A stretch of DNA of 63,416 nt, the filler included, from Reticulomyxa filosa (taxonomy: Eukaryota; Protista; Foraminifera): the NCBI GenBank assembly GCA_000512085.1. It is 17 parts of 17 records of this genome, joined end to end, with 100 filler letters (N's around TTAATTAATTAA, not from the genome) between each part and the next. Parts side by side here need not be neighbours in the genome. Positions count along the whole stretch, not along the records: positions 7,157 to 11,461 come from ASPP01015471.1; 16 more parts are not named here. One strand, given 5' to 3'. Made by a program: the position numbers and the translations under genes. The notes below the pieces were generated by a model. That model was given only the letters and a program-made list of their open reading frames with translations, searched no databases and was not told the DNA's origin. The stretch's first letter is position 1. Each line of letters opens with the position of its first letter. Shown here piece by piece: positions 1 to 63,416 of the stretch.

Positions 1-329
1 AAATAACACCGAAAATTCTTTGTATTTGTACATTGTGCTGGTCTCTTTCACATCTTAGTCATTCCCAAGCAAAACAAAAAATGTATACGTTGTTATGACA
101 AAAAAAAAAAATTATATATTTTTGAGAAAGTGTGTAACTCGTTGCTGTAAATCTCTTCATTAGCATGTCGTGAGAGATCTTGCAAATACTTTGCAATGCC
201 AGTTATAACACATGAAAAAAGGGTGTTTCTTATGTGACGATGTTTGGATGGCAAAAGGGGACCAGCAAGCTTCTTCCCTCAAGCACCGCAAAGTATTGTG
301 TGTCATCAGCAGTTCCGTTGTGATCATTG

Positions 330-1191
330 GACGAACCAATTATCTAACAAAATACGAAAGATTTCTTGGTTGTCAAAACTGACTGACTCCACAAACACAG
401 CCTTGTTAATGTCGACTGTGTCAAGAATGACTCTATCAAAGGCTCTCACAGCTTAGGCTTTTTTGCGTCGCAGATGGCACATTCAAGAAGGGGTGGGGGG
501 GGAGGGTATTTAGCACCGTGCTCGATTCACACGTCTGACCACATCGTCCATTTTCGATTTTCGACGATGTGGATAGTTGAATTCAAAGGCTTTTGTCAAA
601 TCTTGCAAATTGGCCCAACTCGATATCGGAGCGCTTTGTAAAATATGAGCCAGTAAAAAGACCTTTTTGCCAATTGTGTTAATTGGGATTCTATGAGTTC
701 CATTTTGATACCAATAATTTCAGGATTCGTCGCTCACAAGGATCAATGTACTTTACCTTGCCAGTCCGTCCTCGCATCAACAACGTGGATGTTTCAGCAA
801 TTCTTGTTGCAATGGTGTCTGATGTTTGTCCAAGTTTTTGCTTCACGTCGGCCAATGTGATAAACCCCCCTCCCCCTTCTTCGCTCGAATGCGACAAAAC
901 GTGATCTTCTTTTTCTTTTTCTTCTTTGAAAAATGGACTTGGACGACAACACTTGAAACATTGACTGTCGTCCCTTCCCATTTTGGTTTGAAACAGTGTT
1001 TGTCCATCAAATATTCCGTCGTTGGCATTGGGGCCCCACACTGTGTCCAACCCCACTTCAATAAGGAGGGGGGGTGCCTCCTTCTGCCAACAGAATGTGG
1101 TCTCCAACGCTCAAGTGGATATTGCACTTGACTCTATTGGCTTGCGACGCCATGTTGAATGGCTCGTTGATGATCGAACCCCAAGTTTTCG
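330..1191 (-). pseudogene. Degenerate CAP-Gly-like repeat protein (fragment)
   Basis: Frame-broken pieces LSVGDHILLAEGG, EVGLDTVWGPNANDGIFDGQTLFQTKMGR and RGRTGKVKYID resemble CAP-Gly (G.V.YIG...GVELD...NDG..G..F). Clear nucleotide paralog at 62016-62480. Confidence 0.55.
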
Positions 1192-1291
1192 NNNNNNNNN
1201 NNNNNNNNNNNNNNNNNNNNNNNNNNNNNNNNNNNTTAATTAATTAANNNNNNNNNNNNNNNNNNNNNNNNNNNNNNNNNNNNNNNNNNNN
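1192..1291. other. Artificial contig linker (N44-TTAATTAATTAA-N44); first of 16
   Basis: Identical 100-nt spacers with six-frame stops start at 1192, 2742, 7057, 11462, 16402, 17611, 21156, 23597, 36015, 37317, 39028, 40199, 46344, 47495, 60220 and 61916. Confidence 0.98.
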
Positions 1292-1332
<41 letters not shown>

Positions 1333-1424
1333 GGGGGGGGGGGGGGGGGGGAGAGAGAAACGTACACATATGCACATATACATATATGTATATGCATATA
1401 TGTATATAAATGCAAACACACATT

Positions 1425-2591
1425 TTAGAACGCACATGAATTGTATCCGTTTGCAGAATGGCAAAAATATCTTGCAATGGCTTGCATCTTCACGTCATTG
1501 AAATAAATTTCCTTTGACATGTTATCTTTGACGTCTTGACTCATTTTGGCAACCCACTTTTCGTCCTGATGACTCAAGTCTTGGAGGTGAAACACATATC
1601 GCAGCCCACCACTTTGGAATGGCACCTCATCTATTTTAACTTTACAGTTTTCTCTTCTCCACTCACTCGTTTCATAGTCATAGATGTGTCTTTAAATATG
1701 CACCATCACATGTACACATGTGCTTTGATTTGTAATACGAAACATGTGTATAATGTATACGTATTGTATGTGTATGTACGTGTTGGATGGATAAAAACAT
1801 ATCGCAAGGCTCAAACTTGATTGCTTTTTCGGATCTTATTTTGGACCAATCGGGTGGAGAATGTGGCGTTACTTGCAGTCCTTGATCATTTGGAAACACA
1901 ATAAGTGTGTGAATGCGTTGCATCAAATTTGACTTCTTCGAAGGAAAAAAAAAAAAAAAAAAAAAAAAAAAAGAAGGGAAAAGAATGTGTGTCAAATGTC
2001 AAACAAATAATAAAAATTGTCTTTTCTTCATTGTTTTACTTTTCAACTTTTTTTTTCTTTTTTCACCACGTTTGCGTTTTCACGCGTCCCTACGCTTGCA
2101 AGAACAGGGTTTGCGTACATTATACTTGATTTCTTGCTATTTAGATTTTTAAAATAAAAAAAAAAAAGATAAAAAAGTTGGATGAACTTTCCTACCTTCG
2201 CAAAAATAAACTTAACTGCGAACTTCGAACACTTGCACCACTTGCTGTCAACTCGTCAATTATTGCCGACTTCCTTGTTTCATAGTCCATTTCCGTTATC
2301 TCTCCCACTCCTTTAACGTCTTCAAAACATTTAGCCGGTGCAGACCATCTTGTAAATGCTCGTCTTCACTCATACCTGACTTTATGACAACACTCTGGCC
2401 TGAAAAAATCGAGGTGTCACACTATTCTCTTTATCTTCAGGTACTTCCGCAAGCAAACGTTGCTCAAGATCACTTTGAATAAGCATCAACCATACCTCGC
2501 TGCGGAATTTTCTGTATTCTCCGGACCCTCTTGTAGCCGTAACTGAAAAGTGAACCAATAATTTTGCTTCTTCAAAACGCCAATTGATCAT
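1425..2591 (-). CDS. Alpha-kinase (eEF2K/MHCK family), N-terminal part, multi-exon, 3'-truncated
   Basis: Splicing intron 1690-1816 gives EKAIKHIYDYETSEWRRENCKVKIDEVPFQSGGLRYVF...KWVAK...YFNDVKMQ, matching alpha-kinase subdomains I-III. Upstream exons lie near 1817-1930 and 2200-2591; their linkage is inferred. Confidence 0.8.
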
Positions 2592-5293
2592 GGGGAAAGA
2601 TAGGTCAGTGGGTGTATCATGTTACTTCAATTCAGCTTCAGTTGTTATTTTTAAAAATGTATTCCATTTTCTTTTGAAGCTTTTTAAAACTATGAAATAA
2701 ATTGACAAAAAAATAATGCCTGATTTGTACAAAAAAAAAAANNNNNNNNNNNNNNNNNNNNNNNNNNNNNNNNNNNNNNNNNNNNTTAATTAATTAANNN
2801 NNNNNNNNNNNNNNNNNNNNNNNNNNNNNNNNNNNNNNNNNGACTATGTTCATTGTAAATAGTCAACTGTATACACTCAGTCAGTACCTACCCTTGCGAC
2901 AAGTCGATTACGTTATAAAGAAAATATCTACAATGTTTATTTCCTTTTACGAGACTTCCGTTGCTATACTGACAATAATGCAAATTGTCAACATAAAAAC
3001 ATTCATTCGTTAATTATAACGAATTTTATGTTGGATGCTATTCGATTGTTGATGAAATTAATGCTAATGACAATGCAACAATTTTTCGACTTTGTTTTAA
3101 TCAACATTCAATGATCATGATGTTAATCGTAATTGTTAATATGTACTTATTTTTATTTACTTTTGCTTTTAGATCATCATAGCTTGCAAGTGTATGTGTG
3201 TTTATAACTGCATTTTTTATTAAATATATAGTGTTTTGATCTGGCAATATATGTTGTTGGATAAAATATTGATCGTTCATTAGTTGAATAGCAGTAATAA
3301 TAGAAGTTGGCGTTTCTTCATTTATAGTTGATCTCCTTGTATTAGTTAGCATATTGCTTTAAATGTAACTACATATTTAGCCAGTCATTATAATATCAGC
3401 TTCATCCGATGATAAAATTATATGCTTTTATTTGCTATTGTTGCGCATGTTGTTGTTTTGATTATCATTCACAATAAACAAGGATCTCTTCATAGTTGCT
3501 ACATCCAGTTTTTTAAAACTTTTTTCCAGTTCAGGGGCTTCGTCTAAATTTATCATTGTTCAATCTTTTCAAATGAATCTTTGTCTTTGGTTTTGCATTT
3601 CTTTTCTTTATTGTGTTGAAATACTTTCAAATCCATGACTAATTGAGATTTCTTGCTGACTCCATCATATATTTGTCATTTTCTTATCACGTAGCAAGAT
3701 TCATTTTTCCAAAGTTAATTTACGAAATCAGAATAAGCCACTGCAATTGATCAATTTACCTGTAACTCCACTTATATTATCATCAATCAAACTCCAATTG
3801 TTGTCAAAAAAGATAATTGTATCTCTGGCCCATCAAATTAGTGCAAATACATCAGTCACGTGTAGTCGGCAAAAGGGCAAAGATTTGATCATTTATTGAT
3901 TGTGAAGTAATCAACGGACGCTTGTCGTTCGATGTTGTTCACAAAAGTATCTCAACTACACCGAAAAATCATCAAGAAGTTTAATACTTGGGTCATTTGA
4001 GAAAATATTAACACTCAATTTACACAAGTGAAAAAAAGAAAATGGCTTAACAGTTCATCAATTTGTAGGAAATTAGATTTATCTTCTGGACCATTATGGT
4101 ACATTTTCTTTAATTCACAAAGTTCTTGCCAATTAAAATTTTTAAACAATCGATGTTGTCGAACATTGTCCGCTGTAATTTTGATATAAACTAGCCTTTT
4201 GATTTGTTTTTTATACAATAATTTTCTAATTAAACTAAGTACTATGTAGTAAATTGTACTGAAAATACAACGATCTTTTATAATACGATCGTAATGTTGT
4301 ATTCGATCTTTAGCATAAAATGGAAAATGAAGCAATCATTTCATAGATCAAAATTCACATAGACAACTAGCATACACTTGACTTTGACCTTTTCCAGATA
4401 TCAATTCAGTCACTAAGTATTAATTAGTCATACACACAAAGTGTATGTCGTGCGCGTACAATTTGATTGAATCATTAAAAGTTTTAATTGGAAGATCTTG
4501 GCATGATGACATTGTAAAAAAGTTAAATAACGCCTTGTTCCCTTTCTTCGTAAACAAGTTTTACAAATCCCAAATCAATAATCTTTAAATATCCTTTTTG
4601 ATCTATTAACAGATTTTTGTTTTAAATCTCTGTATACAATGCCTTGCTGTGCGTGTGTTCAACTGTTTACATATACATTTTCTTTGTAATATTTTTTCCT
4701 ACAAATTCTCTTCAGTTTGAAAAGAATTTACATTTGTCATTTTTCTTTTGTTTTTGTCTTGACTCCAAAAAAAAGCTAAAGAGTTCAAAAGTTCAGTAAC
4801 GAACTTTGGAAAAGATTGAAATTCAAACATCTCTAAATCGGACAAACACTTATTTCATGAAAGTATATAATTTTGATTAATCCAAAAAGGCGTCTTTAAT
4901 GAACGTTCTGAAGAGCTTGCAAAGAATGTTCTGTTGTGGACATCCTTGAATGAAACGGCTTGAGAAAGTGATGCCAAGTGTTAATTATCTCCACGAAATG
5001 AGTAAAAAGTAAATTGAGCAAAAAAGTCTGCGTAGCTGGCCTCCAAACAAAAAATCTTGTAAAAGCGACACCAATGAGTACAGAATTTTTTTTTTGTCAA
5101 TATTCACTCTGTATGAAAAAAAAAACGAGGGATCTAAGTAAATGAAATAAACTTTTAAAAAAGTTTATGTCTTGGGAGAATTTACAAAAAAACTCCCTGA
5201 AAACGTCAAAACCATTTTTTTTTAGAAATGGTATAGTATAGCCTCTCCCATACCCCCTCCTCCAAAATTAACCAATATATTTTTACAAAAAGT

Positions 5294-6983
5294 TTATCTT
5301 CGAGCCAACATAAGTTCCATATCTTCTTTTTCGTGTCCCATTGATGCAGGTCTCAAATTTAAATTATCGACCAAATACTTTTGGACATTAGGAGTCAAAA
5401 ACGCTGGCAGAGTGGGTCCCAATCGAATGTTTTTCACACCCAAATGCAATAAGCTCAATAAAACCGCCACAGCCTTTTGTTCAAACCACGACACAGCAAA
5501 GTGCAACGGCAAGCTGTTCAAGTCGGTATTAAGCGCCTCGGCCAACTTCAACGCAACGACAACAGCGGAGTAGGCGTCATTGCATTGTCCACAATCAATA
5601 ATGCGAGGAATGTGAGTGCCTGCAAAGTTGCCCAATTCCAAGTTTCGTAATCGGAATTTGCCACATCCCAAAGTCAAAATGACTGATGTTTGTGGCGTCA
5701 GCTTCGCCAAGTCCGAAAAGTAGCTTCGACTCTTTTCCGTTCCATCGCAGCCACCAATCACAAAAATATCTGTCAAATCCCCGCTCTTGATGGCCTTCAC
5801 TATTGTTTCGGCGTTGCTCAGTAGTGCATGGTGGCCAAAGCCGGTTAAGTGTGGCTTCGATTCCTTCCATGCGTCCATGTTACTCTACAAAAACATTCCC
5901 CAAGTGTCAACCTTTTTTTTTTTTTTTTGGAGAAACACACCAAAAAAAAAAAAAAAAAGAATCAACCAATCAAAATTATCTTTTAACCTCATTGAATCCT
6001 TCCAAAGATAATGCTTTGTCGATGACGACTGCCATGTCTTTGGAGTTGGAGATGTCCACGTGAGGAATTCCTTCGTACCCAACCGCGTTAATTGTGAATA
6101 ATCTGTCCTTATAGCGCCGTCTTGGCGGCATCAAACAATTGGTTGTCATTACAATGCTTCCTGGGAACTCTTTGAATTCTTTCACCTAAAAATTTTAATC
6201 AAATTACGCAGTTACCAAGACCATTCCAATTTTTATAACAAAATAAATAATAATAACAATAATAATTATTATTATTACAAACAAAAACAAAAACTTGGTT
6301 TTGCCAAGCTGATCCAAAATGACCAATGAAATGTTTATACTTTTTCAGTCTCGGATAAGCGTGACTGGGCAGCAGTTCGCCATGGGTGTAGACATTGATG
6401 CCTTTGTCTTTGGTCGCCTCCAGCATTCGCCAGACATCGATGATATCGTGGCCACTCATCAAAATGCATTTTCCGGGCACGGGGGCGGCCGAGACCAAAC
6501 TGGGTTCCGGAACGCCAAACATGTGATTGTGGCAACGGTCCAACAATTCCAGCACTTTGATGTTCACCGCACCAACGTCCATCGCCAGCTTCAAATAGTC
6601 GCCAAGTTCTTGTTTGTTGTTGTTCAGTCCTTCAAAGACCGCGTACAGTTTTTTAAACACTTCAGTTCGCTCCTCTTCGCTGTAGATCGACTTGTTTTCT
6701 TGGCGAATGTGCTCGGCATGTGCAAAATAAGCCATTGTTCCTATTCAACGTTTTTTTTTTTTTTTTTCGATTAGGAGCATGAAACAACAACAACAAAAAA
6801 ATTACTACAGTATACGTATAAAGCAAAAGTTACCTTTCAGTCCGTACAGACTGCATTCATGCAGTCCAAAACAGTCAATGTCTCGAAATTCGTAGCGTCG
6901 CTTTTGGGGACCATATTCTTTGGAATGATTCATCAACTCTTCGTCATTTATCTTTTCCAGATTAAAATCGAACTTTGCTGGTC
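5294..6983 (-). CDS. hcp: Hybrid cluster protein (prismane; hydroxylamine/NO reductase), 5'-truncated
   Basis: Exons 6834-~6983, 6295-6740, 5988-6185 and 5294-5884 splice in frame with GT-AG ends. Motifs YGLKG, SGHD, YTHGE, WQNQ, TTNC, GGCDG, GCGK, GQCND and SWFEQK cover all hybrid-cluster ligands. Confidence 0.96.
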
Positions 6984-7464
6984 CTTTTTTTTTTTTTTTT
7001 CTTTCTCTTTGTGTAAGGGAGGAAGGAGGGGAGAAGAAAAAAAAAAAGAAGAAGAANNNNNNNNNNNNNNNNNNNNNNNNNNNNNNNNNNNNNNNNNNNN
7101 TTAATTAATTAANNNNNNNNNNNNNNNNNNNNNNNNNNNNNNNNNNNNNNNNNNNNAAAAATTTTTTTTTTTTTTTTTTTTTGGGAAAAAAAAAAAAAAA
7201 TAAAGAATGAAATTTGCATTATTGCATGTCACTACGCGTTGGAAAAAAAGAATCAGCAGTTGGTAGATCTTGTAAACAAGTACGGTAAATACATTAAATG
7301 GGGGAAATTTGAATTCAAAGGAGAAACGGTAAAATAAATAAATAATATATACATATATAGTTTGTATACGTGCTCTGATTTTGTATACGTACTTTTTTTT
7401 TTTTTTTTCCTTCCTTCCTTCCTTCCTTCCTCCCTCCCTCTCTTGTGTGTATGTTTATGAATAG

Positions 7465-10220
7465 AACAACTTGTTGATGCACTTGATAAGTGACGTAGGA
7501 GCAAATAACTTGACTTGTGCAAGATATTTGTTGGAAAATGAGTGGTTGACAATGCAAGACCATGGCCTTGAGATTCAGGATGCACTGGAGGGGGCGATCA
7601 CTCGACAAAACTCGAACGCGATAAAAGTGCTATTGCGCGCAAAGTCGTTGAACAAACAAGAGAAAATGGCGCACGAATATGCGATGACGCAAATGAAACA
7701 AGAGAGCAAGTGCCGCCAATTGTTGCGTTATTGTCCATGAAAACCAGTGCGACCGAGTATACGACGACCATGAACAGTTTATTCAAAGTCGTGATTGCAA
7801 TGATCGACGATGGCAAAGTTGTCAGTAGCGACTTGTTTAACATGTGCTGGCTCCATGATAAGGAGCGACTTTGGAGTGCCCTCTTCAAAAAGTGCAAGTC
7901 TCTACTCCAGATCGACACCTTGCACCAGGACGTACTCGCCTGGAAGTGGCTCGAAGAATACCTGCTCGATAACAGAGAGCTGCTAGTGTGGCTGGATGAA
8001 ATGGAGCCAGTCGAAAAAGAAAAGAGAGTCGGTCCATGTCACACCAGTAAAAAAGTAGACACTGAAAAGAAAAGCAGCAGTGAAAAGCCAGACATTAAAG
8101 AGGAGGAAGAGGAGTTGCTCGAATCTAAATCGGTTGAAGACAACACCCAAAAAAATAGTCGTGAGGACCACAATAGTAAGGCTCGTAGTAATGTAAACAT
8201 TCGATGGAATCTGATCAAAAACTTTTGCATGCAAGACGTGGAATTAAAACAACTAACCGATTTGAACGAAAAAATGAACAGAGATTATAATCGCTACAAA
8301 AAAGAGTATGAACAGTTAATGTCCTGGAAATGGAGTGCACACAATAGTTTGGAGCCAGATGGAAACAAAAAACAGTCTGTACGGTGCAGACAAGACAATG
8401 ACTCCAAAGGTGTAAAGTGCACACTTACGTCGTCACAACTGTTTGAAATGCAAACGCAAAGTGACGACGTAATGTTTTATCCAAAGCACTTCTACGACTT
8501 TGAGATTTATTTAAGTGAACTGTTCACGAGGGCACACAAAATGAATCGCACATTTCAAACGGAAATCAAATCGATATTTGACGGACGTGAAGGATGTCTG
8601 TTCGAAGAGGGACCAGTCAAATCATTGGAACGTTCAAAATTAAAAGCTCAGGTAGAGTACAAAGACGCCCCTTTTCCAAGGTCGGCACAAGTTGTTGACA
8701 TATTGCGCTGTCAAATCACGTTCGATACTGTTATCCATCTCCTCAATGGCTTGGGACATTTCAACGTGATGATGATGTCTCCACGTTACAAAAACACGTT
8801 CAAAGTGGTACGTGTGAAAAATGAGTTTGCCGAATGTTTGTCGTCACAAAAACGAGACAAGTTGGACTTTTCAAAATTTATCGATATTAAAATGAACGTG
8901 TTGTTTACAAAGAACAATGAAAGCATTGTAACGGAAGTGCAATTTTCTTTAAAGATTATTGCGAAACTAAAAAAAAAGCAACACCCGCTTTACGAAATTA
9001 TGCGTCAAGAATCGTTTTTATACGATGCATTGAGAGCTATGAGTTATTCTCAATTTGACGTGCAATTGCAAATGGCAAGCTTTCACCCAAAGGAAATGGC
9101 AAATCTAATGCTATTTTTTCCGGACCATTTTGGATGCTCTCCACTTATTCATTGCAGCAAAGACTCCAAGGGTAGTAATTTCATTTCCCAAATGGCAAAC
9201 AACTCGCAAGTCGTTTATTCCTATGCCAATCCTTTGCTGCGGGCAAGACGGTTCATCCCACAAACAACAGTGCAAAGTAAACTGGTGCAACCCAATGAAA
9301 AAAATTCGTACCCACTCATGTTCGCATTGTGGAAGCAAACATCTATTGACACAATCAAATTGTTTATACCTCAGGAGGTTTGCGATGCAAAGACAGTATG
9401 GAATGCTATTAACGATGTTAAGTTTGAAATGGAGAAACCCCTTTTTTTTTTTTTTAACTTTTTTTTAAACCACAAACAAAAAAAAATGGTATAGATGAAA
9501 ATGTCTTGCATTGAATTTGGAGTAAGAAATGTAGCAGTACCTTTCTCGGAAATGTTGAAATTATTGCGTGAAAATGTCCGAGACGAAACTAGGTGGCAGA
9601 AGTTGCTACAATGTTCGGAGAATGATGCAGAATGCACTCCGTTGATGACAGCTGTGTTTTTCCAAGCTAATCTAACTTTGGAAAACGTTGAACAGCTTGT
9701 TCCAAAAAAAGTTACCAGCTCATTCTGGGAAAAAAAATGCAACGAACGTGTACATTCAAAAACGTTATTGCATTTATTATTTTTCCAGTCATTGCCAAAT
9801 GTACGCAGCCGTGTACAGATTTTTAAAAAACTGATACCAAAAGAATCATGGGAAAGACTGATCGTTACCACTGATGATTTTAATCAAATTCCATTGATGG
9901 AAGCATTAGCGAGATCACCAGAAATAAATGAAGAGATTATATCATGGTTACTCCCGAGTAAGATAGATGATTCACTTTGGAAACAACGTACATTCATCAA
10001 TCGAGTATCGACAGACTTGGATGGAATGAACTTATTACATTTAGCAGTGCAAAACCCTAGGATTTATGTATTAGGGACTTTGGAGTGTTTGCGAACGAGA
10101 ATTCCTACAAATGTTTGGAGTGAGCTGCTGAAAATGAAGGATGTTTTTGACGAGACACCGTTAGATGTTGCAAAGCGCTTGAATCAACCCAATGAAGTTC
10201 TTGTCGAATTGGAAAAGTAA
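7465..10220 (+). CDS. Ankyrin-like repeat protein with a central RelA/SpoT-like nucleotidyltransferase domain, 5'-partial
   Basis: Exon 7465-9416 has one frameshift between 7572 and 7737; intron 9417-9494; exon 9495-10220. Central motifs GPVKSLERSKLK, VVDILRC, VRVKNEF, DIKMNV and TEVQF. Ankyrin-like TPLMTA, IPLMEA, NLLHLA and ETPLDVA. Confidence 0.7.
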
Positions 10221-10859
10221 ATAATCGAGTTGCAAACAAACAGTCTTTTCGTTTGTTTGTAACGTTTTTCTGGGATCATAGCAACGTATTCTTGCTTGAT
10301 TTTTTTTATTTATCGTTTTTTCTTATAATTGTTTATTTTGTATGAAACACAGCTAGGGTGGGAATAGTTAGATGAAAGTGATGTAAGAGAGGGGTTGATA
10401 AAAGAGGGTGGGGGGGGGGGGAAATGGAGTGAGTGAAGAATGATATAGGGAGGGTAGAAGTTTAAACTTGGTTATTATACAATAAAAATGGACTCTTTTT
10501 AGAGTTTGTTCGATGGACTCTCTTGTCCTTTGGGACCTACACTATTTCATTATCCTTTTTTGCACTCAAGTTGTAGTAATCTTCTTGCTGACAACATTTG
10601 TTTTTATCCAACCAAATAAAAAGACTTGTAAGTTATGGAAACAAAATCGTATTAATTTAAGGAAACTCTGTTTAACTTATTTGTTTAATGTTTGCCTTTG
10701 TAAGACATCAAGTTTTATCTTTGCTAAAAATAAATGTAAGTTATATTGAAATGAATTCAAAGGCAAATAAAAAGAAGGATCCCCGTGAGAATTGTTTCAG
10801 GAGTACTTGAGATGAGAAACAAGAAAGTTAAAACCTTTTGTAGCGAGTATGGAACATAT

Positions 10860-11420
10860 CTAGAGTGATTTCCGACATTCAAGAAATGTGTTCAAAACAT
10901 TGTCTTTATAAAACTGCTCTTGCTCAGTTTTTCTGGATTTTGTGTTATCAAGATCAAGCCTGTGGACGAATGATTGCAAATTCAAAAAGTTGTTGTCTTT
11001 GAACAGTGTATTAAGCCTTTGATATTCACTGCTGTGATATTCAAGCAACGTGTGTGGCGCCAGCCTGAAGAGCTGAAGCCAGACACAGCCAGGATTGATT
11101 TTTTCTCGATACAAGCGCACAAGAATCCATTGGACATTGGACACGATGGACGCAGTGGATTTTTTGTGGTGAAGCAAAGGAGCAATGCACTCGACCAAGT
11201 CTTTCGATATCGCCCGTACGACATCATGTTGTGTTTTTTTATCTTGAATTTCTAAGCCCTGAATCATGTCTGTGTCTTGTCTCGAAGCCATCTTGTCGAC
11301 ACTGGTATCCCCCATCAGCGCCATTACACATTTCAAAAGTACATTGATATTTTTTACTTCCAAGGATGCCTCTGCATTTGCTCCATTGAGATTATTGTAC
11401 AAATCATTTTGATTTTTTCT
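10860..11420 (-). CDS. Last exon of an alpha-helical protein, possibly TTI1-like C-terminus
   Basis: 180-aa ORF ending in a stop. CIAPLL...ILVRLYREKINPGCVWLQL loosely resembles the TTI1 'DPD..W..L' tail; the assignment is weak. Confidence 0.35.
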   Translation of the reverse strand, partial: RKNQNDLYNNLNGANAEASLEVKNINVLLKCVMALMGDTSVDKMASRQDTDMIQGLEIQDKKTQHDVVRAISKDLVECIAPLLHHKKSTASIVSNVQWILVRLYREKINPGCVWLQLFRLAPHTLLEYHSSEYQRLNTLFKDNNFLNLQSFVHRLDLDNTKSRKTEQEQFYKDNVLNTFLECRKSL

Positions 11421-11561
11421 GGGAGAAAATAAACAAGCAAAAAAAAAAAAAGGAATATATANNNNNNNNNNNNNNNNNNNNNNNNNNNNNNNNNNNNNNN
11501 NNNNNTTAATTAATTAANNNNNNNNNNNNNNNNNNNNNNNNNNNNNNNNNNNNNNNNNNNN

Positions 11562-14010
11562 TATATTCATCTTCACTCTCTACTTTTGCATTCCATGCAT
11601 GTTGTCCTTTATGTGTTTTCTCATCATGAGCATAATGTATTGTAGACCTTGCAAATAAAATTTCACGTTCATGTTTATGTGGAGATATCCATAATACGTC
11701 ACAGCTTCGTATTTCATTTGATCGTCTCATAGAAGGATGAAAATGTAAAATACATCCTTGATCATTTCTAAACATTTGTGCAACTTGAATATCATCAGAA
11801 GTCTCTACATGACTTATGAAAAACCCTGATTTTATTTCTTTAATATTCTCCAATCTCACTCCTTTCAATCCACAATATAATTCCATTTCACTTTCTTCTC
11901 TTCTTTCGTGCAAATGCAATATCCTTATAGCTTCTTGCAAAAAATGATCTAAATAAGGCCATATATCATGTTTAAATTGTATTTGATCATTGCTGAATTG
12001 GCTATTACATGATTTACTACAATGCAATAAAATTGCACAAATATGATTAATTGAAGTGGATATCCCATTTGTTTATGAATATCATCGTGATACAATATCT
12101 TCAATTCATTTAATATTGTCAATATTTTATCATCTACTATCAATTCACCATTTTCATCCTTTTCATTATAATTAATTTGCTCTTTGATATTATCATAAAA
12201 TTGTTTTTCTACTTTTTTATTATTTGTGTATTTGAATGTGATCAAATCACATACATAACCATTTTTTATCACTTCATGGAACAATTTCTGCAATGAATTA
12301 TTTTTTGTCACATTTGCATCTACTGTATCTTGAATAATTTTAAGTTTGTGCAAATCACATTCATATGGTAATGGATCGAATTTAGGTTTTTGATTGGACG
12401 GAATAAATTCAATATCTAAGTCAACATTTTTTGGTAAATCACTTCTTTCAATGTCAATTGTGCGTTTGTAGGGTACCATGAATGCAGATATTATTTTCCA
12501 GTATACTTGAATAATTGGATAATGGGGAAGATGCTTGTAAATATCATGTAATAGTATATCTTCATTATTCATTTTTATTTCTGGCTTACATTTGTCAAAT
12601 TTACATTCAAATAATATTAATTCATCTGTTCCAAGTAAAAAATGTTCTCTCATTTGTAATTTATCTTTGAAATGTTGTATCCCTTGTTTGAAAGTAATCG
12701 AATATGGATTCAATGGCTCTTTGTGTGTTATCTTATCTCTATCTTTCCAAATGACATGGAAAGAATTGAACTCCTATGTGTTTGAAATGTAAGTATAACA
12801 ATTCAACAATTAGCAAGTAATTGACAATTGATAAAGACATTTGTACGTTTCTGCTTTCATTAACTGATACACAATTTGATAAATAATCTCTGTTGTGAAC
12901 ATCTAGTGTGCGGAAGTGCCAAGTATGATTGAGAATGAGACAAGCCCATTTAGCATGTGTGTCATTTACATCAATGTCGTTGTAAAATTGTATGTGAACA
13001 TTAAATTCCAATGATAATTTTTTTGGATTCCCAATTTGTAATAATTTTATTTTTAATTCATTTTCATCAAATAGCATCATTGTTCGATGTTCATAATCAA
13101 ATAAAATATTATAATCTTCCCATTTCCCATTCGATAACATACACACATTTGTTGGAATACCATATCTTGTTTTATATCTATTTAAAATAATTGGTTATAT
13201 CGGTTATATTATCTGTGTCAATTGTTTTGTTACAACTACAAAATAAACACATATAAAACTACATGGATTGTTCATTAATCCACTTTTGATAGCATTTCCA
13301 CAGATGTAATAATTGAATATGATCATATTGATAATACCAATTATCATCATTTTCTTTTTTGAATCCGATATATTGTAACTCTTTTTCAATGTCTATTAAT
13401 ATTTGTTCAAAATCTGCACTTAATGTATGGCGTCTCTCAAATAAACAGTCGCATAGAGCTTGTTTGTTAATTTGATGATATTTGATATGTTTGGGATATT
13501 TTAAAATATTCCACAAAATATGCAAACATATTTTTCTCAATATTTTTAATTCATTTTCCTTCAACCTATCATTTTATTGTTTCTTTTCACGTGTGTTTTA
13601 TACTCATGTGTATCTCACTCACATTTAACTCGTTCAAATTGGAAGTTGCACAAATTTCCATTAATTTCATGCGTGTTTCAACAAAAATGTTATTGTGATT
13701 TCTCCATGTTTGCAATATCATTGTTTTTTCAAGTTTATCACCAAATTCTTTGAATAAACGCATCAAATGATGTTGTTGTTGTGAAGTCGTGCTGCAATAA
13801 AATATGTAAACGATAATTTGTTGAAAAAAATATTAACAATTTGTTTTGTTATAAAAAAAAAGAGAGTGTAGAAATTTATTGTTACGTGTTCTCAGTTAGC
13901 CAAGTTAAGAGATCCTCAGTCTCGTCAACATTTTCATTAAACCAGTTAAATGATTCTATAATGATTTCTTTGCTTATCTTGGAGAACGTTTGTTGAAGCT
14001 GTGCGAGCAT
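11562..14010 (-). CDS. Multidomain CUE-CUE-PUB ... ADP-ribosyltransferase-like protein (1 frameshift; possibly pseudogene), 3'-truncated
   Basis: CUE-like MLAQLQQTFSKISKEIIIESFNWFNENVDETEDLL (14010-13890). PUB-like LHILWNILKYPKHIKYHQIN...LQYIGF (13259-13564). ART-like LYCG / HVETS / EREILF (11600-11890). One-base frameshift near 12047. Confidence 0.7.
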
Positions 14011-14639
14011 GACGACGTTGAATGCAAGAAAACCCCCTTTTTTTTGGAGTCACCAACTACTTTCGTTGCAATGTCCAAATCATAATCGTTACTTTTTTCA
14101 TAAAAAATAAAATTTCTTATGTTTACCCAAAATTCGGGATCAATTTTAACAAAAGATCTTTTTTTATTATGGAAACAGAACGTATCCATAAAAAAAGGGG
14201 AAATAACAGTGAAAATGGATTGGCTCCAAAAAAAAAGTATGAAAGCTGATAGAAAATCACAAACTTCTATCAACTGAAAAAGCCCTCCTCCCACAAACAC
14301 ATCACATCTGTATAATAACAAGACGCAATTAAAAGATTATAACATCTTATTCAAAAGAAACAGTGCTTCTGAGAAAACTGAACAAATTTTGAAAATGTAC
14401 AAGTAATGACTCAATTTAAAAAAACGCATTGAAAAAGTGGACAAGTTTTTTCCACCTTATTGAAGTGTCATCATTGTTTTTTCTTCACATAAAAAAAAGA
14501 GAAATGAATTGACTTTTTTAACTTTTGAGTTTTCATTTATTTTTCTTTCATAATTCAAAAATTTATTTTACTCAATGAACTAAGTTTTATTAGTGTTACA
14601 AATATCAATACCAAACAAAGAAAATCCAAACACATTCGG

Positions 14640-14860
14640 AACAGAAAATAAAAATATGCTGTTTTTTGTTTGTAAGGGAGTCAGTTAACCTGATAATGTG
14701 AGTACCACAGTTTTTCTTCATAATGGTGACGGATTTTAACAATTTGGTCAACTACAAATGGTCATATTGTCGCTGATTCTTCATTATTAAGTGAAGTAAT
14801 GAAAGATATTGTCATTGACAATTACAAAAAGTATTCCATGTATCAAAAATCAGAAAAAGT
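14640..14860 (+). pseudogene. Possible caspase/metacaspase-like (C14) remnant
   Basis: Broken frames KICCFL / VCKG (cf. KIFIIDACRG) followed by HNGDGILTIWSTTNGHIVADSSLLSEVMKD (cf. p10 D.L...ST..G). In-frame stop present. Confidence 0.35.
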
Positions 14861-16889
14861 AAAGGAGGTGATCGGTATTGTGTAGACACAACTTTTCATG
14901 ATATTGTGTTTACTGCAAATAAAAAGAGCTGATTTCAAAGAGTATGTAAAGATTTGTGTAGTTTGTTTTTGTTTTTGATGAATTGGTGTCCGATGAAGAA
15001 CAGTTGACTTAATTTTTTTTTTGAAAAATAAAAATCCAACACAAACTTTTAACAAAACGAAATTTGTTAAATAACGAGAAAATAATGATCAAAACAAAAC
15101 AAGTAAAAATTAAGAAGAACGAAAGACTGGGGAGTGAAGTGAATGTGAACCAGAATAAAGGGAGTTCTGAGGTTCACTTGGATTTCTGACAATGGCTAGT
15201 ACTACAAAGTAAATGGGAACTCAAAAGAATTATGAACGCATTGTAATGCCGAAAAGAAAAGAAAATGGACGAAATTTTTAAAAATAAAAATACAAAACCA
15301 AAACGTTATTTAAAATTACACAATTCGTATATATTATTCTAAAAAATTGTTCTTTCGATTTGAAACAAGTAAGCTGAAAATGATGGATAATTACAATAAT
15401 TCAGGGTCTCCTCTGGTGGATAAACTCCAAATACCGAAACTTGTACTTGTTTTTGACTTTATGATAAAAATAACAAGATCTTGTTAATAACTTCCACAAA
15501 TGAGGATTTCGTGTTTATATAACACACAGTGAGATTCATAAAATGGAATGGGCAACTCCTTGAAACTTTTAAAAAAATCTTAATAGTTCATCAACATGAA
15601 CAACCAGACTTTTCAAAGGGAAATTCAGGAAAAAAGTCGTCATTTTAAAATTACTTCAGTGTATGATTTGACTATAAAGGTATGAATATAATTTTGGTTT
15701 GATGGAAACAATCATTATGTAAACCAAGGAATTATACAATGTTGTGTGTTCTGCATTTCCAAAATATACAAATTGTGTAGTTTTTAAATATCATTTTGAA
15801 TTTTATTACATATTTACTAATTGTTTTAAAAATTTGAATATTTTATTGATTTTGAAAAAGTTGACAATCGTGCATATGTCGTACCCAGAAATTTGACAAT
15901 TTTTTAAAAATATTTTCAGAAAGTGCTTAATGCAAAAAAAAAAAATTGGTCTTCTACGTTGTGTAGTTTTTGAGAAAACTCAATTTTTTGTTATCAAAAA
16001 ATTTTTTTTTGATGAATTTAATGTTATTTTCAAGTTAGTTTAAAAGCATAATAACTGAAAATTTTTTTGTAGTAATATTTTTTTAGTGAAAATTACAATT
16101 TGGTTAAATCACCTTTTATCCTGTATAATGCTCGTATTCGCTATATTATTTGTTTTATTAAGTTTTTGTATATTTCTTTATCAATTTTTTCACAATATAA
16201 TTCAACTTGTTTACAAAGTTATTCTTTTGATCTGAATGGTCCATTTTTGTATATTCTGTTTTTACTATAAACGAAAGATTTTCGATTGTATTCAGTTTTA
16301 GAGAATTTAGAATGAAATTCAATACTTTGATAGCATTTTATTTAAACTATTTTTTTACTATAATTGCTTTGTGGCTGTTGGCATTATATTGCTGAAATAT
16401 CNNNNNNNNNNNNNNNNNNNNNNNNNNNNNNNNNNNNNNNNNNNNTTAATTAATTAANNNNNNNNNNNNNNNNNNNNNNNNNNNNNNNNNNNNNNNNNNN
16501 NAAATCGAATGTTGTCAGAACTGCCTCCTTTAGATACTAATCCTTCTAAAACGGATATCAATTTTACCACAAAAACACAAATCCCAGGAACAATAAATTC
16601 AGATAAACAACATCCTTCCTCTAGATGAGGATTAACGTCTGAAGCAAATCCTCCTTTTTTTTCAAACACTTTTCACAAAACTTCTGGTTTTACGTATTCT
16701 CGATTTAGAAAATAATTTCCTTTTTAAGTATCCTTTGTATTGTTTGTTGTAGTTCAAATTGATTAAGATCAAATTTTATTCAAGCAATGTGTTTCATTCT
16801 TTTTTTTTTTCATTCCAATGAAATATTGTTTGAAGTAATCCTTAAGTTTTTTCCATTCATTTTAACTACTTTGTATTCATTGGAAAAAA

Positions 16890-17610
16890 TCATTTAATAA
16901 CAACTACGATATTCTATGAAAACGAAAAAGAAGTGGGTGAGGGTATTCAATGGTACCTTATAAAAAATATCGAAAAAGTGAGTCGACAAGATATATTCGT
17001 AACAAAAAAGTTGTGATCAGACAACCAAGGATATAACAAAACAATTTTTGCCGTAAACAACAACTTGAAGGTCAGCAAATTGGACTATTTTGATTTGTAT
17101 TTGATTCATTCACCCATTGGAGGTGAAAATCTTAAGACATATCAGGCCTTGGTGGATTTGCAAGGAAAGGGCAAAATTAAATCCATAGTCGTACAATCAA
17201 TTTGTTGTTTATATAGCAAAACAAAAAAGGAGCTCTTTTTTAAAAAAAAGGTTGCAAGCGTTAGAGAAAGCAGGCCTCCCTTGGCTCTAACAGAAAGAAA
17301 TTATGAAACATTGCCGAAGCAAAGACATTGTGGTTAATGCATTATTCGTCTTTGACCAAAGGACAAATACTGAAAAAACCAAATCAACATTCGCAAGAAA
17401 TGAGTGAGCTGTTGATGAAATGGTCCTTGCAAAAGGGCTGTGTGTTATCAAAAGCTTCAACGAAAAATGAATCCAAGAAATTTTGATATGTGTGACTGGG
17501 ATATTGACAATAAGGACGTTGAATATTTTGATTGCTTGAATGAAAACTTCCATTGCACTTGGAAGCCAATTGATGTAAATCCATTCTTGTACTGGCAAAA
17601 TGGCCAGAAG
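16890..17610 (+). pseudogene. Aldo-keto reductase pseudogene
   Basis: NEKEVGEGI, RQDIFVTKKL*, DYFDLYLIHSP, GKIKSI and KWSLQKG. TGA at 17014 replaces the conserved Trp, and there are several frameshifts. Confidence 0.8.
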
Positions 17611-17787
17611 NNNNNNNNNNNNNNNNNNNNNNNNNNNNNNNNNNNNNNNNNNNNTTAATTAATTAANNNNNNNNNNNNNNNNNNNNNNNNNNNNNNNNNN
17701 NNNNNNNNNNTGTTTTATGCGTTCAGTTTTCTTTGCAACTTACTGTATTTATTTGCTTATTGAAAAATTTTAATGCAATAACGTAAC

Positions 17788-17995
17788 ATATTTGACAACA
17801 AGTTTATCAAATTCATTGATCCATCCTAATTTAATATTTAATATGCGAATCCAATGACAAATGATGACTTGAATCTTTTCTTCTGGCTAAATCGATTTCA
17901 CATACAATTAAAAAAATAAGAACAAGAAAAACTTTCTTAAAGACGAGAATGAAGCTCACCACTGAGTATTTCTCTTTTTTTAAATGAGTGGACAT
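17788..17995 (-). CDS. 5' exons of a lineage-specific (probably WD40) gene with the WIR..IKLGWI module, truncated
   Basis: MSTHLKKEKYSV, an intron, then PEEKIQVIICHWIRILNIKLGWINEFDKLVVKY. Confidence 0.5.
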
Positions 17996-18776
17996 TCTTT
18001 CGACTTCAACTTTGGCTTCTTTTAGACGATGGATGGATGATACAAGTAGAAGAAATTTTTCAAGATGAACGAAAGGGCTTTCAAACGTTTCTTAAGTTTT
18101 GAGTATTAATCACAAAAAAATAATCTTCAAAAGTGATGACTTGAATGAACATTTGTGAAATTGACTTCAGTTAACAAGCTTGATAAATTTGCATTATTAA
18201 AATTAGTTACTTCAAGGAAAGCACGACCCAAAAGTGCATAAAAATTTTTATATTGCTCTTATTTTGATAACCCATATTGTATTAGCCGAATGAATATCTT
18301 CAAACACAACCAAATTAAATTGTTCTGTGGTTTGTAGTTTAGTTGGATTATTTTCATTTTTTTTAAACTTGGTGGTTTCACGACTGTAATCTCGTCTTTC
18401 TGCAATTTTGTTACAAAATTCTATATTTTAATACTATTCATTGCTTTTTCACTCATTTCTCTAAAATCTTCGATATTGTTTAATTTTATTTGCTTTAAAT
18501 TCATAAGATAATCCATAATTAATTGTATATGAATATTAATAATTATTATCCTTCACAGGTATTAAATCCCTACATGCACAAATTGAATGCTAGTAATTAT
18601 AGAACATTGCTTTGACAATGGGTTTGACTGTTTCTTTTTTACAAGAAGTCTGATATGAAATAAATGCAATATTATTAAATCCAATCAATTTCGATAAATA
18701 TTTTTGAACATCGCAAATTGGCAATTTTTTTTTAAAGTTTACAATAACAAAATCAAAACCATATTTAAAAAATATA

Positions 18777-20117
18777 TTATTTATACATACTTAGTTGTGT
18801 TTCTTCATCAAAAAATTGATTATCTATATATGTCAAACTTTGTTTCATTCTACTTCTACTGTATTTGAAAATAATTTGATCAAAATAATCAATCCATCCA
18901 AATTTTATTTGTAAAGTCCGAATCCAATATTGGATAATCAATTTTATTTCATTTTTTGACTATTCATTATTTATTATTTATCAATTAGTTTCATACAATA
19001 TAATGTGTTTATTTCATCATAACAAATAAATAAATAAATAAACAAATGATTACCAACTGTGAAGGATCCAATTCACGCACTTTAATCTTCATGTGAGTTG
19101 ATACTGTTGTCTTTTTGTCATCTTTTCCTCCGATAATGTGTATATGATTGTTGTCTTCACTCAATATTGCAACACAATCTGTCAATGAGTTGGGTAAAGT
19201 GTTTTGAAATGACATCCATTTATCTTCTTCAATTGAATACTTGTGTACTGATTTTAAATAAACAAATTTCTTACCATTCCAACTATGCCCACCAAAGAAT
19301 AAGATTATATCATTGATACACACATATGCATATGCATAGAATTGCGCAATGTTCTTACAAACAGATAGCCGATGAAACTGAAAAGTGTTGTTATCTTCAT
19401 TGTACTTAATTGATAACCCTGTTTGAAGTTTAAACAACAGCATTTGATAATTTTGTTTATTGTTTTCATTATTCCTTGTCCATTTTCTGAATTTAATACA
19501 AAGCAATGATATTGAATATGATCATCAGTTGGTAAATAGTCATGTTGAATAAATTGAAATGTATTTAAATCAAATACACTAATATTATTTCTTGGATAAG
19601 TGATAAATAACAAATGATTTTTGCTTCCACCGATCAATGCACGCACTCCAGTATAATTATCTTGATATCTTCCGATGATAATTGGATGATTGTGGTTGTC
19701 TGTGAAAGGAACCCATTGATTGTAATTATTTGATTTATTATTCCAAACACTTACATATTTCATCACCAATGTATGGTTATTATATCCACCAAAAGACAAC
19801 AAAGTGATTTCATTGCTGCCTTTGTTGTTGTTATCTGCCAGTTTCACTACACAATGACCATTTAATTTAATATTACTTGGATATTCACAGATAAACTTGT
19901 ATTCGTTTTTGATTGTATGATAAGAATAACACGCTCTTTTAAATTGACCTCCACAAATAAGGAGCTCATGTTTGTGTGTCACACACTGAGATTGCAAAAA
20001 TGGATTGGGTAAAGCCTTCAAACATTGAAAGGAAGTTGAAGTAATAACATGTTGATTTTGTTCAGTTTGCTCAGTTTGTCTTTTAGGACATTTCTGTGTT
20101 GTAGTTGGATTAGCCAT
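18777..20117 (-). CDS. Kelch-like beta-propeller protein (frameshift near 19470)
   Basis: Repeated GG blades (LLICGG, LLSFGG, ALIGG, ILFFGG, IHIIGG) with KWM/QWV tryptophans. The last exon (18777-18959) carries IIQYWIRTLQIKFGWIDYFD. Confidence 0.75.
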
Positions 20118-21479
20118 GTTGCTGAATTTTTTTTAATAGTTTTATTTTAAAAAAAGGAACTCAACGTGACTCTTTAAAAACCAAAAAAGGTATTTTACAT
20201 TTCAATAAATTATTCAAACAAAAGTTTTTGTTTTAAATAAAATTTAAATTAGAATTAAAAGTTAAATTGATGTCTTTTTTCCATTTTTTTTAAAAAAGAA
20301 AAAGTATTTGCTATTTATTCAGTAAATTAACATTTTGACTAAAAACAATATATCAAAATTAAAATTGAATAATTATCGTAAAAAACATACCACAAACAAA
20401 AAATTCATTAAAAAAAACAAAAAAGAATTGGCAAATTTCATGAATATAATGTTAACTTTTTTTCCGAAAATTTCAAAAAATCCAATGAAAGATTCAAATT
20501 TTTGAAAAAATTTCGAAAGATAAAATAAACAATTAAATCCAAAACAATATTTAAAAACTATATAATTCGTACCTATTTTCCTTCAAAAAAAATTGATTAA
20601 ATATTGTTTTTTCATTGAGAAAATTAATCATCTTCATAAAGTATCGTTTTATGTGTTTTCTTTTTTATTCTACTGTATTTATGCGTGTATATTTGTTATT
20701 AACAATAGTTAAAGTTTGAATTAGATTATTAAATGTAAATTATTTTAAGTAATGTAATATGAAATCAATTACATTATTACTTAAATTGAAAAAATATTGA
20801 ATAACTTTTTGAATGAAATCTCATACTTATAAAACTATGCAACTCAAATAAATTTTCTTTTTACTTCCAAAATAATCTTTAAAACATACTATTTATAAAC
20901 ATTTGAATTTAAAACACCACATTTGTTGGTTATTAATAATTGTCTCATCATTTGAATTTAAACTTCATATCTTTTATCGATTCATGATTTTCACCAAATT
21001 TTTGAGTAAAAATCGACAATGCATTTTCATAATACTTCTTTGCTTCCATTTTGCTATCATTACTAAGATTAATTTCCTAAAAGATCATATGATTTACTAA
21101 CATCTAAATGATTAGAATCCAATCTAATGTTTTCTTTCCAAATTCCATCGCTTTGNNNNNNNNNNNNNNNNNNNNNNNNNNNNNNNNNNNNNNNNNNNNT
21201 TAATTAATTAANNNNNNNNNNNNNNNNNNNNNNNNNNNNNNNNNNNNNNNNNNNNAACTGTTGTCTTGGTATTAGTCTGTATTATGGTTCAGTCAATGGC
21301 TTTATTCGTATTTGGGAATAGGGAGCATATAACAACTTTTTTTGACTGATTTTTTTTTAATTAATCAATGAATTTTTTTCCAAATTAATCAAACATTTCT
21401 GTCATTCAGACGCAATTACTTATTTGTGATTTATTTTTAATCTTTGATAAAGAACCTGGCTCTGATGATATTTCATCAT

Positions 21480-21740
21480 TGTTTACCTATGCCGTCTTGT
21501 TTTTTGGTGGATGGAATATTAAATATAATAATGACACAAATATTCAATTAAAAAAAAATCAATGAATGAAATTTCAAAACACTTTACCCAGCCCATTGTG
21601 ACACTTATATACATATCATTGGAGGAAAAAGTGATAAAAGCGCATATATATGAGATATTTTACATTTGGTAATTATTCAATATTGGATTTGGACTTTAAA
21701 GGTAAAAATACGATGGATCGATGAAATACAGTGGACTGAG
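21480..21740 (+). pseudogene. Kelch-family remnant
   Basis: FGGWN, MKFQNTLPSPL, YIHIIGGK and IIQYWIWTLKVKIRWIDE, in broken frames paralogous to 18777-19300. Confidence 0.6.
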
Positions 21741-21859
21741 ATAATTGATAGTTTTATCTTAAAATATAAAAATAAAAAGTTTGACAATCAATAAATATTC
21801 ATGAATAAAATTTGGTTCAATTTTTCAATGCGGTATCTAGAGTCAAAAAATTTAACTTT

Positions 21860-22570
21860 TTTGCAGATAAACGAACAGTAGTGTCACCAGATCCAGAGCG
21901 CAAATATCTACCTCATTAAATGGTGAGAATTCAATACTAGAGATCCGGTCAATATATTCTTTAATGTACCAAAGACTTCTATGTAGTACTAAAAACATTA
22001 TGTGCTTTTCAAAATAGTCTTAATCATACCATTGTATGATAACAATTTTTATTATTATGCTTTGAATTTTAAAAAACATTAATGCAGTTTTTTCAATTTT
22101 TTAAAACAAAAAAGTAAGATCTTTCAATGCTCGCATTCAATCAAATTAAACAAGTTCAATATTCACTTACTTTATTTTTAATCAAACAAAAACACTTTCA
22201 TTTCTTGTTCAACAAAAAATTCAATGATCTCCAAATACGAATGGGACCATTGCATGAAACATAACACAAATTCAAATCATATGTAATATTTTTTGTCTCT
22301 TTCTTTTTCAATACAATAAATTTAAGACAAGACATAATATTCCATCTTCTTCATCATCTCCTTTGATCACATACAATTCATTCAAACATGAAGAAAGTAT
22401 ATGCCTGTGTTAAATAAATAATTATTTTGATTGATTAAAGAAAAAGAAACAAATGAACTGACATAATTGACAGCAAATTTGTCAAAATTTTTGATCCATC
22501 CTAATTTAATGTTTAATGTTCGAGCCCAATGATGAATAATTATTTGGACCTCTTCTTCTGACTGTTTCAA
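21860..22570 (-). pseudogene. WD40-family remnant with N-terminal WIR module
   Basis: EEEVQIIIHHWARTLNIKLGWIKNFDK, plus a frameshifted SIEFSPFN-GRYLRSGSGDTTVRL WD40 blade at about 21870-21945. Confidence 0.55.
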
Positions 22571-23467
22571 TTACAGGTTACAACGATAAGCAAAATAAAG
22601 AGTAAAAACTTAAAGACAAGCCGGACTCAATTTTGATTGATAAGTTTAAGTTCATTCTTGTAACTTTTTTAGTTTTCTGTTGAGATGTTCTTTGATGATG
22701 TAAGATGAAAAAAATGCTTGAACTTTTGTTGATAAAAGGAAAAATTGAACTAAGGCTTACACAAAACATTTTGAAATGGAAGATAAATGTTACATTTTGT
22801 AAATATTTTTGTATCACAATAATCAGTAACAACAATTTTACAATGCAAAAATCTTCACTACAATTACACATAACCAAAACTCATCAAGGCGTTCAAAGGT
22901 TTCCGTCTGATGTGGAATGGACAAAACCAAACATGACTTTATGTTACAAATACGTGAACTAAACACCAATCCACAAAATAAACATTTTTATTTATTATTT
23001 ATTTTTAGATGCAAAGAAAAGTTTGCAGTATCAAGAATTTTTTTTTTTCTAAAAAAAAAGGGGTGTAAAAAACTTTTTGATGAATTATGTACACATAAAT
23101 GGGAAAAACAAGAGCATGATGTAATGCATGTTATGACTGTGCGACGTTGGAAAAAGTCTAGCACAAAAGAGTGGATGACGTATCGGATAAGGTGCACATT
23201 GCCAACGTTGAGTTTCGAAGTGTCATCAGCACAATTGGATTGGGCTCGTTCAAAGTCAAACTCTTTCTCCTTTGGCAACAGCGCAAAACTTTGGCAGGTC
23301 GATACAGATAAACTCGAAAAAAATGCCACACATAAGTCAAACTTTATCTTCACAAGTTTGAGTAGAAGTAATACATGTAAGAGTGTCCAAAGTCAGAAAG
23401 GTTAGAGGAGTCAAGCGTTGCAGAAAGTCCAGCACTTGTCGAACGCACCAAATCCAAAAATCACGAA

Positions 23468-23550
23468 CAAATAAAAGGAAGAATAAAAGGAGAAATAAAA
23501 AAAGAAATAAAAGGAGAAATAAGGAGAAATAAAAGGAGAAATAAAAAGAA
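23468..23550 (+). repeat. Imperfect tandem repeat (AAATAAAAGGAG)n
   Basis: About 6-7 imperfect copies of an ~12-nt purine-rich unit. Confidence 0.75.
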
Positions 23551-25498
23551 GGTCAATTCAAGTATCATTGTCTTTTCAAATTACTCCTTAGCTTACNNNN
23601 NNNNNNNNNNNNNNNNNNNNNNNNNNNNNNNNNNNNNNNNTTAATTAATTAANNNNNNNNNNNNNNNNNNNNNNNNNNNNNNNNNNNNNNNNNNNNAATA
23701 ATACAAAAAAGTGCATGAAACAGAAAATCTGCCTAGTACAAATAAACGCAAATATGTAATCGGCATACAACATATTTTCTATTTGAAAGTCTTCGAACAG
23801 TTATACATAAAATGTCCGATTTCCCAAGTATCACTAGTGACTAACTTGAATAAGATTTAAAAATATCATATATTGTTATCAACTTGATGTTGTTTTTATT
23901 TTTTAAATGTTGTTAGCAGTGTTGATTATATAGTCAATTCGAAGAAACTGCATTTAGAATTTCGGTTTTTTTGGAAAATATTATCACAAAGCTCATACAA
24001 TACAATGCTAAAACATTGCGTCATGTATTTCTCCACATCGGTGGCTTTTCACCTCTTTTGAAATGAAGTAGACGTTGTTCCAAACTTACTTTTCTTTTTT
24101 TTACGTATGTGCTGTATATTAATAAAAAAAGCACGAATTCGAAGAAAAATTAACTTTGTTTGACAGTTTTCTGTTATACAAGCTAAAGTTGTTTCGACTT
24201 TTAAAAATAACAAGCCGAAACTTGTTTGAAAAATTGATTGAAAAGTAAGATTTCAATTTTTAGTGACACTTAGTCAATTCAAACGCAGAATAATGAATCA
24301 GAATAATGAAAGCATTAAAATGGCTTTAACTATTCGCAAATCAACAACCCTTGCATCGACAAGTATATAATAAACAAAATGCACATATATGTATGTACAG
24401 ATTTTTTTGTATGTACGTCTACATACACTCCAAAAAAAAGATTGAAATAACATAGCTATGACAAGTACTGCAATCTATGGACTGGTAACTACGTACATGT
24501 TGCGACAAATTATTTTTTGGGGGGTTTGATGCGGTGGTATGCTTGCAGTCTTTGCTTTATTTTTTCAAATTTGGCGAACGGATTTATGGCATCACATTCG
24601 GACATTTAGAGGCAATGTGCTTGTGTACCTGTTGTTGTGAATCCACTTCCAGAAAAATCTTACAAAGTCGATTGATCACATTTGGAGACTCTCCACAATT
24701 GCAGTCCAGTAAATGTCAGCATTTTTTAGGGCGACAAATCCGAGCCCATCCTTTGCCGGGATCGCCAAAAAAGCTATTGAAACTACCGATCCAGCCGCAC
24801 TTTCATCCAAACTCAATGTATTTTCACTTGATGTTGTATCTGAGTCAGCCCAGGAAAGTGACACACAAAATTAATCAAACAAGGAAGAGTGAATGCTATG
24901 CTTTTTAGATTAGGCTTAAACTACGATCCATTTATTCACTTATCTTTTTTCCTTCCTTTATATCCCCTCAAAACAAAACATCCAGTTGTATAAACTGTTT
25001 TGTGTCCTCTTTTTTAGTATATAATTGTGGGAGTTGGGCAATTGAATTTTTGTTGAAACTTCATCTCACTTTTTATAAATAAATAAAAACGACTAATTTT
25101 TAAATCAAAGTTGATGCTTACACGTGACTCTTTTGGCGCACTTCATATGAATTGAATTATCCAATTTTATTTTATTTCTTAGAAGCTCTAAATCAATCTA
25201 TTGCATATTACCACATGCAGTTATCAATTTTTTTTCAAAGACAAGTGAACCAAATTGACCTATTTACATATTTTCGACTAAAACAAAAAAATTTCAAAGT
25301 GAAACGATTTAAAAATTGAAATAAATGTTATTTATTCAAATACATAACAATGATTTGAATAAATATATAGTGTTTTTTCGTTAATTGAAATTAATCGAAA
25401 GAAAAATTAGTTATTGTATTTTTTAACTGAAGAAAAGCAATGAAAAATAAGAAATTTGAGACAATCTGTATTGTCTTTAACTTTTCAAAACTCGACTC

Positions 25499-27583
25499 AT
25501 GGAATTTTTTAGGCGTGTAAATGGATGGATCTTTTGGTTCATTTTTTTGTTGGTACCATTTTTATCTAATGGAAGGCAATGTCCGAGTGGAATAGAAATT
25601 TATTCGTTTGGCAAGCCTTATCGTCGAGATTTTTTGGGCTCGTATGAAATAGTGACCCAAAGGACACATGAAGAAAAACCAATTTTTCGATTTTCGTCAA
25701 AGCCACACTATTACCTATATTGGACAAATTTTCACCAAGAGATAGGCAGGTAACAACAAAAAAAAGGGTGTAGAGCCAAGGTTTGGTTTTTGCTCTCAGA
25801 CCACCTTTTTTTTCTGTTTGTGAAATCAATCTTGGCACAATGAAATGAAACAAGGTGGTGTGTAAGCAGCATACTCGGCGATGATGGATCAGTGATAGCA
25901 TACAAAGATAGCATAGCACCGAACCCCATCGAAATGATAAGACGCGAAGGTGATTGGATAGTAAAAGACGGAGACGAATGGATAACAGATGAGAGTCTGG
26001 GCATAAAATGTATTGGGCATATAAGTGCATACGAATACAAAAGCGAACACAATCGAAGTGATCCATGTTTGGTCGTTGGTTGTGTGAACATGAAGGTTGG
26101 AAGACACTCTTCGAGACAATGGCTGCCGACTGCAATATACGATTTTTTTGTGGACACGTGCATTGCACAACTCAATGTCTTCACTGGCGGAAAAAATCGT
26201 CACGCATTTCACTGATGCACAGCAATCGACAACATACATCAGTTTGGAACACAACAAGATATTATGGACCAATGATACTCATTGGATGATTTCGCAGTTC
26301 GCATTCGAAAATAAGCCACTTCAGCACTTGCCATTGTATGCGATAGCATCGTCCAATGCATTGTTCCCGGATGGAATTGACGTCCCCTCCTCGTCATTGT
26401 CCCATTGGAATGTGCACATAAGAGAGCCTATTGCCAATGCACACATGTCCTGTCATTGTCAAGTGCCGGGAAAGGCCTTTTACAGAAAGCATCTCGAGCA
26501 GACGCTGCGATCCAAGACGACGATGCAAGACGAAATGACAGTGCTGATTGCAAGTGACGGGACCATCGAAGGAAATAAGATCGTGGAACGCGACAATCCG
26601 TGGTCTCTATTTCGAGGCAATTATCTGGGCGAATACAAACTGTCCTCTGATCGAAAGTATTTCGTTTGGAGTAATCAATCCGATGACAAAATCCCTGTCT
26701 TTGGCATTGGTACTGCCGCTTTGAACAATGACAGACAAGTGATTCTGGCTGCGTTACGCCATGGCTATGAACTCATTGATACCGCCAGTGATCACGCTCC
26801 ATGGTATCAAAATGAATGGATTATCGGTAATTTATTTGCGGAACAACGAATCTCCAAACGCACATCGGTGATGATTACCACCAAGTTATATGCTGCAGAT
26901 CATGGTTAATTGCAATCTTTTTTGTTTAATCAATCGATCACAATCGCATTATATACATAATATTTTTTTAAAAAAAATAAAGGATTCGAAAAGTGCACAC
27001 GTGCAATCGAAGACTCGTTACAAGCGCTACAAGTAAGCTATATTGATGTAATGCTGATTCATCATCCGCATTGTGAAAGGACCGATGCGGAAGATACTTG
27101 TCAGGGGACATGGAAGTCGTCTTGGAATTGCTTGGAAAGCTATTATCGCCGTGGCAAAATTCGCTACGTTGGCGTTTCGAATTTTGACGTTTGGGAATTA
27201 AATGAGTTGTTGGAATACACTGACGTCCCTGTGTCGGTTGTTCAAAATTGGTATGACCCACTTCATCACAATGATCATGTATTGCTCATTTGCCAACATT
27301 TGGGAATTGTTTATCAAGCGTATTCCATATTGGGGACTCAACATGAAATGCTTCGTGATGATGGAGACAATCCAGTTTTAAAAGAACAAACAAATCATTG
27401 CTTTGAGCAAAAAATACCAAAAAAGTGTGACAAATTGTTTTAAAGTAGGGGTTACAAAAAAATATGGGCGTTTTGCCACGATCCAAAAATGTCAATAAAA
27501 TCAAAATGAATGCGGATTTGTTTGATTGGGAACTGGAAAAACAAGATTTTCTTGTCATTGATACACTAGACAACATAAGATAA
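25499..27583 (+). CDS. Signal-peptide protein with C-terminal aldo-keto reductase domain (multi-exon, frameshifts)
   Basis: Hydrophobic N-terminus WIFWFIFLLVPFLSNG. AKR motifs IPVFGIGT, IDTAS, YQNE, ITTKL, MLIHHP, GKIRYVGVSNF, VVQN and QAYSILG. Confidence 0.8.
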
Positions 27584-27964
27584 ATAAACAAAAGGAATAA
27601 TCCTTAAGTTTTTCATTTGAACGTTTTTATTGTCTGTTCCACGAATTTGCAACTCTGATGTAAACATTGCTTGGCCAAGACTTTTCACTCGATGATATTC
27701 TTCCCTTTTTTTCTTTAAGTCCATATAAAGAGGCTTTAATTGACAAGAGCATCCCTCACGACACAATACATCTATAACATTAATACTCTTAGCCTCTGTT
27801 TTAATGGAATTTTTTCCTCAAAAAATCAGTCGTTTTTTTCCCTTTAAAAACTCTAGAAAATCTTCCTTCCTATATCTTTGATCATAAAGTTATCCATACA
27901 AATTTTGAAGTTTCTTTCATCTTTATTGAGATTGGAAAAAAATCCCAAAAGTATTGTAACGTGG

Positions 27965-29869
27965 ATGTCATCGTTCCAAACTAACCTGCGTTTTCTGGAC
28001 GACATAAAATTTTTTGTACGTAATACGTACAGTCATACGATACATTTGCAGAAGTCATTGTTAGGAGAAGTGATACTGGGGACAGTGAAAATAGGCAATG
28101 GAGGGAATGGATTTGAACCCTATGATAGCAAAATACAGTCCTACTTGACAAATGCGATAGGCTCTGAAGCAAAGAAATCGAATAACTCTGGTGATTTGGC
28201 CAATGCTGTCGATGTCAGTGTTTCTCTTTCCTCAGTCTCATTACCGTCTCCATCGCCATCGTCATCACTGCTTCTGCCGTTACCATTGCCATTGGCACAT
28301 GAAAAACACGTGATCAAAATATGTGACAAAAGCGTGTGGCGACAACTCAATGACCACGTTCTAGAAAACCCGTTGATGGAAATCGAACTGATGCAAAATT
28401 TGTGTGTCGGCAACTCGTGTTATCCCTATTTTGTTAAGTGTATTGACGCATTTGAAGATCATTCGTCTTATTGTTCTCTGTTGGAGTACATTCCTGCCGG
28501 TTGGTCTATTTCTTCAAATCAAAGAGGGAAAGGGAGAGGGGAGAGGGGAGAGAAAGGGAAAGGGCATTTTTCAATAGACAAACGAATGTGCGTACTCTTT
28601 GTTTCGTCTATTCGAAGGGGATTTGTGCAATTATATCCAAGCGCATGGCGCATTTGAATTCGAACGGGCACGTCGCTATGCGAAACAAATCACATTGGCG
28701 GTGGAACATTTGCATAAGCACGGATACTGCCATTTGGATTTAAGTTTGGAAAACATACTGTTGGATCAAAAGACTGACACCGTCAAACTGTGTGGTGAGT
28801 TCTCTACCTTTCTTTCAATTTTTTTTTTCCCGGGGGTAACCGAGGACAAAACGTTCGTCGCTCATTTATCTCCCTTTCCATGATTTATGCATGTACACAT
28901 AACGATTTCGGATTGTGTGATGGGAGTTAGACTTTGGACTGTGTCGCAAGATGCTATCAAACAAAAAAGCATTTGAAGCGGCGTCCATTCGTCCCGGCAA
29001 GAAATCATACATTGCACCAGAGGTATACAACTACTCCCCGTTTTACGGTGATAAAGCCGATATATTTTCATTGGGCGTGATTTACTTCATTCTCTTTTGC
29101 GGCTTTCCACCGTTTCATAAGCCTTGCTTGAACGACACTTGCTTTCGCTATGTATACGATAAAGACATAAATGTATTGTTGGAGAAATGGCAACTGACTC
29201 ATGTGATAACGCCGCAATGCGTGGACATACTTAACAAAATATTTGTACCGGATTCCAAACGCATTGGAATGCAAGAGCTGCTGGCCCATCCTTTTTGGGT
29301 GGGAGTGCAGTTGAATGAATTGGACTCACAACAACACTCCATGACTGCAAAAATGGAAATAAAAGAAGAGTTAACAAGAAATCGAATACCTGCAATGTGC
29401 GATCAACTGCCGCAAGACAGCTTTGACTCCAATCCAATGGATCACTATTCCATCGAAAATAATGACTCGGAAGCTATGGATGACAGCTGCACAATCGGCT
29501 GTCAAGATCAAAATGAAATGAAATTCGCAAGTGATAACACCACAAATCAAGGTTGATATTTGTGTCCATCATTTATCATAATGTGTTCATTTGTTGACAT
29601 GTACATGCTGTCCTACTGTCCAAAACTATGTCACTTTTTACATATACACAACTAAAGAGGTAGTCAATACAGATTATCCTTTGAACCGTCGATGTTTAGA
29701 TTTGGAATTGCATCCTTCAAGAAGGGATGATCTATTGCCTCAACAGCATGTCTCTTGTGAAATCCGTAAGCGAACGTTGCTGCCTCATGGAACCGGAGAG
29801 GCTGACATGGCCATGGAAAATTTGACTGAAGGTATCTGGAATTTCGAAATACAAAGTGATGTTGAATGA
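27965..29869 (+). CDS. Ser/Thr protein kinase (CAMK-like, non-RD HLDLSLEN)
   Basis: HVIK, EIELM, HLDLSLEN, spliced DFG (intron 28795-28930), GKKSYIAPE, DIFSLG and KRIG..LLAHP. Probable last exon 29673-29869. Confidence 0.9.
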
Positions 29870-30599
29870 TCCGGATGACGATATATGTTTACGTTGGTTT
29901 AGCCAATATCCGCGTACGTTTTCAAAGGTTACACATACAAAAGATTCAAAAATATCAGCTTCTATTGGTTACGTAAGTATCTGTTGTTTCATTTTATTCT
30001 TGCTGCCGTTGAAATGCAAGGGATTGGTTGTTGATGCTTGATTTCTTTCAAAGCAAAAGTTTATGTTCTTGTTATTTTTGTGAAGGAAGACAGTTGTTTT
30101 GACGAAATGTTTTGTTTGCTTTTGTTTCTTTCCTCTTTTTTTTTCCGCTTTAAGGAGTCGAACTATGGTTTTGATGCCTCTCTAATGCGATTGTTTTGTG
30201 TTTTTTTCCTTCTGTTTTTTCATTTTTCTTTTCCAATGAAACACCTCTCATTTTTTGTGATTCTGTCTTTTGGTGGTGTTGAAAATTTTGAAATTGTGCG
30301 CACTTCGTTTCCATCCAACAATAATTTTGGAGGGGAAGAAACAATAACCAAGTTTGACTTTGGTTACTTGTAGCACAGATCCACAATTATCACAATTCGA
30401 ACAATAGTGATTTTTTTTCCAATGATTGCACAGCCAATAGCGGGCGGATTAAAAAAAATTAGTTTTTGATTTAGCAACAAATGATCAGCATTGTTTTGAC
30501 ATTTTTACTTTTTTTATTTCAGAGAATAGACTTTTGTGATGTCAATTCGAGTCAAATTGAAAAAACACATTTCTTCAACTTTTGTGCTAAAAAAAATAT

Positions 30600-31434
30600 A
30601 TGAACACGATCACTGAAGAAGACGTGCGGAAGCAATTGAGTTTGCTTGGCTTTCGTGATGTGTCAAAGAGCGTACTAAGTGCATACGTGAAAAACTGCGC
30701 GAATATGCTCACGACAATAGCTCGTCAAATCAAATGTCGCAAACAAAGTCGAATGAAACAACGTTTCAAGAACAAGATCCAAAATTAATACAAAAACAGT
30801 GCTCGTCACCAAATTCAATTTCTGTCCAAGACGAAAAACTCTTGCAAGAAGAGTTAGCAAACCGAAGGCATCGTGGTGCCGGAACAACTGTTTTATCTAC
30901 ATTTGATGATAATGGGATGCAACAAAAAACTGTCAACAGTCTAAAAGCCAATGATATCATTAAAAATTTAGATAAAAACAATCCTCGAAATTTGTCTTCT
31001 GTAAATGCTGTTGACGAGTCTTCAGAAGACGAGGAAAACGAAATCGAAGACAACGAAGACGAAGAAACGGACAACTTGTCTGAGTACAGTAATCAAACGT
31101 CTGCAACAAGACCATCTTCCAGATTAGTGAATAGATCAAGTTAAGTTACAATCTTAAAACGTGGACTCTCAGAGAATTTTTTTTTCTAAACAGAATTTTT
31201 AAACCTCAGAAACGAATCAACAATAAGTAACGCCGAAAAACGAAAAAGAAGGGACAACGGCGGATTTTACACAAATGACCCTGTATTACTGTTCCAGCGT
31301 TTTAAGTTTTATTATATTAACTCATTGTGCTACTTGAACCCTTCTTTATATATTTCTTTTGTTTCAGTAACGTGTGGAAACAGGACAGATTTTTGCATGA
31401 AAAAAGTCGATCGAGTTTATATCTCCGTCGCTGA
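30600..31434 (+). CDS. HYLS1-like centriolar protein
   Basis: N-terminal EEDVRKQLSLLGFRDV, an acidic linker, and C-terminal NDPVLLFQRF..VWKQDRFL resembling the hyls-1 box. One frameshift in an A-run near 30690. Confidence 0.55.
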
Positions 31435-31817
31435 TTTTTAAGTTTTTGAGTACCGATTGTTTAAAGTGTCATCGTGATTTTTTATGTGTACCGCAAAAAG
31501 ACACTTACCTTTCGAAATGTTAAAATTGCTTTCTTTGATTAAAGAAACCCAAATTCATTTGATTTTTTCATTACGCTCTTTTCAGAAACAACATTGAAAT
31601 GATTTCGTTCAAATTATCACAAAGCTACATTTCCTCGTTTTTGGTGTTTACTTGAATTAGATCTTTTTCACACTTTCTTTGTCCTTCAGAGCTAAAAATG
31701 CAATTAGAAACATAAACTCAATAGTATTTATTTGTTTACAAAATTGTAAACAAAGTATAACAACTGAGAAGTTGCAAGTAAAATGAATTTGGGGTGCCAT
31801 AGATTATAACTTGCAGT

Positions 31818-33296
31818 ATGGGTATTTGTGTAGGTAAAGATAATGCAAGTGAAGAAGTTTCAACCATACCAACGACAACAATGACAACGAATGATCCATC
31901 TAATAAAAAAGAAAAGACATCAGCACAAAAAACAGGGAAAGAGCTGAGCAACATTAAAGAGGTTACAGTGGGTACTGAAAACAATCCCGATACCCTTTTA
32001 GGTATGTATGATTTGAAGAAAACTTTAAGTGGGCCGGAAGTAAGTGATTTAGAAATTGGTGCAAGACTCTCAAGTGGCGTTTCGGCAGTAGTACTTGAAG
32101 CGGTCCATGAAAATACTCAAGAAAAATATGCTCTCAAAGTTGTCGAAGTTAAATAGCATTACAAAACAAATTAATAACAAATGAAAAAGGAAGAAACAAC
32201 AAAAAGTACAAAGACAGCAAAGATGTTATTAACGAAAGACAATCCGAACTCTTTTTAAACGAAATGTTGATTTTAGTCAAGTTGAAAGGCATCCCCGGAG
32301 TAATTAGGTGAAACTAAACTACTTGTACAAACATTTGAAATAATGTGCAAAAAAGCAACGCAATTGTATACTAAATCGCACGAACAATAGGATCAAAAAT
32401 ATACATATGGACGATCGCCGCGCTTACCTGTTGGAAACAAAAGCAAAGGGAGACCTTGTTGGTAATGGAAAACAGACCCATCACTATAGTACACAATATA
32501 CGTATACTTGATGAGCTTTTACTTTGTGATTTCGGTGGTGGGTTTGTAGATTGGATGAACCAAAAACAAAAGAATCGTGAATGGAAAGCCAAGGTAATAA
32601 TGAAGCAACTACTGACCACCTTGCAATTGATTCATCAAAACAACATCGTCCACCGAGACATTAAACCTGGCAATGTTGTATTCGTCAATGATAGCACTAA
32701 AGCGGTACAGAAAGAGCAAGATCTTTATCACGGTTTATACATCAATTTAATTGATTTTGGGGACGCTGTCGAGGTTGTTGACGATGCGATATATACAAAT
32801 TTCGTTGGCACTTTGAACTATTTGGCTCCGGAGCGATTTCGACCACATCGTGGTTGGGAATTGAAAGGTTTGAAGTATAACAGATGAAATACACTTATAC
32901 TATATTCTCATCAAAATATGCATTTTTCAAAAGAGATTAGCATTTATTTGTGTATGCAAATTTTTCTTAGCGTCAGATATGTGGTCACTGGGTGTAATCA
33001 TGTTCGAATTGTGTGTTGGCCTAAGCTGCTTCTATGGTGAAAATGACGAAGAAATTCGAAATCGAATATTGAACGGTACATTTTCCTATCCGAGTGATGC
33101 ACCAAAGCCTTCGAAACTTGGACAAAATCTAATACAATTGATTTTGAACGTTGATCCGTCGTGCAGAATTTCCGCTGATATGGCCTTGAAACATCCATGG
33201 ATTGTTACTGATCCAAAACAAGCCAAAGTTGCAAAGAAGCAATGGCAAATGTTACAAAGTGATCGACCAACTTGGGCAACTTACGCACCAAAATAA
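31818..33296 (+). CDS. Ser/Thr protein kinase (CaMK-like) with N-terminal myristoylation/palmitoylation motif
   Basis: MGICVGK start; LSSGVSAVV, YALK, HRDIKPGN, IDFG, GTLNYLAPE, DMWSLG and RISADMALKHPW across several exons. Confidence 0.92.
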
Positions 33297-34389
33297 AATA
33301 TTATTTTGATTTGTAAGTTAATTGCTCTTGTTGGCAATCTTGATCAATGTTGAGTTGTGCATTGGCGAATATTACTTTCTTATTTGTAAAATTGTATTCA
33401 TTCATTCTAAGTGATTAACTCAGGAATAATTATATTCAGTTTGTCACAAATGAACAAATATTATAAAGAAAAACAAATCAAAGGAAAATATATCAAAATA
33501 TTGCAATAGACAATAACAAACGAAAAATATATTATTAGTTTTGATTAAGCATTAAAATTAAAAAAACAAATAGATATCAAATATTGTAAGTAGAGATCAA
33601 TCAACTGTTGTGAAAACAATTTTGGCTATCTTTGGATAGTCATTGTGGATTACGATAGCGTTGCCAAACATATCTTTATTGAAAAAATAATTTTATAGAA
33701 ACATAGAACAAATCACAGAATATCTTTTTTATATGTTGTACTGTCTTATATATTGCATTTATTTGAAAATTCAATGTTCAAAAAACTACATTACCAAACA
33801 AAAAAGTATAAAATGAATTATAATGACTAATATTAAAGTATTTGACACAAAATAAACACAAAAGAAAGCAAAAAGCATTATGGTGAAGCAATGTGATAAG
33901 TTTACAAAGGGAATAGATTTGCAAATGCTTTTGAATGGAAAGCTATGCGAAAAGTAGCAAAACAAGATATGAACATTTTCCAGCAAAGAGGAGCTCTTTG
34001 ATGAGTTTAGCAAGCAATGATACTAGATTGGATGTAATAATCTTATTGCCTCAATGCACAAGCGTATTCATCATTTGATAAAAGCAATGGCGATTACACT
34101 AAGTAGTGAATTAACAATAAAAGCTTCTTTTAAACGCAAGTGTAAACGTTTGTTAAATGGATTATTTTTTCTTTACAATTTGATAGGTATGTAAAAAAAT
34201 TTTTTATTAAAAAAAAGGCATGATGTAAAAGCAATCTAAAAAAATTGAATGTATAATCTTTCAAATAAATGCAAGAGATAAGATAGTACAACATAGAGAG
34301 AGGCGTGTCGAGTGTTGGACTAATCTATCGCTTAAATGCTTTTTGCCTGCACAAAATAAGATCTTTCTAGTTAAAAGCGACCAAAAATG

Positions 34390-36014
34390 TCCATGCAAAA
34401 TAATCAAAAGAAAAACAATAAAGTTATTTGATGCTGACATCTGGTTTCCAATAATGAATTGCTTCATTGACAGTGACAATACATTGATATCTGGAAGCAA
34501 TTCTTGGACATTTTTCTATTAACTGTGACGTAATTCAATGTACCGCAAACATTTCATCAAGAAATGTTCGACAGTATCTTTTTCATCACACCAAATACAA
34601 CCAGGAGAATCTGATCTTTGGATGTTATACAAATAATCATTCAATATAAATTTACCAGTAATCAACCGATAAATAATCTTGCGTTCACTAAATATCAATG
34701 AATGTAATAAAATCTTTTCAAATGATTGATCATCCGTCAAGTTAGAAGGAAATATCGTGCATCGTATGTCTTGGATTATCAATACATTCACAAATCCAAT
34801 TTCTCTGTAATATATCTTAGAACATCTTCATTAAATGATCTCAATATCTTCTGACAATCAATAATTGGCAATTTATAGATGTCAGAATCCCATTTGTTGA
34901 ATATTGAATTGATCACGAACTTGCGAATAATCACTCACATATTCCGATATATGATCCAATGTTTGTTTGGTCTTTATTCTGTTTCAACAGATGTTTTCAG
35001 AAATTTCGTTTGGTATACTCGTTGTTCGATATATGATCTTACGAAATATCGCAAGATCAGATATATGAAATTTTCAACTAATATACACGTTTTTTATCGG
35101 TAAGAAAATTTTCTTATTAGTTTGAAAAGTTTGTTTTCTTTGTGTCTGTCTTTGTTTTTGTTTTCGCTTCAATCTTGTTAAAGACGAAAATCGTTGATAA
35201 TAATCGAAGATTAACTTCGAACTTCTTTCAGATACTGCTAGATGTTGCAGTAACTAGTTGTTCTGTGCTTGTTTTCCTTCAAAATACAACTTTTTTTTCA
35301 AAAGTTTATATCGATGTTTAAATGGATTTTTTTTTTATCTTGAATGACAAATCATGCACCTCCAATTCCAGGATTTGGGACGTACTTCAATCACAATGCA
35401 ATCCAACGATGATAAAATTTCATCTGATGTTGGCTCATTGAAGATCGCAAATGGTGATTTATTTGATTGTGGCATCATTGCGATTTGCATTGGTGGAATA
35501 TTTGGGATTGGATGTGAATCTGGTTCAACTCCAGCCTCAGCTTCATGGATGCATCCACGGGATAATGTCGACAATTTATCAATCAATGAGATATAATTCA
35601 AATGGGTCTTTGGTCTTGATTCATTCCAAATCTTGTATGCAAACCCAAGATTATGACCATTGAATCGACTGATGCACTTGTGATATAACTTCGCCTCTTC
35701 TTGTCTTCGTCGTAATTCAAGAGTGGGAAATAACATGACTGTGTCATAAGCGGTCTGATTCATTATGATCATTCATTTAATCAATATTATCTGCAAATAT
35801 CGAGCCACATTGAATAAGTTGATGGATGACTGTTGGTACATCAGTAGCAATATTGGGGATAAAGCAGATCCTTGAGGAGCCCCAATGATGAAATATTTCA
35901 TTGACAAGGACAATATATTGATATCTGAAAGCAATGTCTGGACATTTGTCCACCAATTGCGTAAGTCTTGATACTTCAAACATTCCATCAGGAAATGCTC
36001 GACATTTTTTTTTT
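34390..36014 (-). mobile_element. Degenerate non-LTR retrotransposon (LINE) ORF2 fragments
   Basis: C-terminal zinc knuckle RLITG...SPGCIWCDEKDTVEHFLMKCLRY, a second EHFLMECLKY copy, RT motif GAPQGSALSP and PTLELRR. Many stops. Confidence 0.8.
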
Positions 36015-36114
36015 NNNNNNNNNNNNNNNNNNNNNNNNNNNNNNNNNNNNNNNNNNNNTTAATTAATTAANNNNNNNNNNNNNNNNNNNNNNNNNNNNNN
36101 NNNNNNNNNNNNNN

Positions 36115-36819
36115 GGCTCGATCGCAAGCTATTCGAAATGGCAATAATGAAAATAACATCAAAATTGAGGAATTAGAACTTGACAAAGAATGGAGCGATT
36201 GTTGGCTGGTTAGAAATAAAAACGAATTACAAGAGCGTCCTGGTTACACCATGCCTCCTACTGATGAGTTCCCTGCATGGAGACCTGACCGAATTTTATA
36301 TCGATTTGACAGCACGTATTCATATCATACATAAATCAATAAATGCATACACACATTTTTTTTTTTTTTTATTTTTTTTATTCATTTATTTATGTTTACA
36401 CATATATAATACATATATTTGCGCTTTGTGCTCGGAAAAAAAAAAATCTTATCAGGGCAACATGAAGAAAAAAAGATCGGAGTATATTTCGCAATACAAG
36501 AGCAAACAATCGAAGAATGAGGACACAAACTCGTCGGATAAATCCTCTCACGAGGATGAAAAAAAAATATGTCGATGAAAATGAGGGATACGAGTGGAGA
36601 TTAACATCAGTCGAAAGGATAGGTGAAGATAAGATCGAATTAGATGAAGAGGAGAGCAAAAAGAGCAAGGAAGGATCCAATCCCAATTGGAAAGTTCTAA
36701 CTCCTTCCGATCATTTTGGAGTTTTAGCTACTTTTGAGTTGACTAATCGCACTGGTTCGAAAGTACCATTTGAACGTAGGATAAGTTCTCAGAGCAAAAG
36801 CTCCTGCTTAATACAGTAA
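36115..36819 (+). CDS. EEP-family phosphodiesterase (TDP2-like), C-terminal part with CaaX
   Basis: WSDCW..PGYT..WRPDRILY (36116-36310), an intron, then RIG and PSDHFGVLATF. Ends in SSCLIQ*. Confidence 0.75.
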
Positions 36820-37416
36820 CGCCTTTGCACAATTGTCTGCTGCTTGCTTGCTGTGCTTGTTTTGTTTTTTTTTTGGCACAATTCAAACAATCGTAACGTA
36901 TCCAATAACTTCAATGAATGTCCTTTTGTCGTAATTATTTTATCTCTCATTCAAATTCTTAACTATAATACTCAAAAAGCATAGAAACTGATGCAAACAT
37001 TACGCGAACTACTTTTCCATAAGCTTGTGTACAACACGATTAAGTACTGTGAACAGTAACGAGCTAAAGATTTACTAATCACAATGATTTTCTTTTATCG
37101 AATGGTGTAGCCCATGTGAGTTTTAAGCATTTTTTTTATGCACCGTGACAAAATTAAAATAAACATTCCATCAATCCCAAAAACTCTACTCTCTTACATG
37201 TTCTTAACCAAACACGGCTTGTCCGTTGTACAAAATAACGATATAAGAGTTGAGTTTTGTTTGTTCTAAAACTGCAACCAAAAAGGCGTTGTGTTTTCCC
37301 CAAAAAAAAATTGATANNNNNNNNNNNNNNNNNNNNNNNNNNNNNNNNNNNNNNNNNNNNTTAATTAATTAANNNNNNNNNNNNNNNNNNNNNNNNNNNN
37401 NNNNNNNNNNNNNNNN

Positions 37417-39027
37417 TAGGTTTAAATGAGCATAACAAGCAGTAATGGGAACATCTAATAAATCATTTGTGTCACATCGAATTAAAGACGGCCAAGTAAA
37501 ATATCCAATATCATTACAACCATTTTCTTTTCCTAAAAATTCCTTTTGAATTTTAAAATGCCTAGATTGGATTTCAAGATTTAATTGCGGATTAGAAGCA
37601 AATACCAAAGGGTAAGGTTGTAAAGAAGGTGTTGATAATAAGCAATTCCACATATTTTGTAAACATGATTCAATTAATGCATTTTTTTTATTGTTTATTT
37701 TATCATCTTCTTGCTTTGATGTTGTATTCAAAATTGAATCAAATAAATATGCAAAATTTTCATTTTCTTCGACAATTTGTTCCTTTAATTTCAAAGTAAT
37801 GAATTGTCTTCCTTGTGAATATAATTGTATAAATGATGAATTGAATTGTTGTTGGAATATGGTTTGAAGATGTTTTTGTGCAGTTTGTTTATTTGAAAAT
37901 CCAAATGGTTTTTGTAAATATTCCAATTGATTATCCCAATAAGATTGTACAAATTGATAAGACAATTTTAAAATTGTGAATGACACACAATGCGCAAATC
38001 TTGCCAAAAATATCCCTTTTATCTTTTCATCAGTTTTCGATTGATTCATTATTTCACTTGTCAAATTCAATCGATAATTGCTGCTTATCATTGTGTAATC
38101 CTCCACTATCTTATTCACAAATGGAAATTCACACTCAATATTCACTCCAATTGTCAAGTCATGAACTTTTCCTTTCAATTGTTTCACTTTTTGCGGCAGT
38201 TGCGCATTCATTCTAAATATTTGTATATACATTTACGTTGTAAATGTATGAATGAGTGTGGTGTTTTTTTGTTCTTTCACAAAAATGTGATTAAAAACAA
38301 AAGAGTGAAAAGAAGCATAAAGTAATACTCTTTAAGTTCGTCGAACTGTTTTTTGCAATTTTCCAATTCATTGATTAAAGAATCTTTTTCCAAATTCAAA
38401 GAATTCAATGTGCATCGATATTTTTCGTTTATTGTCATGTATTCATGTAACTTCATTTTAGTTGTATCGAATTGAGTTTTCTGCTGTTGATAATCGGACT
38501 CCAATTGTTTAATTTGATTTTCATATTTGTTTAGTTCAGCTTTTTGTTTGTATATTTCGTCTTTTTGTGTGGCATGTTCATAAGAAAGTCGTTCGTTGTT
38601 TTCAGTCATGCCCTTCATTTTTGCCTTCAAACGATCGATTTGTTCCATATCTTGCTCCAAGTCATTTATTTTTTTTGTTTGTTTCTTGCTTTCATTTTTG
38701 AAATCAATGATTTGTTTTATTTGTTGTTTTTTTTCTTTCTCCAAGTCGGTGATTTGATTCCTTTGTTTGATATTTCCTTCCTTTAGGGTATCGATTTGTC
38801 TCTTGTGTTCTTTGTTTTCTTCTTCAATACTTTTACACTTTGTCTCCAAATTATCATGTCCAGTTTTGTAGCGTTTTAATTTTTCTTTCTTTTCGTTAAT
38901 GTATTCTTCGTTTTCCTCATTTTTTGTCCTTAATTGTTCTTTTTTTTTTATCAAATCCTCTTGTGCACTTTCGAGCTGTTTCGCTTTTTTTTTTTCATCT
39001 TCCAATTCTTTTTGCACTTTTGTCAAT
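37417..39027 (-). CDS. Long coiled-coil protein with MIEAP-like C-terminal domain, truncated at both ends
   Basis: Heptad K/E/Q-rich exon 38323-39027, then an exon with CLQNMWNCLLSTPSL...IGYFTWPSL. Confidence 0.55.
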
Positions 39028-39849
39028 NNNNNNNNNNNNNNNNNNNNNNNNNNNNNNNNNNNNNNNNNNNNTTAATTAATTAANNNNNNNNNNNNNNNNN
39101 NNNNNNNNNNNNNNNNNNNNNNNNNNNATACTTGAACATAAATGGAACTGACGAATCCCCAGTAGGATAAACTTTCTTTTTCCTTTGTCTCTTTCCTTTC
39201 CTTTCTTCTCAATTTACGTTTTACTTATTTAATTTGATTTCGTTTTACGGAATTTACACTTTCTTTAAGTAGCAAACCTCTCGTATTACAGTTAGTGTGG
39301 AATGTTAGAAGCAGACGTCCCACACATCCAGTTTTGTTTTATTGTGGTTACTCGAAAGAACTTTTTTTTGTGTTACATTTAGTCATTAACAGTACTTATT
39401 TTGGCAATAAATTTATCTTTATTTAATTACATAACAATCCTACGTCCTTTCAAATGGACAATTATATACAATGAAGTCCTTTTAAAGAAAAAAGAAGTGA
39501 AAGAGATCAATTCAATATAAATGTTTAGTCACATAAAATGGCACCTTATAGAGATGATTGATTTTCTACATGAAAAACAACATTCAGATCTAATTTTTTT
39601 AAAAAATATCTACAAATCGTGTATTTTTAAATATCATTTTGAATTCAGTTTTTTATTAAATTTTTCCTAATTATTTCAATATTTTATACTTTATTTTTCT
39701 TTTCTTTTTTTTTTTGGTCAATGTAGTTCAATATTTGAGTTTTTTAATTATTTTTTTGGAAAATTGTTAAGCAGTACAATGAAAAAAGCGATTTAACCAA
39801 ATGGTAATTTTCATTAAAAAAAAAAAAAATTAAATCCCACTGGATCATC

Positions 39850-40065
39850 GTTGACTAACTAAAAGTCAACAGGGGTAAATGCCTGCGCGAAAGGGAGTGG
39901 CAGAAATGCCAAAATACTTCCCCTCATCGAGGCTAGGCATCTCATTTCACAAACTCGCACCCACCAAAAGTACGCGAGTAGCCGTAGGCTACAAGCAAGG
40001 CTCGGAAAGAAACGAAAAGGCCCCAAAAGGCCCGAAAACCAACGAAAAGGCCCCCAAAGGCTCAG
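39850..40065 (-). ncRNA. Putative structured non-coding element (copy A)
   Basis: GC-rich island with several inverted repeats. It shares ordered motifs with 47595-47761. Confidence 0.35.
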
Positions 40066-42341
40066 ACTTCAACAAATTTTTGTTTGTTTGTTTTATTTTT
40101 GGTGCAATAGTTTAATTTAAGTTTGTTAGTGGTTCATGCACTTTAATTTAATTGATTTTATCATCGAAGCATATAACATTATAATTTGCTGAAGCCTCNN
40201 NNNNNNNNNNNNNNNNNNNNNNNNNNNNNNNNNNNNNNNNNNTTAATTAATTAANNNNNNNNNNNNNNNNNNNNNNNNNNNNNNNNNNNNNNNNNNNNAC
40301 TTTCTTATTTGTTCATTGTGCGTTAAATACTTTAATATTAGTTAAAATAGTTTTTTTTGAACATTGAATTTTTGTTTTGGTTAAGCGAAACTTTTTTATT
40401 TATTTTAAGATTTAATATATTCATTAGATTTTTAGCTTGACAACATTAAGTCTGTTAGTTTTTGCAATACTTTAAATAACTTGTTAATTATTTGATTTTT
40501 ATATTTGCATACTAGTCGTTGTAAATTTTACAATGTTTTGCAAAATCGCTTTACTTATTTGTTAGATTCAACATTTATTCGCAATGCTTTTTAAACAGTT
40601 TGGTATGCTAGTTTTTAATTTATTTAGTACATTTTTGACAACATAATTTTCTATAATGTATTGAACTGATTAAATGTATGTATATTTAATCAGTTTTTTT
40701 GTTTTGTATTACGAATTGTATTGTTTAAATTTGTATAGTACTCAAGCTGAATATTCTATCGCAAATCGATGTCAATATGAATAAGTATTCGGAGTTGCAT
40801 TAGCGAGCACACGTATATTGTGCTAAGATGTAGTTGTTTATCGACATTTCATCGTGTTAAGTGACATCTACTGCAAAAATGACTTGCTTAGTCTTTTCTG
40901 TTTGTCGTTACGTATTGTTAGTTCTGACATCGTAGTAAACATATCTTTATTCTTCTTTAAGTTTGCATTTGTCTCTTTAGTTAATTCAAGTTATTCCAAA
41001 TGCCTTTTTTGTTTATATTGTTCTGGTTTTATGATATTGTTTTATCAAATTTTTACATTTTGTTTTCAACAGCTTTTTGATTTATATGCTGTAGTACTTG
41101 ATCTGACATAACTCCAATAATATATCGTGCTTCTAAATCACGTTTAACAAACTACATACAAATGCTTATTAATTTATTGTACAATTTCGTCTTCTCGTTT
41201 TCATTTGCTTCAAAAGTACTTTTTACTTCATCCATTAATATAAGTATTTTTGTTTTCACATTTGTACTTATTTTTTTTTTCTTATAAAATTTTTTTTTCG
41301 ATATAACAACATTATATTATATTTACCTTTGAAAGAAAATAATATTATTTGATATATATAATATATTTTCTTGAATTGAATTGATGTTGTTATTGTTATA
41401 ATCAATTTCGCTCTTGATGTCGTTGTCGACACTGTCGTTCGAATATTATCCAAATGTGTTTGTCATTGTGTTTGTTGTTATTGTTGGTTCAGCTGTCTTT
41501 GCTAATGTGTTATGTGTCATAAATGATATACATGCTTGTTGCGACCATTGCAATCTCATTCTTATTCATAATCACCTTCAATCAATGCTCAAATAGCTTC
41601 GTTTGCGAATGCAATTGTGTTTAATTGTAATATCGTCGCTATTGACTATGTTGCTACTATCACATTCACTGTGATTTTTTTGTCTGACTAGCATACATAC
41701 AATGCTTTGCTACCAGCACTGACGTAAGTAGTATACAAAGGAATAACTTATCTTTTGTCACGACAAGCACATTGAAAATGACGCGAATGTGATGGCTTTC
41801 GGCGATTAGAATGACACCAACGTTGTCGAGTTGATTCGCATGCAACTGACGCTGGTCGACATAATCATAATGTTCTTGGTACAACGAACGTTGCAAAACA
41901 GTCGATCCTGTGAACAAGATGTCCCTTCGTTTTGTGTTTGTTGTTTTAGAAGAAAAAAAAAATCAATATAATTTTTTTTGGAAATGTTTTGAAATATACT
42001 AAATTGAGACTACTTTAATCATTGTCCCTAGTCGTTTTTGTAAGATGTTTAAGGTGATATGTTCATATGCATTGAAATGGATGCGTTCATCACAGAAATT
42101 GTTTTTATGAGCCACAGTCTCAGTATAAAGCGGACAGCAGTATGGATGAGAAAAGTGTTACAGTGAACAACGTTGAAGAGAGAAGCATTGTGTTGCAGGC
42201 AAGAACAGCATTGTAATAAGCTCTAAAAAAAAGCGAATAAAAATGGATAAACGACTGAACGAAAGAAAGTGTAAGCAAACCCGAAGCGAATTAAAAGGAC
42301 AAAGAAATAAGAAGAAGTAAGAGGGGGATATTGTCAACTGA

Positions 42342-45300
42342 TCATTGTTTGGCAAGAGCTTTGAGTTTCCTTTGTTTTTTTTTGGGATGAACTTTTTCCA
42401 ACTCTTGTTTTCTTTGTTGAATGATTTCTATCTGTTCCTTTTTTTGTTTTTGCTGAGCCACCCATTTTGCCTTTTCCTGTTGCTGATTTTTGCGTTTGCT
42501 GGAGTCTTGTATAGCCTGCAGACCAGGAGCGGTGATTTTGACATTGGACAAGAAAGTGAGAGAAATTTCCTCGAGTTTCATGGACTTGATGAAGGGCAGC
42601 CATTTGGGATCGTACGCATGTCCCGCGGACATGACATCGAAGCAAAACTGGACACTTTTTCCGCGTTTGGCACTTCCAGGTTGGATTTTGATTTTGAAGC
42701 AGTAGTTGTCTTCATCAGCGAGCGCACTGTAAGGAGCACACATGGGCAGACAATACCACGCCACGTCGTCTTTGCAAGGATTGCCAGTCAAGTATTTGAT
42801 TTCGTTATCAATGTTGCTGCTCATGCGTGACATCATGGCAAGTTCTTCTTCATTGGGTTCATCATCATCACCACCACCACCGGCATTGACAACATCGTCG
42901 CCGTCGTTGTGAGATGGCATTGGCTCGTTCAACTCGTGGCCTAGCGTATCATCATGCTTTTTTTTGTTTTTATCCATTTTTTTGGAATACAACTTCTGTT
43001 GACGCATTTCCTCGCGAAGACGATCCTCCTCTTCTTTTATCTTTTGTATCTCTTGCTGCTTGCTGATCCCCAGCAGCTGTTTGATATACTCCTGGTCGCT
43101 CTGGTCGTACTTCCCGTAGTACTTGCCTCGTTTCTGTCTGCGATTGCGCTCTTTCTTCGATTGCACCTTTTGTCTCGCCTCTTTGTCTTCCTCCTCCTCT
43201 TCACGTTCATCACTCTCTCCAGCATCGTCTTCTTCTTTTTCTTTTTCTTTTTCTTTTTCTTTTTCTTTTTCTTTTTCTTTTTCTTCTTCTTTTTGTTTTG
43301 CTGTTGCATCTTCATCATTTGCATTTTCTTCTTGTTCTTGTTCTTGTTCTTCTTGTTCTTGCTCTTGCTCTTGCTCTTGCTCTTCTTCTTCTTCTTCTTC
43401 TTTTTCTTCATTTGGCTTAGATTTTACTACTTGTGCTTTTTGCTGAACATCCACCGATGCTGCATTTTGACCAACCAACTCCTTTTTCTTTTCGAGCAGA
43501 TCCAAGTCTCTCGTTTCCAATCCGTACCGCTTAAACTTCTTATCTGCCTTTTTTTGGAGTCGCTTTTCTTTCTTTGTCATGTTCTTCAATGCTTCCTTTT
43601 TTATCTTTGCGTCTTGCTTTCTTTGCGCTTTTGCGTTCTGATTCACTAATGTGCGCGCAATACTAATCTTTCGCTTCTCTTCACTCATTGTCAACAACAC
43701 GTCTTCTTCCTTCTTTTCCTTGCTTGTTGTCGTGCTGTCATCTTTCGCATCGCCGTCGCCGGTGGTGCTACTGCTGCGCGCTTCCTCATTTCGGGGCTTG
43801 CGCTCGTGGCTATGATTTTTCACGTACGAGGCCTCGTCTACTCGGAACAACAGGGTCAGACCCATCGCCAATGGCGGTTCCATCAAAATGTTTTTCTTCC
43901 CGGTGATTGCAAACACTCCGGATGACAAGTACCCGTCTTTTGGCGAGTGCTTTGACACCTGTCTTGCATACACCCAATACGCCGGGCAAGACACCTGGTT
44001 GTTCCAAGCCGCACTACGTGCGACACACATCGTCGCCGCCTCGTTCAACGTCCGCTCAGGCACGACGCCACCACTGGGGTTCTTGATCACCACCGAGGAA
44101 GCACCACTTTACATTATGGCAACACCAAAATAAACATTTTTTTTTTCGTTTTACACTTAATAAAAAAAAAAAGAGATATTTGATTTTGATTGGTTGCGCC
44201 CAAACACATGACGCAACTCAATTTGAGCGTGAACATAAATATCTTTTTGCTTGTCCATGTAACGCTTCACCTGTGCATCCAAAAAAAAAAAAATTGGTTT
44301 CATTCTATTTTTGCTTATTTTTTTTTTTTTTTTGTTATTATTAATGAAATCTTTAGAAAACGAAAGTACGACACACAAAATACACAACGTAACAATCAAT
44401 TCATTTTGTTGCGTATCTCTCCCGGAAATGATCAAATAGTTTTCAGAAGAGATGAAAAAGTAAAACTTTTCAAACCAATAAACCTTTCTAAGTTTGACAA
44501 TTGACATGGTTTGTTTGGCCTCTTCCAACATCTCTCTGGTCCGTTTTTTGGCCGCTTTTATCGCTTTGTTGGTGGCCTCAAGCGTTTTAAGTTTTTTGTC
44601 GGCGACCTGTTTTTTCAAGTTGTAATAGCGTCTGGCGTTGTTCCACGCGCTCAATCGCAGTGACACCTCGACATTGTGATACTCTGTTTTGATAGTCCAA
44701 TCTTCCAGCTTCGCATCTTTGCGGCGTTTCTTTTTATGGGAGGGGTCGGTGTCACTGTCTTCTTCGTCATCCTTGCTTCACCAAACATATCGGAAATGTC
44801 ACTCTCACTGAAATTGCCTTCGTCATCATCATCATCATCCTCTTCTTCTTCATCATGTTCCTCATCCTCCTCTTCTTCATTGTCTTTTGTTGAAGCAGGT
44901 GGTATTTCGATTCGATGAGGCAGCTTCAGTTCAATGACGGATTCGTGCAACTTCAACACGCTAATACTTTGTGCAAGTGGGTTTCCAAACATTACCTCTT
45001 CGCGAATGCGCGCTTCCAGGTCATTCCAATCAATCCCTTGGGTCAGCAACACGTTGATCCCGTCAATACACCCATCCACCAATTCCAAGTTTTCTTGGAT
45101 TAGTTGTGCCATCCATTCGTAATTGTCGGCCGACTTCTCCAACTCGTCCACTCTCTCCATGTGTTGCTCTTTGGCCTTCTCCAATTTCTCCCATGCCATC
45201 GCCTCTGAACGTGCCTGGTCTACTTCTCCCTTCATCGACTCGGTGCTGGAATAAAACTCGTCCACGCATTTGTTGAAACTTTCAAACTCGTCCACTTTTA

Positions 45301-45782
45301 TCGTTTTTGCGTTTTCGTATGTTTTCGATCGATTTGCTTCGTCAGCCAATTTCCGTTTCTCTTCTTGCTCTTGTTCTTGTTCTTGTTCTTGTTCTTGGTC
45401 GTCTAGAAATCCACCAAAACGATTCAAATCGACAGGTAAAAACTCTTCGTAACACCATTCGAGTTTTGTAGTCGCTTTGCCTTTGGTGGCAGTGTCAAGC
45501 GTCTTGGTGTTGCTGTTGTCTTTGTTATCGGATTGAGTGTCGTCTTTCCACAAGTTCAAAGCGCGGGAAATGATAAAACCTTTGCTGGGATGAGCAGCCA
45601 ACTCGGCCAAAATGGTCTCGTAGAGTTCAATGCATTTCCAAATGTTCGAGAATTTGTCTTGGCTTAACGTCATGGCCATCATTTTTTGTTCATTGGTCAT
45701 GCCTTTGTATTTGATTTTTGCTACACGTTTTTTGTTGTTTTTATTATCTTCATTGTCTTCATTGTCTTCATTGTTGTTGTTT

Positions 45783-45817
<35 letters not shown>

Positions 45818-46216
45818 CTCTTCGTCTTCGTCGTCATCTTGACCCTGACGGAATTTCGGAATAGGCTTGCACAGCAGCGAAGTCAAAGGGTCTTTCAAGC
45901 GAACCGACTGAGCAGCTGCCTTCACGATCGATTGCGCAATGATCGGAGAGGTGCTCATGGTGGCGTAGATGAACTCCCCGACATTTTGCATCCCCGTCTG
46001 CTTCCTCGCCCGTCGTTGCTTGCGTTTCGACAGCGCCTGTCCACCGGGCTTTGCTCCTCCGTCTTGCAGCTCCTCTTTCTGCTGTTGCAGCAGCAGTTTC
46101 ATCAACTCCTGGCGCAGCGACAGTTCCACGTTCTCACGCGTCTGTCTGATGTCAGGAGATACCAGCGAGTCCATCGGATATTTTTCTTTCGATCGAATCA
46201 CAATCTGTTCGTACAT
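42342..46216 (-). CDS. NEMF: Ribosome quality-control factor NEMF/Rqc2, 5'-truncated, multi-exon
   Basis: FESFNKCVDEFYS, SAWNNARRYY, WFEKFYFFISSENYLIISGRDTQQNE, YVHA, AYWVYARQVSK, LTGNP..PMCAPYSAL..KIKIQPG..KRGK. Confidence 0.95.
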
Positions 46217-47594
46217 AGGTTTTATTATTGTTGCTATTATGCGTTGTTCAAAAAAAAAAGGGGGGGGGGGAATTCACCCGCGTTCACATAAGATATCATA
46301 TACATTATATTATACATTTATATATATATATATATATATATATNNNNNNNNNNNNNNNNNNNNNNNNNNNNNNNNNNNNNNNNNNNNTTAATTAATTAAN
46401 NNNNNNNNNNNNNNNNNNNNNNNNNNNNNNNNNNNNNNNNNNNTTGAACCATTTGAGCCTATGATATGATAAGGAAAATGTATTGATTTTTTTTTAATAT
46501 TTTGAAAATATTTATTTCTATAGTGGTGACAAAGACCAAAAAAAAGAAAAGATCAAACAAAGAAACTGGCACAGACTGAATGAAAACGATAACGAAAATG
46601 AAAATGACAATAAAAAAATGTAGAAAATGCCAACGAAGCTAAGTCGATTCAAGAGTTATTGATGATCGGCATTGGAAAAAGAAAAAGATAAAGGTCAAGG
46701 TGGTTGTGTAAACTTTTGATGATGTAGATATGTCCAAAAAAATAGTTTCTATGTTGTATAGTTGGAACACTTATATTTCTTTTGGTTTAGTTACAATATG
46801 TGAAATCATTCTTTTTTGATTGCCATATAGATTAAAAGATAAGATTATCTCAAAAACTGTGCGACATAAAAAGCAAATTTTTTGATATATCCACACTATT
46901 TCAAGTTTACAAAAATAGAAACATGTAAGTGAAACTTGTCATGTTAATAAGCAATCTTTTTTTCATACTGAAATTTTGGAAATTCATAGTAAATTACAAC
47001 ATTTTAAATATTTTTAAAATGTTATTGTTAAAAAATTTTTAAAGAAATATTGGGTTTTCATGAATAAATTGCAAATATTTGTAAGGTAGTTTTTGCAAAA
47101 TTTTGTAAATGATTGTTTCACAATTGGCACAATTTCTGATTTGCTATACCCCATGGAAACATCTAGAGAGTTAATTAAGTGTGGTCCTTTTTGTAATTGA
47201 AATACAATATATCTAGAGAAACTAAAAATGGAACAATGAAGTGGAAATAGTTCCACGCAACCGTAATGAACAAAGTCGCACAGCATATTTAGAATAAAAA
47301 CTAAAAGAACAATATTTGTGCATTCCAAGATTTAGAAAACTTTTTCTTATATGCATCTACGAGAGTATCTCCTTTCGAATATCCAATATTTCTGAGAACT
47401 TCATCAGAAACCAAGTTTGTCAATTGATCTGAGCCCTTTTCTGAATTAATGCATCTGCCGTTTGTGACACGAGCTATTTCTCTAAAACTTTGTTNNNNNN
47501 NNNNNNNNNNNNNNNNNNNNNNNNNNNNNNNNNNNNNNTTAATTAATTAANNNNNNNNNNNNNNNNNNNNNNNNNNNNNNNNNNNNNNNNNNNN

Positions 47595-47761
47595 GCCTTT
47601 TTAATGGCTTTAGGAAACGGCTTGCTTATATGGTACTCTCCTTGTTTCGCTAGTGACAGCGCTATTTGCAAGGGTTAAAGAGGTGCGGATTACTAAATTG
47701 TAATTCGATTTTTGTGAATGTGGGAAGGGGCAGCGAAAGTGTGGTTGACTAAAAAGCCGAC
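47595..47761 (+). ncRNA. Putative structured non-coding element (copy B)
   Basis: GC-rich island with nested stems. CTTGCTT, TTTGTGAATG and a GTTGACT hairpin occur in the same order as in copy A. Confidence 0.35.
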
Positions 47762-48263
47762 TTGTTATTTTTTTGGCTTGTTTTTTTTGTGATTTTGGGA
47801 ATTTCGTTTCATTTGAGTTTTGTGCGGTGAAAAATTGTTCTTTTTTGTATTGATTGTTTTAAATTTCATTTGATTTGTTTATATTTTGATGACAAACATA
47901 ATAATTGCACGCTCATCTAAACAACTAACTTCAATAAACATGCATAGATCATCCAATCATGATGTGACAATGCATGATGCCATCCCTCCCAAAATAAAAA
48001 AATAAAAAAAAAATAATATTTCAAATTTTATTTTAGAAAATTCTGCTGATACTTAATGGTTCAGGAGAATTCCTGAGTATAAAAGAATAATATTGTGGAT
48101 GTATGGAAGTACTATCCTATTCTGGGTAGGAAAACATTCACAGTAAAAAGAAGAACTTGATTCACAATTCTTGTATATATATTTTTTTTTTGTAAGACGA
48201 CAGAAATAAATGCTGATTTGATTGTGTTTGTGCATGAATGTATATTATGGCTATATCTTTTGA

Positions 48264-48596
48264 ATGAAAAAAGATGATATGCGATTTGAACACTTTTGTG
48301 ATATGTTGTTTGTCGGAAAAGATATCTTGAAAGATCATTTGAAGGTGTTTCCTCATTTAAGAGACATGAGTATGCCTTTTCCGCCTTATGTGAATGATAA
48401 AATCTTTGGTCAAAATTTTGCAGTGAGTGAGCAATCTACTCAAACTCTTACCAATTGGAACCAGTGGGACATTCAATTATATCAGTTTGCAAAAAAAATC
48501 ATGTTTCAGCGTTTACAAGCTGTTGTTCATCCACAAAATCATACTTTAAGTTTAAATTTAAACGATATTTTCTCTCAATGGAATTGTGTTTTTTAA
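48264..48596 (+). CDS. Sulfotransferase-like C-terminal fragment
   Basis: WNQWDIQLYQFAKKIM matches the N..D..LY..A...F tail of membrane sulfotransferases. No PAPS-binding motif was found. Confidence 0.45.
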   Translation: MKKDDMRFEHFCDMLFVGKDILKDHLKVFPHLRDMSMPFPPYVNDKIFGQNFAVSEQSTQTLTNWNQWDIQLYQFAKKIMFQRLQAVVHPQNHTLSLNLNDIFSQWNCVF

Positions 48597-48881
48597 TTTA
48601 GATTCAAAACCACGGTAAGTGCATTTTTTGCAGCAGAAAATAGTCGCAAAGTTTTTATCCGAAATTTGATGTAATGTTGAAAGTATCGTCAAAGACTGGG
48701 ACAAAGGCTTTTTGATGACATTATAGTATAAATTCATATGATTTTACTTGTTACAACAATGCGCACGTTCACCGACACGAACACTTGTTGGTTTCATCCA
48801 AAAATTCATTAATTTAAAAAACAAAGAAAAAGAGGGAAAAAACATTTTGCATTCGAAAGGCTCACCTTCATTGATCATTGG

Positions 48882-49880
48882 TCACATGTTGTGCAGAACG
48901 TCATTGTGTGTTCTCTTTTTTTTTTCATCCTTTGCGTCGTCATCAAATGAAAAATTCAATCCCAAAGGATCACTTTCCTTGCGAAACATAGTTAAAAGGG
49001 GATACATTTTTCGAAAGGCAGTTTCGGCATCAGCAAGAGACTTTGTGCCTGTTATCACTACCTTTCCGCTGACAAATACCAGAAGACACGCTTTTGGTTC
49101 ATTCATTCTGTAAATTAACCCGGGAAACAACTCTGGTTCATACTATTGAAAAAGAGGTATTTTCAAATCTTCTTCTTTATTATTATTCACTTTCTTATCA
49201 TATTATTATCAAACGACTACACCAATCCATAAAAGTAGGATTTCAAGCAGTCCTGGGAAAGAGAAAGAAAAATCTTAACTGAAGACAATTCTCCATGTTC
49301 GCTAGCAATTCCCTCCAGTCGAATTGGAAAGCCACAGTCACAACACGCCATTACATTTTGGATTTTGAAATCTTTGAACTCGGCTTGGAATCCCAACTTT
49401 TGAATAATACGTGCATATTTTCGGGCTGCTAGCCTTGCATCGTTTTCAGTTCGAGCCCCTGTCACTATTACTTTTCCTGTGTGGAATATCAGCGCAGTGG
49501 ATTTTGGGTCTCTTATTCTCATCACCACTGCCGAAAATTTCTGCCGTTCTCCAGTCCGGTGTATTTATCACCATCCACATAACATTCAACCCACATTTTT
49601 TACTTGTACCAAGAGAGAAAAAATTAAAATTAATAAATAAAAACAACACAAAATTTACTTTTGGGTCGTACTCCGCATTTCTGGAACGGGTTACTATTTC
49701 TTGTGGGTCCAATTTACATCCAACATCAACTGTAGCGACCACGTTCCTGGAATGTGTAGAGAACAAACAATTGAATGGTCATCAAATATTCTACCCTCTC
49801 TTCGACAAACCTGGCTTTTGGCATTTCCCGGGGTTGATCCCAGCCTCCAAGTCCGCTTAGTAAGTCCAAGTGTGTCATGT
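48882..49880 (-). CDS. TBP: TATA-box binding protein
   Basis: [17 protein letters not shown] | [29 protein letters not shown] | [26 protein letters not shown]. All four DNA-intercalating Phe are present; the 5' end is uncertain. Confidence 0.97.
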
Positions 49881-50248
49881 GGATCTATTCTGATTAAAAT
49901 GAGATTAATACTATTTCAAATTCTTTTCAGGGGAAGTTAATATTGGACTGATCACTTTGAGATTATCAAGTTAAAAAATTCCCAGTGTTACCCCCCTCAA
50001 GAACACAGTTAGCGTAAAATATTGTTTAAAAATTCAGTTGCAAATTAATATGAGCTAAAAAGCTAAACAAAGATTTGTGAACACTGAGCACAATCCAAAA
50101 ATAAGACACTGTTAAAACAATATGAAATTGAAGGTTAACTACTCAAGGTTTTTCAAGTTAAAAAGATAATATTTTCATATTTAAGTTGGAGCAAAAACTA
50201 AGCACAATGACCAGCATGGTAAGTTTTTTGTATTAGATAATATTTGAA

Positions 50249-51596
50249 TTAATATTTGCTTGTTGTAGTATGTTTCAAGTCGCTTTGTAAAACCTGGATG
50301 ACTGTCTTGCCCAGGTTTGCTCCGGTGAAGAGTCCTTCGAATGCAACAGGGATCTTGTCAAATCCTCGATGAAGAGTCTCTTGTGTTTTAATTTGTCCTT
50401 TCGACATCCATTCTTTCATATCCCGATAAAAGGATACCCAATCGTTGCAACTGTAGACTACAAATCCTTCAACTCGAATCTTTTTGTAAATCAATTTGAA
50501 GAGAAAGTCGTTAATTTTTTGGACTGAGTCGGTGTTAATACCGGTACCTGTAAATCCAATTTTGCCATAACTGGCAATTTGTCCACAAATGACAACTCGA
50601 GCATTTTCATTTAGCAAATCCCACACGCACTCTGTGATCAAACCACCAGTGTTATCAAAATACACATCAATGCCCTTTGGAAACAATTTGCTCAATTCCG
50701 CTTTCAATGCTTTGCTATCATTGCCAAATTTTTTATAATCCAACGCCTTGTCAAATTTTAAATCGTTCACCAACCACTTGGCTTTTTCTGCTCCACCAGC
50801 ACTTCCTACTACATACGTATTCTTACGCTTCAATTTCGCGATTTGCCCAACCATTGACCCCGTTGCTACCTTTTTTTGTTATGTAATAAAAAACACACAC
50901 AATCACTACTTTTTATTAATTAATTTTTTGACTACTCATTCTTTTTTTTTTTATTTATAATTTTTTTGCTACTTTAAATATTTTTTTGCTACTCATTTTT
51001 CAGGAATATTCCATAAAAAAATGTTTGCATGTAATTTAACCAGCAGCGCCCGATACGAACAAATTTTCACCATCCTTGAAGGCACCAGTTGTGAGCAAGC
51101 CATAATACGCTGTTTGTCCTGTCAATCCCAATGCACCCAGATACTCGGAGGGGGAAAACTTGTCATAAGGGGGACTTTCTTTCGGAATCGGCATCAATGA
51201 TCCTCCTTTAACTAATCGATCCAATTCTGTCTTGGTTGACACATGCACTGTTGTCCAAGGGAACTCACGAAATAAATATCTCTGTCCATTCGGGTACTCC
51301 TTGCTTCGTGATGCCAACACTTCGGTAACAGCAATGGAAAATGGAATTTGCTTCCAAAGAGTGAAAAAATAACGAATTAAATAAGGATCCACGCTGAAGT
51401 ATAATGGGGTAAAAAGTACTTCGTCTGGTTGCAGATTGTTGCATTTTTTCAATACGCTCGATGGGATTGGGGCGACAGAAAACATGTTCGCAGTCGGCGA
51501 GGCTGCTTGCTTAGGACGACTTGCTATTACTATTTGCCTTCCTTCATCAATACGAATTGGTGGGCGAGGTAAAATTTGTGATTGATTTGACGCCAT
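50249..51596 (-). CDS. NADP-dependent alkenal/double-bond reductase (PTGR1/CurA-like, MDR family)
   Basis: SVDPY, LGALGLTGQTAYYGL, VSGAAG | ATGSMVGQIAK, GIDVYFDNTGG, CGQIA and GANLGK over two exons. Confidence 0.92.
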
Positions 51597-52106
51597 TGCT
51601 AAAAAAAGAGAGTAATGGAATGTTGATTTGTTCCAAAATAATCTTTTTAGACTGGTAGTCAACCAAAAAACTTAAGCAGACTAGGTCCTGAGTTACTACT
51701 TTCGATCCTGTTTGTAAAACAGGATATTATCGATTGTGAAACAAAGACTTGCACTATAAAGTAAGCAAACATCTCGATAGTCACGCCGGAAATTACATTA
51801 CATCTGATGTTTCTGGTTGCACTTTAAAGATCATTGCGAAGTGTTTTGGATATTTTGTATTCTTTCGAATAAACTTTTTTTGGTAGCAGAAATTATTTGT
51901 TGAATTTAGCTGATATTTCGAGGGAATTACTTAATTGTATAAATTTGCCTAGCTCAGTAAGAGGAAAGATTTACAAATATATTTATAATAAATGCTCCTA
52001 CAGTGATCTAAGTGGCTTGTTTTATGCAAATCATTTGGAAACGACAGGCTACCAACTTTGTTAAAAAGGCCCTACCACTCAATAGTGGATTTAACGACCA
52101 TTTTCT

Positions 52107-55100
52107 ATGTCTTTCCATCATCGTTCCCAATTTGGTGGGAAGCCAAAAACTCATAAGCAGAAAGGCAAAAGCAAGCCTTCAGGGCAAGGCAAACCCCAAG
52201 GTTTGTAATGAGAAAAGAAAGAGCAAAGCCGAACCAAATAACCATAAGGATTTGAAAAAAAAACATCACTACAAAAAAAACAAAAAAACAAAAGGGAGAC
52301 TTGTAGACGAACACGACAAACCGCATCGATCATTTCAGCACTCGAGTCAATGGCGTGATATAGGACGAGCTCAACGCCATGCAATGGCGGCAGAGCGTCG
52401 TAAACAACACACCGAAAAGCGAGTAAAACAGCAAATTCGGTATATGAGACATATCCAAGGTGGCGTTCCAAAGATAGTAGCATTAGTGCCCTTGTCGAAA
52501 TCCGCGCGCTGCGACAAGATTAAGGCTCAGATGTTGCGCTATTGCGGCGTGGATACAACTCCCAAGCAAAAGACCAATCCTACCTTTTTGACCACTGAGT
52601 TAAGAATACGATTAAACGAAAGAAAGAAAAGCAAAACAAACTTGTTATTTTTTATTTTTATTTTTATTTTTTTAAAAAAAAAACATAAAAATGTGTTGTT
52701 TTAGCATCGGTACTCGAAAAGCCAATTTCTTGCTATGGAATTGCCCGAGACATGTTTGGTCGGTGGTGGACATCACCAAAGTGGCTGATATTGTATTGTT
52801 GGTGTCGTGTCCAAGTAAAGATTTCTTTGAACAAGAAAATGGCAAGCCGCATAAAAGAAACATGGAGACTGACGACTCCCATTTGGAGACATACCAGAGC
52901 AAATTGCTTGGTTTGGATGAGGAGTCGAAATTGTTTTGTAACATAATTCGAAGTCAAGGAATCAGCAGCATAATGGGCTTGTTTCAACCACGCTACCAAC
53001 GCTTGGATGGACAAATTGAACCACAGCCCACATCCAAGAGTCGAATCCAATGCAAAGTCACCAATAACGTCGTCACCAATTTCAATCGCATGGCCTACTT
53101 TGAATTTGGAACAACTATCGAAAAACAAGGCCATTGGAGAGTCCTCCACGCTTATGACATGCCACAATTGTTCCGTTTCTTAGATACCTGTTCTTACAGT
53201 GACACTGAGTGGAGAGAAAAAAGAAATTATCTGCTTGGCGAAAACGTGGAGTTTGTTGCACATCCGAATGATGCCAAAGTTTAAAAAAAAAAAAAAAAAA
53301 GAGAGAGTGTATAATACATGCATATATAAATATATATGTGTATATGTACATATATATGTAATGATGACGTAATAACAATCAGCATGGAACATTGAAAGTG
53401 ACTGGCTTTCTTCGAGGAAAACGACCTTTAGATATCAATCTACCCATTCATATCACAGGCGTGGGAGATTTTCTAATGGAAAAAATTGAGGAGGTGCCAG
53501 TGACTGCACCCAAAAAACTTCCACTGCTCCCCTCAGAACGAAAAATTTTGAAAAAACAAGAACGGTCAAGAGCAAATAAATCTGCTCCCAATAGTCTCCC
53601 CACAACTCCTTTAAACAAATCCGTATCCGACAATGCAATGCAAGATGTCGATATGTTTGACTTTTTGGATAATAACCAAGACAAAGAAATAGACAATGTT
53701 TTGGAGGATCTCATTCCCTCGGCTGAAAACAAACAAAGCGATGACATAAATGAGACAAAAGACATAAATATGACAGAAAAGAATATCAAAAAAGAGACAA
53801 ATGATCAAGTTGCCTCCAATTTCGTGTTAGCCGAAGGTAATCGCGATACGCAAGTGTCATTACAAACTTTGCGTACATTGGATGAGTTGGCCACAGCGAT
53901 GGACCAATCGTTGATTACAGAGGAAGAGTTAAGAGAAGCTGATAACAGACGAAGAGAAATAGGTTTGTTTGCATCTTTGTAAATTCTTTTGGTTTTTAAT
54001 TTTCATTTTTGCTTTTTGCTGACAAAAAAGCTATTTTAATTTATTGTTGTTTTGGTGTGGGTCTTTTCTTTTGCAAAAAAAAAAAAAAAAAAAAAGCATC
54101 CAAAGATAAGAAAGGAAATACAACCGATCATCGTGAGGCTTGGGAAGATGTGCTGGGATGGAGTTATGGCCAAGAATCCAGCGAAGAAGAAGACAGAATG
54201 AGTAATAACTCTGTGCGAGATATCATCGCCGAAACCCAAGCGTTGAAAATTTCTGAAGAAGAGAAAAACAATCCTATTGAAGTCATGGCTCGTCAAAAAG
54301 TTATTTCTTTTTTTTGTTTGTTTGTTTTTTTTCAGCTCTTCCTTCTTACGTCTGTGTGTATTTGGGGGATGTTGTTTAGGCATTGGAGAGAAAAGAACTG
54401 CAATATAAAGATGAAGTTGACACACCATTACATCTGAAAGCAAAAGATAAGTTTGCTCAATATCGAGGACTAAAACAATTTTCACGTGTGAAATGGGACA
54501 AATTTGAATTGCTGCCTGTCGAATATTCTCGTATTCACAATATAAACGATTGGAAAATGGCGAAAAAGCAGTCCAACATTAACAACAAACAAATCGACAA
54601 AGGATTGTTTGAATATGGTGTGCAAACTGGCCGCAAGATATCTATCTATATCAAAAATGTGCCTTTTGCTGCACGTGATTTATGGTTGCACAGTTCAACA
54701 TGCCCAACTTTGGTCTGGGGGTTATTGGCGCACGAACACAAAATATCTGTTTGTCACTATTTGGTCAAAAAATGTGCCAGCTATCAGCTTCCTGTACAAG
54801 GATTGGAAACATATCTTTTTGATTGTGGTTATCGACGATGGAAAGCTCGACCAATTTTTAGTGAAAACAGCAAATTTGACAAACATTTAGTCACAAAGTT
54901 TTGTCTATTTTGAACATTTATAATCCATTTCTTTTTTTTGTTAACTGATAGATATTTTTTCTTTTGGGGGGGGGGGGGGAAATCAAAAAAAAGATTCCTT
55001 TCTGATACTGATCACACCGTCGTGTCTTTCTATGGACCGATCGCGTATCCTCCTTTGCCAGTGTTAATGTTTGAAGATCCAAAGTCGCCTATTGTGAAGG

Positions 55101-55808
55101 AGCGACGTAAGACGAAGACTTTAAAAGATGATGTGTCTGTTGTGACAGAAAACGCAAGGGATGATGTTCCTACGAGCGATGATGAGGATGAAGAAGATGA
55201 TGATGACGATGAAGCCACTAGATTACGTAAAACTGTTGAAAAAAAATGGGAAGATGAATTAGATATGTATGACACAAACAATGCTCGGGTGCAAGGAATG
55301 ATCGCCGAGGATATCAAAGAATTGAAACATTTGCGAAGGAAAGCATATATAAGAATCGCAACTGGCTGTTCTTTGTGTGCAATTGGCAATTTATTGGAAA
55401 TAAATGCACACAGGCTGCTGATTAAACGAAAGATTTTGACCGGGTTTGTACAAGACAAAATTCTTTATTTTTTTTTTGGCATCGACAAATAAAGATAAAA
55501 ATTGTTTTTTGATTTGTGTTGTTATGAATTGTATATTCGACAGAACTGCATTCCGAGTGCATCGGCGAAGAGCTGTCGTGCGGTACATGTTTTGGAATAA
55601 GGATGATGTCGAATATTTCAAACCTTTGGAATTGTGGACCAAAGGAGGAAAAACAGGAAAAATTGAAGAGCCTTTGGGTGAGAAAGGATTTATGAAATGC
55701 TTTTTCAATGATATTGTTGAGCAGAACGACACTGTGTGTCTTAGTTTATACAAAAGGGTGTTTCCAATTGCTGATCCTGCTGTATTTGGACCACCGCAAA
55801 AAAAATAA
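52107..55808 (+). CDS. TSR1: Pre-rRNA-processing protein TSR1, multi-exon
   Basis: DITKVADIV, WREKRNYL, VTGFLRG, IHITGVGDF, DEVDTP..FAQYRGLK, AVVRYMF and EPLGEKGFMKC..DTVCLSLYKRVFP. No intact P-loop, which separates it from BMS1. Confidence 0.93.
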
Positions 55809-56096
55809 GTTGCAAAAAGTAAAAACTATTAAACTTGAATTATTCTGGGAAGGTGTATTGCTTGCATTGTTTTGTAGTTCAGGAGCTTTGTTTTATTTTT
55901 TCGTTCATACACCTTGGGATGATTTTATTTCAACGATTCATTAAAAATTGAGGATTTTGTGAACACAAATCAACACTTACCTTTCCATACAGGACTGATA
56001 TAGTAAAATAATGAATTAAAGGTTAAGTAAGTACATAAAATGTTCATTGAGAAAGCATATTTTACACAAGATTTCTTATGCTACAAAAAAGTAGTT

Positions 56097-57112
56097 TTAA
56101 ATTTCAAACTCGGCCCAAAGTCCCAAATGATCTGAGACATGTCTCACGTTATCTTTATAGTCAACAACTTCCTTATGTTTAATTTTGGAAAACAATTTGC
56201 CACTGACAAACATGTGGTCCAGGCTCTCATCAGAATTATTATACCAAAAAGTTTTTTTTGCGTTAGCAAATAAATCATCGCCTAGGCCAATCTCTTTCAT
56301 ATTTTCACACAAAATGGTGTACATTCTCTCCGAGACGTGTAAATGTGAGTCCCATGTATAATTACTACAAATGTTGAAATCCCCAGCAATTAGTAAATGA
56401 TCTCTTCCCAAGTCAATATCTTTTGCTTTAATTCGAGTTAATACATATTGCTTGATCGCATTAATTTGACCAAGTTTAGCTTGACAATTAGTCGTTTCCA
56501 AGTGAGTATTAATGATATGTAAATTTGATGTTCCATTAATTTGCACTTGTGCACACAAAAACCCTCTCCAGCGGAAGTATCTTCTGTACTTTGGGCTGAA
56601 AACACGAGTATGGGATGCCGTAATTGGCAATTTACTAAATATTACCAATCCATGATTGTACAATCTTCCAAAAATCCATTCCAAAAAGTTTCCATATTCT
56701 TCACTCTTTTCATTGAATGACTGCAATGGGTCAGTATGATATGTGTATCCCAATTCTTGTAGCTCTTTTCGAAGTTTCAAAAAGTCTCCACAAAATAGTA
56801 TCATGTTAAAAAACAACAAAGCTATTGGCATTTCTTGGAGCAGTATTATATCCGGATTGTCTCTTTTTATACATTGTACCAGTAGTCTCAAACGTTTTTG
56901 CCGTTGCAGTCCACCAATTAAAAAAAACACCATACATTATAGCACAGCACTTTCAGTTGCCTTTTTCCGCTTTTGCTGGTTGTACTTTTTTCAGCCTGGC
57001 TAAAATCAACACATTGACGAAGACGAACACCGTAAATATGATTAATTATCAAAAAAATAATAAATAATATCACAAAGGATGTTAATTTATTCGGGATAAA
57101 ATTTAGAATCAT
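56097..57112 (-). CDS. EEP-family hydrolase (sphingomyelinase-like) with N-terminal signal/TM segment
   Basis: CYNVW, ILLQE, GLVIFSKLPI, NTHL, AGDFN, LDHMF and SDHLG. One frameshift in a T-run near 56925. Confidence 0.85.
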
Positions 57113-57529
57113 AATTGGAATGTAGAGCTCTGCGTAGGTTTTTTAAGAAGTAAGTCGTTCCAAGCGTAACAGTATCAAAAATTAAATTTTGTTTGCAGTC
57201 GTAGGATATCTTATCTTTTTCTTTTGTCAGAAAATTATTTGAAATAAATAAATATTTGTAAAAGTAATTGATTTGTCAAATATACTTAACAATTCCAACA
57301 CAGAAAAATTACAGTTGTAAAAATTAGGTTTAGTAAAAAATATTTTGATTTATTTTGCATTTAATTGAAACCAGAATAAAAATATTTAGGTAGTATTTGG
57401 ATGTGTTTGAATTGGATAATTTGGTTCGTTAATGTTACTAGTTTGTTTTTTTATTTCATTTTGTGGGAAAAAAATATGACGAGAGGACAGCGCCATTGCC
57501 TCTAAATTCAATGCCGCTGTATTTATTTA

Positions 57530-58583
57530 TATTGTTACTTTGTTGATTTTAGTATTTTTTGCAGAGAGTAGGGATTAATAGAAAAAAAACATACAAACGC
57601 CACGCATGAATGCTTTTTTCATGTTTTCTTCAACCAATTTCTGTTGAGTTTCCATTTGATATACTTTATGTTGTGCACAACGTAGCTCTTCTCTCATCTG
57701 TTTAAGACAATTTTCATATTCGCCAATAATTTTTGATGATAAAGTTTCCAGTCGTTGATTCCATAGTTGATCGTTGTGTGCTTTATATCGTTGGAAATAA
57801 ACTTTTTTCCAATGAAAAAAAAGCCGATGTAATTTGTTTTTTTGTTGATTTGGAACGATTACATCTTGACAGTACTATAAAAATAAACACACTTAAAGAT
57901 GCAATTTTTCAATATCACATAACCTAAGAATATTTTAAACATATACAGCGCACCTTTTTCATAAAATTTTTTTTTTGTGAGTTGATTTTCCACAACATAA
58001 ACGAACGCGTTAAACATTTTACGGATTTTAATTTTGCATTAGATTGCACATAATTTGTTGTCACTTTATGATATTTTATAGTTAATTCGTTGAAAACTAC
58101 ATTCTTTTCGGCATTTTCTTTTTCGTGGATGGCCAGCTCTTTATTTCTTTTTGTGGCCAACAAGCAAATTGTATAATTGCTAACTTGTGAAAGGGAACGC
58201 AAAAGAGCAAAATAGAGATTACAACTTGTGTTCTAATGTTTGCTGAAATTGTTGTGCTTGTGTATGAATGGCGTTATCTGTTTCATGGAGCAAACGTTCT
58301 CGTGAGCTCATGAAATGATCTTTGATGGACTTTGTAAAAGACTGTAACGTTGTGTTCAACAGTTCCATATCAACGTCTGAAATTTTGACAAAATGATTTG
58401 TCACTGGGAATTCGCACGAAATCTTTCTATTTTCTTCTTGTTGAATCGGGTGTTTTTTTTCGTTATTGCAGTTCATATCGTTTTGCTGCGTATCACACAT
58501 TTTTAAATTGTTAGCTTTCGTAATGCTTATAACAATGTAAACAAACTTACCATATCGTGAAATGAAGTACAGCTTTGCTCCAT
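57530..58583 (-). CDS. Hypothetical coiled-coil protein, multi-exon
   Basis: Successive minus-strand helical ORFs (58219-58500, 57924-58180, about 57570-57870) separated by intron-like gaps. Confidence 0.45.
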
Positions 58584-58967
58584 ATTTTAATTATTCGTAA
58601 AAAAAATTATTGCATAAAACGAATAATATTTTTGTGAACTTGAGTAACATATGACGTCGAATGAAGGATTAAAATTTTGTGTCCATTTCATTCAGTTTTG
58701 AAATTATGCCAATAATTCTTTGGAAACAAGTTTAAAATGTTTGAAATATATATAACTGATCATTTAAATAATTATTTTCTAATTTTTATTATAACATTAT
58801 TAATTTGCATAAAATAACATTTTTTTCTATGCTACTAAGTGGCCTCGTCATAGGCAAAAATGATGAGCAAAAATTAAAACCTTAAATTTATAAAGGACGC
58901 AAACAAAATAAAGTAAGACAAACAATGACAAAAAAAAAACAATTTTAACGTAGAGAGCAGAATTTTA

Positions 58968-60219
58968 CTAATTTTTGAGTGGGAAAAATTGGTGTTGCTC
59001 AGTCAATTTTGATATGGTCTTGTCAGAAAAACTCAAGCCATATCTTAAGAACCACACAACCAATTTTTGAACCACTAGAAAATCGGATGCCATCAAAGAA
59101 GTTGAAAATTCTTCAAATGACAGCTGCTTTTTGTGTGAAGAGAAGAGGATTCGCAATAACTCTTGTATTTCAACACTTGGAAGACTTTTCATATCAATAT
59201 TTTTGTTTCCATTTTTATTGCTCTTGCTTTTTCCTTTTTTTTTTTTTTATGACACAAACAACAAATCTCAAGAGGTCATACATGTTTGCAAGGATGTAAA
59301 ACGAGTTTTCCAAGGGAGAGAGGAAAAGAGAAAAGTGGACCAGATTTTAAAATCGAGTCCATTCATTGATTAAAACAACACAACGTATTACTTAACGTCC
59401 ATAAGTGTCACACAACCACGAAACAAACTGTTTGAGTGGTTCTTTGCGGACGATGTGATCATTATTAAAATCACAGAGATGGAATAACAAAGAAGTGATA
59501 TAAATTTTGTTTTTCGTGGATAAAATTGCGCCAAGGAAGGCAATAAACTGTAGCATTGCTGGAAAGTTTCATGCACATTGTGCAAATCACAAAGCACACA
59601 TTGCATTGTATTGTATGTGTACGTTTCAACATAACAAAGTTGGAGGAACAAAACTCCAATAATTGCGATCATCCCAAGCCACAAACGAAAATACTTTATT
59701 TGCCAATGTCCTGACAATACAATTGCAATGTTTGTCGTTCAGAGATAACATCTGAGCGTACTCATAAGAAGACAAGACGCCGTCTTTGTCTTTGTCCAAT
59801 CGAGCAAACTCTTGGCAGACTGGCAATACACACGATTGACGCAGCCCTGTTTCGTCCGACACTTGACCGCAGATAATATTATCCGCATTATATTTTGGAT
59901 GTTCATCCGCCCAAGCTAATGTTTTTATTATTATTAATGCATCCCAACATTTTTCGCTGTGTCACAAAAGAAAAAGAAACGAACCAACTAAAAAATGATC
60001 GGCGGCCGTATGTGGTGTCGTGACGTATTGTTTGTGATTTGCCATATACGTTTGGACGCGTTTGCAATACAATTTGGGATTTCCTTTTTCTTCGTTGGAC
60101 GGTACGTATAACGGCAGAATTTCAATTTCCAAATAATTCACCAATTGGCAGCAGGAGCCATACATCAATCCAATCATCGACGCTTGTACGTAGTCGAGGG
60201 AATAGTTTACATTGCCACC
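58968..60219 (-). CDS. Lysophospholipid acyltransferase (LPCAT1/2-like) C-terminal part with EF-hand, 5'-truncated
   Basis: CQLVNYLEIEILPLYVPSNEEKGNPKLYCKRVQTYMA matches the LPCAT post-catalytic segment; EF-hand DKDKDGVLSSYE. Confidence 0.85.
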
Positions 60220-60854
60220 NNNNNNNNNNNNNNNNNNNNNNNNNNNNNNNNNNNNNNNNNNNNTTAATTAATTAANNNNNNNNNNNNNNNNNNNNNNNNN
60301 NNNNNNNNNNNNNNNNNNNTAAGATATGTTTTAGGTGTTCAGTTTTCTTTGCAACATACTGTAAATCATTTTTTAAAATAAAATTTGTTATAATAAACTA
60401 TATTTATCTCTTTTTTTTATCTTTAAGTACTTTAGAAAATGTTGATTTTGATTTATCATTGAAACCCACAAATGTGGAGAAAATTAGATCATATTTGTGA
60501 TTTTAAATAATCAAATTTTGCTGAAATGAAAATATTTAAATTTAAGAGAGGAAAACACAACATTAATTATATCATTAATAAAATAAAAATATTACAAAAA
60601 ACATGAAACAACATTAAATGTAAAATCATGAGTAAATCGTTTATCAGCAATAACAAGTGCAAGAGAAAGATAAAACTATATAATAATGTGCATTATAAAA
60701 TCTATTCAAAAAAATGTTTTTATGAAGAAAAAAGGTTGTTACTCTTATCAGCCAAATAATTTATAAAATTAGATTAAAAATAAATTTTTGAGTAGTTTTA
60801 AAATTAAGTTGTTGGCCTTTGTGGCTATCAAATTCTTCAGTCAATGAAATAATA

Positions 60855-61220
60855 TCATTTTCCTGAAGATATATCCCATATTTGAATAGTTTTATCATCT
60901 GAATATGAAATAATTTTAGAACTATCTGGTGAAAATTTAATTCCTTTTATATTATTATCAGAATGTCCTTCTAATTCTCGGATTTGTTTTCCAGTCAATA
61001 CATTCCATAATTGAATTTTTTTTAGTATTTGAATGAGATGCAATTTTATTACCATCTGAAGAAAATTGTGCATCAATTACTTTACTAACATGTCCTTGTA
61101 ATGATTGAATTTGTTTTCCTGATAATATATCCCATATTCTAATTATTACATCATCTGAACATGATATAATTTCAGAACCATCAAGAGAAAATTCTAAATG
61201 TGTTATAATATCTATATATT
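60855..61220 (-). pseudogene. WD40-repeat fragment
   Basis: Three GH...FS.DG..I.S.S.D..I.IWD blades with a frameshift near 61020. Confidence 0.75.
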
Positions 61221-61498
61221 TTTCTATTAAATGAATTTCTTTTTTAAAATATATAAACATATTGACAATGAATATCTTTTGTGAGTCTACACATGCTAAG
61301 CATGGTCTTACAAGTGCTAAATATAAAAAAAGTGTAAAAGTTTTGACAGCTGCCAAATATTGTATCTGTCAAAAACGTATTGAAACTAGAAATGTTTGTC
61401 AGTAGAGTGCACTCCTAAAAGGTTTTTTATTTTTTTTAAATGTTTTTTTTTTTCTAAAAAAAAAAAAAAAATAGTCCCGTCGAACAAAAGAAGACGCG

Positions 61499-61891
61499 TT
61501 GCATCTTCTGATTGTGTTAAATCAGCGTTTAAAAGAATGTCACAACAAAGTAAGTTTTTTAAAGCCGAATAATGTGGGCGACAGTTCTCCGGGCGTGTTA
61601 TCACCAAGTGTGTCTCCGCGGTTTGGAGACATGAGCAAGGGTAGAGAAAGCAAAGAAAAAGTGGGACTGAGCAACGGAAGTAAGAAGAGTAATGGGAATG
61701 TATTACTAATGGACTCATTTACAACTGAGGTTGCAAGTGAAGAGAAAGGTCCAGACCTTTTTGTAACAGAAGACAGTCCACGAGCGCGCCAATACGGCGA
61801 TAAAATTGAGTCTTGCATTACACATTCTCCGTCTTGGAAGAAGCCAAAAACACCCAGAAAAAACCACTCTACCAAACGTTACAACCCGTAG
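61499..61891 (+). CDS. Exon of a Ser/Pro-rich hypothetical protein
   Basis: 130-aa ORF with higher GC and multiple SP/TP sites; no recognisable domain. Confidence 0.35.
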   Translation: MHLLIVLNQRLKECHNKVSFLKPNNVGDSSPGVLSPSVSPRFGDMSKGRESKEKVGLSNGSKKSNGNVLLMDSFTTEVASEEKGPDLFVTEDSPRARQYGDKIESCITHSPSWKKPKTPRKNHSTKRYNP

Positions 61892-62015
61892 TCTATTTTT
61901 TTTTTTTTTTTTTTTNNNNNNNNNNNNNNNNNNNNNNNNNNNNNNNNNNNNNNNNNNNNTTAATTAATTAANNNNNNNNNNNNNNNNNNNNNNNNNNNNN
62001 NNNNNNNNNNNNNNN

Positions 62016-62900
62016 ACACACGGAATCCCAATGCCAACGACGGAGCATTCAATAGACAAACCAAAATAGGCAGGGAACTTGTTCACTCGACGACAGTCAG
62101 TGTTGCAAGTGCTGTCGTCCAAATTGGACGCAGAGTCATTGTTCAAAGAAGAATAAGAAAGATGATGAAGAGAGGAAGGATCTCACGTTTTGTTGCATTG
62201 GGGAGAAGAAGGTATTAATCAGCAAACTGGTAAGTAAATTCTTATTGTGACATTGATCGGAAGTAGCAGCAACTTCATCAACGAAGACTTGAAGCAAAAC
62301 TTGGGCAAATATCAAAAACCATTGCAACATGAATTGCTGAAACACCTAATGGTCGATGATTATGTGAGATTGATGTGAGGACGGATTGGTAAGATAAAGT
62401 ATATTGGCCCTGTGAGCGACGAGTCCTGAAATAATTGGTATTGAAATGGACTCATGATCTTTTTACTGCCACTGACGGTCGCAGGTATTTTGCAAAGCTC
62501 TCTGAAATTGTCGAAATCATTAAGAATATAGCAATCTGCTTGAAGCAATCACAAATTGAACTACAGCAACGTGAACAAATCATCAGTCTGCGAAAACGTC
62601 TTCGAGAAAAAGTTGCATCGTCATTCTCGACACGTGGCAAGATTGTGTTTGTGAGAGGGGGTTCGGTCAGCTTTGAAACGGAAAATATTTGAACCATATT
62701 TTGAAGCAAAGATCTATAGTCTTTCAAGAGCAAGATTATGCGACACAAAGGAAAAGTGATATTTATTGGCAAAGTCAAGTTTTCGCTCCAAGAAATGGCA
62801 ATGGACACAACAGTAACCTGAAGGATATGGCTAGCTTGTCCCTGTCCACAAAGTCACGGGAAAAGATTTCGGAGGAGCCCTGAAATCTAAAAATAAAATT
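62016..62900 (+). pseudogene. Degenerate CAP-Gly-like repeat protein (paralog of 330-1191)
   Basis: NPNANDG, GRIGKIKYIGPV, PEIIGIEMDS and DLFTATDGRRYF, with many stops and frameshifts. Confidence 0.55.
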
Positions 62901-63416
62901 GACATCAAAAGCAAAGGAGGAATGCGCGACTTGGTCCCGAAAACAAATATATATATATATATCATATGGCCCCAAGAAGAAAAGAAATCGGTTTCAAGAC
63001 AGGATTTTCTTAACGAAAATAAAATTGGTTGGGTCCTCATTCACCCCTTGATAGTCGATCATCATCGCAGCGCATGTGTTAAAGCCTTTGAAAAAGTCAA
63101 TGAGCTGCTCCATCAATTGTGACACAAAAGCATTTGCAATCCAAGTATTTGAGATTATGCCTTTATTGCTTGATGCCTACATTTGAATGTGATCTGATCA
63201 TGATACAGATTAATACAATATTTGCATCTCGTTCAAAATATCTTGTCCTTTCTGTCATACGTTATTCTTTTTATTATCACTCCTACATGACAGCAAGGAG
63301 ATACTATTCGATGTCTTTTTTGCCAGGAATAGTGGCAAGAATCAATCCCTAATTTCGTACCGTCTTATGCGTGGCTCTTTTGAGCATTTCTTGTTTTTTT
63401 TCTTGCAAAATCAGTC

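Follow-up and report, generated by a model that had tools for sequence, protein, structure and literature searches.

The window analysed here is a stretch of 63,416 nucleotides from Reticulomyxa filosa, and its piece 7157-11461 shows no difference from contig ASPP01015471.1 of assembly GCA_000512085.1. This contig carries RFI_19164, the NCBI gene model that holds a synthetase-like core; all features described below are on the plus strand. Based on the sequence and on paralogous loci, the gene consists of exon 7206-7328, intron 7329-7464, exon 7465-9416, intron 9417-9494 and exon 9495-10220, with a visible coding length of about 930 codons; its true 5' end is probably located off the contig. 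A preliminary description had recognized a spliced gene at 7465-10220. The GT-AG introns are indeed present, but the start has to be moved, since a further exon lies at 7206-7328. This 5'-most visible coding exon (41 codons, AG at 7204-7205, GT at 7329) is the start of the partial NCBI model and is 35-40% identical to paralogous loci; it is ankyrin-like, with a weak match (10.6 bits) to an ankyrin HMM built from homologues. Intron 1 (7329-7464; 136 nt, phase 0, GT-AG) contains poly-T and a TTCC microsatellite, and its junction agrees with the NCBI model.

Exon 2 begins with a first frame (7465-7733) encoding N-terminal ankyrin-like repeats, which is 48-49% identical to three paralogous loci. 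The frame changes near 7730-7737, where either the assembly is in error or the gene carries a genuine inactivating lesion; the paralogues RFI_22376 and RFI_22575 are continuous here and track the first frame before this position and the second frame after it. The following linker (7737-8384) is conserved in the family alignments with a Trp-rich consensus and carries a charged low-complexity insert at about 8005-8200; Pfam gave no match to it and Atlas nothing informative. The RelA/SpoT synthetase-fold domain, together with an N-terminal extension that has a conserved RQD motif, spans 8385-9050 according to the AlphaFold (AF2) model, Foldseek, VIA-align and Atlas. It had been placed at 8500-9030, which is the right location, with an extent slightly too narrow. 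Alignment shows the region behind the domain (9051-9416) to be common to the Reticulomyxa paralogues; it has no match in Pfam and possibly consists of divergent ankyrin-like repeats. Intron 2 (9417-9494; 78 nt, phase 0, GT-AG) has the same donor position in one paralogous locus (L003) and a matching gap in another (L017). The last exon (9495-10220, stop codon 10218-10220) has homologous sequence after the core in three paralogous loci. Ankyrins had been proposed on both flanks of the core: the C-terminal ones are clear (Ank_2, E 1.1e-5 on 9495-10217), whereas the N-terminal ones are weak in RFI_19164 (Pfam, Ank_2, E 0.035 on 7465-7737). The NCBI model skips a stretch and thereby bypasses the frameshift, reads through intron 2 as coding and assigns part of the ankyrin tail to a separate, second gene. 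We rejected it because the paralogues run continuous across both disputed places. Note that the exons were searched separately and not as a joined model, and that introns and frameshift rest on the sequence, the NCBI model and the paralogue comparison.

The fold of the core was modelled with AlphaFold from 118 homologues (pLDDT 94, pTM 0.88); from the single sequence the model was useless (pLDDT 39). In a Foldseek search of the PDB all top 20 rows were synthetases of the RelA/SpoT (RSH) type, with SaEAS as best match (E 1.2e-6), followed by RelQ. VIA-align, which is independent of Foldseek, was run against 48,161 chains and its top ten were again all RSH (Z 12.6-9.0), the first non-RSH matches being GLD-2 (Z 8.5) and TdT (Z 8.4). 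The best structural pair was RelQ bound to pppGpp, with a Z of 14.0 and an rmsd of 2.6 Å over 148 residues at 17% identity. Z values to the model were 14.0-12.3 for RelQ, SaEAS and RelP, 11.4 for CapRel, 10.0 for Tas1 and 6.9 for FaRel, and reached up to 9.9 for true nucleotidyltransferases (102-144 residues aligned). An identity as TENT, cGAS or polymerase X was rejected because of lower Z in the structure comparison. Atlas features gave 0.93 to a PF04607 cluster. Sequence profiles tell a different story. PF04607 does not recognize the core: at E up to 0.1, none of the 118 members matched it among the Pfam families listed. No credible match on the core came from Pfam, NCBIfam, PHROGs or PADLOC, and sequence searches of the PDB returned only noise, including a non-significant match of Tas1 on the Syn1 helix (E 2.3). 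With hhalign, no alignment to E. coli RelA alone was obtained, and that to 11 canonical synthetase domains was non-significant (probability 0.4%), yet placed the motifs colinearly. Although sequence profiles do not reach RSH, we regard the assignment of 8385-9050 to the RSH synthetase fold as secure, because the predicted model and the structure searches give RSH first. The RelA/SpoT-like fold first suspected from the motifs is thus borne out, with RSH synthetases and above all RelQ ranking first. The term nucleotidyltransferase used for it names the fold correctly but not the chemistry: RSH enzymes transfer pyrophosphate, not a nucleotide.

All five motifs on which that suspicion was based are found in one frame and in the order given: PVKSLERSKLK (8613-8645), VVDILRC (8691-8711), VRVKNEF (8808-8828), FIDIKMNV (8877-8900) and TEVQF (8931-8945). 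The spaced pattern was not seen in 20,000 shuffles of the ORF; it was written after the family had been seen and serves only as a sanity check. Conservation across the 118 homologues, which are about 30% identical to the query, is a stronger test of these sequence motifs. Residues of the family were put in register with known enzymes by motif order and fold, not by an inspected superposition. The predicted donor-ATP motif (8613-8645) is PxKxxxRxxxK where canonical synthetases have RxKxxxSxxxK: both Lys are kept (K79 in 117, K87 in all of 118), the first Arg is replaced by Pro and the Ser by Arg (R83, 115/118). The catalytic Asp motif (8697-8711) reads DxxRC instead of DxxGxR, with D105 and R108 in 118/118 and the Syn2 Arg moved by two residues. 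At 8811-8822, RxKN aligns with the position where Rel/SpoT enzymes have RXKD, the acceptor-phosphate motif that decides between GTP and GDP as preferred substrate in long RSHs (PMC3153485); R143, K145 and N146 are found in every sequence. The acceptor loop (8877-8897), canonically GYxSxH, is YxDxKxN in the family (Tyr in 114/118), confirming the proposed alteration of this loop. The catalytic Glu motif (8934-8942) is ExQ, extended to ExQFLL in the family versus canonical ExQxRT (E184 118/118, Q186 114/118), and a C-terminal helix motif KxxxHxxYxxxR (8970-9005; K196 112, H200 114, Y203 115 and R207 115 of 118) takes the place of EHxxxY. Altogether, no variation was seen at K87, D105, R108, R143, K145, N146, N171 and E184; the family departs from canonical RSH at the S, H, RT and pre-His Glu positions. 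All 16 core residues are kept in 107 of the 118 members, a number to be read with the bias of top matches toward motif retention.

As predicted, Asp and Glu are retained, and so are the Lys residues, also in the paralogues. Since 117-118 of the 118 sequences retain both Lys and the catalytic Asp and Glu, activity as an ATP pyrophosphotransferase is probable for the family. The residues that hold the donor ATP in FaRel2 are R64, K66, S70, K74, R77, D90, R95, E145 and Q147 (PMC11782079). Of these, K66, K74, D90, E145 and Q147 have equivalents in the family and R64 has none; new Arg residues stand at the S70 position and two residues before R95, and may offset the missing one at the donor site. 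On the acceptor side, a large positive patch marks alarmone synthetases and a small one tRNA-modifying enzymes (PMC11782079). The invariant RxKN together with K169, K196 and R207 would fit the patch of alarmone synthetases.

RFI_19164 itself is a poor representative of the family because its frame is shifted and its acceptor-loop Tyr is replaced by Phe. None of the other sequences among the 118 has Phe at this position (8877-8879), and Tyr-to-Phe is the exchange routinely made to weaken FaRel2, PhRel2 and FaRel so that they can be purified (PMC11782079); the copy may therefore be impaired. Judged from its sequence, this paralogue is probably weakened, in decay or mis-assembled. That it is a true pseudogene or a catalytically weakened paralogue, and not an intact gene with assembly errors, seems to us evenly balanced. 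The frameshift near 7730-7737, the unique Phe, and a Ser at a conserved Leu speak for decay, as does the degeneration of several other Reticulomyxa paralogues: core residues deviate in 6 of 11 Reticulomyxa members versus 5 of 107 others (Fisher p 5e-5), a comparison biased by the detection of close relatives even when degenerate. On the other hand, the other frames are long and open, the GT-AG sites are intact, 15 of the 16 core residues are retained, the shift sits at a short T run, and the paralogous locus L002 changes frame as well, which could be a habit of the assembly. Birth-and-death turnover and assembly error are about equally good explanations for this copy, and the choice between them is independent of the function of the family.

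The family is large. A word search found four Reticulomyxa paralogues with 48-56% identity over the core, and a profile search of a library clustered at 50% identity gave 955 representatives with E not above 0.001, 464 of them with E not above 1e-10; what follows on the matches covers the best 150 of the 955. Thirty top matches were looked up: 8 are metagenome proteins and the 22 named ones are all foraminiferan (9 R. filosa, 9 Nonionella stella, 4 Bolivina argentea). The EukProt data for Nonionella and Bolivina, which we take to be transcriptome-derived, contain homologues as well. A giant-virus origin was considered for intronless metagenome members and rejected: the types of gene next to them on two contigs (PH-ankyrin, PPR, protein kinase) indicate eukaryotic contigs. 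In R. filosa, at least 17 gene models contain the domain, some of them possibly alleles or fragments. The 11 Reticulomyxa copies in the tree (FastTree, midpoint root) form one clade (SH 0.998), and the expansion is therefore lineage-specific. Family members are embedded in ankyrin proteins of 700-1900 amino acids: Pfam ankyrins occur in 75 of 99 long members, and a few carry RCC1, WD40, ZZ, CH, C1, RING or FYVE. The ankyrin fusion first noticed, and an expansion in Foraminifera, hold up. With an insensitive home-made HMM, ankyrins were found only N-terminal to the domain in 56, only C-terminal in 7 and on both sides in 6 of 107 members. As had been noted for the hydrolase domain, HD is absent, together with TGS, ACT, NACHT and NB-ARC, from the families listed for the 99 long members, and none of these has a Pfam match in the pieces of RFI_19164, whose 5' end is missing. 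A hydropathy rule found a signal-like N-terminus in none of 86 long members.

Outside the Foraminifera, tblastn found no relatives in phages and plasmids, and none came from pattern scans of GTDB, IMG/VR and JGI metagenomes, which reach close relatives only and do not prove absence. Atlas look-alike clusters are rich in diatoms, one of them ankyrin-fused (TM 0.73) and one TPR-fused (0.67); in a bacterial one (0.63), 31% carry PF04607. Matches to viral structures (BFVD) were RelA/SpoT domains of large phage proteins (best E 6e-8, up to 22% identity), and structure matches also include proteins of Hyperionvirus and Fadolivirus. Such domains are known in phage polyvalent proteins (PMC5512222). 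RelA/SpoT domains are also known from polymorphic toxins and plant-pathogen effectors. The phage polyvalent and giant-virus domains are the best viral structure matches, with an identity above that to cellular small alarmone synthetases, but sequence-level matches in phages, plasmids, IMG/VR and GTDB are lacking.

By predicted fold and catalytic residues the domain belongs to the RSH superfamily: the SYNTH fold, the Asp of Syn2 and the Glu-x-Gln of Syn4 are all there, without an RSH match to PF04607 or NCBIfam. The small alarmone synthetases RelQ/RelP (5ded, 6fgk, 6ewz) and SaEAS of Streptomyces (8vx3) have the same fold (Z 12-14, rmsd 2.6-3.3 Å, about 150 residues), the catalytic Asp, Glu-x-Gln, two donor-site Lys and acceptor Tyr in the same order, and likewise no hydrolase domain; the domain described here would work in the same way. 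The family differs from them in its low identity (10-17%), rewired motifs, lack of a PF04607 match, embedding among ankyrins and hundreds of divergent members. Long RSHs (Rel/RelA/SpoT, plastid RSH1-4) are defined by HD and TGS/ACT, with a transit peptide in plastid forms; HD, TGS and ACT are absent from the families listed for the 99 long members. It also shares its fold with the (pp)pApp makers Tas1 and FaRel and the tRNA pyrophosphokinases CapRel and FaRel2. CapRel, whose N-terminal extension aligns with that of the family, is a fused sensor and enzyme, the logic proposed here. In contrast to these toxSAS, the family is eukaryotic and intron-containing, and no adjacent or fused antitoxin and no pseudo-zinc-finger domain was seen; no conserved neighbour or antitoxin gene was found in loci L001-L003 and L015-L017, and PADLOC gave no match.

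The preliminary description had called the well-studied eukaryotic synthetases plastid-associated; non-plastid ones are already known, both sporadic divRel (PMC3153485) and effectors of fungal NLRs (PMC4986451). In the latter, an N-terminal RelA_SpoT effector (RelA_SpoT-NACHT-WD40) was proposed to act in the non-self response (PMC4986451). They are, like the family, non-plastid eukaryotic RSH synthetases joined to repeat domains. However, the enzyme of the family is central and usually follows the ankyrins, the NACHT/NB-ARC of fungal-type NLRs is missing from RFI_19164 and from the families listed for the 99 long members, and the fungal domains match PF04607 while those of the family do not. 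divRel comprises synthetase-only RSHs of Dictyostelium, ascomycetes and diatoms, a sporadic, unplaced catch-all, some without a known hydrolase partner (PMC3153485). The family resembles divRel as a group of eukaryotic synthetase-only RSHs, and its Atlas look-alikes include the diatom-rich clusters, but its ankyrin fusion is unmentioned for divRel in PMC3153485. In the literature covered, which lay outside subscription journals and most supplements, we found no paper on a foraminiferan or ankyrin-fused RSH family or on its rewired motifs. It is this family, more than the RFI_19164 copy, that matters.

Its members join ankyrin repeats and a conserved linker to a divergent RSH synthetase domain, in some cases with further ankyrins. 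According to the model that we favour, intact members would bind Mg-ATP as donor through the Lys/Arg helix, Asp and Glu and pass its pyrophosphate on to a purine nucleotide at the 3'-OH, giving a (pp)pGpp- or (pp)pApp-type product. With less certainty, binding of a partner or foreign protein might free the enzyme from inhibition by repeats and linker, and it might then serve as a sensor-effector of the cytosol during stress or in conflicts with prey, symbionts or viruses. We give such an ankyrin/linker-gated cytosolic ATP:nucleotide 3'-pyrophosphotransferase with a product of this type an even chance. Points against it are the non-significant sequence similarity to canonical RSH, the exchange of the donor-site Arg for Pro, and the nature of ankyrins as generic adaptors. 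The missing Arg and the deviating core residues in 6 of 11 Reticulomyxa members would also suit pseudoenzymes, i.e., non-catalytic nucleotide-binding scaffolds. For the family as a whole we consider this very improbable: Asp, Glu, Lys, Arg and Tyr are near-invariant at about 30% identity in 118 sequences from several foraminifera, even if top matches are selected for motif retention, and with such an active site catalysis would be expected rather than a scaffold.

The acceptor is less obvious. Like CapRel, FaRel2 and PhRel, the family might pyrophosphorylate 3' ends of tRNA or other RNA and shut down translation upon an ankyrin trigger. Among the RSH matches, the N-terminal extension (model residues about 9-35) is aligned only in the rows of CapRel (163-169 residues aligned) and FaRel; in FaRel2 an N-terminal extension binds tRNA (PMC11782079), and the family has its conserved RQD there. 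Moreover, the Glu before the final His of the guanine-specific RelP/RelQ is absent, and tRNA is a target that exists in the eukaryotic cytosol. Nevertheless, RelQ, SaEAS and RelP score higher (Z 14.0-12.3) than CapRel (11.4) or FaRel (6.9), and the many invariant basic residues round the acceptor side contrast with the small positive patch of tRNA-targeting enzymes, so that we take RNA as acceptor to be rather unlikely, albeit the strongest competitor. We are more doubtful still about an active RSH-fold enzyme with another chemistry or acceptor, such as a pyrimidine or deoxy nucleotide, cyclisation, or a hydroxyl of a protein or metabolite. It would account for the fact that all motifs are rewired yet equally conserved (R to P, S to R, DxxRC, YxDxKxN, ExQFLL, KxxxHxxYxxxR), and the extra near-invariant D167 might be a ligand of a second metal like that of pol-beta transferases; but all characterised RSH-fold matches move pyrophosphate to a ribose 3'-OH and true nucleotidyltransferases are clearly lower in Z (up to 9.9). 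Transfer of pyrophosphate to a purine nucleotide remains our preferred reading.

It has long been asked whether eukaryotes make or use alarmones of the (p)ppGpp type outside plastids. Many animals and amoebozoa have the hydrolase Mesh1, but synthetases were seen only sporadically (PMC3153485). Here, hundreds of synthetase-fold proteins that are invisible to Pfam and have near-invariant active sites are candidates for direct assays, and their altered motifs could reveal new RSH products. Even if the product were plain ppGpp aimed at ingested bacteria, this would still be a new use of the alarmone. Expansion, repeat fusion and copy turnover resemble a receptor family under conflict; if so, nucleotide-based immunity would extend to Rhizaria. 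As a tentative idea, to which we assign a rather low probability, the foraminifera may thus possess a large, fast-diversifying set of ankyrin-gated cytosolic sensor-enzymes that produce a nucleotide second messenger or a tRNA modification new to the eukaryotic cytosol, an immune or stress system that would follow the logic of cGAS-like receptors on a RelA/SpoT fold with rewired specificity motifs.

The enzyme of RFI_19164, the ankyrin-repeat gene with a RelA/SpoT synthetase-fold domain, is immediately preceded on its N-terminal side by a Trp-rich linker (window 7740-8384) that is conserved throughout the family, with the consensus SD..L...W, WxWxK..LL.S.IW. This linker has no match to any known family and is a candidate module for autoinhibition or oligomerisation.

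The last exon of RFI_19164 (window 9495-10220) is one unbroken piece, whereas the same protein region is split into several pieces at each of three paralogous loci (L017, 4675-5827; L003, 5223-6163; L002, 5950-6896). This difference suggests either a 3'-biased loss of introns in RFI_19164, as from cDNA, or a gain of introns in the three paralogues. Like RFI_19164, RFI_22376 at L002 shifts frame, in its case near 5650, directly after the core region. Frame changes are therefore recurrent, either within the family or within the R. filosa assembly. Convergent on RFI_19164 lies an open frame of 180 codons on the minus strand (window 10863-11402), which has no NCBI gene call and no match in Pfam, in NCBIfam or among the fetched proteins and loci; it is possibly the final exon of an adjoining gene that is truncated by the contig edge.

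Two family members of R. filosa, P0019 (ETO20660.1) and P0176 (ETO35982.1), are named 'Ras guanine nucleotide exchange factor' in the annotation. This is probably a misannotation, since RasGEF is absent among the families listed by a Pfam scan that included P0019. A further member, P0018, is encoded by an uninterrupted frame on a Tara metagenome scaffold (L015, 1886-6607); its 1573 amino acids include two synthetase-fold domains, at about 178-387 and 1143-1361, with ankyrins between them. A PH-ankyrin frame lies 16 nt upstream, and the two may form a single gene.

Domains of the synthetase fold are also encoded by giant viruses of protists, as seen from the BFVD matches A0A3G5A8M0 of Hyperionvirus (E 2e-4) and A0A7D3R1N1 of Fadolivirus (E 6e-4). 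An exchange of the domain between host and giant virus is possible.
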